DNA of 44,293 nucleotides. Source: Candidatus Parcubacteria bacterium (GTDB lineage Bacteria > Patescibacteriota > Minisyncoccia > Phycocordibacterales > UBA5272). Location: positions 1 to 44,293 of the forward strand of contig JBDLTQ010000036.1 of NCBI GenBank assembly GCA_039805745.1, written 5' to 3'. Numbering within the stretch: the first letter of the stretch is position 1; each line of letters begins with the position of its first letter. The position numbers were made by a program, and so were the translations under genes. Shown one piece after another: positions 1 to 44,293 of this stretch. The notes below the pieces were generated by a model. The model was not told where the DNA came from, did not search any database, and saw nothing but the letters and a program-made list of their open reading frames with translations.

Positions 1-62
1 GAAAACAACCCCCCTATATTAATGGTGTTTTTTTCTTTGCGTTTTTTTTAACCAAACAAAAT

Positions 63-85
63 GCGCGACACCTTCGGTGTCGCGC
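63..85 (-). terminator. Intrinsic terminator-like hairpin downstream of uvrA
   Basis: GCGCGACACC-TTC-GGTGTCGCGC, perfect 10-bp stem with A/T tracts on both sides. Confidence 0.7.
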
Positions 86-128
86 TTTTCTAATCTCTAA
101 GCATTTATATTCTACTATCCACTCCCCC

Positions 129-2741
129 CTACTTCCCTTTATGTTTCTTAAGTACTTTTTTAAGATACTGACCGGTATAACTTTTTGCGTTTCCAGCAAC
201 ACTTTCTGGTGTCCCTGTTGCTACAATCTTTCCACCCCCAATACCACCTTCTGGACCAATGTCAATAACATGATCTGCGCACTTTACGATATCTAAGTTG
301 TGTTCAATGAGTACCACGGTGTTACCTTTATCAACAAGTTTATTTAAAATCTCAATAAGCTTCGCAATATCTTCATAATGAAGCCCAATAGAAGGCTCAT
401 CAAGAAGATATATCGTTTTCTCGACATGAGGACGATAAAGCTCAGAGGAAATCTTTACGCGCTGTGCTTCACCCCCTGACAAAGTTGTTGCTGACTGACC
501 AAGCTCAAGATATGAAAGTCCAACATCATTAAGGGTTTTGATACGGTCATGAATTGCAGGAATATCATAAAAGAAAGTGAGTGCCTCTTCTACAGTCATA
601 CGAAGGATGTCATAAATATTTTTCCCCTTCCATTTTACTTCAAGGGTTTCCTTCATAAAACGTTTTCCTTGGCAAACATCACACTCTACATACACAGTAG
701 GGAGAAAGTGCATTTCAACTGCAATCTCACCATTACCTTGGCATGCCTCACAACGACCCCCTTTTACATTAAAAGAAAATCTCGACGCTTTCCATCCTCT
801 CACTCTTGCTTCTTCAGTTTCTGCAAAAATATCACGAATATGAGTCCATGCTCCGGTATACGTTGCAGGATTTGAACGAGGGGTACGACCGATAGCAGAC
901 TGATCAATAAGTACAACTCGAGAAATATACTCTGTTCCTGTAAACTCTTCACAGTTAAAAATCTTAACCGTTCTGTGCTTACGCTCAAGGCGAGCGAGAA
1001 GGTTACGGTGGACTATTTCATACATAAATGAACTCTTACCTGACCCAGAAACCCCTGTAATAACATTAAGCCTTCCAAGTGGGATAGTGGTATTCAAATC
1101 TTTAATATTAAAAACAGTACCACCTTTTATTTTAAGAGAGCCTTTATCTTGATGCCGACGAACATCAGGGAGTGGAATCTCTTTCTCACCACGAAGATAT
1201 GAAAGTGTTACACTTCCTGATTTATTCTTTGGTGCAGTAAGCAATTCTTCGAGATCCCCCGCTACAACAACCTCACCACCATGGACTCCAGCTTTTGGAC
1301 CAATATCAACAATATAATCAGAGGCAAAAATAGTATCTTCATCATGCTCTACAACAATAATAGTATTTCCCATATCACGAAGATGTGTAAGTGTCTTTAT
1401 GAGTCTATCATTATCTCGCTGATGGAGACCGATAGTTGGTTCATCAAGAACATATAAGGCTCCTACAAGTTGAGATCCTAACTGAGACGCCAAACGTATA
1501 CGTTGCGCCTCACCACCTGATAAGGTGTCTGCTTTTCGATTAAGTGCTAAATAATCAAGCCCAACATTTAGCATAAACTCAAGCCGTGACTCAATTTCTT
1601 TGATGACAACCTGAGCAATTTCCTGCTCTTTTGGTGATAATGGTAAGCGACCAAAATAATCCCTTGCATCTTTAATGGTAAGCGATGTAATATCGACAAT
1701 GTTAATTTTTTCAACATCATCAAGATATACATGAAGGGACTCTTTACGAAGACGCTTTCCTTGGCAAACATCACACTCATCAAGACCTCCAAAATACTTT
1801 GTTCCAAGACCATTACATGTAGCACATGCTCCATATGGAGAATTGAATGAAAAAAGACGAGGCTCTATTTCTGGAAATGAAAAACCACATGAAGCACATG
1901 AAAACTTATTACTCATAATAGTACGCTCGCCCATAATATCAACCTCAAGAAGACCTTCTGTCTCCTGCACTGCACGTTCAATTGCTTCTGAGAGACGAGT
2001 AAGGGCATCTTTTTCTGTTGCTTTTGTACGTATCTCGTCTAAGGTAATAGAATCAATAAGAATAGCTATTTCATGTTTTTTATTTTTATCGAGAATAATT
2101 TGTTCACGTAAACTTTTTCTCTGACCGTCAACAATAGCTTCAGTATATCCACGCCCAAGCATGTCATATAACATTTGATAATGCTCACCCTTACGTCCAC
2201 GTACCACTGGCGCAAGGATATGTATTTCTTCATGAGAAAACTCAACACCAAGCATCTCTTTCTTCACCTTCTTGTAATCAATACCCTTAACCTTATCTAA
2301 AATAAAGTGTAAAATTTCTTCATTAGAAAGTTTTTGTATTTTTGAGCCACACTCAACACAATAAGGCTTGCCAACACGAGCATAGAGTACGCGGAGGTAG
2401 TCATATATCTCTGTAATAGTAGCAACCGTTGAGCGAGGGTTGCGCCCTGCTGATTTTTGGTCAATAGAAATTGCAGGAGAAAGACCGACTATCTCATCCA
2501 CATCAGGCTTCTGCATTTGATTAAGAAACTGTCGAGCATACGCTGACAATGACTCTACATAACGACGCTGACCTTCAGCGAAGATGGTATCAAAAGCAAG
2601 AGAAGATTTACCAGACCCAGAAAGTCCTGTGAACACAATCATCTTATGTCGAGGCATCTCAACGGTAATATTCTTAAGATTATGAGTTCTCGCACCTCGA
2701 ACGATAATTTTTTCTAAATTTTCTTGTTTTTTTGGAGCCAT
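129..2741 (-). CDS. uvrA: Excinuclease ABC subunit A
   Basis: 870 aa; two ABC ATPase modules ([31 protein letters not shown] twice), zinc-finger CxxC pairs, [10 protein letters not shown] motif. Confidence 0.98.
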
Positions 2742-2832
2742 ATACGTATAGATAGATAGAATTCTACTTTTGAGAAAAGTGATGTTTCATTCTACCATAA
2801 TTGACAACCATTTTCAAAAGATGTGAAATAAA

Positions 2833-2858
2833 ATACCCTCATACTACTATGAGGGTAT
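2833..2858 (-). terminator. Hairpin downstream of the 2900-3553 gene
   Basis: ATACCCTCATA-CTAC-TATGAGGGTAT inverted repeat. Confidence 0.55.
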
Positions 2859-2899
2859 CGTATAATTCTCTGGTATGAGATACAGATAGGTGTCGAAAG

Positions 2900-3553
2900 C
2901 TACCTGAAGAAACTAGGAAGCATACTTCTTAGTTTACTGAACACAGTTGAACGATTTTGATTCATTGGGCGAGTTGAAGAGGCTGTTGTTGATGCCATAA
3001 ATGGTCTACCATTACCCCTTCCTTCTCCACGGTCGTTACTAAAATCCTCTTGTGTTGTTGTTGCTGTCTTTTGACCTGTTTGAACAATTTGCTTAGCAGT
3101 GATTGTTCTAGTTGATGTTGCTATTGTGCCATGAATAAGCACAGTGTCACCAATAGAAAGACCAGCTACAGTTGAAGTTGCTTTTCCTTTAAAGACTACA
3201 GCTCCACTAGCATTTACGGTAAATGTTGCAGTTGTAGTTGCTTGAGGTGGTCCATTTCTTCGTATAACAGTGAATGTTGTGCCATTAATAGCTGTTATAG
3301 TTCCGAGAACTCCTGCATTACCTTTTTCATTAAGGATGCCTTGCATTCCCAGACCTGCTGTTGATGATGCATGTTTCTCTGCCATGACGCGAGGAGGAAC
3401 ACCTTGTGTTGTTGTTGCTCGCATCATACGATTCTCAGGTTTACCGAGATGTGCATTTACTGCTCCACCATCAGAAACAGACTGAGCAGATGCTGTTGAT
3501 ACAGTGACAACAGCAATCGCACTCATAAATAAGAGAGATTTGGTTTTATTCAT
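2900..3553 (-). CDS. Secreted Thr-rich protein with a DUF5666-like OB-type domain
   Basis: Signal peptide ending ASA; GTITAINGTTFTV...LSIGDTVLIHG pattern; ASST/ATTT low-complexity stretches typical of Parcubacteria surface proteins. Confidence 0.7.
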   Translation of the reverse strand: MNKTKSLLFMSAIAVVTVSTASAQSVSDGGAVNAHLGKPENRMMRATTTQGVPPRVMAEKHASSTAGLGMQGILNEKGNAGVLGTITAINGTTFTVIRRNGPPQATTTATFTVNASGAVVFKGKATSTVAGLSIGDTVLIHGTIATSTRTITAKQIVQTGQKTATTTQEDFSNDRGEGRGNGRPFMASTTASSTRPMNQNRSTVFSKLRSMLPSFFR

Positions 3554-3675
3554 ACGTAAAAGATAAAATAAGAAGGTTAAAGCCTCCTCTACTAAGTATT
3601 ACACACAAACTACTATTTTTATTTCATTCATCCACAGATATCAAGGTCATTCATAAAATCCTTGCCGTATAAGGA

Positions 3676-4230
3676 CTAGGAGGCGCTCATCATTCTTTTA
3701 TAACACTCATAGAGTGCTCGCGTGTCAGCCAAAGCTGTGTGAGCTTTTGTATTATCAACTTTTAATAAAGTACACAATGATCTAAGAGAAAACTTATCTG
3801 CTTGAGGAGCATCATACAAACGAGCAAAAGCAATAGAAATAGTATCTAACTTACCATAATGCATACGATTATCTACTAATGTTTCTTCAAATGCTTTCAT
3901 GACAAAGGCGTAATCAAATGTAAGGTTGTGAGACACAAAAATACAACTTTGTGTTTTCTTGGCAAACTCTTCCATAGCTTTTTTCCTATCAACTGCAAAC
4001 ATCCAATCAACTTCATTATATCCGTTAACTCGTAAAGCATCTGGTTCGGCACGTTCAATATGTTTTGGTTTTATCTTCCACTCAGCCTCCTCAACAAACT
4101 CTAACTTTGGACCTTTCCCAGGTCTCTCCACCTGTCGAGCAATAATAACTGCAAGTTCAATAATTTCATGAACTTCTGGATTTGTTCCTGTTGTTTCGGT
4201 ATCAATAAAAGCTAAGTTGTGTACTTTCAT
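3676..4230 (-). CDS. DEDDh 3'-5' exonuclease (DnaQ/epsilon-like)
   Basis: Exo motifs FIDTETTG, HNLTFD, HTALAD; start moved to MKVHNLAF (ATG 4230). Confidence 0.9.
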   Translation of the reverse strand: MKVHNLAFIDTETTGTNPEVHEIIELAVIIARQVERPGKGPKLEFVEEAEWKIKPKHIERAEPDALRVNGYNEVDWMFAVDRKKAMEEFAKKTQSCIFVSHNLTFDYAFVMKAFEETLVDNRMHYGKLDTISIAFARLYDAPQADKFSLRSLCTLLKVDNTKAHTALADTRALYECYKRMMSAS

Positions 4231-4311
4231 AATGAATATATTGTCACAGATTACTAAGTAGTTAGAATACCATACAAGGATATCATGCGACAAGAATTAC
4301 CAAGCTAAAAA

Positions 4312-5211
4312 CTATTTAAGGTATTTCTGTATATTTCTCTTATGTTCTTCAAATGTTTTTGCATAATACATCGCGCCATCATTTCCGGTAATGTAATAAA
4401 GATACTCAGTAGGTATTGGATCTAGTACAGCTTGTAGCGCCACAAGTCCCGGGTTATTGATAGGAGAAAGAGGAAGACCACGCTCTTTATATGTCTCTTT
4501 AGCAACATCAACCTGAAGAGGCATCATAATAGCAAGTCTTTTGAGTAAAATTCCTGCAACAATTTTCATATCATGAGACGTTTTTGCTTCACCTTCCACA
4601 AGAGAAGCAAGAACAATGATATCATCATACGATGTCAATGGTTTTTGGACCTGTTGTGATAAAAGAACTGGTTCTACTTTTTTAGAAAACACTAAGAGCA
4701 TTCTCTCTATCACATCTCCTGCTGTATGTGATGGCAACAAATAGTATGTTGAGGGAAATAATTTCCCGTTAGCATTTGCGGTATGTACTGCAGACATAAA
4801 ATCTTCTACAGAAATATTTGGAAGTACTTTTGTGACAAGTGAGGCAATTTCAAGCGAGGTACTCCCTTCAGGGACAGTAAGAGTAATCAAAGGGACACCT
4901 TTATTCCCTTTTGTTAAAGTATCAACAACACCCAAAAGAGAGGTCGGTGTTTCAAACGCATACCCTCCAAGATGAACACCCGTGTCTTTATTGAGAAAAG
5001 AAACAACCATTCTAAATAAAAGTGAACTTTTAATATATCCTTCATTAGACAATCTAATACTAATACTTCTTAAAGATTCATTCTCTGATACAGTAAAGAT
5101 TCTTCCGGTAGGAAATATTGTAGGAGGTGTATACAACACACGATATACCAAGAGCATACCCACAATGATACTGACACCACCTATAACACTAAGAGTTTTT
5201 TTATAATCCAT
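4312..5211 (-). CDS. mltG: Endolytic transglycosylase MltG (YceG family)
   Basis: N-terminal TM anchor; LASLVEGE catalytic motif, PLQVD, GLPLSPINNPG, YLYY, AKTFEEH. Confidence 0.9.
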   Translation of the reverse strand: MDYKKTLSVIGGVSIIVGMLLVYRVLYTPPTIFPTGRIFTVSENESLRSISIRLSNEGYIKSSLLFRMVVSFLNKDTGVHLGGYAFETPTSLLGVVDTLTKGNKGVPLITLTVPEGSTSLEIASLVTKVLPNISVEDFMSAVHTANANGKLFPSTYYLLPSHTAGDVIERMLLVFSKKVEPVLLSQQVQKPLTSYDDIIVLASLVEGEAKTSHDMKIVAGILLKRLAIMMPLQVDVAKETYKERGLPLSPINNPGLVALQAVLDPIPTEYLYYITGNDGAMYYAKTFEEHKRNIQKYLK

Positions 5212-5225
5212 ACAAGATGTTTTTA

Positions 5226-6749
5226 TTATAGCGGAAGATTGGCAGGAGCAACACCTTTAATACTATCAATTCGAGGAAGGGTTGGGGTGGCCACAGTAGC
5301 GCCAGGAAGATGCCACAGTGTTGCTATTTCCTCTAAATTGTATGCCGAAACATCTGACGGGTGCGGGTGATCAAATGGGTGCATCAGTACTTCATATATC
5401 ATACGGAAGAGCTTACGTTGTTTCATTGTCGAACTCCAGAAAAACATATCCTCCCATTTGTCTAATGAGTCTCTTGCTTTAATATGAGGGAAAAATGCTT
5501 CACGTTCAACATAAGATTCAAACATCTCCTCACCTCTCCATGGAGTACGTCTCCCTCGAAAGTTTTGCCAAGGATACGAATATGGATCAGATGGACTAAG
5601 ACCGAAAGAATTAACACCGGCAAAAGGTTTACCAAAAGCTAGAATATTTTGAATTTGTTGACCGTTAAAATTTTCTTTCTTAGCAACATAGATAAGACGA
5701 ATAAGTCCAAGCATGACAGGTTTTGAAAGTTTTTTATTCACCGCCTCAACTTGCGCACGCTCTTCCATGGTAAAATCAAGATCTTTTTTAGGAACAGTTT
5801 TTGCTTTTTTATATATAATATCTTCGACACTCTCTGTGCCATCTGCAAGTTTTTTGGTAATAGTTTTCAACCCACCATACTCATCTTCAACCTTATCACC
5901 CTCTAAAATATATTTAGAGGTTCTCAATTGTTTCTTAAATGTCTCTGCCATACCCGAAAGACTCATATGTTCATGTGTTCCTTCATTAACAAAAAACTTT
6001 GGGAATTTCTTATCATTATAGACACCACCCTCATCCTGAAGAATTATCTGATACCACATATGCTCACCTTTTCCAAGCCCTCCCATCATTTCAAGGAGTG
6101 TTGCAAGTGGGTCTATTTTAAACTCTTCTTTAGTTTCTTTATCGAGACCATAATCAACATAGGTCTTAAGAGGAAGAAAATCTGCAGGCATCTGACATTC
6201 ATCACCCTTATCACTTGGTTCTTTGTTTCCTTTTTTAGAGTAAGGCTTCCCTGTTTTTTCGTTTATCGGTGTCCATGTTTTTGAAAGAGGAAACCCTCCT
6301 CCCCATATCGATACGTCTTTTGACAAATGATGATACCGTATCTTGCTTGTATAGTCATCAGCTTCTACTATTTCTATACCAGGATACTGAGAATAAAAAT
6401 TTGCCTCCACAAGCGCACGAAATTTCTTCTGAATACGGACATAGAAATGTATCACTCCTTCAGTAGATGCAATTTCAAGCGAAGAGTATGCAGGGAGGTT
6501 ACCTCTAAAATTTCTTGCGTATTTATCACTAATGCCACCAGATTGCATGAGGCATGCAATAGCCACCTCTGTTGCATATGGTGACTTGGTAATCTCTCGA
6601 GGGAGCTTTATTTCAAGCATTAACCAATCAATAGCATTAAGATGCTTTTGATTTATATACATCATCCAAAAACGCCACATCCATATACAGAGTAATAAAA
6701 AGAAAATGAGATAAAGTAAAAAAAATCCCATGTCAATAACAAATTGCAT
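5226..6749 (-). CDS. Conserved CPR-type membrane-anchored hypothetical protein
   Basis: N-terminal TM helix then LEIKLPREITKSP...SLEIAS...YSQYPGIEIVEADDY and C-terminal EEIATLWHLPG...APANLP; start chosen at ATG 6749, 7 nt after TGGTATACT. Confidence 0.75.
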   Translation of the reverse strand: MQFVIDMGFFLLYLIFFLLLCIWMWRFWMMYINQKHLNAIDWLMLEIKLPREITKSPYATEVAIACLMQSGGISDKYARNFRGNLPAYSSLEIASTEGVIHFYVRIQKKFRALVEANFYSQYPGIEIVEADDYTSKIRYHHLSKDVSIWGGGFPLSKTWTPINEKTGKPYSKKGNKEPSDKGDECQMPADFLPLKTYVDYGLDKETKEEFKIDPLATLLEMMGGLGKGEHMWYQIILQDEGGVYNDKKFPKFFVNEGTHEHMSLSGMAETFKKQLRTSKYILEGDKVEDEYGGLKTITKKLADGTESVEDIIYKKAKTVPKKDLDFTMEERAQVEAVNKKLSKPVMLGLIRLIYVAKKENFNGQQIQNILAFGKPFAGVNSFGLSPSDPYSYPWQNFRGRRTPWRGEEMFESYVEREAFFPHIKARDSLDKWEDMFFWSSTMKQRKLFRMIYEVLMHPFDHPHPSDVSAYNLEEIATLWHLPGATVATPTLPRIDSIKGVAPANLPL

Positions 6750-6892
6750 ATTCAAAAGTATACCATGTATAACCCTGTATATAATACACATGTATTACTA
6801 CAAAAAAAGTAGCCCAAGATGCTACTTTTTAGACAAACTACGACAGAAACAAAAAACGTGAGAATACAATCCTAAAAACTATAACGTACTAT

Positions 6893-7921
6893 TTAAGCAA
6901 GTGTGTAGTCTCCAGCAACTTTACGAAAATGCTTTGCGTTCTGAAGATTCACTAATACAGTATTTGGCTTAACAATACGTCTAGCAAGAACTCTTTTTAT
7001 AATTTCCTCTTTAGCGAGAGGGTGTCCAGCATCTCTTAATACTTCAGTAATAACATCACGAACAACTCCTCCTGTGTGACCCCAATCTTTAAGCCCGTAC
7101 ATACCACGTCCTACAAGCACAAAACGAGAATCCTTAATAAGCTCATTATGACAGGTAGCTACATGAGCTTTTTTCCCAAAAGTTTTATTAATCTCTTGTG
7201 CAACTTCCTTAAAGTGCATAGGTCGATTAGCTCGACGCATAATAAGATATGCATAGTCCTTAATACCTCGTGCTTTTACATGAGGAGATGAAGTCCTACC
7301 CCACTCACTTAACTGATTCTTCCCAATAACTTTAGATAAAGCAAGGTATCGATAAATAATTTCTTTATTCCCCTTATACTCTTCTACAAGATCATCGAGA
7401 TGCCCTATGAATCGATTAAAAACTTCCTCTTCGTGAATCAAATCTTCTTCGCTGATTGAACCGTACAACTTCTTAAGTGCTTCACGAACGTGTTCAGCAG
7501 TTTTTACATCAGTTGTAAAATGAGCATGAAAATGATCATCTTCTTTGTGTTTCTTAAAATCATCATGAAGAGCTAGATAAAGATTGATATGGTTTTGAAT
7601 CACAGGATCTTTAGAGATATGACGCATAAGATGGTCTTCTGAAACAACAGAACCGAGATCATTAATAATCTTTTTTAATTCTTCAAAAATAAAAAGATGC
7701 TCTTTGTATTCTTTAGATTTTTTAATTGTAGTAAGAGCAAAGTTTTCTATCTGTCTCACTCGTTCACGAGTAATATCATATGTCTTTCCAATAGCCTCAA
7801 GAGTCATCCTGCCTTCATTTTCTAGACCATAACGATTAACCACAATTTCTCTGGTGCGAGGATTAAGAGAAGTAAGTAACTTCTTCGAAACAGCTTTTGG
7901 TTTAAAGGTTATTCCTGACAT
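6893..7921 (-). CDS. Sigma-70 region 4 HTH plus HARE-HTH (RNA polymerase delta-like) domain protein
   Basis: TLEAIGKTYDITRERVRQIE (sigma region 4) and C-terminal HNELIKDSRFVLVGRGMYGLKDWG winged helix; no sigma region 2 seen. Confidence 0.8.
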   Translation of the reverse strand: MSGITFKPKAVSKKLLTSLNPRTREIVVNRYGLENEGRMTLEAIGKTYDITRERVRQIENFALTTIKKSKEYKEHLFIFEELKKIINDLGSVVSEDHLMRHISKDPVIQNHINLYLALHDDFKKHKEDDHFHAHFTTDVKTAEHVREALKKLYGSISEEDLIHEEEVFNRFIGHLDDLVEEYKGNKEIIYRYLALSKVIGKNQLSEWGRTSSPHVKARGIKDYAYLIMRRANRPMHFKEVAQEINKTFGKKAHVATCHNELIKDSRFVLVGRGMYGLKDWGHTGGVVRDVITEVLRDAGHPLAKEEIIKRVLARRIVKPNTVLVNLQNAKHFRKVAGDYTLA

Positions 7922-7970
7922 ATGATGACTAAGTTATATTGTAATACTCTACCAGATTTTTATAATAACG

Positions 7971-10415
7971 TCAAATAACGACATTGACAAGCTTGTTTTT
8001 GATAACAATTATCTTCTTTGGTTCGAAAGTTCCAACATATTTTTTATACTGATCATTCTCCTTAACAGCAAGAATAACTCTGGACTCATCAAGATCTCGA
8101 GGGAGTACACAAGTGGCTCGTAATTTACCCTCTATCTGTATAGCGTATGTTACTGTGCTTGCAAAAAGACTACTCTCATTGTACTTTGGCCATGAAGCTA
8201 CATGCACGGACTCAGTCTCTCCGAGAGTGTGCCATAATTCCTCTGTAACATGAGGAGCAAAGGGAGCTAAGAGTTTAATACATATGATATACACCTCCCT
8301 TGAAACTAAAGGTTCTTTTTCTAAGAAATTAAGCAATGTCATCATTTTAGAAATTGCTGTATTAAACTTAAATAGCTCGATATCTTCGCCTACTTTTTTA
8401 ATAGTTTGATGAAGAGCAATGGTAGCTTCAAGAGATAATTCACAACTGTTGACCACTTTTGACTGTAGTGCAAAAAAACGTTCAAGAAACCTACGTGAAC
8501 CAGCCATGCTTGATGTGCTCCACGCAACCGCTTGATCAAAAGGACCCATAAACATTTCGTATACACGAAGAGTATCTGCCCCATACTGCATCACTACTTC
8601 ATCTGGGTTTACTACATTCCCCCACCGCTTACTCATCTTACGCCCATCCTCTGCCATAATAAGCCCAACAGTCTGAAGCTTTGTAAATGGTTCATCATAT
8701 GACACAACGCCTATGTCATATAAAAATTTATGCCAAAATCGTGCATAGATAAGATGTCGTGTTGCGTGTTCTGCTCCACCAACATAAAAATCTACAGGTG
8801 ACCATTTTTTTTCTTTTACAGCATCAACAAATGAAGTCTCATTATGTGAATCAATGTAACGCAAGTAATACCATGATGACCCAGCCCACTGAGGCATAGT
8901 ATTAGTTTCTCGCGTAAATAGTTTTGCTTTTGAATCATCTTTTGGAAGAGATATAAACTCCCCATCTTCATTAATACATCCATACACTTCTACCCATTCC
9001 TTAATATTTGCAAGCGGACTTTCGCCTGTTCCTGTTGGTTCATACTCATCAACCATCGGAAGAACAATAGGTAGCTCGCTATCAGCAACTGCGTATGACA
9101 CATGGTTTTCATCAAACACAATTGGAAACGGCTCGCCCCAATAACGCTGACGTGCAAATACCCAGTCTTTTAATTTGTACGTACTTGTTAATTTCCCTCC
9201 AACCTTTTCAGTAATTTTAATACGAGCATCCGAAGAAGAAAGACCTGTGTACTCTGAGGAATCAATAACTACTCCATCTTCATGATGGACACCATTATCA
9301 GGATTATCGTGTTCTTTTTTTTGTATAACACACTGTATAGGCAAAGAATATTTCTGCGCAAACTCAAAATCTCTCTCATCGTGAGCAGGTACGGCCATAA
9401 TCGCACCTGTGCCATATCCTGCCAAAATATAATTAGCAATATATACCGGAATCTCTTCACCATTTACTGGATTTCTTGCTTTTATACCTGTATATACACC
9501 TTTCTTTTCTTGTACTTCTTTAAAAGAAAAATCTTGTTTCTTGGCTTCTTCTTGTATTTCATTAAGAACAGTGAGCACCTCTTCGTTCGGCTTCCACCCT
9601 TTCTCAACCCAAGAACTAGCAAGCTCATGAGAAATCGCCATAAAAGTTGCACCGTATATGGTGTCAGCCCGTGTAGTAAAAATACGAAGCGATTTTTGAT
9701 AAGGGAAACTAATAAGTGGAAAGTCAATCTCACTTCCTTCTGACTTACCAATCCAGTTTCTCTGAAGTTCTTTAATGTGAGGCTCCCAGTCAAGCTTATC
9801 TAAATCAGTGAGCAACCTGTCTGCGTAGTCAGTGATACGAATAGTCCACTGACGAAGTGGTTTCTTTTCTACCTCGCTACCACATCTTTCACACTGACCA
9901 TTCTCTAGATCTTCATTAGCAAGTCCAGTTTTACACGAAGGACACCAATTGATTGGGTCGTAACTTTCATATGCAAGACCTTTTTTGTACATTTGTTTCC
10001 ACATCCACTGCGTCCACTTATAAAACTTTGGGTCGGTAGTATTTATCTCTCGTTCCCAATCATAATTAAGTCCAAGCATCTTAAGTTGTTCTTTATAACG
10101 AGCAACATTCTTTGCAGTTGAGACATTTGGGTTTACTTTATTGTTAAGCGCATATTGCTCAGCAGGAAGACCAAATGCATCAAACCCCATTGGATGCAAG
10201 ACATCATATCCTTGCATCTTTTTCATACGACTATACACATCAGTCGCAATATACCCTTTAGGGTGTCCAACGTGTAGCCCGTCACCAGACGGGTATGGAA
10301 ACATATCTAAAATATAAAACTTCTTATTACTTTTTTCTGTAGTACGGTAAAGAAACTCCTCTTCCCATTTCTGTTGCCATTTTTTTTCAATACTATTGTG
10401 ATTATATAATTCCAT
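7971..10415 (-). CDS. leuS: Leucine--tRNA ligase
   Basis: MFPYPSGDGLHVGH (HIGH), KMSKR (KMSKS-like), FTTRADT and GTGAIMAVPAHD editing-domain motifs. Confidence 0.98.
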   Translation of the reverse strand: MELYNHNSIEKKWQQKWEEEFLYRTTEKSNKKFYILDMFPYPSGDGLHVGHPKGYIATDVYSRMKKMQGYDVLHPMGFDAFGLPAEQYALNNKVNPNVSTAKNVARYKEQLKMLGLNYDWEREINTTDPKFYKWTQWMWKQMYKKGLAYESYDPINWCPSCKTGLANEDLENGQCERCGSEVEKKPLRQWTIRITDYADRLLTDLDKLDWEPHIKELQRNWIGKSEGSEIDFPLISFPYQKSLRIFTTRADTIYGATFMAISHELASSWVEKGWKPNEEVLTVLNEIQEEAKKQDFSFKEVQEKKGVYTGIKARNPVNGEEIPVYIANYILAGYGTGAIMAVPAHDERDFEFAQKYSLPIQCVIQKKEHDNPDNGVHHEDGVVIDSSEYTGLSSSDARIKITEKVGGKLTSTYKLKDWVFARQRYWGEPFPIVFDENHVSYAVADSELPIVLPMVDEYEPTGTGESPLANIKEWVEVYGCINEDGEFISLPKDDSKAKLFTRETNTMPQWAGSSWYYLRYIDSHNETSFVDAVKEKKWSPVDFYVGGAEHATRHLIYARFWHKFLYDIGVVSYDEPFTKLQTVGLIMAEDGRKMSKRWGNVVNPDEVVMQYGADTLRVYEMFMGPFDQAVAWSTSSMAGSRRFLERFFALQSKVVNSCELSLEATIALHQTIKKVGEDIELFKFNTAISKMMTLLNFLEKEPLVSREVYIICIKLLAPFAPHVTEELWHTLGETESVHVASWPKYNESSLFASTVTYAIQIEGKLRATCVLPRDLDESRVILAVKENDQYKKYVGTFEPKKIIVIKNKLVNVVI

Positions 10416-10467
10416 AAAAAGATTAAGGTCTAGTCTATATAACTAACTATAGCAAAAGAATCACATG

Positions 10468-10504
10468 AATACAAAAATGCGCACTTTCTGCGCATTTTTG
10501 TATT
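10468..10504 (-). terminator. Intrinsic terminator-like hairpin
   Basis: AATACAAAAATGCGCA-CTTTC-TGCGCATTTTTGTATT, 16-bp perfect inverted repeat. Confidence 0.65.
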
Positions 10505-10553
10505 TTAAAAACAATAGTCTAACAAAAACCTCTTGAAAGAATCCTCCTTTATA

Positions 10554-11597
10554 TTATTTTCCGTAATACATCTCTGGACCAATCACTCGCTTATAGCACG
10601 TCTTTTCTGCGACATGATTCCAAAATGGTGATTGATCACCTTCATAGTAATAATTAGAAACTGAATAGTACATATCCGCACTACCGCTTACGATACCTTT
10701 TGTATCCATTACAGCAAGAGTCTGTCCACGAGCATCATAATTACGTGTTGTGGTAAATGTTGCACACAGTTCAAAAATTGCAGATGTAGCCATTTCTTTC
10801 TTATTTGTTACATAATTCATTTTGAAAGTAGGCTGTTGCAAAACAGTATAACCATACACCTCTTTTGTTTCTGGATCAGATGGTACTGTATATCCACCCT
10901 GAAATGCGTTATCAAGCTCCACAAGAGAAAGAGGAAGTTTGTCTGTCATTTGGAAACGATTAAAAACTTCTTGCTGAATACGTGACAGATCGGAAAGACG
11001 TATATTATCTATTTTTTTTGCGCGCATTTCACTTGGTGTACCAATAATAGAAATACTCCAACCTATAGAGACAGCAACAATACCTGTTGCAAGTGCAGTT
11101 ATAATATAAGGCACATACGTCTTTCTTGTATAATCACGACGAAGTGTATAAAAATAATATCCAAATACAGATATCGCTACAACAAACACTGACAAAGCTT
11201 TCAGCTCAAACCGAACCGATAACTCTCCACCTAAGTAGGTATAGACCACTGAGACTAAAGCTCCGATAAGGCTAAGGATAGTTACAAAAAGTGTACAATA
11301 AATAAGAGCTTTTCGTATCCATAAATCCTGCTTAAAAAGAAACTTCTGTATATCCCGAGAAACATACCACGATAAAGCAATATACACAGGAAACATAACA
11401 ACAAGTGATGCGATAGCAAAACGAACATCACTAAATGTCGTATCAACATAATAGGTATATGATAAAAGATCTATAAACTTTCTATCAATAGCAGTGAACA
11501 ACACCTGCAGAATATTTGTCACACTCACAACAAGTGAAATACCGATGCCAAGATAAAGAAACACGTCAAGGGCTTTTGTTTTTGTATCTGTTTGCAT
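10554..11597 (-). CDS. DUF5671-like multi-pass membrane protein
   Basis: About 5 TM helices, then GTPSEMRAKKIDNIRLSDL...DPET...FELCATF; start likely MQTDTK (11597) because the longer ORF touches the divergent gene. Confidence 0.75.
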   Translation of the reverse strand: MQTDTKTKALDVFLYLGIGISLVVSVTNILQVLFTAIDRKFIDLLSYTYYVDTTFSDVRFAIASLVVMFPVYIALSWYVSRDIQKFLFKQDLWIRKALIYCTLFVTILSLIGALVSVVYTYLGGELSVRFELKALSVFVVAISVFGYYFYTLRRDYTRKTYVPYIITALATGIVAVSIGWSISIIGTPSEMRAKKIDNIRLSDLSRIQQEVFNRFQMTDKLPLSLVELDNAFQGGYTVPSDPETKEVYGYTVLQQPTFKMNYVTNKKEMATSAIFELCATFTTTRNYDARGQTLAVMDTKGIVSGSADMYYSVSNYYYEGDQSPFWNHVAEKTCYKRVIGPEMYYGK

Positions 11598-11733
11598 AGT
11601 TTTTGGTAACGTTAATGTATAAAAGAAACGAGAAGCACCAATAAGCACAACCAGAAACGAAAGAACTACTATTGTTAGTACTGTTATTAACATGTCTTTA
11701 ATTTTATCATTTTTATGGTATAGTGAAATCTAT

Positions 11734-12255
11734 ATGAATACTACTCCTCTTACTAAAATTGAGCAACTTGCCCTTTCGGTGACTCGTGGTGTTGGATCTA
11801 TTTGGTCAGTATGCATCCACACTCTTTTATTTAGTGGGGCTTTTATGCTTGTTGTTATTGGCTTCCCTCTTGAAAGAGTACTTCTTGTGCTTACTACTAT
11901 TGTTTCACTTGAAGCTATTTATCTGTCTATATTTATTCAAATGAGTGTTAATTTTCAAGCGCGCGCAATCGCAAGTGTTGAAAAAGAAATTGATGAAATC
12001 GCAGAAGATGTAGAAGGTATCGCAGAAGACGTCGAAGAAATTCAGGAAGATGTGGAAGAAATCGCAGAAGACGTAGAAGATATCCAAGAAAATGTTGAAG
12101 ATATTCAGGAAGATGTGGAAGGAATTAACAAAGACATTGACGAAATCCAAGAAGATGTAGAAGAAATCTCTCACGACGTAGAAGAAATCAATAAAGACAT
12201 TGATGAAATTCAAGAAGATGTAGAAGGAATTCAGAAAGAAGAAATAAAAAAATAG
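11734..12255 (+). CDS. DUF1003-like membrane protein with an acidic heptad-repeat tail
   Basis: LLVLTTIVSLEAIYLSIFIQMSVN motif, then about 12 (I-x-E-D-V-E-x) heptads; start at ATG 11734 after TGGTATAGT. Confidence 0.8.
   Translation: MNTTPLTKIEQLALSVTRGVGSIWSVCIHTLLFSGAFMLVVIGFPLERVLLVLTTIVSLEAIYLSIFIQMSVNFQARAIASVEKEIDEIAEDVEGIAEDVEEIQEDVEEIAEDVEDIQENVEDIQEDVEGINKDIDEIQEDVEEISHDVEEINKDIDEIQEDVEGIQKEEIKK
11989..12240 (+). repeat. Degenerate 21-bp coding tandem repeat
   Basis: Recurrent GAAGA(T/C)GT(A/G/C)GAAG units every 21 nt encoding IAEDVEE/IQEDVEG/INKDIDE. Confidence 0.85.
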
Positions 12256-12265
12256 TGTAGAAACA

Positions 12266-12308
12266 AAAAAAGATGACACTTGAGGAAAACCCGAGTGTCA
12301 TCTTTTTT
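12266..12308. terminator. Bidirectional terminator between convergent genes
   Basis: AAAAAAGATGACACT...AGTGTCATCTTTTTT inverted repeat. Confidence 0.7.
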
Positions 12309-12327
12309 CAACTAATCTCTTTTCTTT

Positions 12328-12681
12328 TTACTCAAACATGTGAAGAACCCAGTTCACCACCGAAAGAACAGCTGCAAAATATATCGCCATAAGTAAATTC
12401 GGTATAGCAAACTCAGGGACAAGTCTATCAGCGAGCAAAATCATAAGTCCATTAATAATAAAAGAAAAAAGACCAAGCGAGAGTAAATTAATAGGAATAG
12501 AAATAAGCATAAAAATAGGCTTAATAGTGTGATTAATCACAGCAATCACAAGAGAAGTAAGAAGGGCTATCCATGCTGTGCCAAATGCTTGAGTAAGCGT
12601 TGCAAAAATGAGAGGCACACCAACACCAGTAATATAACTGGTAATCAAAATAGCAATAGTGCGGACAAAAATATAGTTCAT
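12328..12681 (-). CDS. YvlD-like 4-TMS membrane protein (putative holin superfamily IV)
   Basis: IKPIFMLISIPINLLSLGLFSFIINGLM signature; 4 hydrophobic segments. Confidence 0.85.
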   Translation of the reverse strand: MNYIFVRTIAILITSYITGVGVPLIFATLTQAFGTAWIALLTSLVIAVINHTIKPIFMLISIPINLLSLGLFSFIINGLMILLADRLVPEFAIPNLLMAIYFAAVLSVVNWVLHMFE

Positions 12682-12694
12682 AGAGATATCAAGA

Positions 12695-13078
12695 TTATGA
12701 GATGATAAGCTGTTGCACAGTTCTTAATTCTTCTTCACTTGCTTTATATATATGTTTTTTATCTAGATCATCTGGAGAGTCAGTAGGAATAAGATGAATA
12801 TGCGCATGAGGAACAGCATATCCTTCTACCATCACGCACACCCGTGCGCACCCCAATTTCGCCTTAAGCACTTGAGCCATATACCTTGTGCGATGCATTA
12901 CTTTATCAAATAGCGCTTCATCAAGATCGAAAAGGTAATCTACTTCTTGTTTTGGAATTACAAGGGTGTGACCTTTTTGTATTGGGTTACTATCTAGAAT
13001 TGCACACACATACTCATCTTCATATACCTTATATCCTGTAAGCTCATCATTAATAATTTTAGAAAAAATACTAGACAT
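12695..13078 (-). CDS. HIT family nucleotide hydrolase
   Basis: SIFSKII start, GHTLVIPK, histidine triad HAHIHLIP. Confidence 0.93.
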   Translation of the reverse strand: MSSIFSKIINDELTGYKVYEDEYVCAILDSNPIQKGHTLVIPKQEVDYLFDLDEALFDKVMHRTRYMAQVLKAKLGCARVCVMVEGYAVPHAHIHLIPTDSPDDLDKKHIYKASEEELRTVQQLIIS

Positions 13079-13111
13079 ATATTATAATTATAATATTAAG
13101 TATACATCTGA

Positions 13112-14332
13112 TTATTCGTATCGCAATGCGTCGATTGGATTAAGTTCTGAAGCTTTCTTAGCAGGATAATACCCAAAAGCTACTCCAATAAAACCAGACA
13201 CACCAAAAGCTAAAACAATAGGAAATAACCTTACTTCAGTTTCAAGAATACCTAAAGAAGTAATGGAGAGTGATGCCACAACACCCAATAATACACCAAT
13301 AACTCCCCCTAAGACTGTTATGATGATAGACTCAAACAAAAACTGGCTACTTATATCTTTTTTCCGCGCACCAATTGCTTTACGTAAACCAATCTCCCTT
13401 GTTCTTTCTCTTACATTAGTAAGCATCATATTCATAATACCTATTCCACCAACAAGAAGAGATATTCCTGCTACAGAAGAAAGTAGAATAGTAAACACCT
13501 TGGTCACTGACTGCGCGGTACTTGCAAGATCTGTTTGATTAAAAATACTGAAATCTGCCTGTGTTTCATCATTTATTCCATGAGACTCCATAAGAATCGT
13601 TGTAAGCTCATTCTGAAGCGATGACATATCTTCACTATTTTCTGTTGTGACAGATATTGTACTTAAATACTGACTATTGGAAACATACCTGAAGGCTGTA
13701 GATATAGGTATCACAATTTGATCATCAATACTTCCAAAACCAGAACCACCTTTTGAAACATAGACCCCGACAATGGTAAATTTTACTTTATTTATTGTTA
13801 CTGTCTGACCAACAGCACTTTCCCCAACACCAAATAAATCATCTCTTGTTGTTGGACCAAGTATTGCAACACGAACACTACTTCTCACATCGTCTTCTTC
13901 AAAAAAATCCCCCTCCTCCATCTCTAAAGATTTTATTAAAGCATAGGGAGTATCTGCCCCAACTATTTGAGTGTTTGTATTATTTGATCCAGCAACAACT
14001 TGAGATCGACTACGAAATTCTGGAGAGATATCCTTTGCGAAGGAGGCGTTTTCTTTAATCTCTGACACATCTTTCATAGTAAGAGTTTGTTGATTTGATC
14101 TTCCCATACTTATACCACCAGTTCTATTACCACCTCCACCCATAACTGTAATAACATTTGAACCTAGAGAACTAATACTTGAAGCGATAGAACTTTCAGC
14201 CCCATGACCAATTGCCAACATAACAATAACAGATGCGATGCCGATAACAATACCGAGAACAGTGAGACCTGTTCGTGTTGGATTTGATTGTATAGAAGTA
14301 ACTGTTTCTATATAGAGATCGTGTGTTTTCAT
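13112..14332 (-). CDS. MacB/FtsX-family ABC transporter permease
   Basis: RTGLTVLGIVIGIASVI; GGIGIMNMMLTNVRERTREIGLRKAIGA; YYPAKKASELNPIDALRYE. Confidence 0.95.
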   Translation of the reverse strand: MKTHDLYIETVTSIQSNPTRTGLTVLGIVIGIASVIVMLAIGHGAESSIASSISSLGSNVITVMGGGGNRTGGISMGRSNQQTLTMKDVSEIKENASFAKDISPEFRSRSQVVAGSNNTNTQIVGADTPYALIKSLEMEEGDFFEEDDVRSSVRVAILGPTTRDDLFGVGESAVGQTVTINKVKFTIVGVYVSKGGSGFGSIDDQIVIPISTAFRYVSNSQYLSTISVTTENSEDMSSLQNELTTILMESHGINDETQADFSIFNQTDLASTAQSVTKVFTILLSSVAGISLLVGGIGIMNMMLTNVRERTREIGLRKAIGARKKDISSQFLFESIIITVLGGVIGVLLGVVASLSITSLGILETEVRLFPIVLAFGVSGFIGVAFGYYPAKKASELNPIDALRYE

Positions 14333-14337
14333 ATTTG

Positions 14338-15016
14338 TTATATGTTCTCAGCTATCTTTCCATCTATTATATAAATAATCCTGTCTGCATGAGATGCAAC
14401 ATCTGGCTCATGTGTAATAAGAATAATAGTTCGACCTTCTTCTTTATTTAATTTTTTAAAAGTAGATAATACAATTTCTCCTGTTTTAGTATCTAGATTT
14501 CCTGTTGGTTCATCTGCAAGAATAAGAGCAGGATTGTTAACAAGCGCACGAGCGATAGCAACTCTTTGAATTTGTCCACCAGAAAGCTGATTGGATAGAT
14601 ACCCCCCAACGTTCTTTTGGGAAACCTGCACTTATAAGAGCTTTTTGGGCTATAACTTCACGGTCTTCTTCTTTTATTGAAGTGTTATACATAAGAGGCA
14701 ACATAACATTTCTAAGTACTGTAGTTCTTGGAAGAAGATTAAATGACTGGAACACAAATCCTATTTTTATGCCCCTAATAAGCGCCTGCGCATCATCGCT
14801 AAGTCGAGATACATCTTTTCCCTCCAAAAAGTAAGCACCTTTACTTGGAACATCGAGCAAGCCAAGTATATTCATAATAGTTGATTTACCAGATCCAGAA
14901 GGACCCATAACCGCAACAAATTCACCTTGTTTAATAGAGAAAGAAATATCACTAAGTACATGAGTTACTTCTTCACCTTGGCCGTATGTTTTAAAAATAT
15001 GAGAGAGCTCTATCAT
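14338..15016 (-). pseudogene. MacB/LolD-type ABC ATP-binding subunit, frameshifted at a G6 tract (14602-14607)
   Basis: Walker A GPSGSGKST and GFVFQSFNLL in ORF 14537-15016; [16 protein letters not shown] and ITHE in ORF 14338-14631; removing one G gives ...[16 protein letters not shown]. May be a sequencing error. Confidence 0.85.
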
Positions 15017-15024
15017 AAAAGTTA

Positions 15025-16838
15025 CTAAGGACGAACTTGTGTACTTGGTTGCCTTTGTTGCGCCCCTCCTGGTCTAAAGAGTGATGTGATAGAAGGGGTG
15101 GTGCTTGTTGTTTTTGATGTTGTTGTTTTTTTAATAATTACCCGATCACCTACTTCTAGACCAGAGACTATCTCTGTCTTCCTTCCACCAACTATACCGA
15201 CTGTCACAGGTATTTTAGTAAATACTACTGAGGACGGCACTACAGAAGTTTTTACCACTTGTGAAGAAGTACCTTGCGTGCGGTTTCCTAAGACGGCCAC
15301 AGTAGTCGAAGCTTGGAACCTTTTACGTGTAGAGTCAGAATCTACACCTTGTTGTTGTGAAGAAGATGAGGCAATGGTTTCATTATTATCCTTATAAACA
15401 CCATCCTTGAGTGTCTCATCTGCTTCAACATAATACCCGGAAGCATCTTTCTTTACAGCTGAAGAAGGAAGGACAAGTGCATCATCTTTTTCATTTGTAA
15501 CAATTTCTGCAGAAACGCTCATACTCGGCTTAACACGAACATCATTTGTTTCGAAATAAATTTTTACTTTATAAGTAACTACACCAGAAGTGATAGTGCC
15601 AATTCCATCAATATCAGCAACTGTCCCCGTTGCAGAGACACTCTCAATCGCATCAAAAGATAGCTTAACTGACTGCCCTAAATGAACTTTGGCGATATCT
15701 GATTCATTAAGAGTAATAAGTGCGATTTTTTTATCGGTAACAATCGTTCCAAGAGAGGCTGCACTATTAGACGAAGCAGTAACAGCAGAAAGACCAACTT
15801 GTGCAGAAACACTTGCCATCTGTCCATCAAATGGTGCCACGATTGTATAGTCAGAAAGCATAGCGTATGCATCGGTAAGAGCATTTTCTCTTTGTTTGAC
15901 AACAAGTTCTTGCGCTAGAATAGCATCACTTTTTGCTCCAAATTTTAAATCAGCAAGTTTTTGTGTATATTCTGCAATCTGTCTATCATAATCAGCACTT
16001 GACAGTGATTTATTTTGAATAGCTGTCTGATAAGTATTATAAAGAGAAAGATATGAAGTTGAACGTTTATTAGGAATATCAATAACCCAATTTATAGAAG
16101 ACTGTGGCGCATTAAATTTAATATAAAGACCAGTATCTGCTATAGGTTGTGGAACAACAGTACTGTACTGAACTTGACCATTAACGACCCCAGAAACTGT
16201 AAGCATCGAACCTTCTGTTCCTTGAGATACACCTATGCGAATCTGACCTTCAATTTTTTTGTATATGTTCCAGAAATGGTTGGTGATACTTCTTGTGTAT
16301 AAGAAACATCTGGAAAAGCCTGAATCCCAGACGAAAGAAGGTTCGCATAAGCAGTGTCAACCTGTGTGTCGAGAGAACTCTTAGATGCTTGTATTTTTTT
16401 GATAGCATTTTCTAAAGTGAGTACATCGATTGTTTCTGGTGGGTTCTTTAACTTTACAAGAGACACTTTAGCTTGTTCTAAAGCGAGACTTGCATCTCTC
16501 ACTTGTTTATATGCATCACGAGCATCAAGCCTAAAAAGGACTTGACCTCGCTTGACTTTATCTCCAGGAGAAACAAGAACTTGAGTAACGTTCGCATTTA
16601 CTTTTGGCTTAAGATCTACTTGAGAAGTATTGGAAACCTGCCCTGTTCCAGAAATAGTTTCTTCTGCTTTTCCGTAACGCACATATCCATACTGGACTAA
16701 CATATTATTACCAGACTGGGAACTTAAAAAATAATACACTGTTCCTGCCACACTGGTAATAATAAGGGAGATGATTTTATGACTCGCAACACACCTCTTA
16801 ATAAAATCATAAGCGCGAAACATTTTTTCTTTATACAT
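15025..16838 (-). pseudogene. MacA-like periplasmic adaptor (membrane fusion protein), frameshifted at an A7 tract (16254-16260)
   Basis: First lipoyl half (VSPGDKVKRGQVLFRLD) in 16233-16838; second half (IVAPFDG) and beta-barrel (NESDIAKVHLGQ, VKPSMSV) in 15025-16206; adding one A gives ...YTKKIEGQIRIGVSQGTEGSMLTV. Confidence 0.85.
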
Positions 16839-16922
16839 ATAACTATATATCTGAGATGTTAATCTAAAACCACTACTAAATACATATCAAACTTATTATA
16901 TACTACTATCCCAACTGTTATT

Positions 16923-17516
16923 TTATTTCATTTTTAAAAATGACTTTCGATGAAGTGGTGTGATTCCGTATTGTGTAATCGCCTTATAGTGCGCACTAGT
17001 ACCATACCCAACATTTGTTTCGAAACCATATTCTCCATACTTCTTAGCATATTCACACATCATTGTGTCTCTATATTCCTTCGCATAAATAGATGCGAGC
17101 GATATTTCTAAAATCTTTTCGTCACCCTTAATAATCACTTCGTAGGCATATGTATCAGGAAGAGATAAAGCACCGTCGAGGTATACATACGACTCTTGTC
17201 CAACACCTTGTCTCTCGAGTTCTAGAAGTGCTTGTTGTGTTGCGGCCTTTATTGCAGGTACGATACCTTCATTATCTATCATTTCCACACTTGATTCCCC
17301 TATCCCAAATAGCACTTGTTGTGACTGTGTAAAAGATTCTAGAGCGTGTAAGATTGCCTTACGCTGTTTTTTACTTAGTTTTTTACTATCACGAAGTTTC
17401 TCCTGTGGGTATAAATGTGTGAGACCCACACCAGAAAGCACCGCACACGCGCACACAACAACAGGACCAGCAACTGGACCACGACCAACCTCATCTATCC
17501 CTATAATATAGTTCAT
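16923..17516 (-). CDS. rnhB: Ribonuclease HII
   Basis: GIDEVGRGPVAGPV, DSKKL, IKGD, ISLASIYAK, GYGT, HRKSF; start at ATG 17516. Confidence 0.96.
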   Translation of the reverse strand: MNYIIGIDEVGRGPVAGPVVVCACAVLSGVGLTHLYPQEKLRDSKKLSKKQRKAILHALESFTQSQQVLFGIGESSVEMIDNEGIVPAIKAATQQALLELERQGVGQESYVYLDGALSLPDTYAYEVIIKGDEKILEISLASIYAKEYRDTMMCEYAKKYGEYGFETNVGYGTSAHYKAITQYGITPLHRKSFLKMK

Positions 17517-17562
17517 ATCGATAAGTATAACAGAGTGCTTCATTATCATACCTATACTAAAT

Positions 17563-17596
17563 AGTAAAAAACACTATCTCTATAGTGTTTTTTACT
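17563..17596 (-). terminator. Terminator-like hairpin
   Basis: AGTAAAAAACACTAT-CTCT-ATAGTGTTTTTTACT inverted repeat just after the 17611 stop. Confidence 0.6.
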
Positions 17597-17610
17597 TTAA
17601 TCAAAATAGA

Positions 17611-17838
17611 CTATTGTGCAAATAATTCTTGTAGTTCTTTCTGATGTTTTTTCATGACATCAAGAGCTGCATACATTTCTGGCTTACCTTGCTTTTTGAG
17701 TTCATCTATTTCTTTTGCTATTTGTTCAAATAATTTTGGATTTTTTTCTATCGCACGCTCGAGCATAGCAACTTGTTCTTTTGGGAGGTCTTTTGCTCCA
17801 TACTTAAGTGCTTGTTTAAGAAGAAATTCTTTTATCAT
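17611..17838 (-). CDS. Small helical hypothetical protein (75 aa)
   Basis: Clean ORF on the coding strand with natural composition (IEKNPKLFEQIAKEI), followed by a hairpin. Confidence 0.75.
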   Translation of the reverse strand: MIKEFLLKQALKYGAKDLPKEQVAMLERAIEKNPKLFEQIAKEIDELKKQGKPEMYAALDVMKKHQKELQELFAQ

Positions 17839-17867
17839 ATAATTAACAGTTATTTTCAGTGTATCTA

Positions 17868-18545
17868 CTAATTTGTAGCAGATTCTACTAGTGCTTCCTT
17901 GATAAGCTTATTAAAAGCAGCGAGATCTTTTGGATTATCAAGTTTCTTACCATTTAAGAAAAACGTAGGTGTCCCCTGAACCCCTAGACGAACCCCTTCA
18001 CGAAACTCTGCTAAAATCTTTTCCTCAAGTGAAGAACTATCGTAATCTAAAAGAAACTTTTTAGTATCAAGCCCGAGTGTTGTAGCGTAAGTAAGGAAAA
18101 AATCTCGAGAGTTAAGAGATTCTGACCATTCATCTTGTTTATCATAAAGCATGTCATGCATCTCCCAGAACTTACCTTGCAGAGATGCGGCTTCGGTAGC
18201 CTTAGCAGCAGGGAGTGCATTTCGATGTATCTGAGTAAGTGGAAAATGTTTGTATACAATTTTTAATGTTTCGCTATTATCAGAAAGAACCTGACGTACT
18301 ATTGGTTCATATGCTCCACATGCAGGACACTGAAAATCACCAAACTCAACAAGTGTAACTTTTCCATCTTTCGCCCCACGAACATGATCTGTTGTCGATA
18401 GTACAATCTCAGAAGGTTCACCGTTTGTTGTTATATTATTTGAAGTTGCAAAAAAATAATACCCGAACATAACACCTAGAATTACTGCAATAAAAAAAAT
18501 AAACTTTCCTTGTGGGGTTTTTATAAAACGTGGAATGTATTTCAT
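17868..18545 (-). CDS. DsbA-family thioredoxin-fold protein
   Basis: N-terminal TM; VEFGDFQCPACG, HFPL, GKFWEMHDMLY, GVQGTPTFFLNG. Confidence 0.93.
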   Translation of the reverse strand: MKYIPRFIKTPQGKFIFFIAVILGVMFGYYFFATSNNITTNGEPSEIVLSTTDHVRGAKDGKVTLVEFGDFQCPACGAYEPIVRQVLSDNSETLKIVYKHFPLTQIHRNALPAAKATEAASLQGKFWEMHDMLYDKQDEWSESLNSRDFFLTYATTLGLDTKKFLLDYDSSSLEEKILAEFREGVRLGVQGTPTFFLNGKKLDNPKDLAAFNKLIKEALVESATN

Positions 18546-18659
18546 ATAAAACTTAGTATACCACACAACTACTACTCAAAATAATACTGTTTTAAACAGT
18601 TGTGTATCGGTGTGAGACCTTCGGTTCCATATGCTTCATCTTCTTCTTTCTTGTACCAT

Positions 18660-19499
18660 CTATACAGCAATTTTTCCTAGCTCTATCGCCATAAAGAGTG
18701 GTATCTCTTTTCGTGCCTTATTTTCTGCCTTTTGTTTAGGACCTTTCTCGCTTTCTTTGTGACTTGTCCATTCTTCAAGTCTTGTAATAGCGAGTCCATG
18801 CTTTGCAAATACTTTCATGTAGACCTGAAGCGGTCGATGAAAAGAGACTGTGTATTTTTTGTCATGCTTTTCTCCTGGTGTCATGTCTATCTTTATTTTA
18901 CTTTCACTCATATATTCCTCCACTCTTCGATACTGCTTACCTTCATGGTCATCATACTCCCAGTGCGTATGAGTCGGATTACGAAAAGCTGGATGATTGA
19001 GCACGATATATACCCTACCGTCATCTTTAAGTACACGAGCGATTTCTTTGAGTGTCTCGCTTAGCTTTTCGATGTTTTGAATAGCGAGTACACACACCAC
19101 CACATCTTGCGTCGTATCTTTCACCATGTAGAGGTCGTGTGATGGTGTGGTGAAGTAATGTGCTTGGAATTTTGTATCTTTGTTATTCTTCTCAGCTATC
19201 TCAATAAGTTCTTTTCCTATATCAGCACCGATAACGAACGCTCCAGCATCTACCAAGATACGCGAGAACTGCCCCTGCCCACAGGCAAGATCAAGGACGC
19301 GCTTCCCCTTCACCTCTCCGAGAAGTCGAAGGAGATTCGGATACACCACCTTCATGTGATAGGTATCACTATTTTTCTCTAAGTGTGTGTCATACCACGA
19401 CGCCACACCTCCCCATGAAGTGGTAGTATTATGCGTCTTTTCTTTTATCTCTTTTTTGGATGCACCTTTTTTTGTTGGAACGTGAGACGATTTCTTCAT
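18660..19499 (-). CDS. Class I SAM-dependent methyltransferase
   Basis: VLDLACGQG motif I, EIARVLKDDG; start may be 19499 or 19508. Confidence 0.9.
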   Translation of the reverse strand: MKKSSHVPTKKGASKKEIKEKTHNTTTSWGGVASWYDTHLEKNSDTYHMKVVYPNLLRLLGEVKGKRVLDLACGQGQFSRILVDAGAFVIGADIGKELIEIAEKNNKDTKFQAHYFTTPSHDLYMVKDTTQDVVVCVLAIQNIEKLSETLKEIARVLKDDGRVYIVLNHPAFRNPTHTHWEYDDHEGKQYRRVEEYMSESKIKIDMTPGEKHDKKYTVSFHRPLQVYMKVFAKHGLAITRLEEWTSHKESEKGPKQKAENKARKEIPLFMAIELGKIAV

Positions 19500-19570
19500 G
19501 TGATCCATTCTACAGGAATATGAGGTGAATGGCTAGGATAGGAATAGATTTAAGAGTTAGCACAAAAAAG

Positions 19571-19598
19571 AAATCCCTACATTTTTATGTAGGGATTT
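19571..19598 (-). terminator. Perfect hairpin downstream of the DGR-target-like gene
   Basis: AAATCCCTACAT-TTTT-ATGTAGGGATTT, followed by a U-rich tract on the minus strand. Confidence 0.65.
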
Positions 19599-19661
19599 GA
19601 GACGTATACTATGTTATAACTCTAAAAGGCAATCAAACACCTCAAGAGTTATGGATACAAA

Positions 19662-20255
19662 TTACTTGCGACGGAGGAAGACGAAACGGTGGTAACCGCT
19701 CCAGAAACTGTGAGGGTAGCCGTTGACAGCGCTGAGCCAGCGCTCGCCGCCATCGTGCGTAACGAAGAACAGGCTGAGGTTGCCATCCAAGTCAGTGATG
19801 GGCTCCATCGCAATGATAAGCCATTCACCCTTCGGCTGGTCCGTGTACTGCAAACGTAAGTAAGGACCGACTTCGGGTGGGCAGAGGTCCAGTCCGAACT
19901 CTTGGGCACGGACGTAGATGTCTTTGCGAGTTGCACCATCCTTGAAGCCGAGTTCGGCGACAGAAGCAACGACCAGTTCAACTTCCGTTTTGCTGGTTGT
20001 CGCCGTGAAGGCGGGCTTGCCGAGGATGTCATTTGCCCAGTCGTCAATCTTCATCCCTGCCGACTTTACCGCCTTGCGGAAGTCATCAGCAGTTTGAAGA
20101 CCATTGCCGAGCTTGATGGTTTTCCACGTCTTCCAGACCTTTGCAGTTGCAGAGACAAGGAGTTCGCCAGAAAGAAAACGCTTCACACCTTCCATACCGC
20201 CGAGCTTGTTGACCAATGCTTCCACTTGTCCGAGTGTAAGTTCACCGTATTTCAT
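19662..20255 (-). CDS. Hypothetical protein; putative DGR target (C-type-lectin-like variable C-terminus)
   Basis: Visibly higher GC than neighbours; AGGAG 6 nt before ATG 20255; C-terminus DGNLSLFFVTHDGGERWLSAVNGYPHSFWSGYHRFVFLRRK rich in NNC/NNT codons. Confidence 0.75.
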   Translation of the reverse strand: MKYGELTLGQVEALVNKLGGMEGVKRFLSGELLVSATAKVWKTWKTIKLGNGLQTADDFRKAVKSAGMKIDDWANDILGKPAFTATTSKTEVELVVASVAELGFKDGATRKDIYVRAQEFGLDLCPPEVGPYLRLQYTDQPKGEWLIIAMEPITDLDGNLSLFFVTHDGGERWLSAVNGYPHSFWSGYHRFVFLRRK

Positions 20256-20419
20256 TATCTTCTCCTTGAGCTGTTTGCTCATTGGTTTCTCACTGTCCGT
20301 GAGTAAAGGAGCTATAACTGTACGTAGTCATAGCCAGAAAATCTCGCAAAGAATGTTTCTGTACAAGGTCTTTTGGCTATGACTACTGTCGTAAGCAATA
20401 CTGTCAATGAACTATAAAT

Positions 20420-20447
20420 AGTATACACTAAAATACTATTTTGTCAA
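20420..20447 (-). promoter_or_regulatory. Sigma-70 promoter for the 19662-20255 gene
   Basis: TTGACA-16 nt-TATACT on the minus strand. Confidence 0.65.
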
Positions 20448-20515
20448 GCAATTAAAGCCTGAAATCGCACTATAAATAAAACATACTTAATGTATATAAG
20501 CTAGAAAATTAAAAC

Positions 20516-21946
20516 CTAAAACAACCCATCACCCTTCTCACCCCATCTCTTCATATATTCCTTCATATCTCCCCTTTTCTTCACCCCGCTTTCTGCCATG
20601 TAGCGTACAGTGCCGAAGACAAGCCTTCCAAACCACGGCCTATCATGCAGTCCTCCGATACTCCACGCGCACCCTACAAAACCATTAGGGTCACGACCGT
20701 CGAGTTCATAGATATCGTTTAAACACACCGCTATACGCATCGCTTCTTCTGGAGACTTCGTCCATTCAAGTATCTTCTTCGCCCAATACATACGCATGTA
20801 ACCATGCATCTTGCCAGTCTCTACCATCTGTCTCTGTGCGCTATTCCAGAGGTCATCATGAGTCTCTGCTTGTTCAAACTGTTCTTGTGAGTAGATGTAC
20901 TCACGCACGTCACTACTTGCCTTCACAAGAGTGACTTTCGCCCATGATGGAAACCCTGCAAATGAATCATACTTTTCATTATAAAAACAAAAGTTCTCCG
21001 CAAGCTCTGCCCGCACTACACACTCTTCTATAAACGATGCCACACTACCCATCTGACCATTAGAACCATTCGCCACATCATCGAACGCTTCCTCTACGCG
21101 AAGGTGTTTCTTTTCTAACAGTGTTCGTATAATGGTACGCCTTGAAACATTTCCATGTGTGATATATGGTGAGAGATTACTCTGACCATCTTTTGTAAAA
21201 TCATTACGATCAGTATCATATCGTGTGAGCTTCTCATCCAAAAACTGCTCGAGCACTTCATGTGCACCCTTTTCTCCTGGAGTAAACATTCCTACCCCCA
21301 TCACCTCTTCATTACATCTGATGTTGCTTTTTATTTCATTCCAATCAATTGGTGCAAGGGTTTTGAGAAGGCCTTGATTCGCGTCATGTACACAAAGCTT
21401 TCCGTGAGATTCGAGAAACTGGGGGAGTTTCTTGTGAATCTTGCTTCGTATAGTGCGCGCAGAAAACTCTTGCTTCGGCGATGTCTCCCACACTGGCACA
21501 CAGTTATGTGTATCTACTTCATAGAGGGGTGTAGTGTTATGTTTCAAAAATACTTCTTTCCACTTTCGCATAAAGCGTAGCGGTAGCTGATCAATAACCA
21601 CAGCACCAATATGAGATGATACAGTTTGGAATGTTCTCTGTGTATCAAAAAGTTTCTCGTGTTCAAAGGTGATGACAAGGGGTATGTTATGTACTCGCAA
21701 CACCTCCTCCACTTCCTGAAGTGATGGGAGCACCCAATCATAAAAACGCCTTGTTGCTCCTTCCCACACATAGTTCCATATGACATAGTTCACGATAAGC
21801 TGTGCTCCACGCTTCTGTGCAAGTTCTTGTGCGAAAAGGAGCGCATCATTATCCTGTGCACGAACATCACGACACATCTGATAGACGACTGTACCACTTG
21901 AATATGTATTCTTTGAAAGCTGTCTGACACGAAGAGGATTTACCAT
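20516..21946 (-). CDS. phrB: Class II CPD photolyase
   Basis: RDVRAQDNDAL, SNLSPY, VRAELAENFCFYN, GKMHGYMRMYWAKKILEW, DGRDPNG, HDRPW. Confidence 0.95.
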   Translation of the reverse strand: MVNPLRVRQLSKNTYSSGTVVYQMCRDVRAQDNDALLFAQELAQKRGAQLIVNYVIWNYVWEGATRRFYDWVLPSLQEVEEVLRVHNIPLVITFEHEKLFDTQRTFQTVSSHIGAVVIDQLPLRFMRKWKEVFLKHNTTPLYEVDTHNCVPVWETSPKQEFSARTIRSKIHKKLPQFLESHGKLCVHDANQGLLKTLAPIDWNEIKSNIRCNEEVMGVGMFTPGEKGAHEVLEQFLDEKLTRYDTDRNDFTKDGQSNLSPYITHGNVSRRTIIRTLLEKKHLRVEEAFDDVANGSNGQMGSVASFIEECVVRAELAENFCFYNEKYDSFAGFPSWAKVTLVKASSDVREYIYSQEQFEQAETHDDLWNSAQRQMVETGKMHGYMRMYWAKKILEWTKSPEEAMRIAVCLNDIYELDGRDPNGFVGCAWSIGGLHDRPWFGRLVFGTVRYMAESGVKKRGDMKEYMKRWGEKGDGLF

Positions 21947-21982
21947 GAGGGTAGTATATAGATATACAAAGAAGAAGACAAA

Positions 21983-22013
21983 GGTGGGGTGAAGCCGAGG
22001 GCTTCACCCCACC
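21983..22013. repeat. GC-rich perfect hairpin between ftsI and the photolyase gene
   Basis: GGTGGGGTGAAGCC-GAG-GGCTTCACCCCACC, 14-bp stem; followed by UUUGUCUUCUUCUUU on the minus strand, so it may terminate ftsI. Confidence 0.75.
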
Positions 22014-22063
22014 AAATCTCCGTCTACACTCCATGCTCTATATCCTCATCTCTACACTCAACT

Positions 22064-23812
22064 CTATCTATCCGGTGGCACCTCATAATAACTGATCAAA
22101 AACTTTACCAGTTTAAAGAATGGGTCAGTAAGCGTCGCTGATGCATACTCTGCCCCTTTTGGATGTGTATGAAAGAGAAAGATGATATATTTTGGATCAT
22201 ATGCTGGAAAGTATCCAAAGAACGAATGAAGATATCTATCATCATAGTACCCACCGCCTGGTTTTACCATCTGTGCTGTTCCTGTTTTTGCTGCTATAGA
22301 ATAATGATCCATCTTGTACTCACCATTCTTAAGCGCTGTGTCTACCACATGTACGAGCATGCGAGAGATGGTTTCACTTGTCTTTTGAGTAATAACTTGC
22401 TCACTATCATTCATTGCGATTTTTTTTACCTCACCATTTTGATAGATAATACTATCAACGATATATGGAGAAACAAGCTTCCCTCCATTACCTAAAAGAG
22501 CAAGAGCTCGTATTGTCTGAATAGGTGTAATAGCAATACCTTGCCCGAAGCCAGCTGTAGCATTATCAACAAGAACATTACTTTTTATATTTTTTGTAAG
22601 ACCACTCGCTTCTCCTGGCACATCTATCCCCGTCTCACTTCCTATACCAAATTTTTCAAAATACATTTGAAATTTTTTTACACCAAGCTGTTCTACCAAA
22701 AATACAATACCAACATTAAGTGACTTATCAAGAATAGTTTGCATTGTTGTACCGACACCACGTGGCTTACCATCAAAGTTACGAACCTTGTAACCATTCA
22801 AATCACGGAACCCTGTATCGTTATATGTAGTATTCTCATTCACAACACCGGCATCAAGCGCGGCTGCTACTGTGAGAGGTTTTATAATACTTCCCATCTC
22901 ATACACACCGGAGACATTTTGGTTTGAGTACATACTTGCATCTTTTACTTGCGCAAAATTATTAGGATCATACCCAGGAAGAGCTTCCATTGCGATAATC
23001 CTTCCTGTTTGAGGGTCCATAACAATACCTCCGATACTATCTGACTGCCAAGCTTCTTTAGTTTCTTCGAGGGTGGCATGGAGGGCACGAGCAACTTCAG
23101 CATCAATAGTAAGGACGACATCCCCTTCTTGGGTTTCTCTATTAGAAACAGCAGTTTTTTCAATATCAGCGAAAAGTTCAGCGAAGAAATTTATAGCAAT
23201 ATTATTAGTAGAACGAGACAAGATATCATCATAATATCGCTCTAATCCATACTGTCCTCGGACAACCACACCATCACTTCCAACAAATCCAAGCACTTTA
23301 GCGCCAACATTCTCTTGAGGGTATGAACGTTTATTATCTTTTACAAATGTAATGCCTTTTATTTTCTTTGCTTTTATTTGATTAACCTGCTCTTGAGATA
23401 TATCTTTTGCAATTTCTTCATATGGATCATTTTCTTTTCCTGCCTTTAACATAAAATCTGCTCTGGAAAGAGAAATGATGCTTGATAGTTTTTCATAAAG
23501 CACTTCTTTATTAGTGATTTGATTTGGACTTATAGCAATACGATATGTTGTCCGTAATTGAGCAGCAGGAACAAGTGAACCTTTATAACGAGAGAAAAAA
23601 ATACTCCCACGATCAAAATTAGAAGGTGCTTGTGATACATACTGCCGATCAGCGATTGCTGTATAATGCTCATGCCTTATCACTTGAACATAAAATGCAC
23701 GCGACAGAATAACGAGAAGCACTAAAAACCATCCTAAAAGGACAAAATCGATCCTATTTCTGGAACGATTTTCTTGATCATCTTTATATGATGAAGGTTT
23801 CTTAGTGTGCAT
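22064..23812 (-). CDS. ftsI: Class B penicillin-binding protein, division type (FtsI-like)
   Basis: TM anchor, RGSIF, RSYPQ, GLE; SxxK (GSIIK), SxN (SLN), KTGTAQ; follows mraZ-rsmH-ftsL. Confidence 0.88.
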   Translation of the reverse strand: MHTKKPSSYKDDQENRSRNRIDFVLLGWFLVLLVILSRAFYVQVIRHEHYTAIADRQYVSQAPSNFDRGSIFFSRYKGSLVPAAQLRTTYRIAISPNQITNKEVLYEKLSSIISLSRADFMLKAGKENDPYEEIAKDISQEQVNQIKAKKIKGITFVKDNKRSYPQENVGAKVLGFVGSDGVVVRGQYGLERYYDDILSRSTNNIAINFFAELFADIEKTAVSNRETQEGDVVLTIDAEVARALHATLEETKEAWQSDSIGGIVMDPQTGRIIAMEALPGYDPNNFAQVKDASMYSNQNVSGVYEMGSIIKPLTVAAALDAGVVNENTTYNDTGFRDLNGYKVRNFDGKPRGVGTTMQTILDKSLNVGIVFLVEQLGVKKFQMYFEKFGIGSETGIDVPGEASGLTKNIKSNVLVDNATAGFGQGIAITPIQTIRALALLGNGGKLVSPYIVDSIIYQNGEVKKIAMNDSEQVITQKTSETISRMLVHVVDTALKNGEYKMDHYSIAAKTGTAQMVKPGGGYYDDRYLHSFFGYFPAYDPKYIIFLFHTHPKGAEYASATLTDPFFKLVKFLISYYEVPPDR

Positions 23813-24119
23813 ACAGCACAGTATAACTTGCTATAGCATCTTTACGAACAGTAAACGTTGTATCATCAATACGAGAAAAATGAGTCTTTGTGAGATCTTC
23901 GTTAGAAATAGAAGAAACAATGGAAGCGTACTCTCCTTCAAGAACACTGAACTCAGAAGATAGATCACGAACAGCTACCATGTTTTCTTTACGCTCAATG
24001 ACAGAAAAAACAAGAGAGAGTAGCACAACAACGTACAGCGTAGCCAAAACAACAAGTGTCCCGAGCATGGTGTGAACAATTTTTTCTTGAAGTGTTACTG
24101 GTGAATATTTTTGAAACAT
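23802..24119 (-). CDS. ftsL: FtsL-like bitopic membrane protein
   Basis: 105 aa, single TM then short coiled coil; between rsmH and the class B PBP. Assignment rests mainly on synteny. Confidence 0.55.
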   Translation of the reverse strand: MFQKYSPVTLQEKIVHTMLGTLVVLATLYVVVLLSLVFSVIERKENMVAVRDLSSEFSVLEGEYASIVSSISNEDLTKTHFSRIDDTTFTVRKDAIASYTVLYAH

Positions 24120-24149
24120 AAATGTTGTTGTACTTATTTTTTTTAATTT

Positions 24150-25040
24150 TTAAATTCTCTCTACGATACGAAGCTGAGCACTGCGGGCACGGTTATTATT
24201 ATCTAACTCTTCTTTTTGTGGGATAATTGGTTTTTTTGTAATGATACGAAGGGTATCGTTATGATGTTTAAAACCATTTTTTACCACTCTATCCTCTGTG
24301 CTATGAAAAGTAATCACACAGGCACGGCCATTTGATGCAAGAACATGTGGTAGAGCTTCAAGCAGATCACTGATACCTCCAAGTTCGTCATTAACTGCCA
24401 TGCGCAATGCTTGAAATGTTTTGGTAGCATAATGTGTCTTGCGATGCTGATAGAGAGAAGGAACTGCGCGCCTGATTATCTCTACGAGTTCAAATGTTGT
24501 AGAGATAGGCTTCTCTTCACGAGAAGTAATAATCGCTCGCGCAATGCGTCTCGAGTATCGTTCATCTGCAAAACCATACAATACATCAGCAATAGTTGAT
24601 TCACTCCAGAAATTAACGATGTCGTACGCGGTCGTAACATCTTCTTCTGGCTTTGCGGAAAATGTCATAAGAAGTGGTTCATCTTTGCTAAAAGAAAACC
24701 CTCTCCCTGATTCATCAAGCTCTTGAGATGACAATCCGAGATCTGCAAGTATTCCATCTACATGAGTAATTTTAAGATCTTTGAGTATCGAAGTGAGATA
24801 ACGATAATTGGAACAAATAAAGTGAATTTTTGGAGAATGTTTTATGTTCTCCATATTGGTTCTAGCTTCAGCAAGAGCTTCTTGATCGAGATCGATACAA
24901 ATAAGTGTGCCTTGTTCCCCTATCTTCTTGGCGATTTCAATACTATGACCTCCGCGATTGGTTGTGCAATCAACATAGACACCACCTTCTTTAATAGCAA
25001 GGCCGTCTAAAGATTCTTGTAAAAGTACTGGGATATGCAT
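24150..25040 (-). CDS. rsmH: 16S rRNA m4C1402 methyltransferase
   Basis: HIPVLL start, DLGLSSQELD, RGFSF, ATKTFQALRMAVNDEL, ITFHSTEDR, RARSAQLR. Confidence 0.97.
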   Translation of the reverse strand: MHIPVLLQESLDGLAIKEGGVYVDCTTNRGGHSIEIAKKIGEQGTLICIDLDQEALAEARTNMENIKHSPKIHFICSNYRYLTSILKDLKITHVDGILADLGLSSQELDESGRGFSFSKDEPLLMTFSAKPEEDVTTAYDIVNFWSESTIADVLYGFADERYSRRIARAIITSREEKPISTTFELVEIIRRAVPSLYQHRKTHYATKTFQALRMAVNDELGGISDLLEALPHVLASNGRACVITFHSTEDRVVKNGFKHHNDTLRIITKKPIIPQKEELDNNNRARSAQLRIVERI

Positions 25041-25053
25041 AGAAAAGTAAAAC

Positions 25054-25488
25054 CTAGATAACACCGAGATCACTTAATTTAGAAGCAAGAGCGTCTGCTT
25101 CACCGTTAACCTTTGCCATATTAGTATTCCATGTAGTCTCATTCCAAAGTTCAACACGAGAATACATACCAGCTAGAACAACTTTCCCTTCTAGATGAGC
25201 AAAATCTTTAAGTGAATCCTGTATAACAATACGTCCAGCAGCATCAACATCAACTTCATATGCATTTGCAAGCATAAATCGATTGAAACTACGGCTGTCT
25301 ATGTTGCCAAACCCTCCTTGTGAAAGTTTTTGCGCAACATTCTCCCATTCTTTAATTGGAAAAATAAATAAAGAATTATCAAGACCGCTTGTTATAACAA
25401 CTTTTTTTCCAAGATCCGCACGCCACTTTGATGGAAGTGTGATGCGTTTCTTTGGATCTAAATCATGTGTGTACTTTCCGATAAGCAT
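25054..25488 (-). CDS. mraZ: Division/cell-wall cluster transcriptional regulator MraZ
   Basis: MLIGKYTHDLDPKKRITLPSKWR, DAAGRI, RVELW; start at ATG 25488. Confidence 0.96.
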   Translation of the reverse strand: MLIGKYTHDLDPKKRITLPSKWRADLGKKVVITSGLDNSLFIFPIKEWENVAQKLSQGGFGNIDSRSFNRFMLANAYEVDVDAAGRIVIQDSLKDFAHLEGKVVLAGMYSRVELWNETTWNTNMAKVNGEADALASKLSDLGVI

Positions 25489-25507
25489 ATCTGTATGTGA
25501 AGCAAAT

Positions 25508-25547
25508 CTCCCACTTCGCCCCACTTGCTCCCATTATACCCCACTTT
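25508..25547 (-). promoter_or_regulatory. MraZ operator: four direct repeats with 10-nt period
   Basis: Minus strand AAAGTGGGGT ATAATGGGAG CAAGTGGGGC GAAGTGGGAG; matches known (A/G)TGGG MraZ boxes upstream of mraZ. Confidence 0.85.
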
Positions 25548-25668
25548 AAGAGAAAAAGTAGTAAAAAGTGTGGATATCTGATATGACTCCTCCAGATACA
25601 ACAATGCTTACTAGATGTAATAAAAACCACATACGAAAAACAACATAAAAAGGTAACATCACGCAACA

Positions 25669-25702
25669 AAAAAACACAGGACATGTATATTCCTGTGTTT
25701 TT
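25669..25702 (-). terminator. Terminator-like hairpin after lysS
   Basis: AAAAACACAGGA...TCCTGTGTTTTT inverted repeat. Confidence 0.6.
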
Positions 25703-25740
25703 ATTTTATTTTAAAAACTCTCTTGAAGACTTCTTTGTTA

Positions 25741-27234
25741 TTAGACACCACGAGCAGACTCCTTCTCATTCTTTGTCTCTTCTTTTTTAGGTTTTACAAG
25801 AGGAAATGTGTGCACTTCACGTATAGGCTTATCAGAAAGAAATGCAAATAATCGTTCACCAAAACCAAAACCACACGTTGGCGGCATGCCGTGTTCAAGC
25901 ATTTCAAGAAAACTCTCATCCATCATCATTGCCTCATCATCACCTTCAGAGAGAAGTTCTTGCTGTTTTTCAAAACGAGCACGCTGATCAAGTGGATCAT
26001 TTAGCTCACTATACCCTTTACCTATCTCGCTTCCTGCGATAATAGGTTGGAATATCTGTGCAGTTACGCCATCTGGATTTGCTTTTGCAAGTGGAGCGAC
26101 GAGTAATGGATGATTCACAAGAAATGCAGGACCAGAAATATTTTTTCTACAATACTTCCACAAAGTGTCGATAAGTCGCTCTCTGTTATTACCATCGAAA
26201 GCAACGCCGAGTTCTGCAAGTTTTGCAACAATCTCTTCATCTGTAGCAAGAGTAATATCTATCTCAGTCTGCTTTAAGACTTCCTCTCTATAATCAATTC
26301 TCTCCCAAGTGCCATTCAGATCAAAAGTATGCCCCCTTGTGGTAAAAGACGTGGTACCGAACACTTCTTGTGCTATTTTTCGATACAGCTCCTCGACAAG
26401 AGCCATACCATCTTTAAAATCAGAATACGCCATATAAAACTCACAGTTGGTAAACTCTTGCACATGTTCAGGTGATGAACCTTCATTACGATATACTCGA
26501 CCAATTTCAAACGTGCGAGAATATCCAGCCGCCATAAGACGCTTCTGCCATAATTCACCAACAGAGATACGCATAAAGACATCTAAATCAAAATCATGAT
26601 GATATGTCGCAAATGGTCGAGCTTCTGCTCCACCTGTTGTGACTTCGATTGTAGGAGTTTCTACTTCTAAAAAACCTTTTTCTTTTAAGAAACTTCTCAC
26701 AACATCCCAGAATGCAGCTTTTTTAATAAAAATATCATGAAGCTCTTGATTAGTGAGAATATCTAGATATCGCTCACGCATACGAAGTTCTTCATCTTGT
26801 AGTCCGTGATACTTATCAGGAAGAGGAAGAAGTGCTTTTGAGAGTATAGACAAGTTTTTAGCAAGAATACTTTGCTGTCCAGATTTTGTTGTAAAAGCAA
26901 CACCAGTTACTTCAATAAAATCACCGACATCAACATACTCACGATAGAACTGCATCACATCCTCTCCAGACTCAGGAAGTTTTATCACAACTTGCATTCT
27001 CGCTGAACCATCATATACATCAATAAAAGCTATGGCCCCCTGACCGCGAGATGTCATCACGCGACCATTTATTATGAAAGGTGTTTCTCCTTCTTCTAAA
27101 GAAGAAAAAGTACTCAACACACGAGCAAGCTCATGGGAACGAGAAGAAACACTTGGATAACCTGACTGTCCTGCATGACGCAATTGTTCTAATTTTTTAA
27201 GTCGAGACTCACGAAGTTCTGATAATGATGCCAT
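25741..27234 (-). CDS. lysS: Lysine--tRNA ligase (class II)
   Basis: PLPDKYHGL, RERYLD, GGAEARPF, GRVYRNEG, YSELNDP, HGMPPTCGFGFG; start at MASLSELR (27234). Confidence 0.97.
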   Translation of the reverse strand: MASLSELRESRLKKLEQLRHAGQSGYPSVSSRSHELARVLSTFSSLEEGETPFIINGRVMTSRGQGAIAFIDVYDGSARMQVVIKLPESGEDVMQFYREYVDVGDFIEVTGVAFTTKSGQQSILAKNLSILSKALLPLPDKYHGLQDEELRMRERYLDILTNQELHDIFIKKAAFWDVVRSFLKEKGFLEVETPTIEVTTGGAEARPFATYHHDFDLDVFMRISVGELWQKRLMAAGYSRTFEIGRVYRNEGSSPEHVQEFTNCEFYMAYSDFKDGMALVEELYRKIAQEVFGTTSFTTRGHTFDLNGTWERIDYREEVLKQTEIDITLATDEEIVAKLAELGVAFDGNNRERLIDTLWKYCRKNISGPAFLVNHPLLVAPLAKANPDGVTAQIFQPIIAGSEIGKGYSELNDPLDQRARFEKQQELLSEGDDEAMMMDESFLEMLEHGMPPTCGFGFGERLFAFLSDKPIREVHTFPLVKPKKEETKNEKESARGV

Positions 27235-27318
27235 GGTTAAATAAAAGCTATAATAAGTATAGAATATGTAGTATACATATAATACTACCAAATCCTCTTA
27301 GTTTCGTCGATTACTATA

Positions 27319-27350
27319 ACAAAAACCTCTTTCTGAAAAGAGGTTTTTGT
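27319..27350 (-). terminator. Terminator-like hairpin after greA
   Basis: ACAAAAACCTCTTT...AAAGAGGTTTTTGT inverted repeat. Confidence 0.65.
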
Positions 27351-27384
27351 AGTTAAAGTTTTATAACTCTTGGTTCTATGACTT

Positions 27385-27840
27385 TTATGCAGTAGAAACA
27401 ATAGTGTATTCAACTTCTCCTTTAGGAGCAGATACAGTAACCTTGTCACCTTTCTTTTTACCAAGGAGTGCCGAACCAAGTGGTGACTCATTAGAAATTT
27501 TACCTTCAAGGCTATTTGCTTCTTCACTACCAACAATAACAAAGGTGCGGTCAGTTTTGTCGCCTTTCTTTTGAACAACAACAGTAGCTCCGACACTCAC
27601 CACGCCAACCTGATGTGTATCAGTAACAACAGCATTTTTTAAAATTTGTTCGATATGAATAATACGATCTTCACAATGTGCTTGATCTTCACGAGCTTGA
27701 TGATACTCTGCATTTTCTGAGAGATCACCAAGAGACTTAGCATACTCAAGAGCGTCTGCAATTTCTTTGCGACGAACAGTTTTTAAATGATTGAGCTCAT
27801 TTTCAAGCTCTACCTTCTTTTCTTTTGTTAGATATTCCAT
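27385..27840 (-). CDS. greA: Transcription elongation factor GreA
   Basis: GDLSENAEY, ISNESPLGSALLGK. Confidence 0.97.
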   Translation of the reverse strand: MEYLTKEKKVELENELNHLKTVRRKEIADALEYAKSLGDLSENAEYHQAREDQAHCEDRIIHIEQILKNAVVTDTHQVGVVSVGATVVVQKKGDKTDRTFVIVGSEEANSLEGKISNESPLGSALLGKKKGDKVTVSAPKGEVEYTIVSTA

Positions 27841-27948
27841 AGTGTGTAATGACGTAATGATACCACAAAAAGCACTCTACTAGAATATTGACATTATCAT
27901 AATATACTGTATTAGATGACCTCTCTTTTAGTCATACATAGAGAACTC

Positions 27949-29682
27949 TTACTTTCCGTAGTCTGTCGTATCCACTATCCACTGTAATGTTTCTTTCATT
28001 ACAAGACCTGCACCAAAGGTATTCCCACGATTTGCTTTTTCCATAACAACGACAAAAGCGTATCGTGGTTTATCTGATGGGAAGTAACCAATCATTAGCG
28101 AGTTGACCCACTGCTTTGCAGTACCGAGCTCTGCTGTTCCAGATTTTCCAGAAACAGCGAGTTCATCAAAACGAAGTGTCTTTGCAGTTCCGTTTTCACT
28201 TGTGACTGCCATACGCATACCTTCTCGTATCACACGTAATTTCTTTTCATCAAGCGAAAGAGGTGTCGAAGAAGTTTCTAGCCTCTTAAGAACATGTGGA
28301 GTAACAAGCTGGCCACCGTTTGCAATAACAGCAACACCTCGAACCAACTCAAGAGGTGTGAGCTGAAAGCCGTACTGACCAATCGATGAATGGTAGGTAT
28401 TACCTAAAAGCCAATCTTCATCAAACACTTTTTTCTTCCATTCAGGTGACGGAATGAGACCATATTCTTCGTCAGGAAGATCTATACCTGTTGTAGTAGC
28501 AAAACCAAACATTCGTGAATACTCACCAATACGTGCAATACCGAGACCTTTCTGATCTTGATACCCTCCTCCTATCTGATAAAAATATTCATCTGAAGAC
28601 TGAGCTATCGCTTGCCACATATTAACATATCCATGAGCTCTCCAGTCTTTAAAAACAGTATCTGAACCTCCGTATTTATTTTTTATAACCAATTTGCCAG
28701 AACTATAAATACTCGCCTCTGGTGTAATAATATTTTCAGCAAGCGCCGCATATGCAAAAAATGGTTTTACTGTCGAACCAGGAGTAAAAAGTCCACTTAC
28801 TGCTCTGTCTAGAAATTTTTTATGCTTATCAGCAAGCTCGTGCGCGACAATACTCTTCTCTTCTTTTGTTGTAGCGTTAGTAATAAGGTTGTTATTGTAT
28901 TCAGGGTAGCTTGTAATAGCAAGAAGCTCTCCGTTATGAACATCCATAATAATACCTGCTCCGCCAATAAATCCAGCCTTCTTAGCTAAATCTTCGATGC
29001 TCTCATAAAGCTTTGTTTGCACCTCTTTATCGATAGAAAGGACAAGGTTCTCTCCGTTGATTGGATAAACAATCATATTTTCAGCTTCTACTTTTTGTAA
29101 AGCCGTAACCTCTATCACACGCTCCCCACGAACACCAGCAAGCTCATTTTGATATTGCTTCTCCACACCATCTTTACCAACATATTCATCTTGCCAAAAA
29201 ATACCACTTTGATCACGCTTAGGATAGCTCACGTACCCAAGGATATGAGAAAATCCTTTTGACTGAGTATAAATACGTTTAGGAATATCATTAGTAGTGG
29301 TACTTGCTTGAGCATCTGTTGTTGTGCCATAAGTCATACTATTCCAAGCAAGAAGCTCTCCGTTCCTATCAGAAATAGTTCCACGTAATGCAAATAATGG
29401 AACCTTACGAAGGTGGTTATTTTCTGCTTTTTCAACATACCCTTCCACGTTAACAACTTGCATTAAAAAAAGTCTATATGAAAAACTAACCACAAGAAAT
29501 ACTACAATACTAAGTGCTGCATAAAACACATGCTTTCCAAGAGGACGCTCTAAGTGCCCTTCCATTTGATCCACATTAAATTGAGAAAGATTTTGAGAGT
29601 CGAGAAAAACGTCCTCTGGATCTATTTCATGAGAAGCTGCTTTTCTAGCGCGACGAGTAGATAAATGGCGAAACACATTCAT
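27949..29682 (-). CDS. mrdA: Class B penicillin-binding protein 2, elongation type
   Basis: RGTISDRNG, GSTVK (SxxK), SSD (SxD as in PBP2), SIGQ, KSGTAE; downstream of mreBC. Confidence 0.9.
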   Translation of the reverse strand: MNVFRHLSTRRARKAASHEIDPEDVFLDSQNLSQFNVDQMEGHLERPLGKHVFYAALSIVVFLVVSFSYRLFLMQVVNVEGYVEKAENNHLRKVPLFALRGTISDRNGELLAWNSMTYGTTTDAQASTTTNDIPKRIYTQSKGFSHILGYVSYPKRDQSGIFWQDEYVGKDGVEKQYQNELAGVRGERVIEVTALQKVEAENMIVYPINGENLVLSIDKEVQTKLYESIEDLAKKAGFIGGAGIIMDVHNGELLAITSYPEYNNNLITNATTKEEKSIVAHELADKHKKFLDRAVSGLFTPGSTVKPFFAYAALAENIITPEASIYSSGKLVIKNKYGGSDTVFKDWRAHGYVNMWQAIAQSSDEYFYQIGGGYQDQKGLGIARIGEYSRMFGFATTTGIDLPDEEYGLIPSPEWKKKVFDEDWLLGNTYHSSIGQYGFQLTPLELVRGVAVIANGGQLVTPHVLKRLETSSTPLSLDEKKLRVIREGMRMAVTSENGTAKTLRFDELAVSGKSGTAELGTAKQWVNSLMIGYFPSDKPRYAFVVVMEKANRGNTFGAGLVMKETLQWIVDTTDYGK

Positions 29683-29810
29683 ATAAAACTACTATACCAC
29701 AAACTAGTATGAGTAAAACTGGGTATCGAGAAGTCCCAAACATAGTATCTATAAAAAAAGAAGATATTACTAAAAACCATGAGATGATATGTATATATGA
29801 CATATATGTT

Positions 29811-30608
29811 TTACTTCTCTTGTTGCTGAACATAGAAGAGTGACGCAGACACTGGATTAAAATCACTTTTAACAAAAATATGCCATGAAGTATCTTGATT
29901 ATTATTAATAATATCAATAACTCTACCTAAAACAAATGACTGATCCTCTCGTAACAGAACTTCTTCACCAAGGGTAATTGGTGCATCTCGAACAACACTA
30001 GCAAGGTAATACCCACCACGACCAGAGAGGGTAAGATTGACAGATGACGACGATGTCACCCCATCAACAGAACTTCCATGTGATGTGTAGGGCACACAAG
30101 AAGATGATTTTGCATACACATCCTTGATACGACACACAATATTTCGACCACGCAAATACACGAGATCTCCGGAAACAATTCCATCTTTAAATCCTTTTGT
30201 AAAAAGAATACTTCCATAAAGAGTAGTATAATCCTCAGCGAGTGACGACATCGTAAGTCTGTGCTGTCTTGTATATGTTGATGTTGCTATATCAGGTGAA
30301 GTATAGGACAGCTCTCTTATGATGCTTTCTTTTTGCTGTACCTCATTTTCTAAAAGCTCAACAGTACGGGTAAGTTCTTCTATCTTAAGAGCAGAAGCTG
30401 TGTGTGATGTGAAGTAGGTATTAATAAAATCAGGAAATATAATAAGACCTCCACCAACTTCAAAAAAACGAACAGTTACAGGTTCAAGTACACGGTATAT
30501 CGTCGGACGAATACTCGGCCAGAAAAAAACAACAAGTCCAAAAATAAGAGTATATACTCCGTAGCGAATTGTGGTTGTATTTCTTTTATTAACGGAACGA
30601 TATGTCAT
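29811..30608 (-). CDS. mreC: Rod shape-determining protein MreC (divergent)
   Basis: N-terminal TM, coiled coil, beta-rich domain with KGFKDGIVSGD; directly follows mreB. Start 30608 or 30620. Confidence 0.8.
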   Translation of the reverse strand: MTYRSVNKRNTTTIRYGVYTLIFGLVVFFWPSIRPTIYRVLEPVTVRFFEVGGGLIIFPDFINTYFTSHTASALKIEELTRTVELLENEVQQKESIIRELSYTSPDIATSTYTRQHRLTMSSLAEDYTTLYGSILFTKGFKDGIVSGDLVYLRGRNIVCRIKDVYAKSSSCVPYTSHGSSVDGVTSSSSVNLTLSGRGGYYLASVVRDAPITLGEEVLLREDQSFVLGRVIDIINNNQDTSWHIFVKSDFNPVSASLFYVQQQEK

Positions 30609-31641
30609 CGGTATTTTCAACTAAAACATCTTTGTATAATTCTATATCTTCTAGTATAACACCCGTACCTCGAGCAACAGCTGTGAGTGGATCATCTGCA
30701 ACAGATACTGGAACTTTGAGTTGCATTTCAACAAGTTGTGGCAGATTTTTGATAAGTGCGCCACCGCCTGCCAATGTCATTCCTTTGTGCATTATGTCTG
30801 CGAGAACCTCAGGTGGTGTTGTTTCGAGAACTTCACGAATAGCATCAGTTAACTGCGAGATGGAACCGTACATTGCCTCACGGATATCAACATCAGTAAT
30901 CACCGCCTCACGAGGAAGCCCAGTGACTAAATCACGTCCTTTCACACTCATTTCTGTACCTTCTTCATCAGGAAGAGCAGACCCTATTGTCATTTTTATA
31001 TGTTCGCCTGTCTTTTCTCCGATAAGCATCTTAAACTCATCTCGCATATAGGTAATAATATCTTGAGTTAATTTATCTCCAGCCACCTTGAGACTCTTTG
31101 CACGAACAACTCCAGAGAGAGCTACTACTGCGATGTCTGTAGTTCCACCTCCTATATCAACAATCATGTTACCTATTGGTTCATGAATCGGCATTCTCAC
31201 CCCAATCGCGGCAGCCATTGGCTCTTCCACAATATAGACTTTACTTGCACCTGCTGATTTTGCAGCGTCATATACGGCACGCATCTCAACATTGGTTACA
31301 CCAACAGGAATACCTACCACAACAGTTGGTCTAAATAATTTTCGATCAATGTCATTAGCTTTGTTGATAAGATAACTAAGCATTTCTTCTGTCACCTCAT
31401 AATCAGAAATAACCCCATCAACAAGTGGTCGAACAATACGGATATGTGAAGGTGTTCGCCCCATCATGTTCTTAGCCTCTATACCAACAGCAACAACGCG
31501 ATTTGTTTTTGTATTAAGAGCAACAACAGAAGGCTCGTTAATAACGATACCCCGTCCACGAAGATAGACAAGAGTATTAGCTGTTCCTAAGTCTATACCA
31601 ATATCATTTGAAAAACTCTGAAAAAATCGCTTTAACATCAC
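30589..31641 (-). CDS. mreB: Actin-like rod shape-determining protein MreB
   Basis: IGIDLGTANT, EPSVVA, EEPMAAAIG, DIGGGTTD, LAGGGAL. Confidence 0.98.
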   Translation of the reverse strand: MMLKRFFQSFSNDIGIDLGTANTLVYLRGRGIVINEPSVVALNTKTNRVVAVGIEAKNMMGRTPSHIRIVRPLVDGVISDYEVTEEMLSYLINKANDIDRKLFRPTVVVGIPVGVTNVEMRAVYDAAKSAGASKVYIVEEPMAAAIGVRMPIHEPIGNMIVDIGGGTTDIAVVALSGVVRAKSLKVAGDKLTQDIITYMRDEFKMLIGEKTGEHIKMTIGSALPDEEGTEMSVKGRDLVTGLPREAVITDVDIREAMYGSISQLTDAIREVLETTPPEVLADIMHKGMTLAGGGALIKNLPQLVEMQLKVPVSVADDPLTAVARGTGVILEDIELYKDVLVENTDDISFR

Positions 31642-31732
31642 CCCATTCTAGCACGACTCCATAATTGTGCTTGTCTTTACATAATAATAAAAAATATGTA
31701 GTATAGATATCACCATAACAAAGGAGGAATCC

Positions 31733-32125
31733 ATGGTACACTCAGTTCTTTTGAAAAAATTGTTTGCACTCACTGGATTAACCAGTGAAAAAACTGTAGA
31801 TTTCATCGGTAATATAATAACGCTACAACATAAAAATATGTACATTGTAGACACTATTGCTTCTGTTGGAATCAAAACACATCGTGACGAAACTCAAACT
31901 GTCATTTGTTTTGGACTTGGACATCATAAAGACATAACTATATCTTTTTGCTTTGACTGCGCTTTTCTCGAATATCACAAAGAAGGAGAAGAACCCTTCC
32001 ACGACGAATCACATAATGCTGAACCGCTTACCTCTGTTACAAAAACTGCCACGCTCTTTTTCGGAAAAGATATGCGCATCATTTGCACAGAAGACGGCAA
32101 CTACGCATACCACTCACGGTACTAA
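31733..32125 (+). CDS. Hypothetical protein (orphan)
   Basis: AAGGAGG 5 nt before ATG; TTTACA-17-TAGTAT upstream. Confidence 0.75.
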   Translation: MVHSVLLKKLFALTGLTSEKTVDFIGNIITLQHKNMYIVDTIASVGIKTHRDETQTVICFGLGHHKDITISFCFDCAFLEYHKEGEEPFHDESHNAEPLTSVTKTATLFFGKDMRIICTEDGNYAYHSRY

Positions 32126-32145
32126 TCAGTCAAGAAAGGCACATC

Positions 32146-32502
32146 ATGTTCACTTCTCCTCACACGCCATTTTCCGGTGATTTTTTTAAAAAAATACTTG
32201 AACTGTTTTGTGTAGAGTCTCATGATGAGATTCTTAAGCTACCGATCACTGTGCTTTCATCCGTAGACCCTGTGTGTACAACAGTGACAAACATCTATCA
32301 CCGACTAGATCATGGTGAAGAAGTTTTTGTGCTAGAGCTCAGTAATCAGTTTCAGATAAGCGTCTACTTTGATCTCTGTGTCTACCAAAACACACACCTC
32401 GACGGCTTAATACACGAAGAAGAACGTTGTTGTATCTTCTTTGGCAAAGGGCACAGCAACACTCTTTGCAAAGAAAAAGGCATCACTGCCTGGCCAACAT
32501 AA
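32146..32502 (+). CDS. Hypothetical protein (orphan), possible distant paralog of the upstream gene
   Basis: GAAAGG before ATG 32146; followed by a terminator hairpin. Confidence 0.65.
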   Translation: MFTSPHTPFSGDFFKKILELFCVESHDEILKLPITVLSSVDPVCTTVTNIYHRLDHGEEVFVLELSNQFQISVYFDLCVYQNTHLDGLIHEEERCCIFFGKGHSNTLCKEKGITAWPT

Positions 32503-32517
32503 CGACAAAAAAATCTT

Positions 32518-32549
32518 AAACACCCACAATATCACATGTGGGTGTTTTT
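32518..32549. terminator. Bidirectional terminator
   Basis: AAACACCCACA...TGTGGGTGTTT plus T tract, between convergent genes. Confidence 0.65.
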
Positions 32550-32575
32550 ATTTTTTATGATTGTCATAGTAAACC

Positions 32576-33331
32576 TTATGCCACACCTCGTTGTTTATTC
32601 CACTCATAGAGCGTTACTGCAACAGCATTAGAAGCATTTAATGATTCACACTTATCACTAATAGGGATAGAAAGTGAAAAATCACAATATGTGAGTGTTT
32701 TCTCTCGTATCCCTTTTCCTTCGCTTCCTATTATGATAACTGTTGGAGCGTCAAATGATACATTGTGGAGTGATGTTGACCCACTACCAGTAAGACCATA
32801 CACCCAAAAACCTTTTTCTTTAAGGGTGCGCAACATGTTGTGCACATTACCAATATGAACAAGCGGTATTGAAAATGTTGTACCAACAGAACTCTTTATC
32901 ACAGTACCATTCACTTCTGCTTGACTATGCTCTGGAACAAGAATTGCGTGTGCGCCAAACGCAACAGCAGAACGAATAATAGCGCCAACATTATGAGGAT
33001 CTTCTAATTCATCCAAAAGAATGACACATGGATTAGTGATGGTGGTATCATCAAGAACACGTTCAAGAGATGTATAGAGAGCCTCACGATGCACAAGAGC
33101 ACATACACCTTGATGTACAACGCCTCGACCAACTTTATGTTCAATCTCTTCTGTTGTTACTTTTGAGTAAGAAACTTTTGCTTTTTGCAAAAGACTCATA
33201 ATATGAGGATCTTGTTCTGCTTGTTTAGTAAGAAAAACTTCACCGAGGAGATTTTTGCCAGAAATAACTTTATGTAAAGCTTCCACAAGAGGGTTTTTCC
33301 CGTAAAGATACAGAGGTGTTCCTGATGACAT
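32576..33331 (-). CDS. rlmB: 23S rRNA Gm2251 2'-O-methyltransferase (TrmH/SPOUT family)
   Basis: LYGKNPL, HQGV, LDELEDPHNVGAIIRSA, GSEGKGI, SLNASNA. Confidence 0.93.
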   Translation of the reverse strand: MSSGTPLYLYGKNPLVEALHKVISGKNLLGEVFLTKQAEQDPHIMSLLQKAKVSYSKVTTEEIEHKVGRGVVHQGVCALVHREALYTSLERVLDDTTITNPCVILLDELEDPHNVGAIIRSAVAFGAHAILVPEHSQAEVNGTVIKSSVGTTFSIPLVHIGNVHNMLRTLKEKGFWVYGLTGSGSTSLHNVSFDAPTVIIIGSEGKGIREKTLTYCDFSLSIPISDKCESLNASNAVAVTLYEWNKQRGVA

Positions 33332-33343
33332 AATAATAGATTT

Positions 33344-33937
33344 TTATAAAGATATTTCAGTAAATGTAATAGTATTTGGGACCACAAAGAATACATCATC
33401 TACCACGGATTCTTCTTTACATGAATATGATCCAACCTGTGAACTGTTCCATGTATACGAAGCACTCATCTGTGTTCCAGTCGCAACAACACTCTGAGAT
33501 GATGTCTTTACTTTAGAACCTGTTGTAGGTGACATGCTTGACCATGTATAAGTATAACCATCACGCGTCAGCACACTTGATGCTATCTCCATACCTTGAG
33601 TCTTTGTTGTAAACTCTCCACGAATCATATTTTTTTGGACATAGACCTTCCCTTCTGTTGTCACACCTAAAACCGTCTGCTGTATCGTACATGTATACAA
33701 TGCATGTTTACTGAGAAGATCGGCAAATGACATATCTTTCTCAGTAATGACCACATCTGTAGTAGATGCTGTAGTAATGGCATGGTCACGTACTTCTTGT
33801 GCAGAAAGATCTTTTACTTCGACATCTGTCTGCATAGAAGTAACGTCATTTTTGACATACGACGTGACAAAATACCCACCAAGGACAGCCCCACCTATTA
33901 CCACGACCCCTACAATTATTTTTCCTAAAGTTGTCAT
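33344..33937 (-). CDS. Membrane-anchored hypothetical protein
   Basis: N-terminal TM, beta-rich domain (GKVYV...IRGEF...DGYTYTWSS), two Cys. Confidence 0.75.
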   Translation of the reverse strand: MTTLGKIIVGVVVIGGAVLGGYFVTSYVKNDVTSMQTDVEVKDLSAQEVRDHAITTASTTDVVITEKDMSFADLLSKHALYTCTIQQTVLGVTTEGKVYVQKNMIRGEFTTKTQGMEIASSVLTRDGYTYTWSSMSPTTGSKVKTSSQSVVATGTQMSASYTWNSSQVGSYSCKEESVVDDVFFVVPNTITFTEISL

Positions 33938-33979
33938 ATTATATACAAGTATACACCCGTACCTTCAGACACACAAAAA

Positions 33980-34840
33980 TTATTGCTCTATCTGCATATA
34001 CACATCCTGATTAAATCCACCCACACCAACGTACTCAACCCCCGCTTTTTCACCCTTCTTACACTTTAAAATATCTTCATACACACGACACCCGAAACAT
34101 CCTTCAGAGCCTTGAGGACACTCAAACTGCTTTGTGTCACGTGCGCGTTTTACTTGTATCGCAACATTGTATACCATCGTATACGCTTCATCTATATCCG
34201 GAAGACCCTTCTCTATAAAAGTATTATTTTCTAAATACCAATAACTAGCTTTAGAAACTTTTCGTTTCTGTAAAGCGTTACAAAGGAGAAGATATATTGG
34301 AAGCTGAAGAGATGACTCCTTTTCTTCATTTTTGCCAGTTTTGAAATCAATAATATGTAAAGTATCATCAGGTAGATACTCTATCCAATCTACAAGTCCA
34401 TTTAAAATAATATTATCATCTTCAGATAAAAAAAAGTTGCACGGCATTTCATTACGAGGAAGTTTAATACGCTTGCTCACCAAAAAACGAGGATCTTGTA
34501 GTGCTGTTTGTATCATTCGTGTTCCACGAGCCTTAAAATCAGCTTCTTGTTCATTATTTATAAACCCACCCTTTTTACCAGAAACCTTATTCCATTCTTG
34601 TTCAAAAATACCAAGAAGATCACGGTTCATACGATCCTCTGCAGGATATTCAGCGAGACCTTCAAGTACATTATGCACTGCGATACCAAGAGACATATAT
34701 GGTGTCACGAGTGTCATCTTACGGCCAGTATGAGGGTCTTTATATACATTATGAAGATAATAAAGACGTGGACATTTAATAAAATCACCCATAGAAGAGT
34801 GGGAAACCCATGTAGCTGTGTATTTATCAGGTTGTGACAT
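33980..34840 (-). CDS. PD-(D/E)XK nuclease (RecB/AddB/Cas4-like)
   Basis: SHSS...CPRLYY, GIAVHNVLE, GLVDW, IIDFKTG, QLPIY, C-terminal CPQGSEGCFGC. Confidence 0.9.
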   Translation of the reverse strand: MSQPDKYTATWVSHSSMGDFIKCPRLYYLHNVYKDPHTGRKMTLVTPYMSLGIAVHNVLEGLAEYPAEDRMNRDLLGIFEQEWNKVSGKKGGFINNEQEADFKARGTRMIQTALQDPRFLVSKRIKLPRNEMPCNFFLSEDDNIILNGLVDWIEYLPDDTLHIIDFKTGKNEEKESSLQLPIYLLLCNALQKRKVSKASYWYLENNTFIEKGLPDIDEAYTMVYNVAIQVKRARDTKQFECPQGSEGCFGCRVYEDILKCKKGEKAGVEYVGVGGFNQDVYMQIEQ

Positions 34841-34955
34841 ATTGTGTATACGATGAGTATACCACCAGCATACATAAAACTAGACAAAATATATAAAAGT
34901 TGTAGAGTATGTGTAGGTATTTTGTTCATTAATCAATAAGAAAGGTGGGGTGACC

Positions 34956-35480
34956 ATGAGCAAGAAACAACTACTGGTAGAAATTCCCTCTCTTTTTCTA
35001 TGTGAGCATAACCCACACTGGAAAGAAAGTAACCCTTACGGAGTGGTTGGTATATCAAAAACTGGGACACTACTTCTCAAACATTACCTCGCATCAGAAC
35101 GAGAAGTAGCTGTAGGTGTACGCAAAAGTGGTGAATTCGAAAAAATCGCAGTAATACACCAAGTTCTTGGAATACTAGATGGCGATATTTCTGAGTTAGT
35201 ATTGCCGTTCCAAGTAATGTTTCCAACATCAAAAATCAATCAAACGAAAGTTTCCCTTCGAGGGTTTAAAAATGATCGTTTTATCTTTTTTCGCATAGAT
35301 AAAAATGGAACGGCTGACATACGATCGATATACTCTGAAATACCAGATGAGGAATGTGCTAAGCATGTAGCAATGACGCACAACACGTATCGATCATATA
35401 TTCAATGCGACAATGAAGGAGGTGTCTTAAATTGCCGAATTAAAGCACAAGATCAAGAAAGGTTCCGTGAACTCTTCTAA
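34956..35480 (+). CDS. Hypothetical protein (orphan)
   Basis: AAGGTGGGGTGA SD-like site before ATG 34956; TAGACA-16-TAGAGT upstream; hairpin at about 35505-35535. Confidence 0.7.
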   Translation: MSKKQLLVEIPSLFLCEHNPHWKESNPYGVVGISKTGTLLLKHYLASEREVAVGVRKSGEFEKIAVIHQVLGILDGDISELVLPFQVMFPTSKINQTKVSLRGFKNDRFIFFRIDKNGTADIRSIYSEIPDEECAKHVAMTHNTYRSYIQCDNEGGVLNCRIKAQDQERFRELF

Positions 35481-35576
35481 GATAGTGTGAGACGGCACAC
35501 ATTCAAAAAACCATACATTTTTATGTGTGGTTTTTCTTTATACAAGCCACACACTAAACATTATCACAACATCTCT

Positions 35577-38500
35577 TTACACCACCCCTTGTAGCAAGTC
35601 TTCTTCAAATGCTCGCACCCCTTCTGCTGTTTTTTCATACGCTGACACATCTGGAAAATCAAGTGCTATAATCTTTGTATATACAATACCCATAAGCTTC
35701 TTAAGCCTCTCCTCTTCAAAAGGATCATCAAAAGAAAGTGTGAGTTCTTGTATCGTTCCATTAACTTCCTCTTCGACAAATAGAAGTGATCCTGACAACA
35801 CACGTGAACCATTATAACTTCGTCCATGTTCAATGAGCACTTTATAAAAAAGTAATTGATGACGGTAATGATGAAGTTTAATTTCATCATACTCATTTAA
35901 CTTTTCTTCCTCAAACGAAGAAAAACCTTTTCCTGTTTTTAAATCAGTTACATGATAGACCCCTTTTGTTGACTCTTTCATTACATCTATCTTTCCTGTA
36001 ATGTGTGCCCCATTAAGCACAACCCCTTCATGCTTAAAGTCTATTTCAACAAGTGATGTTCCATCAAATGTATCTTTTTTGAGATTATAAAAACGTTCAA
36101 GAGCTTTCTTGCCACGGTCAAGAAGTTTTTCTTCTTCATGTAAAAGTAATCGTCCGTATTTCATCTCTTTTGTAAATGTTGCAAGAAGAAGCGAAAGTGG
36201 TGGTACACTTTTTTCTCTCATTGCATACACTTCTGCTTCTTCAAGTGCTTTATGTATCGCTGATCCATACACCCCACTACTATTTTTTGCTTGAGGAAAA
36301 CGAAGTATGTTATTTTCAAGAAACATCATCGGTCCACCTTTTGTCACATCAAGAAATGTATTGAGATGAGTTGGCGAAAGCGCATACCCTTCAACTACTT
36401 TTTTAAGTAGTGCTTCTTCGTCATACGCAAATGGCGGCGCATGATAAGGTGAAAGACCAGAAACAAGTGACGGCACCTCTATTTCTCCGTCATACACTTT
36501 AGTGACTGGCAACTCTCCATGCTGAAGATATCGAAGCAAATTACTGTGATGAGTAAGATACAACGTGTGACGTGCACGAGTCAGTGCAACATATAAAAGC
36601 CGTATAAAATCATCTTCATTATCTCCCGCTTGAGCAAGAGGAAGGTTGCTCGGGAAACTTATCTTATTCCCAACTTTTCTTCCAGCCCACACTGCGTCAT
36701 TAAGAGAAATAACAAATACATACGCAAACTCAAGCCCTTTTGCACCATGAGATGTAAGAAGCTCTACGGAATTCTCATTATGAGCAAATGGAGTAGAATT
36801 GATAAGCGGTATGTTGTACGCCATATGCATATCAACAAAATCTCCAACATCTTCTGCTGTAAGTAACTCACCATGCCTCCATTCACGAAGTGCTCGCATA
36901 AAAACACGAAGCGAAGAAAGAAAATGAATATATTTACTTGGACTATGTTTTAAAATCTCTTTACCAAAATAAAAAGCTTTATAAGGCGATGTGTAGTCAG
37001 TAGAAAGTGAGAGTGCCGTGTACGTCAAAAAATCTTCTTCTTCATCCTCTGTGGTAAGAGGCATATCCTTACTCCCAATCAAAGTATCCAAAATAATTTC
37101 AAGAGGTGTTGTTTCTGCAAGAACTGAAAGTTCTGTTAAAAATGTAGCGACACGTCGTATAGACTCATCTTCACTTATAAGCATTGCCTCCATCCATGAT
37201 ATATGTTCACGCTTTGCTCTTTCAGCAACTTTCCAAATAGTAATTCTATCAAATCCCCAAAAACTATATGAAAGGATTTCAGGAAGTAAATGTTCTTTTC
37301 TGTCACTGGAAAGAGACGCCCCAAGATAACGGCATATAGTAATAAGCTCTCTCACATGTACCTCATCAAATACATTTTCTTTACGTGTGTAGGTATACGG
37401 CACATGCTTTTTATCAAGATATGGAAGAAGTGTAGTGAGACCTTTATGTTCACGGCTTATGACTGCAATTTCTTTTGCTTCTACACCTTCATCAAGAAGT
37501 TTTTTTATTTCGCGAGCAACATATGCATATTCTTCCTCTTCTGATGAAAATGAGTACGAAATAATAGACCCCTGTGGCAAGGCTATATTTTTAGCAACAA
37601 GCTCTTTATTAATTTCTTTATAGACATTCTCAAGACGATGAACCCCTTGCTTTACAACAACACGAGCAAAGTTAAGCACTTCTTGAGTTGAGCGATAGTT
37701 CTCAGTAAGTACAATAACAGAAACGTTATGATAAAGCTCTTGAAATGAATGAATGTTAGAAATTTCTGCACCTTGAAATTTATAAATCGCCTGATCATCA
37801 TCTCCTACCACACAAACATTTGGTCTCCCTTCATGAATAGGACTACTTGAAAGTGCTTTTACGAGAGATAGTTGCGCGTTGTTAGTATCCTGAAACTCAT
37901 CGACCATAACATATTGATACTGTTCTTCAAGTTCTGTACGAAGAGTATCGTTATGGGAAAGTGCTTCTACTACCTGAAGTATCATATCTTCGTAATCAAA
38001 GAGCCCTTGCTCATGCAACGCTTTCTGGTATGCATCATATACATCTGCAAGAGCATAAAGCTTAGGAAGATTAAGATATTCTTTAAGAACACGCTTCCCT
38101 GTGTCATCTTTTCCTGTGTATGAACTTTTCCACTCAGAAAGTGGTGTATTTTTTTCTTCTGTTTCTGCATATACGATAGCAGTCTCGATACTTGTAGCAA
38201 TCACATGAGCTATCTGTGTTCCAATAGCTCGTATACCATCCTTCATCTGCATAAACGCAACAAGTGAATCCTTGTTAATCCTCTCTGGAAGATACTCTTG
38301 TATTACACTATGAATGGCATCATACGACTGTGCATTTTCATCTATAATCTCTTTAAAACGCAAAGGGGTAAGTCCACCTTTTTTAATATCTTTAATGCGA
38401 GCCTGAGACTCCTTAAGATATGCATACCCACGTTCAGAATGATACGCACTCAATATATGTTTATGTGGTAAATGCTTAAAAATATCTTCAAGTATCTCAC

Positions 38501-38888
38501 TTTGAGTCAAATCACTTGCTGGTTTAAATGTAATATGATTAAAAAAATATTCTGGATATCTACTAATTACATCTGTACAAAATGAATGAAAAGTATAAAT
38601 CGCAACACGAAATGCATCAGGTCCAATAAGTTTTTCTAGACGCTCTCGCATATTACGTGCTGCAGTTTCAGTGAAAGTAAGGCACAAAATATTTGATGCA
38701 CGCACGTGTCCAATTCGGAGAATATTGCCAACACGGAGAGAAAGTAATTCTGTTTTTCCACTTCCTGGTCCTGCGATAACCATCACAGGACCTTCTATGG
38801 TATCTACAGCTTTCCGCTGTGCAGAATTAAGTTTTTTATAACGCTCTTCAAAAAGTTTATTGTAATCAGTAATATCTTTTATATTCAT
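35577..38888 (-). CDS. UvrD/PcrA-family ATP-dependent helicase with a C-terminal PD-(D/E)XK nuclease domain
   Basis: AGPGSGKT, LTFT, VDEFQDTN, VGDDDQAIYKFQGA, NYRS, HGAKGLEF, LLYVALTRA; then GKID...DLKTG...QLLFY. Confidence 0.95.
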   Translation of the reverse strand: MNIKDITDYNKLFEERYKKLNSAQRKAVDTIEGPVMVIAGPGSGKTELLSLRVGNILRIGHVRASNILCLTFTETAARNMRERLEKLIGPDAFRVAIYTFHSFCTDVISRYPEYFFNHITFKPASDLTQSEILEDIFKHLPHKHILSAYHSERGYAYLKESQARIKDIKKGGLTPLRFKEIIDENAQSYDAIHSVIQEYLPERINKDSLVAFMQMKDGIRAIGTQIAHVIATSIETAIVYAETEEKNTPLSEWKSSYTGKDDTGKRVLKEYLNLPKLYALADVYDAYQKALHEQGLFDYEDMILQVVEALSHNDTLRTELEEQYQYVMVDEFQDTNNAQLSLVKALSSSPIHEGRPNVCVVGDDDQAIYKFQGAEISNIHSFQELYHNVSVIVLTENYRSTQEVLNFARVVVKQGVHRLENVYKEINKELVAKNIALPQGSIISYSFSSEEEEYAYVAREIKKLLDEGVEAKEIAVISREHKGLTTLLPYLDKKHVPYTYTRKENVFDEVHVRELITICRYLGASLSSDRKEHLLPEILSYSFWGFDRITIWKVAERAKREHISWMEAMLISEDESIRRVATFLTELSVLAETTPLEIILDTLIGSKDMPLTTEDEEEDFLTYTALSLSTDYTSPYKAFYFGKEILKHSPSKYIHFLSSLRVFMRALREWRHGELLTAEDVGDFVDMHMAYNIPLINSTPFAHNENSVELLTSHGAKGLEFAYVFVISLNDAVWAGRKVGNKISFPSNLPLAQAGDNEDDFIRLLYVALTRARHTLYLTHHSNLLRYLQHGELPVTKVYDGEIEVPSLVSGLSPYHAPPFAYDEEALLKKVVEGYALSPTHLNTFLDVTKGGPMMFLENNILRFPQAKNSSGVYGSAIHKALEEAEVYAMREKSVPPLSLLLATFTKEMKYGRLLLHEEEKLLDRGKKALERFYNLKKDTFDGTSLVEIDFKHEGVVLNGAHITGKIDVMKESTKGVYHVTDLKTGKGFSSFEEEKLNEYDEIKLHHYRHQLLFYKVLIEHGRSYNGSRVLSGSLLFVEEEVNGTIQELTLSFDDPFEEERLKKLMGIVYTKIIALDFPDVSAYEKTAEGVRAFEEDLLQGVV

Positions 38889-38968
38889 ACATCACAGTAT
38901 ACGACACCTTGACCTAACTAGGTATATTGATGTAGATTTATTCATAGACCAACTTTTGGAGATCTATC

Positions 38969-39571
38969 ATGAACCCTATCCTTGAACCTTTTTATCGTAT
39001 TGACAATAAAGGGATTCAGGTAGCATGGTGGTGTACACGACAGATCGAACTGTTCACACTCATCTCCCACCAAGATATCGGTGCCACCCTTTTATGGTTA
39101 CACATCTACCTAATGACGGGTTTTTGGGTAATTGCAGGATTGAGTATTATTAATCTAGACATTCTGAGCTTTTTCTTCGTTTGTCTCATTCTATTGATAC
39201 AACATGATACGAAAAAAGCCCTCCTCTCTACTTTAGAAAATAAAAAGAATGAACAAGCGCTCCTTCCTAAAGAAATAAAGACCAGATTCCTACGAAGAAT
39301 CATCTACGCTCTGTGGTCTTTCATAATACTTATTTCTCTCTTTGCAACATTTTTCGAAAAAGAAGGTGAAATACAAAAGATACTAGCACAAGGAGAAGTG
39401 TTTCCTAGTGTTACTGTCATACTCTTTTGCTTTCTTGTCTTTTTATCAGGCATCATGCCGATACTCTCTGAGTACTATATGTGTACCTCCCCACTTCCTC
39501 CTGGAGAAAAAGGAAGGAAAACATACAAAAGAGTATTCAACCATCTGCTACATAAAATAAAAAATATATAA
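38969..39571 (+). CDS. Hypothetical membrane protein (orphan)
   Basis: About 4 hydrophobic segments; GGAG before ATG; hairpin directly after the stop. Confidence 0.7.
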   Translation: MNPILEPFYRIDNKGIQVAWWCTRQIELFTLISHQDIGATLLWLHIYLMTGFWVIAGLSIINLDILSFFFVCLILLIQHDTKKALLSTLENKKNEQALLPKEIKTRFLRRIIYALWSFIILISLFATFFEKEGEIQKILAQGEVFPSVTVILFCFLVFLSGIMPILSEYYMCTSPLPPGEKGRKTYKRVFNHLLHKIKNI

Positions 39572-39577
39572 AGCGGG

Positions 39578-39606
39578 AAGCGCGACGTCTACGACGTCGC
39601 GCTTTT
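39578..39606. terminator. Hairpin terminator between convergent genes
   Basis: AAGCGCGACGTC-TAC-GACGTCGCGCTT followed by a T tract. Confidence 0.7.
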
Positions 39607-39636
39607 TCATACCCACTATTTTCCCTTCTCTTTTTC

Positions 39637-40383
39637 CTAGAGCTTTGCTTTCACCTGACGCATCACACGGAGTGATGCATATATGATATCTAAAGGAATA
39701 GCTATTATATACTGCGCAGTTCGAAGCAGTGGTGTAGACAACATCCGAACCCTGTGACTATGTTCATACCAGACTGTAAAGAGAGCGATACATAACACAA
39801 CCATAAACTTCCAAATCTCACCAATATGTATCACAGTAAATGTCTCAACAAGAAGCGCCACTCCGACAAGACCGACAATTGTATATGCAGCTTGTGGCAT
39901 GCCTTTATATCTATGAATAAGTTTTGAAAGAATTGGTGTAATAAAAAGCATAGACACAACACCAATAGAAACCCCAAGCATTACAATATAAATATTTTCC
40001 GAAAATGAAACCGCAGAAATGACATTATCAATACTAAAAACAATATCAGCAAGAGCTATTTGGAAAATAACTGCTCGATAGGTACTTTTTTGTTGTAACG
40101 TCTTACCCTCTTCGTCCACAACCCTACCGAGATGACTGATCGCCAAATAGATAAGATACGCACCACCAAGCACTTTAAGCCATACATTCTGAATAATAAT
40201 CGAAGCAACAAAGAGTGCTACGATACGGAACAAGGCACCCAAGATAATACCAATACGTATAGCTTTTTTACGTTTCTCTTCAGGAAGAGCTTCTGCGAGC
40301 GTTGCATTCACAAGAGCATTGTCAACAGAGAGAAGAACTTCAATAATAAAAAGTGATGCAATAATAGATAAATATGTTTCCAT
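39637..40383 (-). CDS. TerC-family integral membrane protein
   Basis: IEVLLSVDNALV, GGAYLIYL, ADIVFSIDNV; start at METYL (40383). Confidence 0.92.
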   Translation of the reverse strand: METYLSIIASLFIIEVLLSVDNALVNATLAEALPEEKRKKAIRIGIILGALFRIVALFVASIIIQNVWLKVLGGAYLIYLAISHLGRVVDEEGKTLQQKSTYRAVIFQIALADIVFSIDNVISAVSFSENIYIVMLGVSIGVVSMLFITPILSKLIHRYKGMPQAAYTIVGLVGVALLVETFTVIHIGEIWKFMVVLCIALFTVWYEHSHRVRMLSTPLLRTAQYIIAIPLDIIYASLRVMRQVKAKL

Positions 40384-40405
40384 AAAAATAAAATTCTTTA
40401 AAAAA

Positions 40406-40990
40406 CTAACAACACTTTGCAAAGGTATCAGTACATAAAATTAAACGCTGCACAAGTTCATGGTCTTCTCCTACTTTTTCTTTGACAATTTCAAGGACTT
40501 TCTGATGGAATTCCACTTTATTTCGAATACTTGAAGTAAAACGTTCCATAAACTCTTCCCCTTCTCTATTCATGTCCTCCAAAAAACTTTCAGTATTATG
40601 TATCTTATCAGCACAAGAAACGAGCGCACTCTCCACTCCTCCTTCACGAAGCACTGCAAGGTATGCTTCTTTCCTTTCTAGCCACGGGAGTTGTTCTTCT
40701 TCACTTTTATTGGCATCAAGTGGTTCAGTGACATGTTTTACTATTTCTGCCACCCGTTCTCCGAAATCTATAACAAGTTGTTCATACGCATAGTGAGGTA
40801 CGTCTTCAAGTGAATCATGCATAAGTCCTGCGATAATAACATCTTCATCATTTGTTACAGAAGAAAGAAGTGTTGCTACAGAAAAAAGATGACTTACATA
40901 CGGAGTATGATACTCATCTTTTCGTATTTGATTACGATGTAAGTGGCAGGCATATTTAATAGCTTTATTAAGGCGAGGAGTAAGAGTCAT
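40406..40990 (-). CDS. HD-domain protein, small alarmone hydrolase (RelA/SpoT/Mesh1)-like
   Basis: HRNQIRK...PYVSHL...AGLMHDSLED...ADKIHN; no synthetase domain; start at ATG 40990. Confidence 0.88.
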   Translation of the reverse strand: MTLTPRLNKAIKYACHLHRNQIRKDEYHTPYVSHLFSVATLLSSVTNDEDVIIAGLMHDSLEDVPHYAYEQLVIDFGERVAEIVKHVTEPLDANKSEEEQLPWLERKEAYLAVLREGGVESALVSCADKIHNTESFLEDMNREGEEFMERFTSSIRNKVEFHQKVLEIVKEKVGEDHELVQRLILCTDTFAKCC

Positions 40991-41148
40991 AGACTTAGGA
41001 GTATACCATACAACTATTCCTACACATCTTTGACAACTGCACCACACACCTAAAAAAGTGCTTAATCTTTTCAAAAGATGTGTAACCATACCGTATGATA
41101 TAAGTCATAGTCAGGCTGTAAAACAATACTTTCTGTGTTTTGTACACA

Positions 41149-41177
41149 TTGACAAATTATATATTTTATGTTAAATT
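41149..41177 (+). promoter_or_regulatory. Sigma-70 promoter for the 41237-42088 operon
   Basis: TTGACA-17 nt-TAAATT with extended TG. Confidence 0.65.
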
Positions 41178-41236
41178 TACAAGGTAAGCCCTTTCATCAA
41201 CCAATACCCCTTTTTTGGGGAGCAAGGAGATTAATC

Positions 41237-41674
41237 ATGGAAAGCAATCGCATTCAACAATGGGTCGAAAACTATAAAATGACCCGCAACATGATGCTCT
41301 GTTGCGTCACTGTCGGACTCCTGTGCCTGTTTGCAAACGGGTACTGGGAGACAGTGCACTTTCTCCGTGACTTGTTTCAGACTGGTCTCCGACTCACCCT
41401 CGCGTTCTTCGTCTTTGTGTCTATCGGAACATTCTTGTTCAGAAAGAACATCAAGCGAGAAGCACCCTCGGGTGAAAGCATGACGACTGTGCTCATCGTT
41501 GTCGGCGGAGCGCTCTGCGTTATCCTCTTCCAACCCAGTTCTGCATGGAACACGTTTCTCCTTATCGGAAAAAACACAACCCCTGCGGTCGGTATGTTTT
41601 TCTTCTTCTGTGCAGGACTCTTGTCCACACTGATGTGGAAAATCCAAACAACCCAAAGAGTAAAGAAAGAGTAA
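41237..41674 (+). CDS. Hypothetical 4-TM membrane protein (orphan)
   Basis: AAGGAG before ATG 41237; four hydrophobic segments; higher GC. Confidence 0.7.
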   Translation: MESNRIQQWVENYKMTRNMMLCCVTVGLLCLFANGYWETVHFLRDLFQTGLRLTLAFFVFVSIGTFLFRKNIKREAPSGESMTTVLIVVGGALCVILFQPSSAWNTFLLIGKNTTPAVGMFFFFCAGLLSTLMWKIQTTQRVKKE

Positions 41675-41677
41675 ACC

Positions 41678-42088
41678 ATGAAAGCGATCTTTCGCTTCCT
41701 CCAGCGACTCGATGTCGCTGTGATGCTCGCAGTAGTATTCATTGCGATGCCAAGTGCTGTCACCTACGTCGCAACGACGTTTGGTGTCGATGTCGGACTT
41801 GTCTTCCACACTTTCCTTAGTGTGATTGGAGTCCTCCTGACGATATTTCTATTTTGGGCACTAACCGCAAAATGGAATATAGAGAAGCTCGGTCTCTTTA
41901 TCGTTTCAGCAGGTGCAGGTCTCGGTGGTGTTATCATCGCCTTCAACCTGTTCGCAGGTATCTACCAGTGGATCACACCCTCATGGTTTGAGTACTTCCA
42001 CCGTATGGGAACTCTCACTGTCATAGTGACTGCGGTATGGGGAACCTTTCTCCAGTATGTTTATATCCCTTGGATAAAAAACAACTGA
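41678..42088 (+). CDS. Hypothetical 4-TM membrane protein (orphan)
   Basis: Starts 3 nt after the upstream stop; four hydrophobic segments. Confidence 0.72.
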   Translation: MKAIFRFLQRLDVAVMLAVVFIAMPSAVTYVATTFGVDVGLVFHTFLSVIGVLLTIFLFWALTAKWNIEKLGLFIVSAGAGLGGVIIAFNLFAGIYQWITPSWFEYFHRMGTLTVIVTAVWGTFLQYVYIPWIKNN

Positions 42089-42117
42089 AAAATTCTCCCG
42101 AGAAAACCGTACACAAT

Positions 42118-42152
42118 AAAGCACTATATAAGCTTCGCTTATATAGTGCTTT
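42118..42152. terminator. Bidirectional terminator
   Basis: AAAGCACTATATAAGC-TTC-GCTTATATAGTGCTTT, 16-bp perfect stem. Confidence 0.75.
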
Positions 42153-42169
42153 TTCTTTTCTCGAGAAAA

Positions 42170-42232
42170 CTACTTCGTAGTTTTCTTTGGTTTCTTTGTT
42201 TCTTTTTTATGAGTTTTTGTTTCTTTTGCCAT
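42170..42232 (-). CDS. Putative 20-aa Lys-rich micro-protein MAKETKTHKKETKKPKKTTK
   Basis: ATG at 42232, 8 nt after TATACT (42241-42246); TAG at 42170; ends at the bidirectional terminator. Not in the ORF track. Confidence 0.55.
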   Translation of the reverse strand: MAKETKTHKKETKKPKKTTK

Positions 42233-42403
42233 ATACCTACAGTATAACGATTCTTTTATAAATCAAAAGTGGATAGCGTAGACCAAAAAATGTGTCTACA
42301 TTACTCACATAATGAGATACTTTTTCTACTCTTAGTAGGTTATTATTCATATCAAACATAAAGTAGCTACTGCGCTTACTTTTTGAACTAACCATTTTTA
42401 TTG

Positions 42404-42435
42404 TTGACAAAATACTCTATTTGATTTAATATAAT
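42404..42435 (+). promoter_or_regulatory. Sigma-70 promoter for the candidate sRNA
   Basis: TTGACA (42404-42409)-17 nt-TAATAT, overlapping TATAAT (42430-42435); no plus-strand ORF follows. Confidence 0.7.
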
Positions 42436-42439
42436 ATCA

Positions 42440-42540
42440 GTCGGGTTTTTCCTCCTCCCTCACCTCCCCGACACAGGCACTGTGAATCTTTGCCTGAAGC
42501 CCCGCTTAGGATCTCGAGCATCCAGCGGGGCTCTTTTTTT
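42440..42540 (+). ncRNA. Candidate ~100-nt small RNA with three hairpins and an anti-SD-like loop
   Basis: GUCGGG/CCCGAC stem with loop UUUUUCCUCCUCCCUCACCUC; CAGGCA/UGCCUG stem; AGCCCCGCU/AGCGGGGCU stem plus U7; GC-rich island in an AT-rich spacer. Confidence 0.65.
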
Positions 42541-42548
42541 ATATACTT

Positions 42549-42905
42549 CTACCGTTTACAGAGTTTTGACAATACTCTTCCACTTTTTATTGCTTCTTCT
42601 TCAGAGGAAAAATAAATGATATTCTTCTTTACAATTCTTGAGGCACCAGAACACCATGTGTATGTATATGTTTTGCCATATTTACTAGCAAAAGGAAGAG
42701 AGGGGCTAGTCACTGCTTTCTCATAATAACTATCTCCTTTACTATAGACAATGGGAATCTGTGTGCGTTGGCGTTCTTTATAGACAACACAAAAAAGAGC
42801 ACTAATAATAAGACATGACAAAAAAATACTGATCAAATCGACGACAGAAATCTTGCTATTGATATTTTTTAAATAATCTTGTATACTAAGGGCTCTAATA
42901 GACAT
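42549..42905 (-). CDS. Membrane-anchored protein with an Ada metal-binding-like C-terminal domain
   Basis: Single TM, then ASKYGKTY...WCSGASRIVKKNIIYFSSEEEAIKSGR...C. Confidence 0.8.
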   Translation of the reverse strand: MSIRALSIQDYLKNINSKISVVDLISIFLSCLIISALFCVVYKERQRTQIPIVYSKGDSYYEKAVTSPSLPFASKYGKTYTYTWCSGASRIVKKNIIYFSSEEEAIKSGRVLSKLCKR

Positions 42906-42922
42906 TGTTTTAAGTATACGCT

Positions 42923-43204
42923 ATGGCAACCCGTAAAGCCGCAGGTTCGGCAAAAAACCTAACAGATAGTAAACCAAAGTACCTCGGTACTAAGCTTTAC
43001 GCAGGAGAAATGGCTACCGCTGGCGCTATTATTGTTCGTCAGCGAGGTACTCGCATCCTTCCTGGTAAAAATGTTGGTCTTGGAAAAGATCACACCCTTT
43101 ATGCTCTCGCAGAAGGAAAAGTCTCTTTCGGAGAACGACGAATGAAGCATCTCGATGGAACAACAAAAAGAAAGAAAGTTGCAAACATTGAGCCAGCTCA
43201 ATAA
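42923..43204 (+). CDS. rpmA: 50S ribosomal protein L27
   Basis: MATRKAAGS...DSKPKYLG...IIVRQRGT...[15 protein letters not shown]. Confidence 0.97.
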
Positions 43205-43222
43205 ATAACTATCACAACAACA

Positions 43223-43256
43223 ATAAAAAATACTGACACCTGTCAGTATTTTTTAT
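43223..43256 (+). terminator. Terminator after rpmA
   Basis: ATAAAAAATACTGACA-CC-TGTCAGTATTTTTTAT. Confidence 0.7.
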
Positions 43257-43386
43257 ATCCCATTCTTTAAAATTTTCTTATTTCTATATCTATCCATATA
43301 CATTAAAAAATGATAGAATTAGCTGAACGGGAATATTCTTATATTTCCCGTATTTTCTTTTTTAACATCAGAAAAAGGGATCCTCT

Positions 43387-43632
43387 GTGAAAAAGTATAT
43401 TTCTTACAAGTGTTGTTTTGTTGCAACTACCATCTTGTTCTTTTTATCAATTATTTTTGCTTCTTGGAAAATATTACAATACCGAGAACTTGGTTCACCA
43501 ACGCTTTTTATTATTATAAAAGCATGGGGACTTGTTGGTGTTGTAGTCTTTTTTTCAGTTCTTTTTCTTTTCTTTGAAAAGAAATCGGAGGAAGAAAAAT
43601 TCCTCAACGAACGCAAAAAAGTAATTGAATAA
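43387..43632 (+). CDS. Small 2-TM hypothetical protein
   Basis: GTG start after AAGGGA; two hydrophobic helices; hairpin after the stop. Confidence 0.55.
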   Translation: MKKYISYKCCFVATTILFFLSIIFASWKILQYRELGSPTLFIIIKAWGLVGVVVFFSVLFLFFEKKSEEEKFLNERKKVIE

Positions 43633-43649
43633 GGACATAACTAATCAAC

Positions 43650-43679
43650 AATCACCGGTTAACTTAACCGGTGATTTTT
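43650..43679. terminator. Bidirectional terminator
   Basis: AATCACCGGTTAA-C-TTAACCGGTGATT between convergent genes. Confidence 0.65.
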
Positions 43680-43709
43680 CATATCATACTCACTGTAACC
43701 ACATCAAAG

Positions 43710-44150
43710 CTAGATAACCTCAACAACAACATCAGCAACCTTGTCACCTTGTTTAATTTGTACAGTATGTTTCCCGATTGATTTTAGTGTATGTGGCACA
43801 AGTATCTGTTTAGGGTCAATAGATAATCTAACTGTTTCGAAAATAGCATCAGCAATATCAGTATCTCTAATATGTGCAAAAAGCTGACCTTTATCATCAT
43901 ACTTTTTATTTCGTATAAGAACTCTTGATGTTCTCAATGCTTCGACAAGAGACAGAAAAGTATTGAGGGCGACATCTTTTTGGCGTTTTTTACTCTCTTC
44001 TTTTGTTTTCCATTTTGATAACTCAGCAGGTGTTGCTTGTAGCGCATCACCCTTCTTAATTAAGACATTCACAGCATACGCATCAGAAACATCCTTTACT
44101 TCACCACGCTTACCAAGTTTTGCAGTATCCCGTAATAGTATTACTTTCAT
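43710..44150 (-). CDS. rplI: 50S ribosomal protein L9
   Basis: MKVILLRDTAKLGKRGEVKDVSDAYAVNVLI...A...AT, GQLF, LKSIGKHTV; start at ATG 44150. Confidence 0.93.
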   Translation of the reverse strand: MKVILLRDTAKLGKRGEVKDVSDAYAVNVLIKKGDALQATPAELSKWKTKEESKKRQKDVALNTFLSLVEALRTSRVLIRNKKYDDKGQLFAHIRDTDIADAIFETVRLSIDPKQILVPHTLKSIGKHTVQIKQGDKVADVVVEVI

Positions 44151-44177
44151 AATAAATACAGTATAACACAAAACCCC

Positions 44178-44291
44178 CTACCTCCCCTCCACCTTCTTCC
44201 TCGTCATCTCTCCAAAGATACCAGTACCTTTAGTGAGCATAAGTGGGGTAAGGATTTCATCTGCATAGAATTCTTGGAAACGGATAAGGGC
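44178..44291 (-). CDS. 3' end of a peptidoglycan-binding-domain protein (truncated by the window edge)
   Basis: Manual translation ALIRFQEFYADEILTPLMLTKGTGIFGEMTRKKVEGR*, resembling PG_binding_1 C-termini. Confidence 0.75.
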   Translation of the reverse strand, partial: ALIRFQEFYADEILTPLMLTKGTGIFGEMTRKKVEGR

Positions 44292-44293
44292 AC

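Follow-up and report, generated by a model that had tools for sequence, protein, structure and literature searches.

The gene, its leader and its surroundings

The window, i.e. the whole stretch of 44,293 nt analysed here, is contig C36 of a Candidatus Parcubacteria assembly of 730,701 bases in 37 contigs, 95.8% complete. It carries, on the minus strand, a short gene for a variable protein, followed by two hairpins and preceded by a structured leader and a promoter-like site; the neighbours on either side are genes for a methyltransferase and a photolyase (Table 1). The ATG at 20255 is the likely start of this gene: AAGGAG lies 8 nt upstream of it, and the residues MKYG with which the protein would then begin are also those used by most homologues in a 33-row alignment.

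Table 1. Coordinates of the features of the window and of the diversity-generating retroelement (DGR) carried by C28, another contig of the assembly.
Feature	Position	Strand	Remarks
Methyltransferase gene	18660-19508		
Intrinsic terminator	19571-19598	-	12-pair stem, 4-nt loop, T-run; terminator scan
AT-rich stem-loop	19616-19652	-	9 nt after the stop; not homologous to the post-VR element
Variable-protein coding sequence	19662-20255	-	197 aa + stop; ORF list, homologue starts
Alternative longer ORF	19662-20282	-	upstream ATG at 20282, 206 aa
Shared module	19662-20453		~790 bp, promoter to stop
Variable repeat (VR)	19664-19796	-	133 nt: last 44 codons and first base of the stop codon; ungapped alignment to the L003 TR
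Invariant VR 3' end	19666-19690	-	25 nt identical to the L003 TR; alignment positions 106-130 without mismatch
Predicted C-type-lectin-like domain	residues ~49-206 (206-aa numbering)		AlphaFold2 model and fold matches
Structured 5' leader	20256-20419	-	between promoter and ribosome-binding site
Leader small hairpins	20268-20280 and 20289-20303	-	just before the ribosome-binding site
Leader long hairpin, 13 bp	arms 20324-20336 and 20375-20387	-	self-match
Promoter-like site	20420-20447	-	TTGACA-16 nt-TATACT, 11/12 matches, conserved in homologous loci
Photolyase gene	20516-21946	-	
C28 RT	5923-7011	-	362 aa; RVT_1 match 98.7 bits, the one RT found in the assembly
C28 bAvd	6973-7323	+	65.6 bits, cut-off 40
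C28 TR	7374-7501		adjacent TR/VR pair, A-only
C28 post-VR match	7814-7872		E 0.0028
C28 target	7869-8765	-	298 aa, GC-rich, without Pfam family
C28 VR	7875-8002		17 mismatches in 128 nt, 17/17 at TR adenines

The gene is GC-rich, as first proposed from the sequence: 200-nt windows across 19600-20199 have a GC content of 0.50-0.575 against 0.29-0.45 in most flanking windows, and the gene as a whole stands at ~55% GC in a genome at 38% (0.34-0.40 per contig). The same bias is visible in the relatives described below. Over the window and 79 related loci, the part of the target gene outside the variable repeat has a median GC of 0.55 versus 0.43 for the flanks and is the higher of the two in 70 of 74 loci; it exceeds the GC of the reverse transcriptase (RT) gene (0.36) in 31 of 31. 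Adenine mutagenesis alone does not explain this high GC, because A and T are both low.

The last 44 codons are of the AAC, AGC, TTC, CAC, GAT, GGC and TAC type, set between the residues W-L, G, P, W and RFVF. The run of C- or T-ending codons that had been pointed out in the last ~40 codons is indeed there, beyond what chance would give, and it is to this part that variation among homologues is confined.

No known family accounts for the protein: Pfam gave DUF6744 as best match at a non-significant E of 0.41, and PHROGs and NCBIfam gave zero matches. Its AlphaFold2 model, built on the 33-row alignment, has a mean pLDDT of 87.5 and a pTM of 0.74. Foldseek against the PDB returned zero matches at E<=0.001; its top rows, at E 0.03-0.4, are C-type lectin domains. 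A second structure search, independent of Foldseek, gave five chains at Z>=5 and none at Z>=8, the level treated as safe by the tool, so that all matches here lie below it: the C-terminal domain of Bd2740 (Z 5.8, the best), EgtB (5.4), PvdO (5.4), Treponema denticola TvpA (PDB 2y3c, 5.3) and CarF (5.2), all of them C-type-lectin (CLec) or FGE-type folds. CLec, FGE or link-module folds make up nearly all of the best 50 rows of that search; lower matches, over residues ~49-206, include Mtd of the Bordetella phage (PDB 1yu0, Z 4.3), the C-terminal domain of Legionella Lcl and many animal C-type lectins. Since the matches are uniform and the protein is homologous to cassette-linked DGR targets, the C-type-lectin fold proposed for it is a reasonable reading of the model, at weak scores (Z 4-6) and with CLec-like matches only. 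TvpA (138 residues aligned, rmsd 3.9) and Mtd (118 residues, rmsd 3.8) would thus share with the window protein a fold of C-type-lectin type and the C-terminal location of the variable residues; they differ from it by a sequence identity of only 8-12%, by its much smaller size and by its lack of a trimerisation domain, and, judged by eye, it also seems to lack a recognisable signal peptide or lipobox.

Upstream of the gene, the leader appears to be conserved as RNA: in an alignment of 13 leaders, seven pairs are predicted and six of them show compensatory changes. Rfam gave three matches on 19400-20600, all far under their gathering scores, and assigns the leader to no family; this conserved and structured leader may act as a cis-regulatory RNA for genes targeted by DGRs. 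Homology with four related loci (L003, L004, L016 and L024) begins at 20447-20453, and the module shared with them has its 5' edge six bases before the promoter. In four genomes of the same genus (G020, G013, G023 and G009) the two flanking genes are adjacent, with no match to the module between them, and the spacing between matched blocks is 108-672 bp there versus 1,126-1,500 bp in the window, which favours an insertion of the module here. The module is present in 3 of the 18 same-genus genomes searched, each time at another place; one related locus with the bare gene (L004) and one with a whole cassette (L005) lie within regions syntenic to other contigs of the window's genome. Not every genome of the genus has the photolyase gene at this place either: in several of them a penicillin-binding-protein gene directly follows the methyltransferase gene, and for this reason the intergenic region looks like a hotspot for accessory genes.

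The variable repeat and the cassette-linked relatives

A protein search gave 742 relatives at E<=1e-3 out of 868 candidates, encoded in 333 genomes (the scan was made at one genome per species), from which 79 loci were fetched. The relatives are labelled Paceibacterota, Patescibacteria or Minisyncoccia. A few family members (L030, L064, L069, L011 and L037) come from MAGs that bear the labels Bryobacterales, Verrucomicrobiota or Gammaproteobacteria, which may reflect mis-binning or mislabelling of contigs of the candidate phyla radiation (CPR), or else transfer outside CPR.

In 37 of the 79 loci the target gene is followed, within ~1.5 kb, by a template repeat (TR), by Avd on the opposite strand and by the RT on the same strand. 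The TR is a second, untranslated copy of the last ~44 codons of the target. Of the 35 cassette loci scanned, 33 have a VR that either matches the TR or faces a TR adenine at 112-114 of 114 positions. The closest relative of the window gene (L003, same genus, protein 89% identical) follows this rule strictly: its VR (771-903) and its TR (1263-1395) differ by 17 mismatches, 17/17 at TR adenines. One locus, L039, has two TR-like copies behind its target, at 10878-11009 and 11359-11490.

Aligned without gaps, the window VR differs from the TR of L003 at 20 of 133 positions. These mismatches affect 17 of the 37 TR adenines and only 3 of the 96 other bases (Fisher p 8.6e-9), and 14 of the 17 changed adenines are at codon positions 1-2; the TR of L024, which is out of register, was left out of the VR/TR comparison. 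Between the window gene and that of L003, dN is 0.22 and dS 0.036 in the VR, against a dN/dS of 0.14 in the rest of the gene; non-VR values of 0.14-0.25 indicate purifying selection outside the VR, where the gene diverges by 6.5% between the two genomes. In wastewater runs X12 and X5, a relative's TR has T on the plus strand at the same places of the VR.

The protein alignment tells the same. Over the 33 homologues, conservation is high along the first ~165 residues, and the last ~45 are interspersed with variable positions, following the pattern DGxLxLFxVxxDxGxRWLxxxxGxPxxFWxGxxRFVFLRRK, whose x are hypervariable even between proteins 87-89% identical overall. The variable columns are those encoded by adenine-containing (AAC-type) codons in the TRs of the sister cassettes, and the translated TR reads N there. 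The differences from the sister TRs being specific for adenines, the VR was written by a DGR; on this sequence evidence it is a true DGR variable repeat, written by adenine mutagenesis. The original prediction of a DGR-type target with an adenine signature is thereby supported, and the homologues are hypervariable at the same adenine-encoded C-terminal positions.

Ordinary positive selection or relaxed constraint on surface loops, unrelated to DGRs, might also render a C-terminus variable, and such a view would suit a genome in which a TR for the window gene was not found. It would leave without explanation the A-only TR lying directly behind the homologous gene in 37 of 79 loci, the concentration of the window's own differences on TR adenines, and the coincidence of the variable protein columns with AAC-type TR codons; we give this view hardly any credit.

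As only three differences from the sister TR fall outside adenines, diversification was recent, on the scale of the divergence of these genomes. The 25-nt invariant end of the VR sits at the place that the IMH (initiation of mutagenic homing) occupies in the BPP-1 system (PMC3240598), and by analogy it may have the same function. With its intact ORF and this TR-identical end, the window gene would therefore be a copy recognisable by homology, were a matching cassette present or acquired. Both points speak against the reading of a frozen copy that is favoured below.

The DGR on contig C28 and the question of service in trans

The original prediction placed the machinery elsewhere and had the gene served in trans. 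As to the machinery it was right, since the genome does encode a DGR RT and an Avd, on contig C28; the cognate template was not found in the 730-kb assembly. The C28 RT carries IGNLTSQ, in agreement with the IGxxxSQ motif of DGR RTs. This DGR (locus L002, 5923-8765) adjoins a serine recombinase and a restriction-modification pair, with a tRNA-like sequence at the contig end. Three other contigs carry remains of the same type: on C5 a frameshifted C28-type target (12428-13029) with a VR-like end that agrees with the C28 TR at 75/97 non-A positions, on C18 a near-identical N-terminal fragment of such a target (2451-2819) breaking off into AT-rich sequence, and at the start of C31 (~96-224) a TR/VR-like fragment with 63/97 versus the C28 TR. 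These decayed copies together suggest that, small as the genome is, DGR targets have been turned over in it repeatedly.

For the window gene itself, both searches of the assembly for a template were negative. A blastn-short search with 19571-20300 against all 37 contigs returned the self-hit only, and an adenine-tolerant TR scan gave as best non-self place one with 113 of 150 positions allowed and 47 identical, i.e. A-rich noise. The C28 DGR is at first sight an attractive mutator: besides an intact RT and a bAvd it has a TR whose partner VR differs from it at adenines only, its architecture is that of the cassettes serving the window gene's family, and its target bears the post-VR element of that family (see below). 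Its TR, on the other hand, serves the adjacent C28 target, and it agrees with the window gene at 43/97 non-A positions, just like places taken at random on other contigs (43-44). The two VRs do not resemble each other at their 3' ends, and BLASTP shows no similarity between the target proteins (best E 2.9). On the TR scan and the dissimilarity of the proteins we reject C28 as the mutator of the window gene, and diversification in trans by this DGR strikes us as barely credible. Service in trans is thus not supported by the comparisons of the sequences.

In the sequencing runs X1 and X2, the probable source of the genome, one contig spans the 19571-20255 stretch without differences; assembled contigs being blind to rare variants and no proof of absence, this weighs neither for nor against diversification. 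No second contig covers the whole VR in X1/X2; in X12/X5 the contig with the relative's TR did align there. Short pieces of low depth from X2, at 19768-19856, differ in the conserved part too and correspond to other family members.

Copies without a cassette and the element behind the variable repeat

The window gene is not alone in standing without a cassette. Besides the 37 loci with a cassette next to the gene, 23 of the 79 have no TR, Avd or RT over at least 3 kb on both sides, 7 have none over at least 3 kb downstream only, and 12 are too near a contig end for a decision; stand-alone copies thus represent 30 of the 67 decidable loci. A search for the cognate TR at the protein level, a method that overlooks the TR of roughly one known cassette in five, was negative in all 15 orphan-bearing whole genomes (0/15). 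An RT search in the first five of the orphan genomes found no match in two of them (G002 and G005), and in those bearing an RT the TRs belong to other targets. A single orphan genome among the 15 holds a TR of the window gene's family (L033, with the orphan L053); there, L053 is excluded as a remote target of the L033 TR by 27/50 mismatches at non-A bases. The presence of a VR-like gene and of a DGR in one genome does not make a remote target, and this should serve as a warning for annotation.

A tree of the non-VR parts (64 rows, L005, L017, L021 and L028 being left out) requires 21 changes of the orphan/cassette label, at least five of them forced by starred, i.e. well-supported, branches, and the label is no more clustered on it than shuffled labels. 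The window gene belongs to a starred clade of four rows, together with two cassette-linked copies and one orphan, and adjoins the cassette-linked L003. That the tree puts it beside a cassette-linked copy, not with the orphan L004 (SH-aLRT 84, not starred), suggests that the window gene and L004 were orphaned separately.

In both the window and L004, the first base of the stop codon is the last one still homologous to the cassette-linked relatives; the part common to VR and TR ends at this base as well, and three different stop codons (TAA, TAG and TGA) have been completed by the new flank. A retro-copy of the mRNA is an unlikely origin for the orphans, given that the -35 and -10 boxes are part of the shared module. 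One may wonder whether CPR DGR targets become orphans regularly, through a defined mechanism, and not by random decay. We regard this as a speculative and rather improbable idea; if true, the target would be freed from its post-VR hairpin, TR, Avd and RT by a break, or by retrohoming that aborts, at the site where the cDNA integrates, and a selected variant would be frozen as a promoter-to-stop module, under purifying selection and movable between loci.

The region behind the stop codon distinguishes the window from most cassette loci. Cassette-linked copies have there a ~60-nt element, with CTTGG/CTTTG repeats around a hairpin that starts ~21 nt after the stop and has a GC-rich stem of 5-6 bp and a loop of 4-6 nt. 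A simple scan for perfect stems flagged 15 of 34 cassette loci, mixing in terminators, and was replaced by a covariance model (R1) built from 11 clear cases with perfect stems and applied after the stop with a cut-off of E<=0.01. This model finds the element in 31 of the 37 cassette loci, its 11 seeds included, and in 15 of the 30 orphan loci. The stem covaries (its middle pair is GC in 17 cases, AU in 11 and UA in 11), both sides having changed in 34 cells versus 10.9 for shuffled data, in an alignment fitted to the model, which favours covariation. There is no match at L004, the close orphan relative, nor at the window gene, the only one in the window being at E 0.41 on the plus strand (19157-19197).

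Two hairpins were foreseen behind the window gene, one of them 9 nt after the stop, and both were located exactly where announced. The role of DGR-type downstream hairpin that had been attributed to them does not hold: the distal one is an intrinsic terminator, and the proximal one has no relation to the post-VR element of the family. Around the distal hairpin, the 45 nt of 19560-19604 have a folding energy of -15.7 kcal/mol (z -5.9, 0/200 shuffles as stable); around the proximal one, the 57 nt of 19605-19661 have -13.9 kcal/mol (z -2.75, 3/200 shuffles as stable). Since the relatives cease to be homologous no more than two bases from the stop codon, the two hairpins belong to the local flank. 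In BPP-1, according to Guo et al. 2011 (PMC3240598), retrohoming is efficient only with a hairpin/cruciform directly behind the VR, and the sequence of its stem can vary. The cassette loci of the present family likewise carry a covarying hairpin after the VR; the window copy differs in having, in place of it, the AT-rich stem-loop and the terminator. Given the variable stem in BPP-1, the unrelated stem-loop 9 nt after the stop might conceivably substitute for the post-VR hairpin. As a target site, the window VR has the TR-identical 3' end and lacks the hairpin element of the family.

Could the window gene nevertheless be a true remote target, still diversified in trans by a cognate TR-Avd-RT that escaped assembly or sits on an unbinned, co-resident mobile element? 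The genome is a draft in 37 contigs, and at 95.8% completeness it could miss a 133-nt TR and an RT, DGR loci being often badly assembled. The identity of the 25-nt 3' end of the VR with the sister TR and the mere three non-A differences also speak for it. Remote targets are documented in other DGR lineages, e.g. the seven of the Treponema DGR, which likewise have the VR gene far from the RT, and Avd, TR and RT of BPP-1 function in trans, according to Wu et al. 2018 (PMC5758913). The same paper defines remote targets by A-only differences from the genome's own TR, and in this the window gene fails. Neither the blastn-short nor the adenine-tolerant scan yields a TR, the assembly has a single RT, the protein-level search of other orphan-bearing genomes gave a cognate TR in 0/15, and the window lacks the post-VR element present in 31 of 37 cassette loci, whose BPP-1 counterpart is needed for efficient homing (PMC3240598). 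On balance a remote target, the main rival reading, seems to us a rather unlikely explanation.

We therefore favour, as the probable reading, that the window gene is an orphan DGR target whose VR is no longer diversified and which is kept as a binder of fixed specificity. A DGR wrote the C-terminal 44 codons of a small, C-type-lectin-like CPR protein, a cDNA made from the TR with random bases opposite adenines having replaced the VR. In this assembly the ~790-bp module sits orphaned, without TR, Avd, RT and post-VR hairpin. The gene would be transcribed from its own predicted strong promoter and ended by the intrinsic terminator, and the protein would be retained as a fixed-specificity binder under purifying selection outside the VR. 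That diversification has most likely ceased follows from the absence of TR, Avd, RT and post-VR hairpin around the gene, and from the sole DGR of the assembly serving another target.

DGR targets of Patescibacteria/CPR were reportedly described by Paul and coworkers in 2017. CPR DGRs, CLec-fold targets, remote targets and target-site hairpins are already in print (PMC8144416, PMC5758913 and PMC3240598). The nearest known relatives are the CPR DGR clade 2 targets (Roux et al. 2021, PMC8144416), which come from the same host group and are small proteins with a C-terminal VR, typically without transmembrane or other domains. The window protein similarly has no transmembrane or Pfam domain, and its sister loci consist of target, TR, Avd and RT; the window copy differs in standing without a cassette, in lacking a cognate TR anywhere in the assembly and in the absence of the post-VR element. 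Our literature searches, with supplements outside their scope, found no description of stand-alone CPR DGR targets, of two classes of orphans, or of a CPR post-VR element.

Small, domain-less CPR DGR targets are functionally unexplained, and the window gene adds a case to them. It also illustrates that a DGR-written VR can be recognised from sequence alone, without its TR. With nearly half of the decidable copies devoid of a cassette, some keeping and some lacking the conserved post-VR hairpin, these two classes offer a way to learn how diversification is turned off and which cis elements CPR DGRs need. Among the orphans, L009 shows two more post-VR matches 1-2 kb downstream of its gene (11748-11809 and 12688-12748), which may mark additional targets.

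What the first reader, a model, noticed from the sequence alone, without database searches (positions are those of the whole stretch)
42404..42540. Self-contained small RNA presenting an anti-Shine-Dalgarno loop
Seen: TTGACA-17-TAATAT promoter, then a GC-rich non-coding ~100 nt that folds into three consecutive hairpins ending in a 9-bp stem plus U7. The first hairpin holds a 21-nt pyrimidine loop containing UUCCUCCU and, running into the stem, UCACCUCC, the canonical 16S rRNA 3' tail sequence. The loop is complementary to SD sites of orphan genes here (GGAGGAA before 31733, AGGUGGGG before 34956, AGGAG before 41237 and 20255, AGGGA before 43387). Known: C-rich loop sRNAs such as S. aureus RNAIII and RsaE/RoxS block SD sites. 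Inference: a trans-acting regulator of SD-led accessory mRNAs in a genome whose core genes look leaderless, or a decoy/trans substitute for the ribosomal anti-SD. I do not recognise it as tRNA, SRP, 6S, tmRNA or RNase P.
Basis: partly seen in the sequence, partly recalled or inferred. Interest (0 to 1): 0.85.

Follow-up and report, generated by a model that had tools for sequence, protein, structure and literature searches.

The report
Small RNA with anti-Shine-Dalgarno loop
This is very probably a real small regulatory RNA whose exposed loop copies the ribosome's mRNA-docking sequence, and it sits in a tiny-genome bacterium whose own ribosomal RNA has lost that sequence.

Summary
Window 42404-42540 carries TTGACA-17-TAATAT, three hairpins and a 9-bp terminator plus U7. 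Hairpin 1 has a 21-nt loop containing CCUCCUCCC and UCACCUCC.

It is a conserved gene. BLASTN finds no relatives. At the same slot, convergent with a conserved 118-aa gene, 22 of 48 genus loci hold a promoter, a GC-rich RNA and a terminator. All 22 contain CCUCC or CUCCC, and 19 of 22 show it fully unpaired (shuffles: mean 3.6, maximum 9). A 9-member subgroup shows compensatory stem changes. Two relatives exceed Rfam's anti-hemB cut-off, but G000's copy scores only 17-18 bits against anti-hemB and ar14.

Context: the 16S rRNA here lacks the anti-SD. This holds for 27 of 27 genus 3' ends read, and 0 of 151 order genomes carry it. Most starts look leaderless. About 6% of genes still carry canonical SD-like motifs.

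No link between the RNA and those genes was found: no target enrichment, and no association with SD-led load or with Hfq.

Most likely it is a cuckoo/anti-hemB-like base-pairing sRNA. Its targets are unknown and no expression data exist.

The parts
42404..42432 (+). Sigma-70-type promoter: TTGACA (42404-42409), 17-nt spacer, TAATAT (42427-42432). Predicted start near 42439/42440.
   Evidence: A perfect TTGACA heads 17 of the 22 syntenic elements in relatives. The extraction rule already required at least 4 of 6 matches, so this count is partly biased. The start site is inferred, not mapped.
42439..42540 (+). Predicted small RNA, about 101 nt, 56% G+C, with no ORF that fits.
   Evidence: No Rfam family reaches its gathering score. 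The only plus-strand ORFs here (42482-42619 and 42490-42615) run through the terminator.
42440..42472 (+). Hairpin 1: a 6-bp stem presenting a 21-nt pyrimidine loop (42446-42466) with CCUCCUCCC and UCACCUC(C). This is the presumed seed or recognition loop.
   Evidence: Fold. The motif is the only enriched 5-mer besides the U-tract across the 22 syntenic elements: CTCCC in 22, CCTCC in 21, TCCTC in 20, against about 6 expected. It is unpaired in 19 of 22.
42474..42496 (+). Hairpin 2: 6-bp stem CAGGCA/UGCCUG with an 11-nt loop. It carries no CCUCC motif.
   Evidence: The middle region is not conserved in sequence or number of hairpins among relatives.
42498..42540 (+). Intrinsic terminator: 9-bp G+C-rich outer stem, inner 4-bp stem, then C + U7 (42534-42540).
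   Evidence: The simple terminator scan did not list it because the loop exceeds its limit. On the minus strand the hairpin is followed by UUCAGG, so it is oriented for the plus strand.
42549..42905 (-). Context: a convergent 118-aa gene whose stop lies 9 nt from the U-tract. It is the synteny anchor for the family. The product is membrane-anchored, with an Ada_Zn_binding/ArfC-like C-terminal domain as a lead only.
   Evidence: 48 of 53 genus genomes have a homologue. No Pfam hit at E <= 0.01. Atlas neighbours carry PF02805 in only 16-28% of members.
42170..42232 (-). Context: a tiny conserved Lys-rich ORF of 20 aa (MAKETKTHKKETKKPKKTTK) on the other side of the slot.
   Evidence: A similar 19-23-aa ORF is found in 31 of 45 syntenic loci of at least 300 nt.

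Best explanation
Window 42439-42540 (+) is an independently transcribed small RNA of about 101 nt. It belongs to a fast-evolving, genus-wide family of sRNAs in a Minisyncoccota (Parcubacteria-type) lineage. The only conserved sequence of that family is a CCUCC/CUCCC (anti-SD-like) motif held single-stranded in a hairpin loop near the 5' end, followed by variable hairpins and an intrinsic terminator.

The most likely mechanism is that of the proteobacterial CCUCC-loop sRNAs (cuckoo/ar14/CcsR/NfeR1, anti-hemB). The exposed C/U-rich loop would act as a seed that pairs in trans with short G-rich (GGAGG-like) stretches in mRNAs. Pairing at or near start codons would occlude initiation or change mRNA stability. 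In this genome Hfq, bound at the U-tail, may assist.

Shown here: the anatomy, conservation of the slot, conservation of the motif and its exposure, and stem covariation in a subgroup.

Inferred: transcription, trans pairing, any effect on translation, and Hfq involvement.
For: - Anatomy and fold: (z = -4.14).
- Synteny: 22 of 48 genus loci downstream of the 118-aa gene hold a promoter, a GC-rich RNA and a terminator in the same orientation, 1-28 nt from the gene's stop in 20 of the 22 (108 and 243 nt in G074 and G071). The picking rule did not use the motif.
- Motif: all 22 contain CCTCC or CTCCC, 66 occurrences against 4 of GGAGG/GGGAG on the same strand.
- Exposure: 19 of 22 have a fully unpaired motif in the MFE fold, against mean 3.6 and maximum 9 in 200 dinucleotide shuffles.
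- Stem turnover: the closing stems differ completely between species.
- Covariation: in a 9-sequence subgroup, 98.3% of cells pair, 6 of 7 pairs change on both sides, and 0 of 500 shuffles reach this (the alignment was fitted to the model).
- Rfam anti-hemB (RF02837) scores: G027 62.7 bits and G028 50.5 bits against a cut-off of 49.5; four more relatives score 37.6-45.8 bits.
- This copy's only weak Rfam hits are ar14 (18 bits) and anti-hemB (17.3 bits). Both alignments place the CCUCC motif in a loop.
- The identical 18-nt loop sits in a cuckoo-like RNA context in one alphaproteobacterial (Bauldia) contig, 1 of 101 genome hits.
- G000 encodes Hfq (99.6 bits), and the RNA ends in a hairpin plus U7.
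- Published cuckoo RNAs are described with the same logic: only the loop motif is conserved and the stems change by compensatory mutation (PMC4615179, passages read).
Against: - No expression data: no RNA run is listed for this DNA.
- No target is identified. Duplex energies of the loop with -35..+15 windows of 581 crude genes are no better than for the reversed loop (21 against 24 windows at <= -12 kcal/mol). They are worse than for internal coding windows (68).
- In five relatives sharing the UUCCUCCCUG loop, its 10-nt complement is not enriched: 193 matches against 179 controls (my sum of the table). No conserved 5'-UTR site was found.
- The ribosome here has no anti-SD, so the textbook rationale of competing with 16S for the SD does not apply as such.
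- Hfq is present in only 19 of 53 genus genomes and is not associated with the RNA: 9 of 23 genomes with it against 8 of 20 without (my tally).
- My covariance models built from the subgroup do not reach this copy. Its tie to the family rests on slot, orientation, architecture and motif.
- The closest relatives by the 118-aa protein (G008, G020, G032) lack the element at the slot.
Confidence: 0.55

Rival explanations
1. It is a class-wide reader of SD-like leaders. Because the 16S rRNA has lost CCUCC, this RNA would be the cell's main CCUCC-presenting molecule. It would act on the minority of SD-led mRNAs as a group. It could be a global silencer or, in the extreme form, an anti-SD supplied in trans that helps their translation.
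For: - The 16S 3' tail reads GGAUUAAUUCAAUG in place of the model's GAUCACCUCCUUU. The same holds in 27 of 27 genus 3' ends read.
- 0 of 151 order genomes have CCTCC at the canonical distance.
- Even so, 34 of 579 crude genes carry AGGAG(G)-type motifs 3-10 nt before the ATG. AAGGAG-N4-9-ATG occurs 92 times against 33 for the backwards control.
- For dCTP deaminase, 5 of 8 readable orthologues keep a clear GGAG 6-9 nt upstream in otherwise different leaders. Two more have the motif but an unresolved start, and one is weak.
- The loop holds UCACCUCC. Predicted duplexes with such leaders are -12.9 to -16.5 kcal/mol.
Against: - The excess of SD-like sites is the same in 23 genomes with and 20 without the syntenic RNA (median ratio 1.65 against 1.79, Mann-Whitney p = 0.5). 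Ten of the 53 genomes were left out as unclear.
- G009, G006 and G069 keep the SD-like dCTP-deaminase leader but have no RNA at the slot.
- Outside the genus the aSD-less order shows only weak anti-hemB hits of 23-28 bits, in 11 of the 148 genomes from other families. The control genomes ring in 3 of 14, and only two of the 12 hits read look similar.
- Nothing suggests the RNA can dock on a 30S subunit.
Confidence: 0.12
2. It is a cis-acting partner of the convergent 118-aa gene. Its terminator and body overlap that gene's 3' end, so it would act by antisense pairing with read-through mRNA, by transcriptional interference, or as a shared terminator or insulator.
For: - The element lies 1-28 nt from the stop of the 118-aa gene in 20 of the 22 syntenic cases.
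- On the minus strand the terminator hairpin is not followed by a U-tract. The 118-aa transcript could therefore read into the antisense of the RNA.
Against: - Anti-hemB-type copies occur at other loci that the 118-aa search did not place beside that gene: G016:C5, G073:C1, two extra copies in G066:C14, and G008:C23.
- About half of the genus has the gene without the RNA.
- This model does not explain why only the CCUCC loop is conserved while the rest of the sequence turns over.
Confidence: 0.12
3. It is a protein-binding decoy. The pyrimidine loop would mimic the 16S 3' tail, or another C/U-rich ligand, and would titrate an RNA-binding protein.
For: The loop copies the UCACCUCC part of the canonical 16S tail, and Hfq is encoded. 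In other bacteria Era's KH domain binds GAUCACCUCC (PMC10582724, passages read).
Against: - No Era is found in G000: the best hit is 28.1 bits against a cut-off of 116.
- No ProQ is found.
- Hfq is not associated with the RNA across the genus.
- No candidate protein is linked to the locus.
Confidence: 0.08
4. It has no function of its own: a GC-rich intergenic relic or decaying mobile element that happens to carry promoter-like and terminator-like sequences.
For: The distribution is patchy even within the genus, the nearest relatives lack it, and promoter-like sites are not rarer than chance in this region.
Against: - The motif and its exposure are maintained across 22 species whose 118-aa proteins are only 35-49% identical.
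- The stems show compensatory change.
- The strand asymmetry is strong: 66 occurrences of the motif against 4 of its complement.
Confidence: 0.05

Closest known systems
Cuckoo RNA family (alphaproteobacterial ar14 / RSs0680-CcsR / NfeR1; Reinkensmeier & Giegerich 2015, PMC4615179, passages read)
   Same: - A hairpin loop carries exactly CCUCCUCCC, described there as anti-SD-like.
- Only the loop motif is conserved and the stems turn over by compensatory change.
- The RNA ends in a terminator, and some genomes hold several copies.
- ar14 (RF02344) is one of this copy's two weak Rfam hits.
- The identical 18-nt loop occurs in a cuckoo-like context in a Bauldia contig.
   Different: - The family is defined by 2-4 adjacent hairpins that each carry the motif. 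Here only hairpin 1 does.
- The ar14 score is 18 bits against a cut-off of 58.8.
- The host is a Minisyncoccota-type genome of 0.73 Mb, not a proteobacterium.
- The host 16S rRNA lacks the anti-SD.
anti-hemB RNA (Rfam RF02837; Weinberg et al. 2007, PMC1950547, passages read)
   Same: - A 5' hairpin with a UCCUCCCUGAG loop and closing stem, a second hairpin and a terminator.
- It is proposed to be a non-coding RNA whose downstream genes are often on the opposite strand.
- Two genus relatives pass the Rfam cut-off (G027 62.7 bits, G028 50.5 bits). Four more score 37.6-45.8 bits.
   Different: - This copy scores 17.3 bits and gives no hit in the genome-wide search.
- No hemB context is present.
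- The function of anti-hemB itself is untested: the 2007 paper and a 2026 preprint (passages read) give proposals only.
- Whether the CPR copies are homologous, transferred or convergent cannot be told from these data.
Other C-rich-loop, SD-targeting sRNAs (RsaE/RoxS, Xanthomonas sX13, streptococcal csRNAs, Betaproteobacteria toxic sRNA RF02278). Recalled from memory; only names were seen in listings.
   Same: The idea of an exposed C-rich loop that pairs with G-rich ribosome-binding sites.
   Different: No sequence or model match at E <= 10 in the 451-nt scan. Not tested further.
3' tail of canonical bacterial 16S rRNA (the anti-SD)
   Same: The loop contains UCACCUCC, the core of the tail as it appears in Rfam's SSU consensus.
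   Different: It lies in a hairpin loop of a separate 100-nt transcript. This organism's own 16S tail has no CCUCC.

Membership tests
Rfam RF02837 anti-hemB | Covariance-model score at or above the gathering cut-off (49.5 bits) | tested here: not met
   17.3 bits, E = 0.14 in a 451-nt scan. No hit at E <= 0.1 in the whole G000 genome. Relatives G027 (62.7 bits) and G028 (50.5 bits) do meet it.
Rfam RF02344 ar14 | Covariance-model score at or above the gathering cut-off (58.8 bits) | tested here: not met
   18 bits, E = 0.34.
Cuckoo RNA family (PMC4615179) | Loop motif CCUCCUCCC in a hairpin loop | tested here: met
   CCTCCTCCC lies at 42451-42459 inside the loop of hairpin 1.
Cuckoo RNA family (PMC4615179) | 2 to 4 adjacent hairpins, each loop carrying the motif | tested here: not met
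   Hairpin 2 and the terminator loop lack it. Some relatives have two motif-bearing loops, for example G028 and G066.
Cuckoo RNA family (PMC4615179) | Match to the published thermodynamic matcher | not testable with these tools
   The matcher is not available here.
Genus family of syntenic CCUCC-loop sRNAs (defined here) | Same intergenic slot and orientation: convergent with the 118-aa gene and upstream of the tiny Lys-rich ORF | tested here: met
Genus family of syntenic CCUCC-loop sRNAs (defined here) | Own promoter, an exposed CCUCC/CUCCC motif near the 5' end, and an intrinsic terminator | tested here: met
Genus family of syntenic CCUCC-loop sRNAs (defined here) | Statistical sequence/structure match to a model built from other members | tested here: not met
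   Models R1 and R2 (7-bp hairpin, built from the anti-hemB-like subgroup) find 9 members but not L026/G000 at E <= 10. The loop here is 21 nt against 8-12 nt in the subgroup.
Hfq-dependent trans sRNAs | Terminator hairpin with a U-tail of at least 6, and an hfq gene in the genome | tested here: inconclusive
   Both are present in G000. Hfq occurs in only 19 of 53 genus genomes and shows no association with the RNA. Binding was not tested.

The most novel reading that the evidence does not exclude
In a lineage whose ribosome has discarded the anti-SD and initiates mostly on leaderless mRNAs, this RNA is the cell's dedicated reader of the surviving Shine-Dalgarno-like leaders. These precede roughly 6% of genes, many of them accessory, secreted or nucleotide-salvage genes. 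The RNA would control that class as a group by occluding them. At the extreme (my estimate about 3%), it would supply the anti-SD in trans to a ribosome that lacks it.
Probability: 0.12. Interest if true: 0.85.

Novelty: new variant of a known kind. Interest (0 to 1): 0.55.

Why it matters
CCUCC-loop sRNAs are understood as mimics that compete with the ribosome's anti-SD for mRNA ribosome-binding sites. Here the same device is conserved in an organism whose ribosome has no anti-SD. Loss of the motif in a Parcubacteria subgroup is already published (PMC9297842, passages read).

That separates two things that are normally confounded: pairing of such an RNA with GGAGG sites, and competition with the ribosome.

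It also exposes an open question. These genomes keep canonical SD-like leaders at canonical spacing on a minority of genes, and it is unclear what reads them.

My searches of the held library found no paper on sRNAs of this kind in CPR bacteria:
- 0 papers.
- 5 papers matched and 4 were listed, none on sRNAs by title or abstract.
- 2 unrelated papers.
- no such paper among the 10 listed of 372.

If the RNA is expressed, it would be a rare handle on post-transcriptional regulation in an uncultured, ultra-small-genome lineage.

Tried and rejected
- BLASTN of the 142-nt element against 60 relatives. Nothing beyond G000 at E < 1e-3. The best other hit (E = 0.0055) covers only the promoter part. 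The 16 weak loop-region hits I read have no hairpin or terminator context and look like coding sequence.
- Exact 18-nt loop scan of metagenome contigs. 116 or more stretches matched and 80 were held; only 1 passed an arm-plus-T-run filter, and it is not sRNA-like.
- The same scan of genome contigs. Of 101 stretches, 4 passed the filter and only a Bauldia contig is sRNA-like.
- Public runs. No RNA holder is listed.
- Laying contigs of four DNA runs gave only short pieces identical to the window, including one across 42365-42550. This shows no variants and says nothing on expression.
- Covariance models R1 and R2 did not reach this copy.
- MAFFT alignment of 12 hairpins aligned the loops, not the stems, and was not used for pair counts.
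- The target scans found nothing. A hit conserved in five genomes turned out to be the sense codons F-L-P-G at the end of rpmI (L35), not a target.
- Era as a protein partner: no era gene.
- A second CCUCC in 16S: one internal site only, and none near the 3' end.
- A TGTGA motif after hairpin 1 resembles the 16S tail, but it occurs in only 6 of 22 elements and is not among the enriched 5-mers.
- The Rfam E-value scan of 20 relatives' loci gave anti-hemB hits only for the subgroup; the other hits are unrelated families below their cut-offs.
- Supplementary tables of PMC9297842, which may list which lineages lack the anti-SD, could not be seen.

Full report
**Observation.** The region reads as described.
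- The promoter is TTGACA (42404-42409), 17 nt, TAATAT (42427-42432).
- Hairpin 1 (42440-42472) has a 6-bp stem and a 21-nt loop. The loop is pyrimidine at 20 of 21 positions and contains CCUCCUCCC, with UCACCUC running into the stem.
- Hairpin 2 lies at 42474-42496.
- The terminator has a 9-bp outer stem (42498-42506 with 42524-42532), followed by C and U7.

ViennaRNA returns exactly this structure: -38.9 kcal/mol, z = -4.14, and 1 of 200 shuffles folds as well. The other strand folds almost as well, so the strand call rests on the promoter and the U-tract. The promoter match alone is not above chance in this AT-rich region, with 10 sites found against 8.6 expected. The element is 56% G+C in a 37.7% G+C genome of 730,701 bases and is single-copy. 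A scan for other intergenic CCUCC-loop hairpins found only one other followed by a T-run, a weaker one at C5:34424-34449 that I did not follow up.

**Known families.** No Rfam family reaches its gathering score anywhere in the window. In a lenient scan of 42250-42700 the only hits on the element are ar14 (18 bits, cut-off 58.8) and anti-hemB (17.3 bits, cut-off 49.5). Both are proteobacterial sRNAs, and both alignments place a CCUCC motif in a hairpin loop.

**Relatives.** BLASTN against 60 relatives finds nothing real. Synteny does.
- The convergent 118-aa gene (42549-42905, minus) has homologues in 48 of 53 genomes of the genus, at 35-49% identity.
- I took the 455 nt beyond its stop at all 48 loci. 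Three were cut short by contig ends.
- A rule using only promoter score, terminator energy and G+C picked an element at 23 loci. One pick (L028) was a false, AT-rich pick and was dropped, leaving 22 including G000.
- In 20 of the 22 the element lies 1-28 nt from the gene's stop, in the same orientation (108 and 243 nt in G074 and G071).
- G027, cut by a contig end, has one too by its Rfam hit. G023, G065 and G018 have unclear variants.

The sequences are too diverged to align. Even so, all 22 contain CCTCC or CTCCC: 66 occurrences, against 4 of the complement on the same strand. In 19 of 22 a motif copy is fully unpaired in the MFE fold, against mean 3.6 and maximum 9 in 200 dinucleotide shuffles. 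CTCCC, CCTCC and TCCTC are the only enriched 5-mers besides the U-tract. The stems that close the motif loop differ completely between species.

**A defined subgroup.** For an anti-hemB-like subgroup I built a 7-bp hairpin model. On 9 sequences, 98.3% of cells pair, 6 of 7 pairs change on both sides, and 0 of 500 shuffles reach the observed values. The slid controls pair at 21-49%. That alignment was fitted to the model, so it leans towards the structure.

Rfam's anti-hemB model scores as follows:

| Genome | Bits (cut-off 49.5) |
|---|---|
| G027 | 62.7 |
| G028 | 50.5 |
| G067 | 45.8 |
| G013 | 40 |
| G016 | 38.9 |
| G076 | 37.6 |

It also finds extra copies at other loci (G066 three in all, G073:C1, G008:C23). 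My models do not reach G000's copy, whose loop is 21 nt. Its membership therefore rests on slot, orientation, architecture and motif.

Outside the genus, 11 of the 148 genomes from other families in the order give weak hits of 23-28 bits. Control genomes ring in 3 of 14. Of the 12 hits I read, only those in G189 and G143 resemble the family.

**Host context.**
- *16S tail in G000.* The 3' part of the 16S rRNA lies on another contig. It aligns to Rfam's SSU model through its last position and ends GGAUUAAUUCAAUG, where the model has GAUCACCUCCUUU.
- *Genus.* All 27 16S 3' ends that I could read have this tail. Of the 30 loci fetched, 3 rows were dropped: a eukaryote-type 18S in G036 and two one-mismatch false hits.
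- *Order.* 0 of 151 genomes have CCTCC 24-36 nt after the conserved anchor, while 32 of a 46-genome draw do have the anchor. Of 20 tails fetched from other families, 19 show helix 45 followed by an A/U-rich tail without CCUCC. One diverges straight after the anchor.
- *Published.* Loss of the anti-SD in a Parcubacteria subgroup that overlaps the uL1-lacking group is in print (PMC9297842, passages read).
- *Consistent gene losses.* G000 shows no uL1 and no Era.
- *Gene starts.* Around 579 crudely called starts, -10-like boxes pile up so that they end 7-11 nt before the ATG, and position -1 is 65% T. This is a leaderless signature.
- *SD-led minority.* 34 of the 579 carry AGGAG(G)-type motifs at 3-10 nt. 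AAGGAG-N4-9-ATG occurs 92 times against 33 for the backwards control. All 53 genus genomes show such an excess, with a median ratio of 1.73.
- *One gene followed across species.* The dCTP deaminase gene is present in 11 of 53 genomes. Among its 10 relatives, five keep a clear GGAG 6-9 nt upstream in otherwise different leaders. Two have the motif but an unresolved start codon. One is weak, and two could not be read.

What reads these motifs is unexplained.

**Is the RNA tied to those leaders?** Every test I could run was neutral or negative.
- Loop-to-leader duplexes are no more frequent than with the reversed loop.
- The SD-like excess does not differ between 23 genomes with and 20 without the syntenic RNA (p = 0.5; 10 genomes left out as unclear).
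- G009, G006 and G069 keep the SD-like leader of dCTP deaminase without an RNA at the slot.
- The extended complement of the subgroup's loop is not enriched and marks no conserved leader.
- A promoter-plus-CCTCC pattern finds 64 places against 30 for the control across the genus (my sums of the table). Further CCUCC-bearing transcripts may therefore exist that I did not resolve.
- Hfq is encoded in G000 (99.6 bits). It occurs in only 19 of 53 genus genomes, 9 of 23 with the RNA and 8 of 20 without.

**Mechanism.**
- *Best supported.* A trans-acting sRNA that uses the exposed C/U-rich loop as a seed on short G-rich sites, as proposed for cuckoo RNAs (PMC4615179).
- *Inferred only.* Transcription, pairing and effect on translation.
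- *Rivals.* A class-wide reader of SD-like leaders, including the extreme trans-anti-SD idea. A cis-antisense or terminator partner of the 118-aa gene. A protein decoy. No function at all.

**Novelty.** The kind is known. What is new is the host, a Minisyncoccota-type lineage by the atlas label, and the setting, a ribosome without an anti-SD. The family is also diverged beyond existing models for most members, including this one. No expression data exist: no RNA run is listed, and the four DNA runs laid gave only identical contig pieces.

Noticed in passing
G000:C8:1-578 (L074); relatives L075-L124: The 16S rRNA 3' tail lacks the anti-SD CCUCC throughout the genus and, as far as sampled, the order. 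The replacement tail (GGAUUAAUUCAAUGUGAAA in the genus) is itself strongly conserved beyond the usual 16S end, which suggests a function of its own.
   Followed up: yes
L074 about 120-216: A 97-nt A/U-rich insertion in the 16S rRNA relative to the Rfam SSU model. The 16S is split over two contigs (C2 and C8).
   Followed up: no
G000 genome-wide; window starts 31733, 34956, 41237, 20255(-), 43387: A minority of genes (34 of 579 crude calls) carry canonical SD-like motifs at canonical spacing although the ribosome has no anti-SD. Many encode secreted or membrane proteins, hypothetical proteins or nucleotide-salvage enzymes. The motif is kept upstream of dCTP deaminase orthologues. What reads it is unknown.
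   Followed up: partly
G000 genome-wide: Leaderless signature: -10-like boxes end 7-11 nt before the ATG, and position -1 is T in 65% of crude gene starts.
   Followed up: partly
window 42170-42232 (-): A tiny Lys-rich ORF of 20 aa is conserved in 31 of 45 syntenic loci. It looks leaderless (TATACT 8 nt before the ATG). In 15 of the 31 a T(T/C)ATCCAC box, like a DnaA box, lies within 70 nt upstream of the ATG; G000 has the variant CTATCCAC. Its stop lies in the hairpin at 42163-42187.
   Followed up: partly
G000:C5:24559-24744 (-); genus: hfq is present in this 0.73-Mb genome but in only 19 of 53 genus genomes. G027 has two tandem copies, one with an in-frame TGA.
   Followed up: partly
G000 whole genome: No uL1 (PF00687) and no Era (TIGR00436) were found in a 95.8%-complete genome. 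This matches published CPR ribosome reductions.
   Followed up: partly
L082 (G036:C7:4256-4269): A eukaryote-type 18S rRNA 3' end in a genus genome. It is probably contamination of that assembly.
   Followed up: no
G009:C3:60731, G006:C61:2082, G007:C10:4085; G062:C20:3535, G071:C9:5984, G026:C2:96788: Two recurrent promoter-proximal sequences that contain CCUCC. One forms a GAGG...CCUC hairpin and the other ends ...GGGACA..CCCCUCC. They are possibly other conserved small RNAs or leaders.
   Followed up: no
L303 about 1621-1890 (+), uncultured Bauldia sp. contig: An alphaproteobacterial cuckoo-like RNA whose first loop is identical over 18 nt to the loop of this element. It has a second UUUCCUCCCC loop in its terminator.
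   Followed up: partly
L172, L173, L177 upstream of dCTP deaminase: A conserved block of about 30 nt (GTGTAGGATTGTAC.CAGCCCCG.AAGGGA) lies between a terminator and the SD-like site of dCTP deaminase in G009, G006 and G071. It may be a regulatory leader.
   Followed up: no
L028 (G023) slot: G023, one of the closest relatives, has at the same slot an RNA-like element whose loop is C-rich (GCCCCCCCUG) but has no CCUCC.
   Followed up: no
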